A DNA stretch of 63,616 nucleotides, the filler included, from Reclinomonas americana ATCC 50394 (lineage: Eukaryota), in NCBI GenBank assembly GCA_048213135.1. It is 7 parts of 3 records of this genome, joined end to end, with 100 filler letters (N's around TTAATTAATTAA, not from the genome) between each part and the next. Parts side by side here need not be neighbours in the genome. Positions count along the whole stretch, not along the records: positions 7,527 to 29,493 come from PS015110.1; 6 more parts are not named here. One strand, written 5' to 3'. Made by a program: the position numbers and the translations under genes. The stretch's first letter is position 1. Each line of letters begins with the position of its first letter. Below are positions 1 through 63,616 of this stretch, one piece after another. The notes under the pieces are model-generated. The model did not search any database. It was not told the DNA's origin and saw nothing but the letters and a program-made list of their open reading frames with translations.

Positions 1-3000
1 GCCCTCGTGGACCGCACGCGGAGGGGGAGGCGCCAACAACTCGTCTTCGCGCTCCTCCACACCTCCAGCGATGCGATTGGGAGGTGGTGGTGGAGGAGGA
101 GGAGGAGGAGGAGGGTATACTGCGCGGAGTGGGGAAGGCGGGGCGACGATTCTGGGAACGCTGGCCGGCAGCAATGCGGAGAGTGTGGTAGAGGAGGAGA
201 GTCCGTTGTATGTGGCGTGCAGGTGAGGAACGGGAAAGGAGGAAGGGGGAAGGGAAGGAGAAGGTATTCTTTCTATTGCTCTCAACTCGCGCTTGAGCGT
301 TTCGAACTGAGAGAAGGCTGTCTGTCTCTGTACGCTGTGGGAGAGACGTACAACTGACCCTTGAACCAAGAGGAGACGACTTTCTGTTTCACTTTATGAG
401 AGTGCACTTCGTGAGGAGAAAGTGTTCCTTCTCTTGCTTTCACTGACTGCACCTTTCCTGGAGAGAGACGCACAACTCACGCTCGAGCACTTCGAGAGGA
501 GAGAAGGCTGTCTGTCTCTGTGCGCTGTGGGAGAGACGCACAACTGACTCTTGAACAGTTCAAGAGGAGACGACTATCTGTTTCACTTTATGAGAGTGCA
601 CTTCGTGAGGAGAAAGTGTTCCTTCTCTTGCTTTCACTGGCTGCACCTTTCCTGGAGAGAGACGTGCAACTCGCGTTTGAGCACTTCGAGAGGAGAGAAG
701 GCTGTCTGTCTCTGTGCACTGTGGGAGAGACGCACAACTGACCCTTGAACAATTCAGTGCAGAAGGGCATTCTCTTATCCTCTCCCTCCCTCATCTCTCT
801 TTTACTCTGTGACGGTTGTGTCGTGAGGAGATCAGCTATTCTATTCGCATTCTCTTGCGCATTCCCTTTGGAGAGTCGTATAACTCACGCTCGAGCACTT
901 CTGAGCTGTAGGTGAGACGCACAACTGACCCTTGAGCAATCCAGAGGAGAGGAGTATTCTCTCACCCTCCTGTCTGTGCACTCTATCTGTGTGTATGTCG
1001 AAAGGAAAGAGCTGCGAAGGGCTTATTCTTCTCGCGTTTTGCGCAACTCAAATTTAAGCATTCAGGGAAGACATGACTGACGGTCCCGTACTCCCTCTCA
1101 TTCTCCTTTTTTCAGCTTGAGCATTGCGGGATAGAGACTGGACTGTCCTTCTTTCTCACCCTCTCTCCCCTCTACTCCCACCCTTGCGACCATGTTTTTT
1201 GAACCACCTCCATGCCACAGAGACGGCCGGCTGGATCGAGTGCGATCAATTATTGCCTCCTCACCAAGTGGTTTTGATTTGACTCTGGTGATTACTATCT
1301 TCTCTCCCTCTCCCTCTCTCCCTCTCTCCCCTCCCCTATCCTCACCCCTCACTCCCACAGGGCAAAGTCTGCCGATGCACACACCCCGAGGTGGCCACCG
1401 ACGAAGTGGTGTTGCGCGAGTCACCGCTGTATGTGGCGTGCGTCCACGGTCGTGCCGAGGTATACAATCTCCAGTCGCCCATCTCTCCCCCTTTCCCCTC
1501 ACTCTCTCTGCCCCCCAGGTCGCCTCCGAGTTGCTAGCGCACGGAGCACCGCCCGCCATTGGCTGCGCGGAGCACCGTATCGACGAGTTTGTTGGGTCAC
1601 GGCTCGTGCACAACATTACGTGTCTGTACGGGGCCGTCGATGCCGGCTACCTGGGCGTGGTTGGCCTGTGCGTTCTCCTTTGCTCTATCCTTGGTGTGCG
1701 CGCGCGCACTCACATTGTCGGCACCGCAGTTTGCTGGAACACGGAGCCGATCCCAACACTGTGATCGAGCATCACCACGAAGTGCGCCTCGCCGACGAGG
1801 CTCCATTCACCGAAATCGAGCGAGCCACAGCACTGCATTGTGCAGTGGAGCGCGGGCATTGTGCGTCCCTGCCTCCTGTTTGCATTTTCTTTGATTGTCT
1901 TCTCACTCCCCTTGTAGTGGAGTGCGCCCGCCTCCTGCTGCGCCACAACGCACAGGTCGAGGAGGTGCAGTACTCGTACCTGGAGAATCAGCCGGCGCCG
2001 GGCGAGTTGGTGACGCAAGAGCGCTCATTCCGGCCGGTGCATCTGGCCGCCTATCACGGCCACGATCGACTGCTGGAGGCGCTGTTGGATCACGGAGCGA
2101 GCATCGAATCCAAGTACGTGTGCTCGGTGAACGGGAGAGAGTCAACGGGCACGCCGCTGCATGTGGCGGCGCAGACCGGGCACGTCGAGGCCGCCAGATT
2201 ACTGCTGAAGCGGGGAGGTACCGACCGATTGCGACCATGATGTCCACTACTCCTGTTGCTGACCCCGTGAAATTGCGCAGCATTGGTGGATGCCACGGAC
2301 GGCAACGGACTGACGGCGTTTCTAATGGCGTGCCAGTTGGGCAACTTGGAGATGGCACAGTTTTTGCAGAGTGCTGGTGCCGATGTCAACTGCAAGACGT
2401 GTGATGGGGCCACGGCGTTGTCGGTGAGTGCTGAAAGGGGAAGAGAGGGGGAGGGGAGGGGAGGGAAANNNNNNNNNNNNNNNNNNNNGGGAGACAGAGG
2501 GAACTCACCTGCCACTGGGCGGTCCTCTTCGTTGCTATCCGCGAAGCCATAGTCGTTTGTTGAAAATCAGTGAGAGGGCGAATGCGACACGCAATCAAAG
2601 GCAGAGTGGGAGAGAGAGACAGAGAGAAAGAAAGGAGACAGATAGCACTCTGCTCGCTCTCACTCTTTGTTGTCGTCCTGCCACTTCTGTCTGTCTCTGT
2701 CGGCCTCGATTCTCTGTTTCACACTTGTGGACTTTCTCCCTCGCTCTCTCACTTGTCTTTCGCTCTCTTCTCCTTGCTTTGTACTCTTCTCTCGTCTCTC
2801 TCCTCGTCCCTGACGAGAGAAACAGCAAGTGAATGAAGGATGTAGAAGAGAGAAGTAAAGTGGAAGAGGCAGCGNNNNNNNNNNNNNNNNNNNNNNNNNN
2901 NNNNNNNNNNNNNNNNNNNNNNNNNNNNNNNNNNNNNNNNNNNNNNNNNNNNNNNNNNNNNNNNNNNNNNNNNNNNNNNNNNNNNNNNNNNNNNNNNNNN

Positions 3001-5480
3001 NNNNNNNNNNNNNNNNNNNNNNNNNNNNNNNNNNNNNNNNNNNNNNNNNNNNNNNNNNNNNNNNNNNNNNNNNNNNNNNNNNNNNNNNNNNNNNNNNNNN
3101 NNNNNNNNNNNNNNNNNNNNNNNNNNNNNNNNNNNNNNNNNNNNNNNNNNNNNNNNNNNNNNNNNNNNNNNNNNNNNNNNNNNNNNNNNNNNNNNNNNNN
3201 NNNNNNNNNNNNNNNNNNNNNNNNNNNNNNNNNNNNNNNNNNNNNNNNNNNNNNNNNNNNNNNNNNNNNNNNNNNNNNNNNNNNNNNNNNNNNNNNNNNN
3301 NNNNNNNNNNNNNNNNNNNNNNNNNNNNNNNNNNNNNNNNNNNNNNNNNNNNNNNNNNNNNNNNNNNNNNNNNNNNNNNNNNNNNNNNNNNNNNGGGGAA
3401 GGGGGAAGGGAAAGAGCGATGAGAGGAAAGAGGAGAAGGTAAAGTGGAAGGAGAGAGGAGATGAGAGGAAAGGGAAAAGAAGAGAAACGCGAGAGGCAGA
3501 GGGAAGAAGAGGCGAAAATAGAGAAATGACAGGGGAAGGGGAGACTGATCAAGAAAGAGAGAAATGAGAGTGCAACTGCCCACTTCACGACTGTCAACTT
3601 AGTGAGACACGGGGCCACCGAACAGGTTCAAGACCGAGTGCGCACAGTGTTTGAATTCATCTTTCTTCCGCTTTCCTCGGAGCTGTTCTGTTCTCATTGC
3701 TTTCACCTTCTGNNNNNNNNNNNNNNNNNNNNNNNNNNNNNNNNNNNNNNNNNNNNNNNNNNNNNNNNNNNNNNNNNNNNNNNNNNNNNNNNNNNNNNNN
3801 NNNNNNNNNNNNNNNNNNNNNNNNNNNNNNNNNNNNNNNNNNNNNNNNNNNNNNNNNNNNNNNNNNNNNNNNNNNNNNNNNNNNNNNNNNNNNNNNNNNN
3901 NNNNNNNNNNNNNNNNNNNNNNNNNNNNNNNNNNNNNNNNNNNNNNNNNNNNNNNNNNNNNNNNNNNNNNNNNNNNNNNNNNNNNNNNNNNNNNNNNNNN
4001 NNNNNNNNNNNNNNNNNNNNNNNNNNNNNNNNNNNNNNNNNNNNNNNNNNNNNNNNNNNNNNNNNNNNNNNNNNNNNNNNNNNNNNNNNNNNNNNNNNNN
4101 NNNNNNNNNNNNNNNNNNNNNNNNNNNNNNNNNNNNNNNNNNNNNNNNNNNNNNNATCTCCCGCTTCCCCCTTCCCCTCCCCTTCACCTTCTCCCCCTTT
4201 CCCCTTTCCCCCCTTTCCCCCCTTACCCCCTTTCCCACTTCCCGTCTTGTCACAGCTGGCCGACGCCGAGAGACACCTCCTCGTCTCGCGCTGGCTGCAC
4301 TCGAAAACCACCACGGGCCTCCGACTGGACCTGTCGCGCACCAACTCGGAGCAAGACGGCGTCGAGCGAGACATTTTCGAAGACATGGACGACGACCTTG
4401 GTGGCGGGGGTGGTGGAGGTGGCGGTGGCGCAGCAGCTGTGGCTGCGGCCGCCGCCGCCGCCGCCACGGTGGCCGCGACGGTTCCCGAGGTGGTGGGAGA
4501 GCAGGATGAGGAGGAATTCAACGGCACGATTGCCACCGACACGCTGTCGACGACGGTGATTCGCGAGGTGGAGGACGACACGGACGAGGATGAGGTGGGC
4601 GGAGAGCATGTACCGCTCTCCTCGTCCAACGACCGAGGTCGCGTGCCACTCGTTGGTCGCCGCCCCGGTGCACCGACTCCGCCGGCGTCCATGCCTGCCG
4701 CTGGAGCGTCGTCACACGCACCGGCCTCCGCCGGCGGTGTGGCTGCTGCAGGACCGCGGGTGAGTCACATATTTCCTGACATGGACATCCTCTCTCTCTC
4801 TCTCTCTCTTTATCTCACGTATATGTGTTTGCGGTCGCCAGCTGGCCCTCTCCAAAGCACCGGCGGCGCCGTCGTCATTGCAACCACTGGCACCCCCCGT
4901 CAGCGCCATCGCCAGCAAGTCGCGCTCCGCTGGCGCAGACAAGGCCGTGGGCGACGCCAAAAGCAACAATGGCCAGCAGCGGCCGCGCGATCGGAGCAAC
5001 AGTTCGCAGGCGCGAGGTCGAATGGAGGCGCGATTTGCGGTCATGATGCGCGAGATGAACCGGAAGATGGCCGAGGTTTGTCATCACCGCTGTGTCCTCT
5101 TCCTTGCTCCTCCCCTGACCCCCTTTACGTACGCGCAGCTTGAATCGCGTCTGCGCCACCTGGAGGCAGCCACGGAGAACAGTGTGAAGGAGAACTCGGC
5201 GATTCGCTCGTCGCTGGGTGCACGACCACCGGACCGCGAAGCCGTATGGAGAGGCAGTTACGCATCGCGTGGGTTCCCGCCGACTGTGCCACCACTGCTC
5301 GGTGTGCCGTCGGCTGCGGAGACCGACGACATGGAGGCGAGGCTATCGTCGAGGTTACGCTACTCACCGCGCGACTCGGCCCGCCCTCTCGCCAGCCGCG
5401 CCAGTCCGTATGACGCAAGTGATTTTCGCGTGAGCAGTCACGTCGACCGTGGTCGCTGTGTACGTTGTAATCTGCTGTAG
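1..5480 (+). CDS. Ankyrin-repeat protein with a low-complexity/coiled-coil C-terminus (spliced, 5'-partial)
   Basis: Exons carry ankyrin motifs: ESPLYVAC (about 196-222 and 1417-1440), ATALHCAVERGH, RPVHLAAYHGHDRLLEALLDHGA, GTPLHVAAQTGHVEAARLLLKRG, GLTAFLMACQLGNLEMAQFLQSAGADVN. GATALS (donor 2424) joins LADAERHLLVSRWL (exon from 4256). Further exons at 4842-5076 and 5139-5480. The last exon and stop are uncertain. Confidence 0.85.
281..757. repeat. Intronic tandem repeat, about 190-bp unit, about 2.5 copies
   Basis: GAGAGAAGGCTGTCTGTCTCTG...GGGAGAGACGCACAACTGAC recurs near 308, 499 and 692. Confidence 0.9.
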
Positions 5481-5558
5481 GTCTACTTCTTTAAAAGCGT
5501 GTGGGAAAAAGGTAGTAACATGCGGAATTCTGTTGTACACTCTCTAAAGCGCAGCTGT

Positions 5559-6583
5559 TCACGAGCTCTTCACGGCACGCTGGCAGGTGACGTGCAGGCG
5601 GCTGACCTCGCGCTGGAAGTCATTGTCCAGCGTGTGAGTCAGGCTGCCGTCGTTGGGCAGACCGGCGTCCTGGATCTTGCTGATAATGTTGCGGCGCTCG
5701 GCGGACCAGATGCCAGAGAGAGCGCGCTCGGCTTGCAGGCACACAGTGCGCACGGCATCGGTGTCACCGCGGATGCTCTTGTCGTTGGCCTTGGCGCGTC
5801 CCTTGTCGCCGGCAATGTGCAGGGCACGAATGGCACGGCGAGTGCGGTGGTAGATCTCCTCCAGAGTCACGTCACGGTCGAGGTAGCGGTGGACAGGGTC
5901 AGCTGCAGCAGGCAAGAAGAGAGAGAGGTGTGAGTGGAGGTGGCGGGCAAGGGCAAAGGAGAGGAAAGGCGAGACAACGCAACAGACGGGGTGCTGGTTG
6001 AGGTTCAGTTCATTGTGGCGAATGTCTCCGGGGCGGTTCTCAATGTCCTGCACCGACAGGTTGCGGTTGTCGTACGGACGAGGTCCACGAGTGACTGCGA
6101 GGGGACACACAAGTGTGTGTGAGTGAGTGGAGGGAGGGGGAGGAGAGGGAGACGGGGAGACGAGNNNNNNNNNNNNNNNNNNNNNNNNNNNNNNNNNNNN
6201 NNNNNNNNNNNNNNNNNNNNNNNNNNNNNNNNNNNNNNNNNNNNNNNNNNNNNNNNNNNNNNNNNNNNNNNNNNNNNNNNNNNNNNNNNNNNNNNNNNNN
6301 NNNNNNNNNNNNNNNNNNNNNNNNNNNNNNNNNNNNNNNNNNNNNNNNNNNNNNNNNNNNNNNNNNNNNNNNNNNNNNNNNNNNNNNNNNNNNNNNNNNN
6401 NNNNNNNNNNNNNNNNNNNNNNNNNNNNNNNNNNNNNNNNNNNNNNNNNNNNNNNNNNNNNNNNNNNNNNNNNNNNNNNNNNNNNNNNNNNNNNNGGAGA
6501 ACGGAACTGCCATCACCACGGGCACTGACGGTCACGGCCACGAGGCACAAGACCAGAGCAAAGACGAGAGTCGAGCGGATCAT
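5559..6583 (-). CDS. Small secreted protein of unknown function (spliced, interrupted by an N gap)
   Basis: ATG at 6583 in GCCACCATG context; signal peptide MIRSTLVFALVLCLVAVTVSA. Later exons at about 6095-5984 (VTRGPRPYDNRN...) and about 5904-5559 (DPVHRYLDRD...CQRAVKSS, then TGA). Confidence 0.65.
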
Positions 6584-7208
6584 GGTGGCTTCTGGGGCTG
6601 GTGGTCTGCGCTCGCAACACAAGGCTAAAGGCAAGTGATCGCTTCCGGCTATTGGCAGGAATTGATCCGGACTATTCGCGCTGCGATGGTTGGACACAGC
6701 CGCCGTGTCCGAAATGTAAGCCGCTCACTCTCTCACCTTGCATGCAAGCAAGCAAAAAGGCAAGAAGACCACTGCTTCCATTCACTGCTATCGCCACTGT
6801 CGATCACTGTGCTGGTGTAGAGAGAGCAGAATCGTGTGCAAGCAGTACCGGTTTTTCAGTGCAAGTGTGTTCGGTCCGATAATCGACCGAAGTCAAGACA
6901 TGCGACCAGCTTCGCGTGCGTCGTAGTGCGTGGTGGAACACTCGGGGGGATAGATGCACTTGTACACGCAATCTTTATGATTTCTGTGCTTGACTTGACG
7001 GCCAAGCTGCGAATTGCGGACAACTCATGTAGCCGGCAGAAGCTGGGTCCAGATTTAACAGGAGGCGTGTCCATGCACCACCGCGTAGCTGCACGATGGC
7101 ACCATACCACTTGAGTGTGTGCGAGAGGAAGAAATCCGATTCATTGTCACCTCTGAATCAAATTTGGAAATACTGGTTTTCTTTCAGTCGAAGAGTGAGC
7201 AAAGAGAC

Positions 7209-7372
7209 ATGCGTGCTGTGTTGATCATTGCCGTGACTGTCTGCCTGTTGGCGGTGGTCGCGAGTGCTGCAAGTTGCGCGCACACACTCTATCAGCTCGC
7301 CATCACCACAGCACTCATGATCACTTGCTTTTTCTCCGTGCAGTCCCTCGTCACCGACACAGGCGCAACTTT
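7209..7372 (+). CDS. 5' fragment of a second secreted protein, truncated by a scaffold gap
   Basis: MRAVLIIAVTVCLLAVVASA signal peptide, followed by a short intron and a small exon, then (GA)n and the gap. Confidence 0.5.
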
Positions 7373-7470
7373 GTGAATCGTTGAGTGTGCGAGAGAGAGA
7401 GAGAGAGAGAGAGGAGTAGTAGTAGTNNNNNNNNNNNNNNNNNNNNNNNNNNNNNNNNNNNNNNNNNNNN

Positions 7471-7482
7471 TTAATTAATTAA
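7471..7482. other. Artificial assembly linker TTAATTAATTAA inside a 100-nt N spacer (also at 29538-29549, 40560-40571, 44158-44169, 47226-47237, 60397-60408)
   Basis: The same 12-mer, with stops in all six frames, is centred in N runs at six places. Confidence 0.95.
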
Positions 7483-7590
7483 NNNNNNNNNNNNNNNNNN
7501 NNNNNNNNNNNNNNNNNNNNNNNNNNGAGAGAGAGAGAGAGAGAGAGAGAGATATCGTGCGTTTGCTATCTAAAAGTGGAGTCAACTAAC

Positions 7591-10500
7591 CCTCGGGGTA
7601 TTCAGTTGGGCGGAAGAGCCAGCACCGTCAACCCAGCCGGCAGTACCCGCAGTACCGGCAACGAGCGATACCGATGGTAGCATGTCAAACGAGACGCCCA
7701 TCATCAGCCCCATGTTGTTGGCATTAACGGTGGCGTTGAGGACTGCCGAGGAGGCAGTGATGCTGCTGGCCGACTGGCTGGAGACTTGAGGGGCTGCGTG
7801 CGCGGGATGTATACATGAGTAGCAATCGAGCCGGAGTGAGCGGTAGCAAAAAAATAAATGCAACATACATATGTATCCAACAATCCCAATGATTAAATTA
7901 CCTTGCAAGGTTGAAAACGACTGCACCGCACCACGGACAGCCGACACCGGATCCATCGCACGAAAGAAGTACGTGGTGTTGGGTGTCAAGTTCACAGCCG
8001 ACGCGGAAATGAGCGTGTTCGAGTTTCCCACGATAGATGACGGCGTAGACGCTAATGATAACGGTGGCAAATTCACCGTGCGCACAATAAAGTTACCAAC
8101 ATCTGAAACAAAGAGTTAGACCGGTGCAATATCACAGCAGGTGCACATCGAGTCACACTGTACCTGACACCAACACGAGTCGATGAACCGAATCAAAGCC
8201 GATGCCCGCCTACGACAGTGGTCAATCACAATGCTAATACCAACAAAATCTACTGCATCACGTACAGGCACGTACAGGCGAGAAAAAATTGGCCACGGTC
8301 GCAGGACCATCGGCGAAGGCATTGATTCCAGTGACACCGGCAATCGTAGTGACCAAGCCAGCACTCGTCACCCGTCGAATGGTCTGATTATTTGTCTGTG
8401 TTGCGAAGGAGACATTATAAGACTCGCGAGTCAAGGTCGTACATGGAATGAGATGACGCAACATCTGCCACGTACAGCATGCCAGAGACTGGATCTATTG
8501 TCACAGACTGTGGTGCATGAAAGGAAGCAGCCGCGCCTTGACCATCAGCAGAGCCAACTATTCCTGCTTGTCCAGCCAGTGTGCTGACCATCATCGACGA
8601 CAGGTCGATCTTGCGAACCACATGGGCTCCCCTGTCCATAACATATAAGGTCGACCGCGATGAATCGAGCACCATGCCAATGGGTGAGCTGAAACGCGCC
8701 GCTGTTCCAACTCCGTCCGTGGATGCCGGTGAGCCAAACGTCCCAGCCACAAGCACTACATGGCCAGTATACGAAACGCGACTGCACAACAATGTTAGGT
8801 GCGATGACGGAACACAGAGTGAAACAATTATTTCGAGACATCACGCACCGAATGACAGAGTTGTCCATGTCAGCAACATACACAACCTGAGTCGCACTGT
8901 CAACGGCCAAACCATGTGGAGTATGGAATCTAGCCGCAGATCCGACACCATCCACAGAACCAAGAACGCCACCAGCAAGTGTCGATACTGCGTTGCCACT
9001 TATCTTGCGAACTGCATGATTACTTGCCTACACGGAGTGTACAACGCAATGAAAAAAAGGACAACAATAAATACAGAAAGACATGCAGAGTATTGCGATG
9101 TGGACGTACATCGCACACGTAGAGATCGCCGGCATTCAAATCACAACCAACGTCAACCGGACTGTAGACATTGCACAAGGTAAGTCAAACTATTGCCGAC
9201 CAACAGGAACCACCAAGGTCAAATTTCGAACCCGCGGAAAGTGGCAACGGTGGTCGGACCGTCAGCATTGCCTTGCATGCCAACCAAGCCGGCAACCGTG
9301 CTGACCAAGCCGACAGGGGTGACGCTGCGGATTGTTTGTGCGCTACGGGAACCAAGAAATGACTAAGACCACTGACTGTACACGAAACAGCGACAAGATA
9401 GCACAAACCCGTAATCAGCGACGAATGCAGTTCCAGTCATGTCGACGCACATCCGCTAAAAGAGGAAAAACAAGTGCGAAATTAAGACGTTGCACAAAAT
9501 GTGTCGCAAAAGCATACGATATACCTGCAGGCTGCTGAAGCGCGCAGCTGAACCAACGCCGTCCACTAGACCAGACGAGCCAGCTGATCCCGCCAGCGTG
9601 CTCACCATTACGGCAGCGCCAAACTGCGAGCTACTGGTACCCAACTCAACAGCTGCAGAAACGGCCGCCCCGCCATTGGGATTCACGCTGCCAGCCAGCG
9701 TAGCGGAAGTCGATAAGATGTTGGTGACACTGCTGGCAGTCGTCACCGTCGGTGCTGTGCGCAAAGAATGTCCAAAAAAAGATCAGCAACAAAGCGCAGG
9801 CGCAGAATGAACAAGCAAAACGCGAAACAAATATTCACAGCGAGAAGAAATAGATTCACAAATCAGCGCACCTGGAGATGTTTGGAACGAACGCAATCCA
9901 CTCCGCAGCAGTGTCACACTGTCCGCAAATCGGAAAAAGTACGTGACCGACGGCATCAGATTCGTCAGCGACAAGGACACGTTGACTGCCATGGTTCCCG
10001 TCGCCGTCGCCGGTGATCCCGTGATCGACGCAGGTGGAACAACAATTTTCCGAATCGTGTTGTTCCCCGTGTCTGCACGCACACAAGAAGGGAAACACAA
10101 ACAAACAAAACAACGTGAGTTTAGATACCAGAGGTTGCACAGACTTCCCTACCCTCATAAACACACGCACCTGCAACAAACAGCCCACCACGGAATCGAT
10201 TAACAACAACCCCTTGCTGCACAACCATCCAACAATATGAGCGAGCCTAGGCCTGCTACTATGCGAGGGAACAGACACATCAACACCACACACACCGGAT
10301 GGTTGAACCGAGCAATCGCTGCAAGTCCATCCGCCGACCCACTGCTCCCCGCAACACCAGCAATCGTCGTCACCGCACCTGCCGCACTTACTTGTCGAAT
10401 GTGTTCTCCCTGCACAAGAAACAGCAAGAAATAGAAGGGGATCAAGGACACAGTGGGTGAGTGAAGGAAACGCAGTCCGCAGTTCAGATTTTCGCAGACA

Positions 10501-12865
10501 AACACGCAACATCAGCAACATAAATCACATTCGCCACCGGATCCACACCCAGACCAAAAGGTCGATTGAAATGCGCACTCACTCCCGTGCCATCACTCGT
10601 ACCCGTAACACCAAGCTCGCCCGCCAGAGTCGTCACCGTTGACGTCGCCAGCACAATCTTGCGCACCGCAAAATTACTCGCATCCGCCACATACAGCGCA
10701 CCACGTCCATCCAGTGCCACATCGGTCGGGAAGTTGAACCTCGCAGCAGACCCGATTCCATCGATCAATCCAGCCATCCCGAGTGTGCCGGCCACAGTTG
10801 TTGCGACGCCGCTGAATGACACACGTCTGTGCGCATACACGGGTTGGGTGAGTCATCTTACTCCATGATGCAACAAGGCATGCAAGACAATGCAACTCAC
10901 CGCACACTGTGATTCTGATACTCGGCAACATACACGCACTCGCCGGCGCTGTCCACCGCCAGACCGCGTGGCCCATTAAACCGTGCGGCGCTGCCAATAC
11001 CATTCACAGCACCCGCACTGCCATTGCCTGCCACAGTCGACACTGTGCTGCCTGACACCTTGCGAAGCACATGATTCGAGTCCTGCAGACCATACACATA
11101 CAGACGCCAGTTTAGATCACCGCCATCACAAACTCTCTCTCTCTCATATCACACGCGCATGTCGCAGAACACTTTTGACGTCACCGCCACCGCATTACTT
11201 CTCTCTCTTTCTCTCCCTTTATCCTCTCCTGCTAACGCACCTCGCTAAAGTACAGATCGCCCGTTGCCAGATTGATGTCGATGCCGTATGGACTGCAAGA
11301 CGACGAAGACCCAAATGAGATTACTTGCGCACTAGCACACAACCACCAGCTCAGCTCCAACAGCGCAACTTGTTCAGCAAGGCCGACGACACCGCACCGT
11401 CAGTGTATCCAGAAGTACCAGCCTGCCCGACAAGCGTGCTCACCGCACCCGACACGTCGATCTTACGGATCGTGTGTCCACCGCTGCTCTCAACACCAAA
11501 GAGAGAGAGAGAGAGAGCGAGAGAGAGAGCGAGCGAGAGAGAGACGATGATACACTGTGAGTCTTCTACACACCGAATGCAAACGGCAACGCAGTGGTGG
11601 CGCACGCAACGTTGCCACGTACACGTTGAACGATGCATCGATGCACAGATTCTGTATAAAGGAACACGATGAGCGAGGTTGACAACAATCACACGCACAG
11701 CACAAACAAACACAGGAGAAATCAAACCGTCGGCGAGCTGAATCGCGCCGCAGCACCCGAGCCATCCGTGCTACCACTCATGCCAGCTGTGCCAGCCAAA
11801 GTCGACACACTCAATGCAGATCCGAAGGCGTCTTGCGAGAATGCCAGCTCAAACACATTGCTGGTGGTGACACCGACGTCATTTGGGTTCACAGTGGCGG
11901 GGAGCGTGGCCGTGGTGGACAAAACGCTTGTGGCTGACGCCGAGGTGACGGTCGGTGCTGAGGTCGGAAGCGGTGCGTGCAAATTGATGAGGCAACCCAA
12001 GAGGACTCTGCACTGCATCGCACAAGCACTCACCAGTGCTGGTTGTAAACTGCACGGTACTGCCATACTGGCCAGCCGCGGCGGCTCGAAAGAAGTAGGA
12101 CACGCCGGGCAACAGGTTGGTGACGACCGTAGAAATCGAGACATCAGAACTTCCAGACGACGTCGCCGGTGTGGCGGTAATGGCTGGCGCCGGGATGGTG
12201 ATACGGCGAACATTATGAATTGCAGCATCTATGAATCACAGGCCAGACGGACAGAGAAAGAATGTTGTTAACAAACAAATGACATTGAGAATGAGTTGCA
12301 CGCAAACTCGTGAGGTGTACCGGTTGCGATCAGACCGCCAGATATCACGTCCACAGATACCGATTGCTGCACGTGACGACGACCAAAATGAGAAGAATAC
12401 ACAACAATGAAAATGACGGAAAGTGGGAGACGGACGACGCTGGAGAAGCGAGCGGTAGTGCTGTCACCGTCCGCCGAGCCCGCTGCACCGACATTGCCTG
12501 CAACAGAGCTTACCACGCCAGCGGGTGTGATTTGACGGATGGTATGATTCACGTTCTGTGTGTGAGAACAAAGCGTGAGGGAAGGAAACAGGACAATTAT
12601 TGAAACAAACAAGCGCATAGATGTACAACAACAACGAGGGTGAATGGAAACAATCGGCACGAAAGAGAATGAGAAAGGCAAGAAGTGGGACGAGAGGTGG
12701 ATCAAAGGAAAGGGAGAATTGAGAGAGTGAGGGGGAGGGGAAGGGAGAGAGGGGGGAGGGAGAGGAGAGAAGGAGAGAACAGTGAGACCGAGAGGGACAG
12801 AATTTGAGGAAAGAGAGAGAGAGAGAGAAGAAGAAGAAGAAGAGAGAGAAGAAGAAGAGAGAAGA

Positions 12866-12912
<47 letters not shown>

Positions 12913-14464
12913 AGAGAGAGAGTAGANNNNNNNNNNNNNNNNNNNNNNNNNNNNNNNNNNNNNNNNNNNNNNNNNNNNNNNNNNNNNNNNNNNNNNNNNN
13001 NNNNNNNNNNNNNNNNNNNNNNNNNNNNNNNNNNNNNNNNNNNNNNNNNNNNNNNNNNNNNNNNNNNNNNNNNNNNNNNNNNNNNNNNNNNNNNNNNNNN
13101 NNNNNNNNNNNNNNNNNNNNNNNNNNNNNNNNNNNNNNNNNNNNNNNNNNNNNNNNNNNNNNNNNNNNNNNNNNNNNNNNNNNNNNNNNNNNNNNNNNNN
13201 NNNNNNNNNNNNNNNNNNNNNNNNNNNNNNNNNNNAGAGAGAGAGGGAGAGAGAGTAGGATTAAAAAAGGTACAAGAAGGTCAAATGAATGAGGTATTGA
13301 CAAGCGATGTACGATGATCAGCATCGACAAAAGAAGAATAGAAAGAGCTATACAGATTTGTAAAGCAAGGCAACCCCTCCACCACGCCCTCTTTCTTCCC
13401 ATACTACCCCCACGCAACATCCGCCACATAGATCATGCCGATCACCTGATCCACTGCTATGCCGACTGGACCAGAGAAGTATGCTGCTGTGCCGACACCA
13501 TTGGAGGACCCGGAGGCACCAGCGTGACCCGCAAATGTGGTAACCGCCAGCGTGACAATGTCGATGGTGCGAATGACGTGATTGCCGCAGTCGACCACAT
13601 ACACAAGGCCGCGTTTGGAGTCCACAGCCAGCCCGTCGGGTAACGAAAACCTGGCCGCCGGACCCACGTCGTCTGTCGAACCAGATTGACCAGCGGCACC
13701 GGCCACGGTCGTCACAACCCCTGCCAGCGACACACGCCGGATAATATTAGCCTGCGTATCAGCGACGAAGAGTGCCTCCAGGCCGAGGGTGTTGCAGAAG
13801 CCGATGCCCCGCGGATCATTAAACGAGGCCCCAGCTCCTGTACCATCGACGCTGCCAGGAGTGGTCACGCCCGCGACTGTGGAAACGGTGGAAAGGTCGG
13901 CCGACAGCGAGCGAATGGAGTTGTTCAGACGCTACGCATGCAAGTCCCACGGTGTGAGACTCGTGCTTTGCGGCGCGCAGGCAGCGGACAGCAAGAGTAC
14001 GCAACATCGGTAATGTATATAATGCCCGTGGCATAATCAATCGCCATCCCGTACGGTCTGCAGACGTCGAGGGTGAATGGAAGATATTGGTGGGTGCAGA
14101 CGCAGACAACAAGGAGACGGGACTTGGAAAAACGCGCAGTCGCCAAGGCCGCTCCATCGGCAGTGCCAAACGTACCAGCCACACCAGCGACTGTGCTGAC
14201 GACGCCTGCAGCGGTGATTTTGCGGATGGTGTTGTTGCTGCGCAGGAGGGTGAGGGGAAGGAGAAGGAGAGGGGGAAGAGAGGGGAGACGAGAGAGGGGG
14301 AAGCGAGAGCGAGGGGAGAGCGAGAGCGAGGGGAGAGCGAGAGCGAGGGGAGAGCGAGAGCGAGGGAGAGCGAGAGCGAGGGGAGAGCGAGAGCGAGGGG
14401 AGAGCGAGAGCGAGGGGAGAGGGAAGACCGAGAGGGGAGACCGAGAGGGGAGACGAGAGAGAAA

Positions 14465-14514
<50 letters not shown>

Positions 14515-15610
14515 GTACGTNNNNNNNNNNNNNNNNNNNNNNNNNNNNNNNNNNNNNNNNNNNNNNNNNNNNNNNNNNNNNNNNNNNNNNNNNNNNNNNN
14601 NNNNNNNNNNNNNNNNNNNNNNNNNNNNNNNNNNNNNNNNNNNNNNNNNNNNNNNNNNNNNNNNNNNNNNNNNNNNNNNNNNNNNNNNNNNNNNNNNNNN
14701 NNNNNNNNNNNNNNNNNNNNNNNNNNNNNNNNNNNNNNNNNNNNNNNNNNNNNNNNNNNNNNNNNNNNNNNNNNNNNNNNNNNNNNNNNNNNNNNNNNNN
14801 NNNNNNNNNNNNNNNNNNNNNNNNNNNNNNNNNNNNNNNNNNNNNNNNNNNNNNNNNNNNNNNNNNNNNNNNNNNNNNNNNNNNNNNNNNNNNNNNNNNN
14901 NNNNNNNNNNNNNNNNNNNNNNNNNNNNNNNNNNNNNNNNNNNNNNNNNNNNNNNNNNNNNNNNNNNNNNNNNNNNNNNNNNNNNNNNNNNGAGAGAGAG
15001 AGAGAGTCTCCAAAGAGATGCAACACGCACGCAACTCTTGGTCGGCCAGGATGATGTCCCCAGCGGCGGTGACCACCGCGCACTGCACGCACACACGCAC
15101 ACACGGCAAGGACATGAGGACGCATCAACTCTTCGCCTCCTCTCTTCTCCCCCTCACACCAACGCACTTGCGGGTGGGAGAACGCAGCCGCCGATCCAGT
15201 TCCATCAGCCGAGCCCGCACTCAACGAGGTCAAGCCGGCCACCGTCGACACATTGACAGTGGCGCCCAGTTGCGCAGCCGAGGTGGCAATCTCAAACGTG
15301 TTATCGACCGTACCCGCTCCGTTGGCATTGACGGTGCCGGAGAGCACGGCGCTCGTTGACGTCACCGAACCGTACTGGTCGCCAGACACAATCGGCACAT
15401 CTGCAAAAAGGGAAAGGTAAAGGAAATGGAGGATGATAATGAGTTGCTCTTGCGGTGCTGCTTGCGCGCAACTGAGAGTGGTGAATTGGCTGCGGCGGCG
15501 AGTCGACACTTGCGCTGTGCCAACAGAGAGAAAGAGAGCGAGCGGACAGAGGTGAGCGAATGTGACACACGCTCGGGCATTTGTGGTGCAAATTGCAAGA
15601 GAAGGAGAGC

Positions 15611-15659
<49 letters not shown>

Positions 15660-16056
15660 GACGAAGAGACGAGGAGGTAGAGAGAGAAGANNNNNNNNNN
15701 NNNNNNNNNNGAGAGGGAGGGAGGGAGCGAGGGAGGGAGCGAGAGCATGTGTCTTACAGTGCGCTATTGTGTGAGTGCAAGAGAGAGTGTGTGTGTGAGA
15801 GAGAGAGAGAGAGTGTGTGTGTGTGTGTGTGTGCGAGAGAGAGTAAGAGTGAGCATGATTGAAACAGCAGCTGCGCAAGTGGCGGACACACAATGTCTCG
15901 CAAACGAAGACACAGACAGTGAGAGAGAGAGAGAGAGAGAGAGTTCACACCTCCGTCTGCGCCACGCGCGGTGAGATGCACACATAGCAATAGTGCACAG
16001 AGCACTGCTGCTAATAATGTGCACACCGCAGCGGGTGCGGGCGCGCGCAAAAACAT
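7591..16056 (-). CDS. Large secreted or surface protein with repeated FN3-like and NHL beta-propeller modules (many exons, 3'-truncated)
   Basis: Signal peptide MFLRAPAPAAVCTLLAAVLCALLLCVHLTARGA. Many NHL repeats, e.g. VTTVAGTLGMAGLIDGIGSAARFNFPTDVALDGRGALYVADASNFAVRKI. FN3-like segments APTVT...SATLxGxVNPN and LxPxxTYFFR. Confidence 0.88.
14280..14510. repeat. Intronic GAGCGAGGGGA-type minisatellite plus (GA)n
   Basis: Reiterated GAGCGAGAGCGAGGGGA units running into (GA)n next to the gap. Confidence 0.8.
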
Positions 16057-16992
16057 GCGCAGAGGGGGAAATGTGAATGTGTGAAGGCGAGCACAATCTT
16101 ATTGTCTCGGAGTTTTCGGACTACAAGTCGGTTCTTTCACACAGGTGAGACAGTGCAGATTGTTCAAGTACGCACTCGCTGAGCAGAGCGTGCGCGCTTG
16201 CGCACCGACGTCGATATCAGCAAAACATAAAAATCATAAGGTGCGCAACCATGGCCACCACAGGCACCTGCATGCATACATGCGTTTCGTTATCAGTAGA
16301 CCGAGTATTCGGCATTGCGTGCGAGCGTGCAGGTTTGCGCGCCGTTATGGTTTCTTGATTTGTACGACTTGATATTGGACGTCGTAGACAGCACTCCACG
16401 ACCCCTGCTTGGCCTTGACAGCCGGCAAAGATGGAAGAGAGGAGAGTAGCGAGCACAAAGTCGAGGACGCTCTCACGATTGTGTCCTCGCCTTATCGGTT
16501 TTGCTTCTGGTGGCTTCCTCTCTTCGGAGGTCGCTACTCGTGTGGCGATCTTGGGTCGGGTCTCTTTGAAAACGTAGACGAGGAGTAGAATTGGCACTGT
16601 AGTTCGTGTTGCCAGGGTCACTGTCAGCACGTACAACAATTTGTGATGATGCAGAAGATCGCACTTCTCGAGTTGTTCGAAGCTCCGATCACGAGCGCGA
16701 ACGCACATAAAAGAATTAAACCTGCGGCAGCCCTAAAGACTCGTGTCTATATTGATGCTTTGGATATGGTTGGATTTGGTCATCAGAACAGCGGCTGTCT
16801 GTTTGTTGGCATGACGGAAAAAGTTCGTCCGCTTCATTCGTTCTTTTCAAGGCATCGACAAGAACACAAAGAGAGAAACGCATTGCAAGTACCACAATCA
16901 AGCAGCAGCCGGCCAGCGCAGAGTTACAGCCAGCACCAACAGAGAGGACAGCAGGACACACATTGCATTGCATTGATTTTCAATCAAAAAGA

Positions 16993-17275
16993 ATGACCTC
17001 GCGCGTGGACGACCTCCGCACCCCGTGCCTCGTCATGCGTCGCCGAGTGGCTCAACTAAACGCCGAGCGAATGCTGCGCGTGGCGCGCGAGCACGGGTGT
17101 CGTGTGCGTCCGCATGTGAAGACGCACAAGACGTGGAAGGGCGCGTTGTTGCAGTTGGGAGGCGAAGGAGAAGGTGAAGGAGAGGGAGAAGGAGCGATTG
17201 TGGTGTCGACGTTGGCCGAGGCGCAGTTCTTTGCGCAGAGAGGAATGCGCGATATTTTGTATGCAGGTGAGTGGC

Positions 17276-17326
<51 letters not shown>

Positions 17327-20033
17327 NNNNNNNNNNNNNNNNNNNNNNNNNNNNNNNNNNNNNNNNNNNNNNNNNNNNNNNNNNNNNNNNNNNNNNNNNN
17401 NNNAGAGAGAGTGAGAGAGAGAGAGAGTGAGAAACACACACAAAGAGATATGAGCAGAATGCCGCTGTCGAGATTACATCCTCAATTGCATCCCTCTGTC
17501 TTTCTCTTGGCCTCATGCTTTTTCTCTCTCTCTCTCTCCTGTCTTCTGAATGTACACTTTCCTGCCATTTCCCGGTCTTCTTTGTCTCCTGCTTCTCTTC
17601 ATTGTATTCCTGACTGTATCCTGCTGCAGCCTTTCTCCTTGCCTCACTCTCTCTCTCTCTCTCCTCTCTCCTCTCTCCTTCCTTTCTTCCGATTGCACTC
17701 GTTCCTGGTAATGCATATGCGTGCATTCTTCTCTGTCTCGTCTTATTGCATGTAGGGTTAGCTCCTTTCATCGTGACTTCTTCTCTTCTCCTCCGCCTTG
17801 AGGCTGTCTCTCATCTTCTTTATGTTCAGCCTCTCTCCTTCTCTGGTTCGCTCCTATCATCATGTCTTCTTCTCTTCTCCTCCGCCTTGGGGCTGTCTCT
17901 CTCGTCTTCTTTATGTTCAGCCTCTCTCCTTCTCTGGTTCGCTCCTATCATCGTGACTTCTTCTCTTCTCCTCCGCCTTGAGGCTGTCTCTCGTCGTCTT
18001 TGTGTTCAGCCTCTCTCCTTCCCTGTCCCTCATACAGATGGCGTTCCGCGCTCTCTCCTTCCCTTCTCCTTCCATTAGCTCGCACTTGGGTTGACTGCAG
18101 TCTGTCTCTCTCGTACCTTCTTCTCTTCTTCCCGTTGTGCTGCTTGCTCTCTCGCTCTTGTTGCTGCTCTCCTTCCCTGTCCGTCACACAGACGGGGTTC
18201 CGCACTCTCGCGCACTCTTCTTTTCGTTTTCGATTGCACTCCGTGCACTCGAGTTGACTCCTGTCGGTGTGCATGTGCGGTCTCTGTCTCTCTGCTGCCT
18301 TCCTCTCTTCTTCCCGTTGTTGCCGATCTCTTCTCCTTCCCTCTTCTGCCTTTTGAATCATCAGCTTGCATTCTTTTCTGACTTGCAGTCCTCCATTCCT
18401 CTCATTCCGTGCCCCTTCACTCTCCCCTCTGACCCCCTCTTCCCATTCCTTTCCCACAGTACCCATCACCCCCGACAAGCTCCCCTCCGCCGCCGCGCTG
18501 TCTCTCTCACTTCCCGGCCACTTTCACGTCATCATCGATCACGAGGTGCAGCTGGACGCGATCGTCGCCTTTGGAGCGCCCTCCTCGTCAGTACCGTGGT
18601 CGGTGTGGATCATGGTGGACTGCGGATACGGTGAGTAGGCGCCTCCTTCTTCCCTTTCCCCTTACCTGTCACTCTTCTCACACCACGCAGGCCGCGACGG
18701 CTGCGACCCCGAGTGCCCCACCTCCCTCGAACTCGCCAAACGCGTGGCCGCCGCCGACTCCACCGTGACGGTGCTGGGCGGTCTGTACACGCACGGCGGC
18801 CACTCGTACGACGCCTCCGACGCTGCGACCGTCCGGCAGGTGGCCGCCGCCGAGCGCGACGCCGTCACCGGCTTTGCCGCCCGCCTGCGTGCCCTCGGTC
18901 TGACGGTGCCGGTGGTGTCGGTCGGCTCGACGCCCACCTGCTCGCTGCCGCCCACCGACGGACACGGTCTGAGTGGCGTCGACGAGATCCACCCGGGCAA
19001 TTACATCTACTACGACATGATGCAGGCGACGCTGGGTGCGTGTCGGATGCGCGACATTGCCGTGCGCGTGTTGACGCGAGTGGTCGGGCACTATCCGAAG
19101 CGCGGAATGTTGCTGGTGGATATGGGGTGGCGGGGGTGCACGGATCAGGTGAGGGGAAGGGAAGAGAAGGGGAAGGCAGAATCGTCTCATTTTCCTCGTC
19201 TTTAGTTGTGCCTTGCTGAGCAGGCGAAATGCATTTCGGTTGTGCAGGATATCGTTTCTTCAACTACATCACTGCACGTAGACACTCTGTGACGTGCGTC
19301 AACCTCCTCTCGTAGTCTCATTCTCTTCCTTTCCCGTCTACCACTTTTACCTGCAGTGGCTCACTCGGTGCTGCGTTTGCATTCTGCCACATTCAATGTC
19401 TCCTCGTGACTTGGTGCGAGGTTCTGCCCTCCCACACATCACACACACGCACACACAGCTTTCTGCAGAATCAAATGCCATCTCACATCGTCCATTCAAG
19501 CTTCAGTTGCACCGCTTTCACACGCATTGCCTTCCCGAGTTGAGCTCCCCTCACAACTTTTCTGTCTCTCCGCTTTCCCAATCTCCTCTCCATTTCGCGC
19601 AATGTGCCCATTCCTCCGCTGACATATAGTCGTACTTGCATTCTGTTCTTGGCTCATGACCTCCTCTTCCCCATTCTCCCCTTCCTCACCCCCCTTCCCC
19701 TCTTACCCCCTTTTCCCATCGTCGCAGGGCCGCGACCACGGCTTCGGCCAATTCCTCGACCACCCCGAACTCCGCATCACCAGCCTCAAGCAAGAGTGCG
19801 GCGAAGTGGAGGCCGCCCCCGGTCAACCCCCTCTCGACTTCTCGCTGTACCCCATCGGCAGCATTCTCCGCTTCCTGCCGTGGCACGCGTGCGCCGCCAC
19901 CGCCATGCACGACACGGTGCATGTGCTCGACATTCCGGAGGGCAAACCGGTAACGGTCGACGACGTGCTCTCGTCCGAGGCCGAGGCCGAGGAGGAGGTG
20001 GTGGAGCAGTGGGAGATTTGCCGCGGATGGTAA
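16993..20033 (+). CDS. DSD1: D-serine dehydratase / D-threonine aldolase family, fold-type III PLP enzyme. Exons 16993-17266, 18460-18630, 18691-19148, 19728-20033
   Basis: Motifs TPCL, RPHVKTHK (PLP lysine), VDCGYGRDG, LYTHGGHSY, VSVGSTPT, EIHPGNYIYYD, LKQECG, and PWHAC (His/Cys metal ligands). All GT-AG joins keep frame; ends EICRGW then TAA. Confidence 0.9.
17761..18060. repeat. Intronic tandem repeat, about 90-bp unit, three copies
   Basis: CTTCTCTTCTCCTCCGCCTTGAGGCTGTCTCTC...GTTCAGCCTCTCTCCTT occurs three times in DSD1 intron 1. Confidence 0.85.
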
Positions 20034-20141
20034 ATGCACACGCAAGCTTCCATCTAGATTGGATCATTTTCACTTGACGATCACCAACAACAAAAAGAGA
20101 ACACACAAAACAAAAAAACGCAGACTCTCTTCTTTTTCTTC

Positions 20142-23100
20142 TCACCACATGGCCTGCGACACCTCTCTCAGTCCCAACAACTGCTCCATGCACGTGGAGT
20201 AGACCTTCATCGCACCCGCCGTGATCAGCGCCACACGTCGTCGATCCGACTCAAGCTCGCCTGTGCGACCGTGTGCCCCGGCTGTGCGCTCGGCTGTCGT
20301 GCCCAGCGCACGCGAGTAGTGCCCGTGGAAGCGCGAGTACACCAACGCAAACTCGTTGACGTACTCACACAAGTGCTGTGTGTTCATCTCCAGCAGCGTG
20401 CGCTCCAGCGCATCGCTGAAGCCCGCCACCATGGCGGACACGGCACGATCGAGCGGCGGCAACTCCGCACACGTGCCCAGCAGCCATTCGCGCGCCACAT
20501 TCGCCTCCTCCTCCACGCTGGCGAACTGGCGAGAGGCCAAGTCGGCCGGCACGGTACGGTAGATGCCCGTCGGGTCGAGGAATTGGAGGGTGGTTTGCAT
20601 GCGCCACCACACAAACATGAGGTTGCCGTAACTAAGAGGGAATGAGAGGGCAAGGTGAGTTGACAGGAGGAAATAAGAGAGGGCGTGGAGCTGCAAACCT
20701 CTTGGGTTTGGTGCCGTAATCCAGTCCATCCGCACCTGTAAACTGGTAGCTGCGCGTGCGATCGCGTGACAGCTCGGCGAAGCGAATCATGTTGACGGCA
20801 ATGAGCTGCGTCTCGCGATGCAGCTGCTCCTCGCTGAGCGTGCCGGCATCCATCTCTGTGTATGGGGGGAGGATGAGCAGGAGGAGGAGGAGGAGGAGGA
20901 GGAGGAGGAGCACCGCGACGAGAGGAGGAGGAAGAGGAGGAGCACAGCGACGAGCGGAGGAGGGGGAGCATAGCGACGAGCGGAGGAGAAAGAGCACAGC
21001 CACCAGCGGTGGAGGAAGAGGAGCACAGCGACGAGCGGAGGAGGAGGAGCACAGCGACGAGCGCAGGAGGAGGAGCACAGCGACGAGCGCAGGAGGAGGA
21101 GCACAGCGACGAGAGGAGGAGGAGCACAGCGACGAGAGGAGGAGGAGCACAGCGACGAGAGGAGGAGGAGCACAGCGACGAGAGGAGGAGGAGCACAGCG
21201 ACGAGAGGANNNNNNNNNNNNNNNNNNNNGGAGGAGCACAGCGACGAGCGGATGAGGAGGAATGAGGAGGAGAACAACATGCCAATCGTCCCCAACTTGT
21301 CTTTAGAACGCAACTCGGCTTCACGTGCTCACTCGACGACGCAAACACGCGCTCCCACACCTGAGTGATGTAGTCACTCAGTGCCACCGTGTTTCCGTGA
21401 CGCGTCGACATCATTGAGCCAGATGACTGCGCATGCACTGATTAGCGATCGTGTCAGCCAATGAATTGAAGGGAAAACACGCAACATCCAGCACGGAGCC
21501 GAAAGAGACGTGCTCCAGCAACGTGTTGCGCTTTGCCCATCCTGCTTGTCGCGAGGCGGCAAACACCATGCGGAACTGGTCGGCGTGCAGCTCGTCGACA
21601 AAGTAAATGACACGAGTGGCTCGCAGTTCCTGACGATGTACGAGTGTGCGTGTGTGAGCACACAGGTTCTGTGTATAACATGCGACAAGCATCCAGTCTC
21701 ACCGTCAAACGATAGTGCAGCGCTACCAGTTCTGTGGTGTCGTACGTGTATCCACCGTCGGCGTGTACCATCAACAGCGGGCCGCCAATGGCGTTGGTGT
21801 ACACGCGAGTGGAGCCGTCGATTTCCTGAGGGGGGGCCAGGTGGTGAGCGTCGCGGATGATTGCACAGAGTGGGAGGGAGAGAGAAAGGGAGGGAGGGAG
21901 GAAGAGCGAGAGCGAGAAAGAGCGACAGGGCGAGAAAGCGAGAGCGAGAAAGCGCGAGAGCGAGAATGCGAGAGCGAGAAAGCGAGAGCGAGAAAGCGAG
22001 AGCGAGAAAGCGAGAGCGAGAAAGCGAGAGCGAGAAAGCGAGAGCGAGAATGCGAGAGAGCGAAAAAGAGCGAGCGCGACAGAGCGAGAAAGACCGAGAG
22101 CGAGAGAGCGAGAAAGACCGAAAGCGACAGCGAGAAAGCAAGAGCGAGAAAGCGAGAAAGACTGAGAGCGAGAGTCTCCATAATACAGCAACCAACATCG
22201 AGACTGCGACAAAGAAGCACATGACAACAAGCCGTCAACCTGCATTCTTCCGTCTCTGACCGATCCCTCTCCCACCCTGCCCTTTTTCCCACCTTCCCTT
22301 TCTCCCTCCCTCCCCTTTTTCCCACCCTTNNNNNNNNNNNNNNNNNNNNNNNNNNNNNNNNNNNNNNNNNNNNNNNNNNNNNNNNNNNNNNNNNNNNNNN
22401 NNNNNNNNNNNNNNNNNNNNNNNNNNNNNNNNNNNNNNNNNNNNNNNNNNNNNNNNNNNNNNNNNNNNNNNNNNNNNNNNNNNNNNNNNNNNNNNNNNNN
22501 NNNNNNNNNNNNNNNNNNNNNNNNNNNNNNNNNNNNNNNNNNNNNNNNNNNNNNNNNNNNNNNNNNNNNNNNNNNNNNNNNNNNNNNNNNNNNNNNNNNN
22601 NNNNNNNNNNNNNNNNNNNNNNNNNNNNNNNNNNNNNNNNNNNNNNNNNNNNNNNNNNNNNNNNNNNNNNNNNNNNNNNNNNNNNNNNNNNNNNNNNNNN
22701 NNNNNNNNNNNNCCCCCCCCTCTCTCTCCCCACCACTCACCTTGACCAACATCCCCGCCCTCTCCAACGCCTCGCACACCGGCTGAATAAACGACTCGTA
22801 CGTGCTCTCAGCCATCTCCTCCAGCGACGTCACATTCAGCAACGCGTGCATCTCCGCCAGGTGCTCGCGCGTGACTCGTCGCATCTCCTCCCACACCATG
22901 ACACGCGACGGCTCCTTCTTTTGCAGCCGCAGCAGTTCGCGACGCACCATGGGCGAGAACGACTTGTCGGTGGTCTCTAGCCGACCGGCCTCACGCGCCA
23001 TCAGTGTGAGCTCGCGCAGTGTGAAGCTCTCGGCCTGCGGATCGCCCTGTCCGCCGGACTCGCGCTGTTTCCGTCGGTGGCGAATCACACCCAGCACGCT

Positions 23101-24298
23101 CCCGAAGTTGACGCCCCAGTCGCCGAGGTGGTTGATTCGGCGGACCTCGTGGCCGCACCAGTCAAGGATGCGCGCCATGCAGTCGCTGGAATAGGGGAAG
23201 GGGAAGGGAGAAGGAAAGGGAGAAGGAGGGGGGCAAGGGGGTGAGAGAGGAGGGAGGAAACAGGGAGAATGAGGGAGATGGAGGGAAACGGAGGGAGAAG
23301 GAGGGATATGGAGGGAGATGGAGGGAGAGGGAGGGAGAAAGAGGGAGGAAGGGAGGAGAAGAAGATGTGAGAGAATAGCGAAGGAAACAGAGCGAGAGAA
23401 GAGGCAAGGGAGGGGGTCGTGAGTAAGGAGTAAAAATGGGAGAGGAGAATGAGCTGCAAGAGGGAAGCGGATAACATGAGAATGAACAAACAGAGGAGTG
23501 AAGCGAGGAAGCAAAGCAATCATCATCATTTCTCTACACACACACACACACACACACCTCTCTCTGCAGTCTCTCTCTCTCTCTGTGTGTGTAAGTTTCC
23601 CTCTGCACCCTCTCCATATTTCTTCCTCTGCTCTCTCTTTCTGCTCTCTCTTTCTGCTCTCTCTCTTTCACTCTATCTTTCTCTCTTTCTCTCTGCACTC
23701 TCTCTTTCTCTCTCTCTCTCGCACTCACCCAATAATCGTCGACCGCAGCTGCCCGACGTGCAGCTCCTTCGCAATGTTGGGCGACGAAAAATCGGCCACG
23801 ACACGATCGCGCGGTCGATACACGCCACAACATGGCTCCGTGTGCAAGTGCTGGTAGCAGTACGGCGCCGACGACGCAAACTGCGCGCCTTCGTCGCGCG
23901 TAAACTGCGGTGCCTCGCCCACCGCCACGTCGTGCACGTCGAGTAGCCTCGGCGGCAGCGGTCGGCCGTGACGCAGCACGTGGAAGAGCGGTAGAATCAC
24001 GGCGGCGTCGGTGAGGACGATTTCGATTTCGGTGCTGTTGCGTGCCATGTGCGCCTCCTTGACCAGCCAGTTTGGTCTGAGGTTGGCCAGCAGGCGCTGC
24101 AGGGGGGAAGGGGAAGGTGAGGGGGAAAGGGGGAATGTGAGGGGAAGGGTGTGGGAGGAGGGAGGGAAGGGGGACTAGGGAAAGGGAAGAGATAGAGCGG
24201 AAAGCGAGAAGTGAGAAGGAGACGAGCAGCGAGAGAGAGAGAGAGAGAACAACGAGCAGCGAGANNNNNNNNNNNNNNNNNNNNTTCCTCCTCTCTCT

Positions 24299-24380
<82 letters not shown>

Positions 24381-24991
24381 GCACACGCACACGCACACGC
24401 ACACTCCACTCTCTCTGTCGTGCATGCAAGACAACACAACATGCGAATCATATGTACACAACACCACTCACTCGGTCTCTCCCTCTCTCTCTCATTACAC
24501 ACACTCTCCACTCTCAACCCCACCAAGCACCACCACCTCCTCCTCCTCCCGCGCACAAGTCACACGCACATGCCCATGTCACACACACTCACACTCTCTC
24601 TTCTCTCACCTGGCTCTCCCATGGCGGGTCTCACAAGAAACAAGCGCCGCGCATGCTGCTGATGCCCATGCCCTTGATGATGATGATGATGCACGTGCGT
24701 CACCACATGCGTGTGCTTGTACGCTCCATGCGAGTGCTCCAGCGCACCTCCCGCGCCAACAACATCATCGCCCACGGAGGAAGACGAGCCACTGCCTTCA
24801 TCACTCGCATGATCATCGCCACTTGAGTGATGATGGTGATGAGCGGAGGAGGAGCGCACGGAGTCTGTCAGCGCCACGTGCAGCACTTGCGCGTGAGAGT
24901 GTGGAAAGGTCGAGCGGATGCCGCCGGCGATGAACTCGTGCAGCGCGTGCGTGTAGTCGACGGCTGCTGCAGCCGTGGGTGGCGCGCTCAT
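20142..24991 (-). CDS. Diverged arginyl-tRNA synthetase-like protein (class Ia core plus DALR domain, spliced)
   Basis: [70 protein letters not shown], and a DALR-like C-terminus ([10 protein letters not shown]...[13 protein letters not shown], then TGA). Family is clear; orthology to canonical RARS is doubtful. Confidence 0.85.
20875..21250. repeat. Intronic minisatellite, about 21-23-bp unit GAGGAGGAGCACAGCGACGAG
   Basis: More than ten direct copies in an intron of the ArgRS-like gene. Confidence 0.9.
21903..22172. repeat. Intronic 12-bp minisatellite GAGCGAGAAAGC
   Basis: Reiterated GAGCGAGAAAGC units. Confidence 0.85.
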
Positions 24992-25784
24992 GTTGCGTGC
25001 GTGATGAGATGCAGTGCAGCAGTCGGGTTGGTTCGACAGATGATGATTTGTCACGCGCCGGTATTGGTGAATACCGGTGTCGAGCTCGAGGGAAGGCGAG
25101 GCTATGCTTGTCGAGTGTAGGAGACACGCCGTCTTGAGGGGGGTGCAAGAAGGAAGTCGAATTCGACACTGCAGATGCTTCAGCGGCAGCTACACGTGCA
25201 TGTGAGAGTACGGGTCGGATCTTGAGCGAAACGTGGTTGCGACTGCACGGTGTTTGCCTGCGCCGCATTCCGAAAAGTAAACGCTGCTTCGTTCATGCAG
25301 CTTCAGGTCCAGCTCAAGCGCCGGCTTCTCCTTTCGCAGCTCCCTGTTGCCTGCGGACCCGAGCGCAGGCCACGCAATTCCACGGGAATTCAACATGTCG
25401 GTTTTGTTTGATTTCTTTGTCCAGTCGGCGCGGAATTCCTGACAACNNNNNNNNNNNNNNNNNNNNGCAGCAAACCCTCGCGGACCCTGCCGGAACCGAA
25501 GTTCGAATTCTTGTCGGTTTCACGAACAGGGCCATGAATTCAAGGACCTGATGCTTCCTCTGCTTCCGATTCACTTCTTTTTGTCGTAAGAGAGCGCCCT
25601 GCTGGCACATTGCTGTCCCGAGTGGCAGATCACTGCGTTCTTTTCAAATGCAGAAACGTCTGCAGATCTGCATTTGCCATCTCGCTGCGACTTTTTCCCT
25701 CGTTTTTTCCTGTGATGTCTGAGTTTCTGATGCTCACTCAACATGGTGATCATCATGCAGCTGTGTTGCTCTTTGGATTAGTGA

Positions 25785-30304
<4,520 letters not shown>

Positions 30305-30813
30305 AGTGCTGTGGTGTGCAATTAAAGAGCTGCGAAGAACGAAAAAAAGCATGTGAGATGGTGATGGACAGGGACTTGACAAAGAGAGGGGTGTCAGGGA
30401 ACCGGGCACCGTTGGGTGCATCGTAGTAATGCACATCACTTTGTTTCGGATCTCTCACTCGCAGAGAACATGCTGGTGCTGAGATGATGATGGACAACAG
30501 ATCCACAGAGAGTACAACAGAGCACGACCACCTAGATGCAGATATACAAAGGCCACGTATCGCGATGCAGCAGAATACGAACCCTGATAGTCATCGCTAC
30601 TGCATTCCGAGAGCGCCCACAGCGATGTTGTCGAGTGCTCTAAGTGTTTCCGCTTTTTTCTTCTTCCTCGATAAGCACCATCGGTCTCTAAAGCAGGTGA
30701 AATCTCCCCTCGCTCACACCCACTCCCTCACCACGCATGCCATCGTACATCCACGGTAGTATCTTGCACTTTACATCCAGCATCTCCTCCATCACCACCT
30801 TGAAATGCTCGCT

Positions 30814-33800
30814 CTACATGTCTTCGTCCTCGTCCTCCTCCTCCTCGTCCTCCTCCTCCTCCTCCTCCTCCTCCTCCTCCTCCTCCTCCTCCTCCTCCTC
30901 TTCTTGCTCCTCCTCCTCCTCCTCCTCCTCCTCCTCTTCTTGCTCCTCCTCTTTCTTCACCATCTCCATCTTCACCGGTTTCTCGTCACCCACCACTGCA
31001 TCATGCTTGTCAGTGCTCATGATGAAACGACACGCAACAGCAGCAGGTGCATGACGATTGTTGCATTTCGAGCACTCACCAGCACGCGCAATCTCCGCCT
31101 TCGAAAGACAACCGTCTCGAAGCAGACTGGTCAGCAGACCTGGACAGTCGCGGAGCAGATGCATGGCCTGCGTGACGAATGGCAACAAAATATTAGGAGT
31201 GCCTCCCTTCCACAACTTTGCTGATTCCTGCCAGCCGAGAGTACGCAGTGTGAGCAAGCTAACATCAATTCACAGAACCACATATCCTGGATACATGCCC
31301 TGGAGTAGCCACGTTCGTCAATCACAATCAGTGGCCTCTCGACAGCATCCACCAGCGCAACTCCTCGAAAACCGCTCTTCTGATGATCCCGCATATATTG
31401 AACTCAGGTCAGTCACCAGGCACGTATCAATTGATGGTGAAACAGCACAAACACCGACACTCACTTCGATGAAGTTGCTCACGCTCTCCAGCACACCCTC
31501 AACTGACTTGGGCGTCCTGTCGCGTGCAGACTTGGCACCTTTGGCAAGTCTCTTGACAAATGCAGACATGACTGCGGATGAAGGGCTGCCAGGTCCCTCA
31601 GACGGCATGCCGCATTCGTCGCAGGCGAGCTGGAAGAGAAGGCGCTGATAATGACGAACTGTGGATTGCAGTACCACGGATGCCGTCAAGCCAAATGCCT
31701 TCAACAGTATCCTCTTCTTGTTGCAACCCTGTTCGCATGTGCGTTCGTTGGGTGGGAGTGAAAGCCGAGCAGCGAGACACCAACAACACGCAACATGTAG
31801 TCTCACGAGCATCAGTTGCTCGTTGACGCTCAACTTCGCAGGGCCACTCTTCCGGCGCTGCGATTGAGAACCATGCAGTTTCGGAATGCACACATAATTC
31901 GCATCTCACACATAGCAGTGAGGGGCGTACCTTGTGTCTCCTGTTTCCCTTCCCGTCATCGTCCTCATTCTCGCTCCCGTCATCATCATCCGCCTGTTCA
32001 TCGTCCTTCCTCTTCTCCTCTTTCTTCACCATCTCCATCTCCCTCAGAGCTGCACATTGCTTGTAAGCACCTGCTCACACTGTACAGCAATGTGTGTCAC
32101 GCAGCCAAACCTCGTTCACTGCACCACTCGACAGCACGCTCCATGTCTCCCTCGGAGAGGCAACCGTCTCGAAGCAAGGTGACCAGCAGGCCTGGACAGT
32201 GGCGGAGAGCCTGCATCGCCAGTGTGACGAACAGCAGAAGGACATTTTGCTTGCCGTATCTCTGCATCAGCTTGGCTGATTCCTGCCACCCGTTCACGAG
32301 AGTACGCATTGTGAGAAAGCTAACATCAATCCACAGAACCACATATCCAGGAGACATGCCTCCGAGTAGCCGTGCTCGTCAATCACAATCAGTGGTCTTT
32401 CGACGGCATCCAGCAGCTCGGCTCCTCGGAGTCCGCTCTTCTGATGATCCCACATATATTGAACTCTCAAGTCAGTCAACAGAACGTCACGATCGGAGGC
32501 GACACAGAATCAGCACACCAAAAACTCACCTCGACGAAGTTGCTCACGCTCTCGAGCACGCCCTCCACTGATTTGGGCGTCGCGCAGCGTGCCATGTTGG
32601 CACTACTGGAAAGACTCTTGCCAAATGCTGACACGACTGCGGAAGATGGACAGCCCGGTCCCTCCGACGGCAGTCCGCATTCGTCACAGGCAAGTTGAAC
32701 GAGAAGGCGCTGATGATGGAGGACTGTGGATTTCAGCACCACAGGTGCCATGAGGCCGAATGCCTTCACCAGTATCTTATTCTTGTTGCAACCCTGTTCG
32801 CATGTGCGTTCGTTGGGTGGGAGTGAAAATCGAGCAGCGAGGCACCAACAACACGCAACATGTTGTCTCGCGAGCATCAGCTGCTCGTTGACGCTCAACT
32901 TCTCAGGGCCACTTTTGTGCCGCTGTGATTGAGATCTTGAGAACCATGCAGTTTGAAATGCACACAACATTCAAGTTTTACAGAAAGTAGAGACGGGCGT
33001 ACCTTGTGTCTCCCACTTCCCTTCCCGTCATCGTCTTCACTCTCGCTGCCAACATCATCATCCGCCTGTTCGCCGTCCTCTCTCTTCTCCTCTTTCTTCA
33101 TCGCCGCCATCTCCCTCACAGCTGTCGTCTCTTTGTCACCACATGCACACAGTGTACAGCAATGTGTGTCACGCAGCCAAACCTCGTGCACTGCACCACT
33201 CGACGGCACGCTCAATATCTGCCTTCGAAAGGGAACCGTCTCGAAGGAGAGCAGCCAGCAGGCCAGCACAGTTGCGAAGAGCTTGCATGGCGTGTGTGAC
33301 GAACGGAAGAAGAGGATTTTGCTTGCCGTTTAGCTTAGCTGATTCCTGTCAGCCGAGAAACGAGAAAGTGAGACAACATCATTGACGCACATCAACGCAC
33401 ACACAGTCCACATGCCTCCGAGTAGCCGCGGTCGTCAATCACAATCACAGGCCTCTCGACAGCATCCACCAACTCAGCTCCTCGAAGACCGCTTTTCTGA
33501 TGATTCCAAATGCACACGATAGAAGGCAGCTCAGTTGCCGTGCACACAGCACAAGCGGATGTGTAAAGACAGATAAACCAAACTTACACGCACCTCAATG
33601 AAGCAGCTCACGCTCGTGAGCACACCCTCCACTGACTTGGGCGTCTTGCTGCGTGCCGTGTTGGCACTATTGGCAAGACTCTTGCCGAGTGCAGACATGA
33701 CAGCGGATGATGGGCAGCCTGGTCCCTTTGAGGGTATTCCGCATTCAGCACAGGCAAGCTGGAAGAGAACACGCTGATGATGGAGGACTGTGGATGGCAT

Positions 33801-36800
33801 GGCCACGGGTGCCATGAGGCCGAATGCCACCACCAGTATCTTCTTCCTGTTGCATTCCTGCTGCCCCGCGTGTGGTGAGTAGGTGGTAGAGAGAAGCTGA
33901 TGGCAGTACCATCGGTGATGCAGAGAATGGAGCAGCACGCAACAAGCAGTTTTGCCAAAATCAGTTGCTCGTTGACACGCAGCTTCGAAGGGCCAACCCT
34001 GCTCCGCTGTGACACGAAAGTTCAGTAACGTTGGGAAGCACAAATCTCTCGCATCTCACTGAAGGATATACCTTGCATTTCCCACTTCGATTCCCGTCGT
34101 CGCCCTCTTGCTCGATAAAATCCTCATCCTGCTCGTCCTCCATCTTCTCCTCCTTCTTCACAATCTCCATCTCTCGCAGAGCTGTTCACTTGCTTGTCAG
34201 CGCTTGTACGCACTGCATCTATCTATCAACCGTCACGTAGCCATACCTCTTCCGCTACACCACTCTGCGGCCCGTGCGATGTCCACCTCGGAAAGAGAAC
34301 CGTCTCGAAGTAGAGTGGTCAGCAGACCTGGGCAGTTGTGGAGAGCATCCACTGCCTGTGTGACGTATGGCAAAGGAATGCTGGGGGTGTGTCTCCTTGG
34401 CAAGCGAGACAACTCCTGCCATCAGAATTCCGGAACACGAGTATGAATTTCAGTATGCACAATGCACACCAAGTATCAGGCAGCCAAACCTCCGAATGAC
34501 CACGTGCATCCACCACAATCAGCGGCCTCTTAATGGCATCCGCCAGAGCAGCGCCACACAGTTCACTCTTCTGCGCAGTGACGCATTTCTTACCGCTGAT
34601 CGTTGATGTGACAGGCGAGATCGATGCTGCTCACCTCGATAAAGTCGCTCATCATCTGAAGAACTCCCTCAACTGACCTGGGCGTCCTAGCACGTGCACC
34701 CTGGACGAAATAGCCGACACTCTTGTTGAATGAACTCATGACCGCCAACGAAAGCCGTCCTCCTTTCGATGTCGAGATGCCACATTCCTTGCATGCGAGT
34801 TCGACGAGAATACGCTGATGATGGTGGACTGTGGACTTCATCACGATCGGCGCCATGATGCCAAACGCCGTCACCAGTATCTTCGCCTTGTTGCAGCACT
34901 GCTCTCGTGTGAACCACACAGGTGGTGCGACGAACACTCAATCAGCCAGACAACTACCAAACAAGGACATGCCTCCAAACACACGTAACAAGGAGCCTTG
35001 CCAGCTTTAGTTGCTCGTCCTTGCTCATAGTCGCAGATCCACTCCCTCGTCGCTATGAGTGCACATCATGAGATGCTGCCAAAGAGTGCATCCACCCCAC
35101 CATCCATGGACGTACCTTGCTCCCGCCACCGTCGCCCATATCTTCATCGTCATCTTCTTCCCAATCAACCCTCGAATCATCCTCTTTCTCCATCTTCATC
35201 TCTTCTTCCTCCACCAGAGCTGCATCTCGCCTGTCAGTCCTAACACAATGCACACAGTACAGTACTACACAACGGATGCCATCAAACCTCTTTCGCTGCA
35301 CCACTCGACTGCGCGTGCAATCTCTGCCTCGGAGAGACAGCCGTGGCAAATCAGCGACGCGTGCAAGCCAGGACACCCACGCAGGGCCTGCGCGGCCTGC
35401 ACAATGAATGGCAGGAGATGGTCGTTTTTCTTCTGCTTCATCTCCATCTTCCATGACTCCTGCAGCACGACGGACATCGTGAACAAAGCAAGTGAGTCGA
35501 CACAACCAAGAAACGCAAGAGCGCACAAAGGAAGGTTGGCTCACCTCCGAATGGCCACGTTCATCCACCACAATCAGTGGTCTCTCAATGGCATAGGCCA
35601 GAGAAGCACAGCGCAGTTCACTCTTCTGCAGAGTTGCACATGCATCGATATTGGCTCACATTCCAGTCGCGCGGAATAGACAGAACAAGACAGATGCTCA
35701 CCTCGATGAATTTGCTCATGCTCTGGAGAACTCCCTCAACGGACTTGGGTGTGTTGGAGCGTGTATTCTTGACGGCCCTGCCAAGACTCTTGCCGAATGA
35801 GTCAATGACTGCGGACGACGGAGAGCCAGCTCCTGACGAAGGGATGCCACACTCCTTGCAGGCGAGTTCAAACAGAACCCGCTGATGATGCAAGACTGCG
35901 GATGTCTTCACAATGGGCGCCATGATGCCGAATGCCGTCACCAGTATCTTCTTTTTGCTGCATCGCTGTTCACACACATGCACAAGCATCAGGTGTTATG
36001 GCACAGCGCATGGAAGAGTGCAATCTGACTTGCTGAGGTGTTGTGGACATAAACACGCAACAAGCAATCTGTCCAGCACCATCTGCTCGTCCTTGCTCAT
36101 GTTAGCATCGAATACATGGCGACCACTCTCGACGCGCTGCAAATGCACGCCCCATACAACATCCACAGTCAACACCTGCCTCACCAACCATCCGCAAACA
36201 TCGGGCATCGCCATACCTTGCTCGGCTTTGTTTCTCCGTCATCGTCACGGCCTGCATCCGCCTGTGAACGCACAAGGCATCAATGGTCGACCAACTCCAC
36301 GCGCCCGCAGCTTTTGTTGCTCGAACCTTGATATCATCGTCTTCGAACTTGACGACAGCACCCTCTCCGTCATTTTCCTCCTCCTTCTTCACCACCATCT
36401 TCAGATCCCCATATTCTGCGTGGTGCTGGTCAACACCAGTGCAAGCAACACCAACAGCGGTATGAGATTGCAGACCTTTTGGATGGCACGACGTGACGGC
36501 ATGTGATATCTCGGCCGCAGTGAGGTGATTGTCTCGAAGCAGAGCAGCCATGAGACCATCACACTCGCGCATCACATACATAGCCTGTTTGACAAATGGC
36601 TGAAGATGATTTTTCTTGTTTTTAAATTTTGTTGGCAACTTCTTCCACGATCCCTGGCACATGCAGCCGAGTGAACGAAGATCAGTCGACATAATCACAA
36701 CAGACACAGAAGATCTGGCAAAGCAAACGCACCTCTGAATACCCACGCTCATCTATCGCAATCAGTGGCCTCTCTACAGCATCCACCAGAGCCGCGCCAC

Positions 36801-39207
36801 TGAGCTGGCTCATCTGCAGATTGCAAATTCTACATATTGGTTCACATGCCACAGCCGTCAAAGGCAAAATGCATGCTCACCTTGATGTAGTTGCTCACTC
36901 GCTGGAGCACACCCTCCACTGATTTGGGCGTTTTGCTGCGCGAATCACTTGCAGTCCAGCCAAGTCTCTTGCCAAACGCACACTTGACTGCAGACGACGA
37001 GCGACCCGGCTCCGACAACGAAATTCCGCAGTCGTCACTGGCAATCTCAAAGAGGACACGCTGATGGTGGACAACTGTGGATAGTCGGACAAAGGGTGCC
37101 ATGAGGCCGAATGCCTTCACCATAATCCTCTTCCGATTGCATCGCTGTGAGTGACAGGAGAAGAATGGTGAGGGCATCGAGGAGAGAGTAAGGTGGGCTG
37201 CAATGATGAAAGAGAGCATGCACACGCAACAAGCAGCTTGTTCAGCAGCAGCTTCTCGTCTGTGCTCAACTCCTCGGGCTCTTCCGCGGTCCGAGTCTTG
37301 CCGCGCTGTTCATCAACAACAAGACTGATTGGCACAAAGACCCCAAATACAGAGATCGATGAACAAGCACATCAATGACAGCGACAGAAATCCAAACCTT
37401 CTTCTTCTGTGGGGGTGCAAGTTCATCGTCGCTGGATGCATCCACCTGCAGAGAGTGAATGAAACATCAGGTGTCGACTGTGATGTACCAGCAGGAGGCA
37501 AAGTGAGACGAATGCCACATCGGAGCTCACCTCCAGAGAACGCTTGCGGACCGATGTCTCAACTGAGTCACGTGCAGGCATGCCCTCGCTGTGATCCACC
37601 AGAGACGAGTCGACTCGCCGCCTCCTCGCGTGTTGCTGTGCAATCACGCCAAGAGAGAGACTCAATGAGAGACGCGCTCATCTCGGAATGACACACAATC
37701 ACCGTACCTCGACGACGCCTTCCATCGCTGTGTGTTCCATGTGCTCCTGGTGAGCAGCTGTGTGCATGCACCACCAAGGTGAGACATCTCATGACGCGAG
37801 AACATCAAAGACAGCAAGAAAAGAGAGAGAGAGACGCACCCTGCTCAGTGCGATTCTCCGTGTCACTTCTCGCAGCGGCAATGGCAGCTGTGCTCTCGTC
37901 GGCGTGCTTCTTCTCCTTCTTGTCCTTCAAGAAGCCAGCTGGTTCTGCAACAGGGAATGAAACGACGACAATTCATGATGAACAAGAAGAAGAAGAAGAT
38001 GAAGAAGAACAAGAAGAAGAAGAAGAAGAAGAAGGAGAAGAAGGAGAAGAAGGAGAAAGAGAAGAAGAACAAGAAGAAAAAGAAGAAAAAGAAAAAGAAG
38101 AAAAAGAAGAAAAAGAAGAAAAAAAGGGAGAAGAACAAGAAGAACAAGAACAAGAAGAAGAAGAAGAAAAAGAAGAAGAACAAGAAGATGAAGAAGACAG
38201 AGGAAGAAGAAGAAGAAGAAGAAGAAGAAGAAGAAGAAGAAGAAGAAGAAGAAGAAGAAAAAGNNNNNNNNNNNNNNNNNNNNNNNNNNNNNNNNNNNNN
38301 NNNNNNNNNNNNNNNNNNNNNNNNNNNNNNNNNNNNNNNNNNNNNNNNNNNNNNNNNNNNNNNNNNNNNNNNNNNNNNNNNNNNNNNNNNNNNNNNNNNN
38401 NNNNNNNNNNNNNNNNNNNNNNNNNNNNNNNNNNNNNNNNNNNNNNNNNNNNNNNNNNNNNNNNNNNNNNNNNNNNNNNNNNNNNNNNNNNNNNNNNNNN
38501 NNNNNNNNNNNNNNNNNNNNNNNNNNNNNNNNNNNNNNNNNNNNNNNNNNNNNNNNNNNNNNNNNNNNNNNNNNNNNNNNNNNNNNNNNNNNNNNNNNNN
38601 NNNNNNNNNNNNNNNNNNNNNNNNNNNNNNNNNNNNNNNNNNNNNNNNNNNNNNNNNNNNNNNNNNNNNNNNNNNNNNNNNNNNNNNNNNNNNNNNNNNN
38701 NNNNNNNNNNNNNNNNNNNNNNNNNNNNNNNNNNNNNNNNNNNNNNNNNNNNNNNNNNNNNNNNNNNNNNNNNNNNNNNNNNNNNNNNNNNNNNNNNNNN
38801 NNNNNNNNNNNNNNNNNNNNNNNNNNNNNNNNNNNNNNNNNNNNNNNNNNNNNNNNNNNNNNNNNNNNNNNNNNNNNNNNNNNNNNNNNNNNNNNNNNNN
38901 NNNNNNNNNNNNNNNNNNNNNNNNNNNNNNNNNNGATCGGAGGCACACCACGATGAGCAGACGACCCAGACGCGCTCTTCTTCTTCTTCTCATCATCATC
39001 ATCGTTGATGCTGCTGAAGGGAGAGGAGGAATGCATCATCGTCCTCATTGGCGTCGTCACATGCTGCTTGCTGTCGACGAGCATCATGTCTGCTTTCTCA
39101 TCGTCGTCGCACGGAGAATATGCAGACATTGGCAGCGAAGGAGTTGTTGTTGTTGTTGTTGAGCGAGGGCGCGGTGGAGGAGGAGGAGGAGGACGGCGAG
39201 AGGCCAT
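30814..39207 (-). CDS. Multi-exon putative nuclear protein with six tandem copies of an unrecognised domain of about 200 aa, joined by acidic/basic linkers
   Basis: Six units of about 1.05-1.1 kb share LSxxEQLxLxxL / CxKKKILVxAFGxMAP / HHQRxLFxLACxECG / TPKSVEGVLxxxSxFIE / DAVERPLIVIDERGYSE / LLRDxxLSxxEIARAV and the same intron positions. Inter-unit splices are in frame. Upstream exons lead to an ATG at 39207 (MASRRPPP...); TAG stop follows poly-Glu at 30814. Confidence 0.75.
37976..38263. repeat. (GAA)n-rich microsatellite; similar tracts at 40335-40420 and 40640-40822
   Basis: Direct reading of GAA and GAAA runs. Confidence 0.9.
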
Positions 39208-39639
39208 TTGAGTGTGTCTTGGTTGTTGTTTCTCGCACACACACACGCGCGCGCTGCGTGATGAAAGAAATGAAAAGAGAAAGCCCTGAAGATTCGTTGA
39301 TCCGAACAGCAAGATGAAAAGTTGACAGGTCGTGATGTAAAGGGAGGAGAAGGAAGAGGCGTGTGGCGGTGAGAAGAAGAGTGGGGAGAGGGGTTTCAGA
39401 GAACAGGGCAACCTTGGGTGTATTGCCACACTGTGATTGTTCTCCATGCATTTTTTCTTTCTTTCACCCCCTCATACTCTCTTTCTCTCTCTCTCCGCTC
39501 ACTCGACAGAGGGCATGCATACGTGCAGCTGCCTGTGGTCATCCACACGAAAACACTCCATTTCTCATCATGATGCACCCCCTGACACCCCGGCAATCAC
39601 CACCACACATCACCAAAACCACTCTCTTTCCACACACAA

Positions 39640-40662
39640 ATGCCCCGCGACTCACCGCTCACTCTCCCCGCCATCTCCAGCCCTCCCTTCCCGCGTGCGC
39701 GCTCTCTCTCGCCCACGCGCTTCTCACCCTCCCCCACTCCCTCTCTCTCCACCTCCACACCCTCCGGCACACTTGCCTCTGTGCTGCGCCACTCACGCGA
39801 CCTTGAACAACAACAAAGCCGCCATGACAACAAGCAGAGTCGACGTCGACTTGACTTTGCCTCGCCTCCTCGCCTGCTCCACGTGAATCCGTTCGACATT
39901 GCCTCGGCGCAATTCGAGACGGAGCGACTGGACGCGCATCGTGAGGCGCTGCAGGCGCAAATGGGCGAGGTGGAGGCGCAGGCGGCGCGAGTACGCGAGC
40001 TGGAGATGCAGTTGAAAGGGCGCATGGCGGGGCGCGAGCGGGAGATGCAGGCGCGGTTGAATGAGGCGGCGTTGTTGCGGTTGAAGTCGAGGCAGACGGA
40101 GATGCAGGTGGTGGATTTGGAGGGCAAGTTGAAGGTGATTGAGGGGGGAAGAGTGGGGAAGAGTGGGGAAGGGGGAAGGGGGAAGGGAAACGAGAGGAAA
40201 GCTGGGAATGAAGAAGTTGAAAGAGAAGAGGAGAAGGAGAAAAGGGTCAACGAGGGTCGGTGTGCTTCTTCTCCTTCTTGTCTCTTAACAAGCCAGCTGG
40301 TTCTGCAACAGGGTGTGAAACGACAATCCATGAGGAAGAAGAAGAAGAAGAACAACAAGAAGAATAAGAACAAGAACAAGAAGAAGAAGAAGAAGAAGAA
40401 GAAGAAGAAGAAGAAGAAGAGACGACGTACGTACTACACGTCGTCGTACGACGACGTACGACGAGACGAACGAGTACGAGACCCTACTACTATACACACT
40501 ATACACTATACCTACNNNNNNNNNNNNNNNNNNNNNNNNNNNNNNNNNNNNNNNNNNNNTTAATTAATTAANNNNNNNNNNNNNNNNNNNNNNNNNNNNN
40601 NNNNNNNNNNNNNNNACGTACGTACGTACGAGACGTAAGACGAAGAAGAAGAAGAAGAAGAA

Positions 40663-40731
<69 letters not shown>

Positions 40732-42145
40732 AGAAGAAGAAGAAGAAGAAGAAGAAGAAGAAGAAGAAGAAGAAGAAGAAGAAGAAGAAGAAGAAGAAGA
40801 AGAAGAAGAAGAAGAAGAAGAAGATTCCAGAAGAGATGGAGAATGGAGCAGAGTTCAGAAGTCAGGAGCAAGAAGAAGGACGGAGAGAAGGAGAAGGGCA
40901 GGAGCAGGGAAATCTACAAGTGACAGAACGGAGAGAAGGACATGAAGTCGGGAGGAAGGAGAGGCGAATGATGGTAGGGGAAGGGAGTGTGCAAGGTTTC
41001 CAGAAGAGAAGAAGATTGGACGCAACAGAGTGCAGGAGTAAGGGGAAGAAGAGAAGTGAGCGTAAAGATGGCGATCTTGAAGAAAGGAGTCTTGAAGAGA
41101 GAAGGAGAAAAGGGCGACGTATGATTGGAGAGGGGAGGGTGCAAGAATTCGAGAAGAAAAGGAGAAGGAACACAGATATGGAGTTTAGGAGCAAGTAGAA
41201 GAAGAGATGCGAGATGAATGTAGGCGACGAGGAAAGAAAGAGGGAAGTGAGAGCACGAGTCTGAAGAGTGAGAACAGAAGGAGATGAAAGAAGTAAGAGG
41301 GACCTAGAAGAGTCCTGTTCTTCGCCCCTTCCTCTCTCTGAGATAGATGCACTCTGTGCGCTTTCACCGCACGACCCTCTTGGTCTTAGTGTCGCCATAC
41401 TGCTTGCTTTTGTGCCCACTGTGTCCTCGCGTTGTTGCCTCGAGTTTTTCGCTTCGCTGCATGTGGATTTATGTTCCCCTCGCATCACTGGTTTGCCACT
41501 TGCTCGTCTTCTCTTTTGCCGGTCTCTTTCGTCTCGGCACTGCAAACCTCGTTGGTTTCCATGTTTCCTGGTTCGTCTGTCTGCCTTCTCCGTTTATTTC
41601 CCCACTATGGCCACTCTGCTCATGACTTCGTTCCTCTTTTCGCCTTCTCTTTTGGCGTCTTGCTTGTCGCTTAAGTATCACTTTTCCTTCTCCCAAACCT
41701 CACTCTTTCCCTTCTCAGAAAACCCAAGCACGCCTCGAGCAAACCATGCGGCGACGACAGGCGATCCTCGAGGCGGCACCCAAGCTGACCAAGTACCGCG
41801 ACCTCTTCTTCGAGTTCCAGGACCTGTACACACGCGACATGCCGGTGGCGGCCGCCTCCAGTGTGTATCCCGAAGCCTTGTTGTCCAGGTTTGTGGAAGG
41901 CAGAGGAAGTGAGAAAGGAGACAGCGAGAGAGAGAGAGAGAGGAGCGTTCAGCACAACTGAAAAAAGAAGAGTGGCTCTCTCTTTTCCTTCCATTCTTGC
42001 TTTCCCTTTTCTTTCTCTCTCTCTCGCACACTCTGTCTTTCTATCTCTCACATACATGCACTCACTCTCACTCCCTTTTCTCTCGCATTCTCCCTCTCGC
42101 GCGCTATCTTTTTCTTTCTCTCTCAGTCTCAGTCTCTCTCAGACA

Positions 42146-42179
<34 letters not shown>

Positions 42180-43708
42180 GCGTCTCTCTCACGCATACAT
42201 GCACTCTCTCTCACTCCCTTTTCTCTCTCATTCTCAGTTCGCTCTCTATTTTTCTTTCTCTTTCTGTCTCTCTCCTAAGTCTCTCTCAGTCACTCTCATT
42301 CTCTCTCTCTCTCTCTCTCTGCGTCTCTGTCTTATTCCCCCTCTCTCTCAGTCTCCCTCTCACTCTCCTTCTCTCTCTCCTTCTCTCTCTCCTTCATTCT
42401 CCACTCGCTCTCTTCCTTCTTTCTGCCGGTTCCTCACCCTGCTATCTTATGTGGCCCTTGTCACTTGCAGTTCACTTCTTTATAAAGAGAGAAAGAGAGA
42501 AGGTCTGCCTTGTCCTTCTCCATTGCTCACTCGCTTTCTGCAGAATACGAACGTTGGCCGAGCGACGGGATGAGCTGGTGAAGGAGCAACGCAAGCTGGA
42601 GGCCAACATTGCGACGTGTAGGCGAGATTTGGCCACTCTGCCAGCGGTGCGTGGGGGATGGAAAGTGTTCTGCTTCTTTGCCATCCCTTCTCCCCTCTCA
42701 TCTCTTCTCCTGCCGCCCTCCTCCTTCCCCCCACCTGCACAGGCCCTGGGCGACCACATGTCAACCCTACAACAACAAGTCAGCTTGCTTATCAACCAAA
42801 AGTTCGACCACGAACGCGAAGTCGCCTTCCTCGCCAAAGAGGTATCCTTCCTCTTCTCTGCATGCGCCCCTCATCCACCGCCCATTGCCCACTCTCTTCT
42901 CCCACAGAAATCCCGCCGCGACCGTCAACAAAAGACCACTCAAGTTCTCTCTCGCCAGATTATCAGGCAAGTAGTCCTTTCTCTCGCGTTGCCCTCATGC
43001 TGGCCCACTCATTTCCCTCCTTTCCCCGCTCAGCGCCGTCGAATCCCTCGGCCAACGCACCGTGCGCGAACTCATTTGCTGCCCGAACCTGCGCGCGGCT
43101 GCCGTGTCTGAGTTTGAAAAAGGCGACCCAATTCGGCAACTCCGCCTGCTGGCCGATGTGCTCGAGGATCACATTTCGTTGCGCCTCCGCTCTCTCTCTC
43201 CCATGGTGTAAATTGGCTGGCCTCACTCCTAATTCACACACGCAGAATCTTTGAGCAAGCACGGCGTGAAGGTCGCATCCACGAGCGGCGCATCAACTCG
43301 TCGCCGTCACCAATCGTGCCCGTCGGCACATTGTACGACTCAGACGACGACATGCCCCACCGCTCCGCGTCACCTCCCGCTGGCCGTCAGTCGCCCACCG
43401 ACGCGTCCACAGTGAACAGCAGCGCGCGGTCGTCACCATCGCGCTCAACGACGCAGTCGCCCACTTCGTCGATTGTGGTTGACCAGTTGCGTGCGTTGGC
43501 TGGAAGGTGCTGTTGGGTTGAAAGTCATCACCCATCCTCTTCTTGTAAGCAGACCTACTGCCGTCAACGCCAAGCACGAACTGATTCGACGTCTCCAGCA
43601 AGTCATCGAGTCGAGTACCGTGTGGACTCCAGCGCTAGCCACAGGTGTGTGGCACCCATCGTGCTTCTGTCTCGTTCTCTCCTGAGTGCGAGGATGGTGA
43701 TTGTCCTC

Positions 43709-43745
<37 letters not shown>

Positions 43746-44055
43746 TGATGAGTATGGTCGTGCTGGGCTGCTGCCGATGATATGCTTGTTACCCGCGTGA
43801 CTTTTTTCCTCTCTGTCTCTCGTTCGAGAAATGCGACTTGGCAATTTGCCATGATGTTGTGTTTTGCCTGCGCGACAAGTCTGTCTCTCTGCATCACTCT
43901 CTCTCTCTCTCATGAGTGCAAGGATGGTGATCTTGCTTGATTCCTGACGTCGATCTGCATATTGCTTGCGCGTCCTTCTATTTGTCTGTCTCTCTGTTTC
44001 CCTCTTGTGAGTGCGACGATAGTGATCGTGCTCGATCCCTGAAGCGGATCTGCAA
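39640..44055 (+). CDS. Coiled-coil protein of unknown function (spliced, 3'-truncated)
   Basis: Heptad-rich exons: about 39640-40134 (LDAHREALQAQMGEVEAQAARVRELEMQLK), 41719-41888, 42544-42646, 42743-42841, 42908-42966, from 43034, 43246-43485 and from 43552. The start codon and continuity across the 40560 linker are uncertain. Confidence 0.6.
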
Positions 44056-44213
44056 GTTGCTTGCACAACCTCTCACAATTCTTCCAACTCTCTCTCTCTC
44101 TCTCTCTCTCTCTNNNNNNNNNNNNNNNNNNNNNNNNNNNNNNNNNNNNNNNNNNNNTTAATTAATTAANNNNNNNNNNNNNNNNNNNNNNNNNNNNNNN
44201 NNNNNNNNNNNNN

Positions 44214-44252
<39 letters not shown>

Positions 44253-44323
44253 CAGAGTAGAAAGAGAGGGCGAGACATGAGAACCAATCATAAGAGGAAT
44301 TGATTGCACAAGAGACAGTTCGC

Positions 44324-44360
<37 letters not shown>

Positions 44361-44474
44361 ACCAAACACCCAATAGAAGGAAGCCAGAATACAGTGATGC
44401 AGAAGAATAATGCGTGAAAGTGAGTGCCAAGCTCAACCCCCGCCCTCCCCAAAATCGCCCCACTTCTCCGCAAC

Positions 44475-45362
44475 TCTGACTGAAAACACCCGTGTTGCCG
44501 TCGGCATCAAACGCAAAGCCCACATCGCTCAGCACGGCTCCGGCGGTCGGTGGCCCTTTCGCGGCGCGCACACTGCCCACCACCTGCAGCGAGGCCGTGG
44601 GCTGACTGGCACCAGTGCGAATACCGACGCGCTTGACGGCGCCATTGATGGAGAAGTTGACAAAGCCGCTGTTGAAGATGACACCGTTGACAAAGTTGTC
44701 GTTCGGGTTGATGGAGAGCGCCGTGCGGATGTTGGTCATGGCGGTGATAGTGGTGGGGCTGCCGAACGCAAAATCGTTGGTCAAAAAGTCCGTGCCTCCG
44801 CCCTGCACCATCACGTTGCCGACGGCCGGAATCGTAATCTTCTCAATGCCGTTGATCAGCAGACGCAGGGTGTCGGCCACGCCCGTGCCGGCCGCCGTGC
44901 GCGTGGCAAACATGCCCGTCATGGCGTCGTTGGAGAAGGCGTAACCGACGTCGGACGACAGCGTCGTGGGGGTGCCCATGGAGGAGCGCACGCCGCCGGC
45001 CACCTCCAACGTGCCCGTGGGCGACACGCCGCCCACGCCGAGCTTGCCAGAGAGGGTGGTGTCGCCCGAGACCGCCAGGCCGCCACTCAGCGACATGGCC
45101 GAGGAGGAGCTGGAGGGCATGGAGATGCGCGTGAAGCCGTCCACCACCAGGCTCAGCGCGGAGCCCGAGGAGGTGATTCCTGGCGAATATAGGGGAAGGG
45201 GGAAGGGATTAGGGATGGGAGAGAGAGTGTGAGCAGCAGAGATTAAGAAAATAGACGGGAGAAGGTGAGCGAATGACAGCCGAATGAAAAAGAAGAAATG
45301 AGAAAGCAAACTGAAGAGGGGGATGGAGAGGACCAAAGGAGGAATAAGAGACAGAGCATTGA

Positions 45363-45400
<38 letters not shown>

Positions 45401-47181
45401 CCAGGAAGGGAAAGGAAGAGAGAACAGCGAAGGCGAGCACAGAGACCCAGAAATGGGGGGAAAGGCAGAGAGGAACTGAAGGGAGCGCACTGAATTCAAG
45501 CGAACAAGAAACAAAAAAACGAGATACAGAGAAACGTGAAGAAGAAAACATAATACGTGCAAGAATTCAGCGCACGAGTGTAGAAAAGGTGCCGCAATGT
45601 CAACAAGAAACAGGATCGCCTCCTTCCTGTCCTATCCCATCAAGACTCACCACCGCTGGCAAACATGCCCGTGTCGTGATCGGCCTCAAAGGCAAAGCCC
45701 TGCGGCTTGGTGGTCGACGGTGCGCCCTTGCCGGCGCGTACAGATCCGTTGACAGTCATCAGCAGCCGTTCGCCATCAGCACCGACCGTCACAGAGCGAT
45801 CGTTCTTCACAGTCAGTGCCGCACTCGGGCCAATGGCGACGCCATTGGTGAAGGCCGATGCGGCGTTGACTGTGCAGCGCAGGAGATGAGTGTCTCGCCA
45901 AGAAGACTACGTGCTTCTGCAGCTGTAGCAACGCAACTCTGCAGCATGGCATTGGAGGACGAGAAGGCCTGCGTGGCACCGACGCTGATTGTTCCGCGCA
46001 CATCGAGTGGCGTGTACATGACAATCGGCGACGACACCGACGCCGGCAACAGCATGATTTGGTTGCCGTTCGTCTGGAAGATCATGGTCTGAGCCTGCCC
46101 GCTCGCCGTGGTTGAATTGGTCTGCAACAGACGACGCTGTTGCGCGGCGAGTGACGGCAGCGAGGCGGCATCCAGATCGGCCTCCATGCCCAGCAGTGAG
46201 AGCACTTGATTTCCCGGTGCCTCATTTTCCACTGTGGGGATGTTGTTGCTGCTGTTGTTGTTGTTGCCACTAGCTGCTGCAGGGCCAGTGGCGGCAGCAG
46301 ATGCCAGTGCGGTTGCCTCGTGGCGCAAAAGGCGGCGAGTGGTAGAAGAGATGGTGCCCACTGCGCGGAGGAAGGGTGAGGAGAGGAAACGGGGGAAGGA
46401 AGGGTGAGAGAGTGAGACAGAGTGGAAGAGAGCATGCGCATGACAGCGGCAAGCAATCGCATGGTGTAATGAGCTAACAAGCGACGAGAAGCGATGAGAA
46501 ACTAGCGAGACATTAACAGCAAGGAGCAACAAGCGAAACAGGTGGGAGACACTGAGAGAGACGCAGGGACGAAAGAGTGAATGAAAGTGAAGTTCAGAAG
46601 CGAGACAAGGTGAGCAAGATGGAACAGAGAAGAGAGCAGAGTGGAGATACTGACAAGAGTGAAAAAGTGAATTTCAGCAAAGAGACACGGTGGGCAAGAC
46701 GGAAAGGAAATGCCAGTCACGTGACAACAGAGCACTCAAGTGGGCAAGATGGAAAGGAAAGTGCGGAATGGAGTCAGTGGAATGGACAAGTGAAGAAAGA
46801 GATGGATAAAAATGCACAAGACATGCAGACACAAGCGCAAGTAAAAACAGGGCGAGGGGATTCGAGCTCGAAAGAGCCAGCCACGAGCAGCAGAAATGAA
46901 GAGCAATCACACCCTTCCTCGACATCGCCCACTCACCCGGCTGCGTGTAGATTCCCGTTCCCTCCGAACCCGTCGGACCAAATGTGATACCGACATCATT
47001 AGAGGTGGTGGTGGTACTGGAAGGTACACCAGAGGTGACACGTAAACCGCCAGCCACGGCCACGGCTCGATCGGGTGAGCACGTGTTGACGCCGACGCTC
47101 TTACTGGACGTGCTTGCAGTGGTACATAACAAGCCGTCTTGCACGTTGAGATTGCCCGAGATAGATGCGTCGCCGCGCGTG
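44475..47181 (-). CDS. Internal fragment of a large protein with tail-fibre-like VGxG...LxVxG repeats
   Basis: Four exons with repeats: SVGVNTCSPDRAVAVAGGLR, LLMTVNGSVRAGKGAP...GFAFEADHDTGMF, LGVGGVSPTGTLEVAGGVRS...GYAFSNDAMTGMF, VGIRTGASQPTASLQVVGSVRAAKGPP...GFAFDADGNTGVF. Bounded by gaps on both sides. Confidence 0.7.
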
Positions 47182-47296
47182 NNNNNNNNNNNNNNNNNNN
47201 NNNNNNNNNNNNNNNNNNNNNNNNNTTAATTAATTAANNNNNNNNNNNNNNNNNNNNNNNNNNNNNNNNNNNNNNNNNNNNCTCTCTCTCTCTCCA

Positions 47297-47356
<60 letters not shown>

Positions 47357-47646
47357 CACACACACAAACACACCTCGGAATAAGCAATGTTCACTGCCTA
47401 CTCACTCTACTGCATTCCTCAACACAAAACAACTCCTGACTGAAACAAACTGTTCAAACTGAATGGAGAGTTCATCTCGGCTAACCTGGGACAGCAACTC
47501 ATCTCAATCCTCTCTTTTCTCTAACCGCGCAAAGCACACGCAGCTGTTCGCAAAGCATGCCATCTTTCTGCACTTTACAATCACGCTATCCGCAATTCTC
47601 TGCAATCATCCCTTCTCTCTCTCCCCTCTCGATCAGAACTCAATAG

Positions 47647-47966
47647 CTGCACTAACAGAGAAGTAGGCAAGTGTGTGAGAGAAAGAGAGATAAACAACAG
47701 AGAGAGAGACGAACAGAGAGGAGAGAGTGCGCGTCGAAAGAAATGAATAAGAATTCAAAAACAATGCAAAAAACGCAAGCACGCGAGAAAAGAATCTCGC
47801 TTCCCTTCTAACTGCACTAACTGAGAAGTAGGCAAGTGTGTGTGAGAGAAAGAGAGACAAACAACAGAGAGAGACGAACAGAGAGGAGAGAGTCTGCGTA
47901 GAAAGAAATGAATAAGAATCCAAAAACAATACCAAAAACGCAAGAACGCGAGAAAAGAATCTCGCG
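47647..47966. repeat. Intronic direct repeat, about 165 bp, two copies
   Basis: CTGCACTAAC...GAGAAGTAGGCAAGTGTGTG...CGCGAGAAAAGAATCTCGC occurs twice. Confidence 0.85.
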
Positions 47967-48018
47967 TCCTTCCCTATCTTCCCCTCCCTTCCCCATCATT
48001 CCTTCCCTATCAACTCAC

Positions 48019-50490
48019 ATCCTCAAACACCAACGTGGCAATGTACTTGAGGGCGTCGCGGTACAGCTTGCGGTCCTCGATCAAAATCTTCAGGCACCAA
48101 TCGTACTGGCGATGCATGCGCGCCATATCCAACGCATACTCAATGTACTCGGCCTGCCGCAGCACCGCAATCGCCGTCTTGACGTCGTAGTGCTGCTCGT
48201 CGTGCGTCTACGTCACAGCCGTGTGAGAAGCTGTCACAGAAAGCATATGAGAGTTACGGAGATCACCTTGATAAAGCTCTCCAACTTGGCATCATCCTTC
48301 AGCTTGGTGTAGCAGTTGAGGAGGAGGGTGGTGTGGTCGGCCGAGGCCAAGCACTGTGTGTGCAGCGCCTCGAGGTAGCGCGTCAGCTGCAGAATGCGCT
48401 GCGCGTTGAGGAACTTGCGAATGACGTAGGAGGGCTCCAGATAGCCAATCGTCTTCAGGTACTGATCCATGGCCGCCTCGTAGTCGCCCTTGCTGTACAG
48501 TCGGTCGCCGTACACGCGGAAAATGTTGACAATGTACTCCTCGTCAAAGCCCTGCGGTGGAGGTGAGGGACGAGGTGGAAGGGATGGTAAAGGGGAGATG
48601 CCACGAACCTGGCTGCGCGCCAAGCTAATGGCCGAGTGGTACAAGTTCTTGCGGAAGAGAATCTCCAGCTTCTTTTGCGTGTCTTTTTCGCGCAATTGGT
48701 ACAGCTGTGCGGGCGCGGAGGTGAGCGAGGGATCTAGCAAAGGAAGAGAGGGCGCTGACGACCGACCTTTTGCACACGTCGCGTGTCGCCCAGTGACTCA
48801 CTGACCAGCACATACACGTGGCCGTACTCGGAGACGATCTCGTGAACGCGCTGCACGCTGAGCGAGAAGGCGATCATGCGATTCGGCAGGTCGTACACGT
48901 TGAGCAGCGACGAGTCCTGTGGAGGACGGAAAGGTGAGAAGGTGGTTGAAAGGGAAAGGGAAGAATGAGTACGCAACTGGGTCACTCGGATCCGTACTGA
49001 CGGTGACAAGGTAGCCTCGGCACCTGCGAATAAAAACGTCAGGCGAATGTCGAGAGAAGAGAAGCAAGCTGACCAACAAACCATCGGATCATGTACTTGA
49101 ATCCCTCGAATCCGTAGCACGGTCCACGTCCCTCCACCGAGTAGAAATACACAGCCTGCACAAGCAGGAATCGTCAGCAACCACCAGAATCTGTCTTCTC
49201 TCCCATCTCCATACACAGCACCTCCTGTCGCGCCACCACCACATGCCCCACTTCCGTCTTGTCCATGTTGCCGACCTTGCAGCCGCCGTCCGACTGCAGC
49301 ACCTCCATGCGCTCGTCTTGCGGCAGAATGCGGAAGCCGAGCACTTGCGCCGTGGTGGCGACAAAGAGGTAGTAGGTGCGGTCCTCCAGGGTGATCACTC
49401 GCAGATTGGTGATGGAGGGGATGTCGGTGCCACCGGCGGCGGCGGCGGCGGCACCGCCCGCGCTGCTGGCGGGGGGTGGTGGGCGGATGACCTTGACCTG
49501 AAGGGAGGGGAAGGAGGGGGGTGGTGAGGGGAAGGAGAGAGAAGGTGAAGGAGAAGGAAGAGAAAAGAGAGAGAGAGAGAGATTTAGAGAGAGAAGTAGA
49601 AGATGGAGGAAAAGAAGCGCAAGAGGGGGACTCTGCAACATCCTGAAGTGCCGTGCAAGAATACGAAATAGACAGACATACAGGGGCATCTGAAACGAAA
49701 CAAGACAAATTACTATACGTGTGTGAACGAATGTGTGCACAGAGAGAGAGAGAAGAAGAAGAAGAAAAAGAAGAAAAAGAAGAGAAGGGGGGAGGAGGAG
49801 GAGGAGGAGGAAGAAGAAGAAGAAGAAGAAGAACAAGAACAAGAACAAGAAGATTGAGGAGAAGAAGCGCAAGAGGGGGACTCTGCAACATCCTGAAGTG
49901 CCGTGCAAGTATACAAAATAGACAGACATACAGGGGCATCTGAAACGAAACAAGACAAATGACTATACGTGTGTGAACAAATGTATGCATAGAGAGAGAG
50001 AGAGAGAAAGAAGAAGAGGAAGAAGAAGATTGAGGAGAAGAAGCGCAAGAGGGGAACTCTGCAACATCCTGAAGTGCCGTGCAAGAATACGAAATAGACA
50101 GACATACAGGGGCATCTGAAACGAAACAAGACAAATGACTATACGTGTGTGAATGAATGTCTGCATAGAGAGAGAGAGAGAGAGAGAAAAAGAAGAAGGA
50201 GAGAACAGGAAGAAGAATAAGAATAAGAAGAAGAACAAGAACAAGAACAAGAACAAGAAGGAGGAGGANNNNNNNNNNNNNNNNNNNNGAGGGCCTGAAG
50301 CGGGGGGGGAAGGGGAAGAAGGGTGGAGAAGGGGGGAAGGGTGGGTGAGGGTGATTGAAGAAGGGGAGTGTGTGTGTAATGAGAGAGTAAAAGAGAAGCC
50401 ACAAAGCGAGAGAATGCACAGAGGAACGAGGCTCTCTCTTTCTCTCTGTCTGTCTGTGTGCGTGTGCGTGTGTGCAAGTCACTGCTCAAT

Positions 50491-50552
<62 letters not shown>

Positions 50553-50805
50553 TAGCACGCGGGCAAACTGAGATGCAACTTGCATTCTCGCATGAACACA
50601 CACACTCTTCTCTCCCTCTTGCTCCTCTCCTCTCCCCTTTTGCCCACTCACTCTATCTCTCATTCTCACAAACAAACAAACACGCGACATGTCACACTCT
50701 TCTCTCACTCTTTCCGCTCACCTCGATCTCCGCGTGACCGGAGCGGGAGACTCCATCGCGCACAACGTCCTTGTCAAAGAACTGGAAGCGCTTCAGATTG
50801 AGCAT
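48019..50805 (-). CDS. VPS11: Vacuolar protein sorting 11, HOPS/CORVET core subunit (partial; C-terminal half not in this contig)
   Basis: MLNLKRFQFFDK start; LFVATT; AVYFYSVEGRGPCYGFEG; LNVYDLPNRMIAF; LREKDTQKKLEILFRKNLY; YGDRLYSKGDYEAAMDQYLKTIGYLEPSYVIRKFL; HTTLLLNCYTKLKD. Confidence 0.93.
49613..50170. repeat. Intronic repeat: core of about 130 bp, three copies, separated by GA/GAA microsatellite
   Basis: AGAAGCGCAAGAGGGG.ACTCTGCAACATCCTGAAGTGCCGTGCAAG...CTATACGTGTGTGAA near 49613, 49863 and 50039. Confidence 0.9.
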
Positions 50806-51237
50806 TTCCCCGCGAGGACTGTGTTGTGTTTGTGAGCGAGGGACAGATGCTAAGCGAGCACATCGATTGCATTCTGTCCCACACGGAAACGCATTGCTCA
50901 AAGGCAACAACAAGCTTTTCTAATGCAAACAGCGAGACAGCCATATGATGATATTCTTGAGCTAGCGCTGGTAACTGAAACATTGCGGAAAAATACGAGA
51001 AAAAGTCGAAATTCTACACTTGCGTTTCTGCAAGTGCAAGAGAAACCAACCACCAAAGAGGGAAGCGCATGCAGTGGTCCGCAGTAGGTTTTTTTTGTTT
51101 TCTACAATTGCCAGATCCAACGCAAAACGCACATATTGCAGCTCGAAAATGCAAATGTTGACAGGCCGCTGCGAGCTCGAGCTTGAATCCACTCACAGCA
51201 ACAAAACTTGCTTCGAGTGCAAGCGAAAGTTATGCAA

Positions 51238-52520
51238 ATGCACCACATTTGCAGAATTCCGCGCAATGTGTAAACGGACTCTTCTGTAAGGTTGGCGACG
51301 CGCGCGCGCGGGAAAAAAGTTCCACAGTTCTTCGAGGCAGGGAACGCACTTGCACCTCTCTCTACACACAAGTACAGAGAGACACACACAGGCTTCTTCT
51401 CCTGTTCTTCTCTGCTTGCGTGTGAGAGTGTCACTTTGTTTCTCTGTGAATCATGCAACACGATGTCGACGATGAGGGCGACAGTGTGCTCTCCTCATCC
51501 TCAGCCACCACTGCTGCTCCTCTTGCAACATCAACAACAACAGCTGCTTCTTCAAGTGAAAGTGATGCATGTGCACCATATTTGCAATGTGTAAACGGAC
51601 TCTTCTGTAAGGTTGGCGACGCGCGCGGGAAAAAAGTTCCGCAGTTCTTTGAGGCAGAGAACGCACTTGCACCTCGCACGCATACAAGAACAGAGAAAGA
51701 CACAACCTTCTTCGCTCCTGTTCTTCTCTGCTTGCGTGTGAGAGTGTGAGTCACTTTGTTTTGTAGTGAATCATGCAACACGATCGCGATGTCGACGAAG
51801 AGGGCGACAGTGTGCTCTCCTCTTCCTCAGCCACCACTGCTGCTCCACTTGCAACAACAACAACAACAGCTGCTTCAAGTGGAAGTGATGCTTATGCACC
51901 ACATTTGCAATGTGTAAACGGACTCTTCTGTAAGGTTGGCGACGCGCGCGGGAAAAAAGTTCCGCAGTTCTTTGAGGCAGAGAACGCACTTGCACCTCGC
52001 ACGCATACAAGAACAGAGAAAGACACAACCTTCTTCTCTCCGGTTCTTCTCTGCTTGCGTGTGAGAGTGTGAGTCACTTTGTTTTGAAGTGAATCATGCA
52101 ACACGATCGCGATGTCGACGATGAGGGCGACAGTGTGCTCTCCTCTTCCTCAGCCACCACTGCTGCTCCTCTTGCAACAACAACAACAACAGCTGCTTCG
52201 AGTGGATGCACCTATTTCGCAATGTGTAAACGGACTTTATTGTAAGGTTGGCGACGCGCGCGGGAAAAAAGTTCCGCAGTTCTTCGAGGCAGTGAACGCA
52301 CTTGCACCCCGCACGCACTCACACAAGTACAGAGAGAAACTATTCTTCTCTGCTTGCGTGAGAGAGTGAGTGTGTCACTTTGTTTCTTTTGTGAGAATCA
52401 TGCAACACGATGTCGACGATGAGGGCGACAGTGCGCTTTCCGCCACCACTGCTGCTCCTCTTGCAACATCAACAACAGCTGCTTCAAGTGGAAGTGATGC
52501 TTATGCACCACATTTGCAGC
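51238..52520 (+). repeat. Tandem array, about 320-bp unit, four copies, comprising the kinesin upstream region and the start of exon 1
   Basis: GCAATGTGTAAACGGACT...GTTGGCGACGCGCGCGGGAAAAAAGTTCC...GAATCATGCAACACGAT repeats, with ATGs at 51453, 51773, 52096 and 52400. Confidence 0.92.
51308..52267 (-). promoter_or_regulatory. Four E2F-consensus-like sites (TTTCCCGC) at 51308, 51625, 51948 and 52260
   Basis: GCGGGAAA on the + strand, once per repeat unit, about 140 bp upstream of each ATG copy. Function is inferred from the consensus only. Confidence 0.35.

Positions 52521-63616: not shown

What the first reader, a model, noticed from the sequence alone, without database searches (positions are those of the whole stretch)
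20142..24100. ArgRS paralog with rewired amino-acid pocket and lost anticodon-recognition motif
Seen in sequence: the HIGH motif reads HVGQ (23749-23760); GDWGTQFG reads [21 protein letters not shown] reads [13 protein letters not shown] (about 21730-21744); YVVDxxQxxHF reads [11 protein letters not shown] (about 21573-21599); the GNT..YLxYA region reads [13 protein letters not shown]; the terminal Met is followed by Trp. Established: in ArgRS the second HIGH His, the Tyr-x3-Asp pair and that Gln contact arginine, while the omega-loop tyrosines and C-terminal Met read the anticodon. The ORF is intact across all domains. Inference: reciprocal His/Gln exchanges plus Asp to Glu look like neofunctionalisation (a different amino acid, a non-tRNA acceptor, or a tRNA-binding adaptor comparable to vertebrate DALRD3) rather than decay.
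Basis: partly seen in the sequence, partly recalled or inferred. Interest (0 to 1): 0.72.

Follow-up and report, generated by a model that had tools for sequence, protein, structure and literature searches.

The report
ArgRS offshoot that dropped tRNA-Arg recognition
This intact eight-exon protist gene is a fast-evolving offshoot of arginyl-tRNA synthetase, shared with one other unnamed sequence, that keeps most of the arginine- and ATP-binding core while its tRNA-reading parts have eroded, so it likely still handles arginine but for something other than routine tRNA charging.

Summary
They lie in an intact, 8-exon, 725-aa gene with host-like codon usage. One relative, P0001, was found among 1.84 billion proteins (38% identity, 24 shared rare states), so this is a conserved subfamily, not decay.

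The 'rewired pocket' is overstated. The guanidinium residues D118, Y313 and R324, plus N123, are kept. D317E also occurs in 19 of 19 Bacilli ArgRSs, the only ArgRS found in 5 of 5 genomes. H132Q is private to this gene. Q341H is the one shared, otherwise unseen pocket change, and it could preserve the hydrogen-bond relay.

What has eroded is tRNA reading: the A20 pocket and the omega loop. The anticodon domain is 21% identical between the two, against 50% for the core; 1 of 1504 comparable pairs is that low. This is the reverse of DALRD3.

Best reading (0.4): an arginine-activating paralog released from tRNA-Arg. A normal ArgRS in the host, expression and activity were not testable, so a fast-evolving working ArgRS remains possible (0.25). 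Earlier scan notes describe ArgRS paralogs in bacteria only; this sequence had no look-alike.

The parts
24635..24991 (-). Exon 1 (aa 1-119): first in-frame ATG, start of the N-terminal Add1 domain and a His-rich insert (24 His in 119 aa)
   Evidence: no Pfam hit; assignment to Add1 by alignment only
23729..24096 (-). Exon 2 (aa 120-241): end of Add1 (A20 pocket F-x-N replaced by E-x-E) and [22 protein letters not shown] (D221=D118, N226=N123, Q235=H132)
22741..23185 (-). Exon 3 (aa 242-390): [11 protein letters not shown], Ins1, AESTY
21703..21825 (-). Exon 4 (aa 391-431): [13 protein letters not shown] (Y418=Y313, E422=D317, R429=R324)
21486..21629 (-). Exon 5 (aa 432-479): [11 protein letters not shown] (H446=Q341, Q449=H344), HVSFG
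21333..21426 (-). Exon 6 (aa 480-510): KMSKS-equivalent region SMMSTR, without the 5-residue deletion of mitochondrial-type ArgRS
   Evidence: criterion from PMC8318970; donor of intron 5 (GTTGCG) is weak but gives the same length as the ortholog
20699..20855 (-). Exon 7 (aa 511-562): KYADL equivalent RFAEL and degenerate omega loop (DYGTKPK)
20142..20631 (-). Exon 8 (aa 563-725 and stop): eroded DALR anticodon-binding domain ending SQAMW
   Evidence: no DALR_1 hit; all-helical model with best but non-significant fold match to ArgRS 5b63, E 0.59

Best explanation
This gene encodes a divergent cytosolic-type ArgRS offshoot that likely still binds arginine (or a close analogue) and ATP and likely activates it, but likely no longer selects tRNA-Arg and would hand the amino acid to another RNA or a non-tRNA acceptor, next to an ordinary ArgRS that is inferred, not seen. 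Shown: intact gene; ArgRS fold; a distinct two-member clade; retention of D118, N123, K126, H129, G131, R134, Y313 and R324 in both members; loss of the A20 pocket motif, the omega-loop G454 and the normal C-terminus in both; much faster divergence of the anticodon domain than of the core. Inferred: D317E and Q341H retune the pocket rather than abolish arginine binding (His can both accept from Y313 and donate to the arginine carbonyl, as Q341 does); adenylation; the nature of the acceptor; the existence of a housekeeping copy.
For: Residue map to E. coli ArgRS using roles from PMC3956977. Catalytic columns at least 90% conserved: 40 of 49 kept by the window protein and 38 of 49 by P0001; anticodon-domain columns 7 of 13 and 5 of 13. 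Window vs P0001 identity is 50% over 260 catalytic columns and 21% over 186 anticodon-domain columns; 1 of 1504 comparator pairs with similar catalytic identity is that low (mean 38%). Identity between the two is highest at the most conserved catalytic columns, 71% against 38-58% elsewhere. The F/Y-x-N A20 motif is found in 130 of 150 comparators and in neither protein. P0001 scores 194 on TIGR00456, below the cut-off of 262, while 5 of 5 comparators, divergent ones included, pass. Glu at D317 is in 19 of 19 Bacilli ArgRSs, the only strong PF00750 match in 5 of 5 genomes. No room for a targeting peptide: the first Add1-like helix starts near residue 14, and the first 30 aa hold 1 basic and 2 acidic residues.
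Against: No host genome is held, so a second ArgRS was not seen. The rate control did not show a slowly evolving host: a CSN2 exon ranked 24 of 25 in mean identity, in a set whose named members are mostly animals. Each member has separately lost other near-invariant catalytic residues (window: H132Q, Y193A, Y243H, K306H; P0001: A125G, G309H, H366G, F369I, R383S), which also fits a non-catalytic protein. ArgRS normally needs tRNA to activate arginine (PMC7373986, passages), so a tRNA-free route needs an extra, unshown step. Both members keep a full-length anticodon domain (P0001 still passes DALR_1 at 29 bits). The family has two members, comparator pairs are not independent, and nothing was assayed.
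Confidence: 0.4

Rival explanations
1. It is still a working arginine-tRNA ligase: the only cytosolic one of a fast-evolving protist lineage, or a duplicate serving an organelle whose tRNA-Arg lacks A20, with enzyme and tRNA having drifted together.
For: All domains are present. The arginine side-chain residues are kept and D317E is tolerated in Bacilli. Terminal Met varies in ordinary ArgRSs. Mitochondrial-type ArgRS ignores position 20, lacks a clear GDYQ motif and has MSTR, as this protein does; some protist ArgRSs resist classification (PMC8318970). The host may evolve fast.
Against: Q341H, H344 loss and G454 loss occur in 0 of 125-126 comparators. The anticodon domain, which reads the C35 identity element, is the most eroded part. 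There is no 5-residue deletion and no presequence. P0001 is below the argS equivalog cut-off. Branch length is 2.7-3.0 against a median of 0.63.
Confidence: 0.25
2. It is a non-catalytic pseudo-synthetase that keeps the arginine and nucleotide pocket as a sensor or scaffold.
For: The two members have lost different near-invariant catalytic residues independently (9 of 49 and 11 of 49, only 4 in common), while all four guanidinium-site positions stay compatible with arginine.
Against: K126, H129, G131 and R134 of the HIGH region are kept in both. An amide at the fourth HIGH position occurs in other class I synthetases (HIGN in the two CysRS-like frames). Catalytic-domain profile scores (270, 273) are at the low edge of, not outside, the comparators.
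Confidence: 0.2
3. The pocket has switched to another amino acid (lysine, ornithine, citrulline, homoarginine or canavanine).
For: D317E and Q341H, plus T164V and Q165N, are shared by both members, so they were fixed early and kept. D317 is essential for arginine binding in E. coli (D317A abolishes it; PMC3956977).
Against: D118, Y313 and R324 are intact in both. Glu at 317 is used by apparently sole ArgRSs. Q341 and H132 bind the main-chain atoms of the amino acid, not the side chain (PMC3956977). H132Q is not shared.
Confidence: 0.1
4. It is a tRNA-binding adaptor for a modification enzyme, like vertebrate DALRD3.
For: An ArgRS duplicate origin was proposed for DALRD3 (PMC7237682, passages). 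A Dus gene lies head-to-head with this gene, which is weak evidence in a eukaryote.
Against: The conservation pattern is the reverse of DALRD3: core kept, DALR domain eroded.
Confidence: 0.03
5. It is an unexpressed copy decaying neutrally.
For: Very long branch and many private changes at invariant sites.
Against: 725 codons without a stop across 7 in-phase GT-AG introns; codon usage r = 0.85 with neighbouring genes; an intact ortholog at 38% identity with conservation concentrated on functional columns.
Confidence: 0.02

Closest known systems
Cytosolic-type arginyl-tRNA synthetase (human RARS1, PDB 4q2t/4zaj; E. coli ArgS, PDB 4oby; Pfam PF00750 + PF05746 + PF03485; TIGR00456)
   Same: Fold and domain order (P0001 model, Foldseek E 2e-34 to 4q2t); SSPN/HVG, DWG, ES.Y, Y313, R324; falls inside the cytosolic-type clade alone or paired.
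   Different: Q341H, H344 lost, A20 F-x-N lost, omega-loop G454 lost, C-terminus extended, DALR domain eroded, long insert in Add1; P0001 fails the TIGR00456 cut-off.
YadB/GluQ-RS, a GluRS paralog that glutamylates queuosine (PMC7373986, passages; its lack of the anticodon domain is recalled)
   Same: Works-like analogy only: a synthetase paralog that keeps the cognate amino acid and changes the acceptor.
   Different: Different synthetase family, bacterial, and truncated; here the anticodon domain is kept but eroded and no activity is shown.
DALRD3 (vertebrate METTL2 partner; PMC7237682, passages)
   Same: ArgRS-derived eukaryotic protein outside ordinary aminoacylation.
   Different: DALRD3 keeps the DALR domain, has no recognisable catalytic motif and is reported only in vertebrates; this protein has the opposite pattern. 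The DALRD3 sequence was not compared here.
Mitochondrial-type ArgRS (delta5-MSTR signature; PMC8318970)
   Same: MSTR sequence, no clear GDYQ motif, no A20-reading Asn.
   Different: No 5-residue deletion (9 residues between FG and MSTR, as in cytosolic type, same length in P0001), cytosolic-type HIGH region, no presequence; P0001 has IRTS, so MSTR is probably convergent.
NrtL, ArgS-related anticodon-binding protein (NCBIfam NF045898)
   Same: ArgRS-derived protein with a proposed non-ligase role (name seen).
   Different: Bacterial, 327-position model; P0001 does not match it at E 0.001.

Membership tests
ArgRS protein family (homology) | PF00750 catalytic domain and ArgRS fold | tested here: met
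   5 of 8 exons hit PF00750; P0001 219 bits; model matches 4q2t at E 2e-34
Canonical cytosolic arginine-tRNA ligase | Guanidinium-binding D118, Y313, D317, R324 | tested here: inconclusive
   D118, Y313, R324 kept; D317 is Glu, a state also in apparently sole Bacilli ArgRSs
Canonical cytosolic arginine-tRNA ligase | Main-chain-binding N123, H132, Q341 | tested here: not met
   N123 kept; H132Q (window only) and Q341H (both), each in 0 of 125-126 comparators
Canonical cytosolic arginine-tRNA ligase | A20 pocket F/Y-x-N in Add1 | tested here: not met
   Absent in window protein and P0001, present in 130 of 150 comparators
Canonical cytosolic arginine-tRNA ligase | Omega loop and conserved DALR anticodon domain | tested here: not met
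   G454 and T456 lost in both; 7 of 13 and 5 of 13 conserved columns kept; no DALR_1 hit for the window exon
Canonical cytosolic arginine-tRNA ligase | TIGR00456 equivalog cut-off (261.65 bits) | tested here: not met
   P0001 scores 193.7; the spliced window protein itself was not scanned
Canonical cytosolic arginine-tRNA ligase | Charges tRNA-Arg with arginine | not testable with these tools
   needs an enzyme assay
Mitochondrial-type ArgRS | Five-residue deletion before MSTR, and a presequence | tested here: not met
   No deletion; no basic N-terminal extension (a simple count, no targeting predictor)
DALRD3 | Conserved DALR domain without a catalytic core | tested here: not met
   Core conserved, DALR eroded
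Paralog (second copy) | A canonical ArgRS in the same genome | not testable with these tools
   No own genome held

The most novel reading that the evidence does not exclude
An old, undescribed protist enzyme family derived from cytosolic ArgRS activates arginine or an analogue and transfers it to a non-tRNA-Arg acceptor (another RNA, a modified base, a protein or a metabolite): a eukaryotic class I counterpart of YadB-type repurposed synthetases.
Probability: 0.3. Interest if true: 0.8.

Novelty: new variant of a known kind. Interest (0 to 1): 0.5.

Why it matters
Repurposed synthetase paralogs have repeatedly exposed new modifications and pathways. The eukaryotic ArgRS-derived example found in the papers searched, DALRD3, keeps the tRNA-binding end and drops catalysis. 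This protein does the opposite and has been kept over a long evolutionary distance. If it is active, it points to an unknown arginylation route in protists and to a natural way round ArgRS's dependence on tRNA. If instead it is a working ArgRS, it shows that residues thought invariant (Q341, H132, the omega-loop Gly) can be replaced. The case rests on two sequences and no experiment.

Tried and rejected
Own-genome search: no genome held. Sequencing runs: none was listed, which says nothing about expression. Word-based search with exon 3 among longer proteins: 0 hits among 583 candidates. Search with P0001 residues 345-640: 49 hits, none other with the derived motifs. DNA patterns for [10 protein letters not shown] in metagenome and viral contigs: 0 matches each. 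Pattern for GYTYDTTE in metagenome contigs: 1 match, an unrelated protein; introns and contig type limit these scans. P0002, the second-ranked hit, is a repeat protein and was dropped. Host lineage from a CSN2 exon: best hits 63-65% identity, no close relative, lineage left open. Rate control with CSN2: did not support a slowly evolving host. The careful tree did not finish; quick trees were used, and the sister group of the clade is unresolved. ESM Atlas returned only ArgRS clusters. Fold search of the exon-8 model gave no significant match, and the model was guided by an ArgRS alignment. No tRNA genes in the window. D317E as a sign of changed specificity: rejected. Loss of terminal Met as a sign on its own: rejected. 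MSTR as a sign of mitochondrial origin: rejected. The yeast ArgRS-tRNA structure paper is not held, so the anticodon roles of the omega-loop tyrosines and the C-terminal residue are recalled. dN/dS was not possible at 38% identity without the ortholog's DNA. No complex prediction was run.
Full report
Gene. The window is eukaryotic DNA with repeat-rich introns. On the minus strand, eight exons (24991-24635, 24096-23729, 23185-22741, 21825-21703, 21629-21486, 21426-21333, 20855-20699, 20631-20142) join through 7 of 7 GT-AG introns into 725 codons plus a stop. PF00750 is matched by 5 of 8 exons in collinear order. Codon usage resembles eight pieces of neighbouring genes (RSCU r 0.85; GC3s 0.76 against 0.82). 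The model is not confirmed by RNA: no run was listed.

Relatives. An exhaustive search of 1.84 billion cluster representatives with exon 3 gave 757 hits at E 0.001, of which 150 were listed. One, P0001 (823 aa, unnamed, Logan/ENA), stands apart at 49% identity and E 2e-31. It is 38% identical over 458 aligned residues. A search with P0001 (49 hits) and three DNA pattern scans found no third member. For comparison I aligned the 174 rows of 380 aa or more (P0002, a repeat protein, removed), dropped 46 fragments, duplicates and one non-homologue, and added E. coli ArgS, leaving 126 comparators besides the query, P0001 and its near-duplicate. These were selected by similarity to the queries and include close kin, so counts are not independent. 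The query and P0001 share 24 states that are rare in comparators (mean 3.4, maximum 10 for the query with any of 126), and are 39% identical at 155 variable catalytic columns (maximum 25% for comparators). So their grouping in trees (FastTree 1.0; SH-aLRT 99 on 69 of 129 rows, quick tree, with a long-branch warning) reflects real kinship. Each alone, among 40 comparators, falls in the clade that holds the named eukaryotic cytosolic-type sequences, with branch lengths 3.0 and 2.7 against a median of 0.63; the sister group is unresolved. The P0001 model (mean pLDDT 77) has the ArgRS fold, closest to human ArgRS.

Amino-acid pocket. Roles come from Bi et al. 2014 (PMC3956977; parts 1-3 of 4 read). 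D118, Y313 and D317 bind the guanidinium, and R324 holds D118. A121, N123, H132 and Q341 bind main-chain atoms. Q341 accepts a hydrogen bond from Y313 and donates one to arginine. D118A and D317A abolish binding. Mapped on E. coli ArgS, both proteins keep D118, N123, Y313 and R324 and share D317E and Q341H. H132Q, Y243H and K306H are private to the window gene. So the 'reciprocal His/Gln exchange' is not a family feature: Q341H came first, H132Q later. Glu at 317 is present in 19 of 19 Bacilli-type loci, and in 5 of 5 of those genomes tested this gene is the only strong PF00750 match. The weak second match was read in 2 of the 5 and has CysRS-like motifs (label recalled). These are MAGs with completeness not given. 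D317E therefore does not imply a new amino acid. Q341H occurs in 0 of 126 comparators and is the real signature. His could fill the same donor and acceptor role (inference).

tRNA reading. A20 and C35 are the main identity elements for cytosolic-type ArgRS (PMC9976931, passages; PMC8318970, parts 1-3 of 5). The F/Y-x-N A20 motif (printed as Y84-N82 in Bi et al.; F82/N84 in the fetched sequence) is in 130 of 150 comparators and absent from both proteins. In the omega loop, described as a switch on tRNA binding (PMC3956977), G454 and T456 are lost in both; KYADL reads RFAEL or KFTEL. The anticodon contacts of the following tyrosines and of the terminal residue are recalled, as the yeast structure paper is not held. 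Terminal Met itself varies among ordinary ArgRSs, but both proteins extend past that position. Quantitatively, the two proteins are 50% identical in the core and 21% in the anticodon domain; comparator pairs with similar core identity average 38%, and 1 of 1504 is as low. Against profiles built from the comparators, core scores are 270 and 273 (median 357, lowest 264) and anticodon-domain scores 56 and 88 (median 214; four comparators score lower than 56). The window's last exon has no DALR_1 hit but models as a helical bundle whose best, non-significant match is ArgRS.

Mechanism. Selection has held the arginine and ATP half of the enzyme and let the tRNA-identity surfaces go. The simplest reading is an enzyme that still activates arginine or a close analogue and delivers it to something other than tRNA-Arg, working like YadB (PMC7373986, passages). 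Activity, acceptor and a housekeeping second copy are inferred. Results against this reading: no genome was available to show a second ArgRS; the CSN2 control placed the host near the bottom for conservation, rank 24 of 25, though in an animal-heavy set; each member has lost its own set of near-invariant core residues; and ArgRS normally needs tRNA to activate arginine. A fast-evolving working ligase (0.25) and a non-catalytic arginine-binding protein (0.2) stay open. A mitochondrial-type origin is unlikely: the MSTR sequence lacks the diagnostic five-residue deletion (PMC8318970) and there is no presequence. A DALRD3-like role is contradicted by the reversed conservation pattern (PMC7237682, passages).

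Novelty. Paper searches (listings only, library limited to open papers) showed no description of such a eukaryotic ArgRS offshoot. Igloi's wider surveys of eukaryotic ArgRS, cited in PMC8318970, and that paper's supplement were not seen and might list it. Passages of PMC4742068 and of bioRxiv 10.64898/2025.12.02.691738 (duplicate, antibiotic-resistant bacterial ArgRSs) were read and add only context. The scan's earlier notes hold no look-alike sequence but describe several bacterial ArgRS paralogs, one said to keep its arginine pocket (unchecked).

Verdict. A real, conserved, apparently undescribed variant of the ArgRS family, not a member of the canonical ligase class by several tested features. 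Function is inferred. Interest 0.5.

Noticed in passing
L003-L021 (genome contigs): A clade of ArgRS from uncultured, mostly Bacilli-labelled MAGs has Glu at the position of E. coli D317 (19 of 19) and is the only strong ArgRS match in 5 of 5 genomes tested; a natural variant of a residue essential for arginine binding.
   Followed up: partly
window 25854-28550 (+): A dihydrouridine synthase gene (PF01207; DUS2-like label recalled) starts head-to-head about 860 bp from the ArgRS-like ATG. Probably coincidence, but both concern tRNA.
   Followed up: partly
window about 18360-20033 (+): A D-serine dehydratase / D-threonine aldolase-like PLP enzyme gene (PF01168, PF14031) ends about 110 bp from the stop of the ArgRS-like gene, tail to tail.
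   Followed up: partly
window 24635-24991 (-): His-rich insert (24 His in 119 aa) inside the N-terminal domain; P0001 has a long Ser/Pro-rich, low-confidence insert in the same region instead.
   Followed up: no
window about 30800-36300: Several mutually similar ORF fragments on the minus strand without a meaningful Pfam hit (2 scanned); possibly a degenerate repeat or gene family.
   Followed up: no
window 48013-48797 (-), 53460-55519 (+), 61774-63615 (-): VPS11, a kinesin and COP9 signalosome subunit 2; the CSN2 exon has no close relative (63-65% at best), so the host is a poorly sampled protist.
   Followed up: partly
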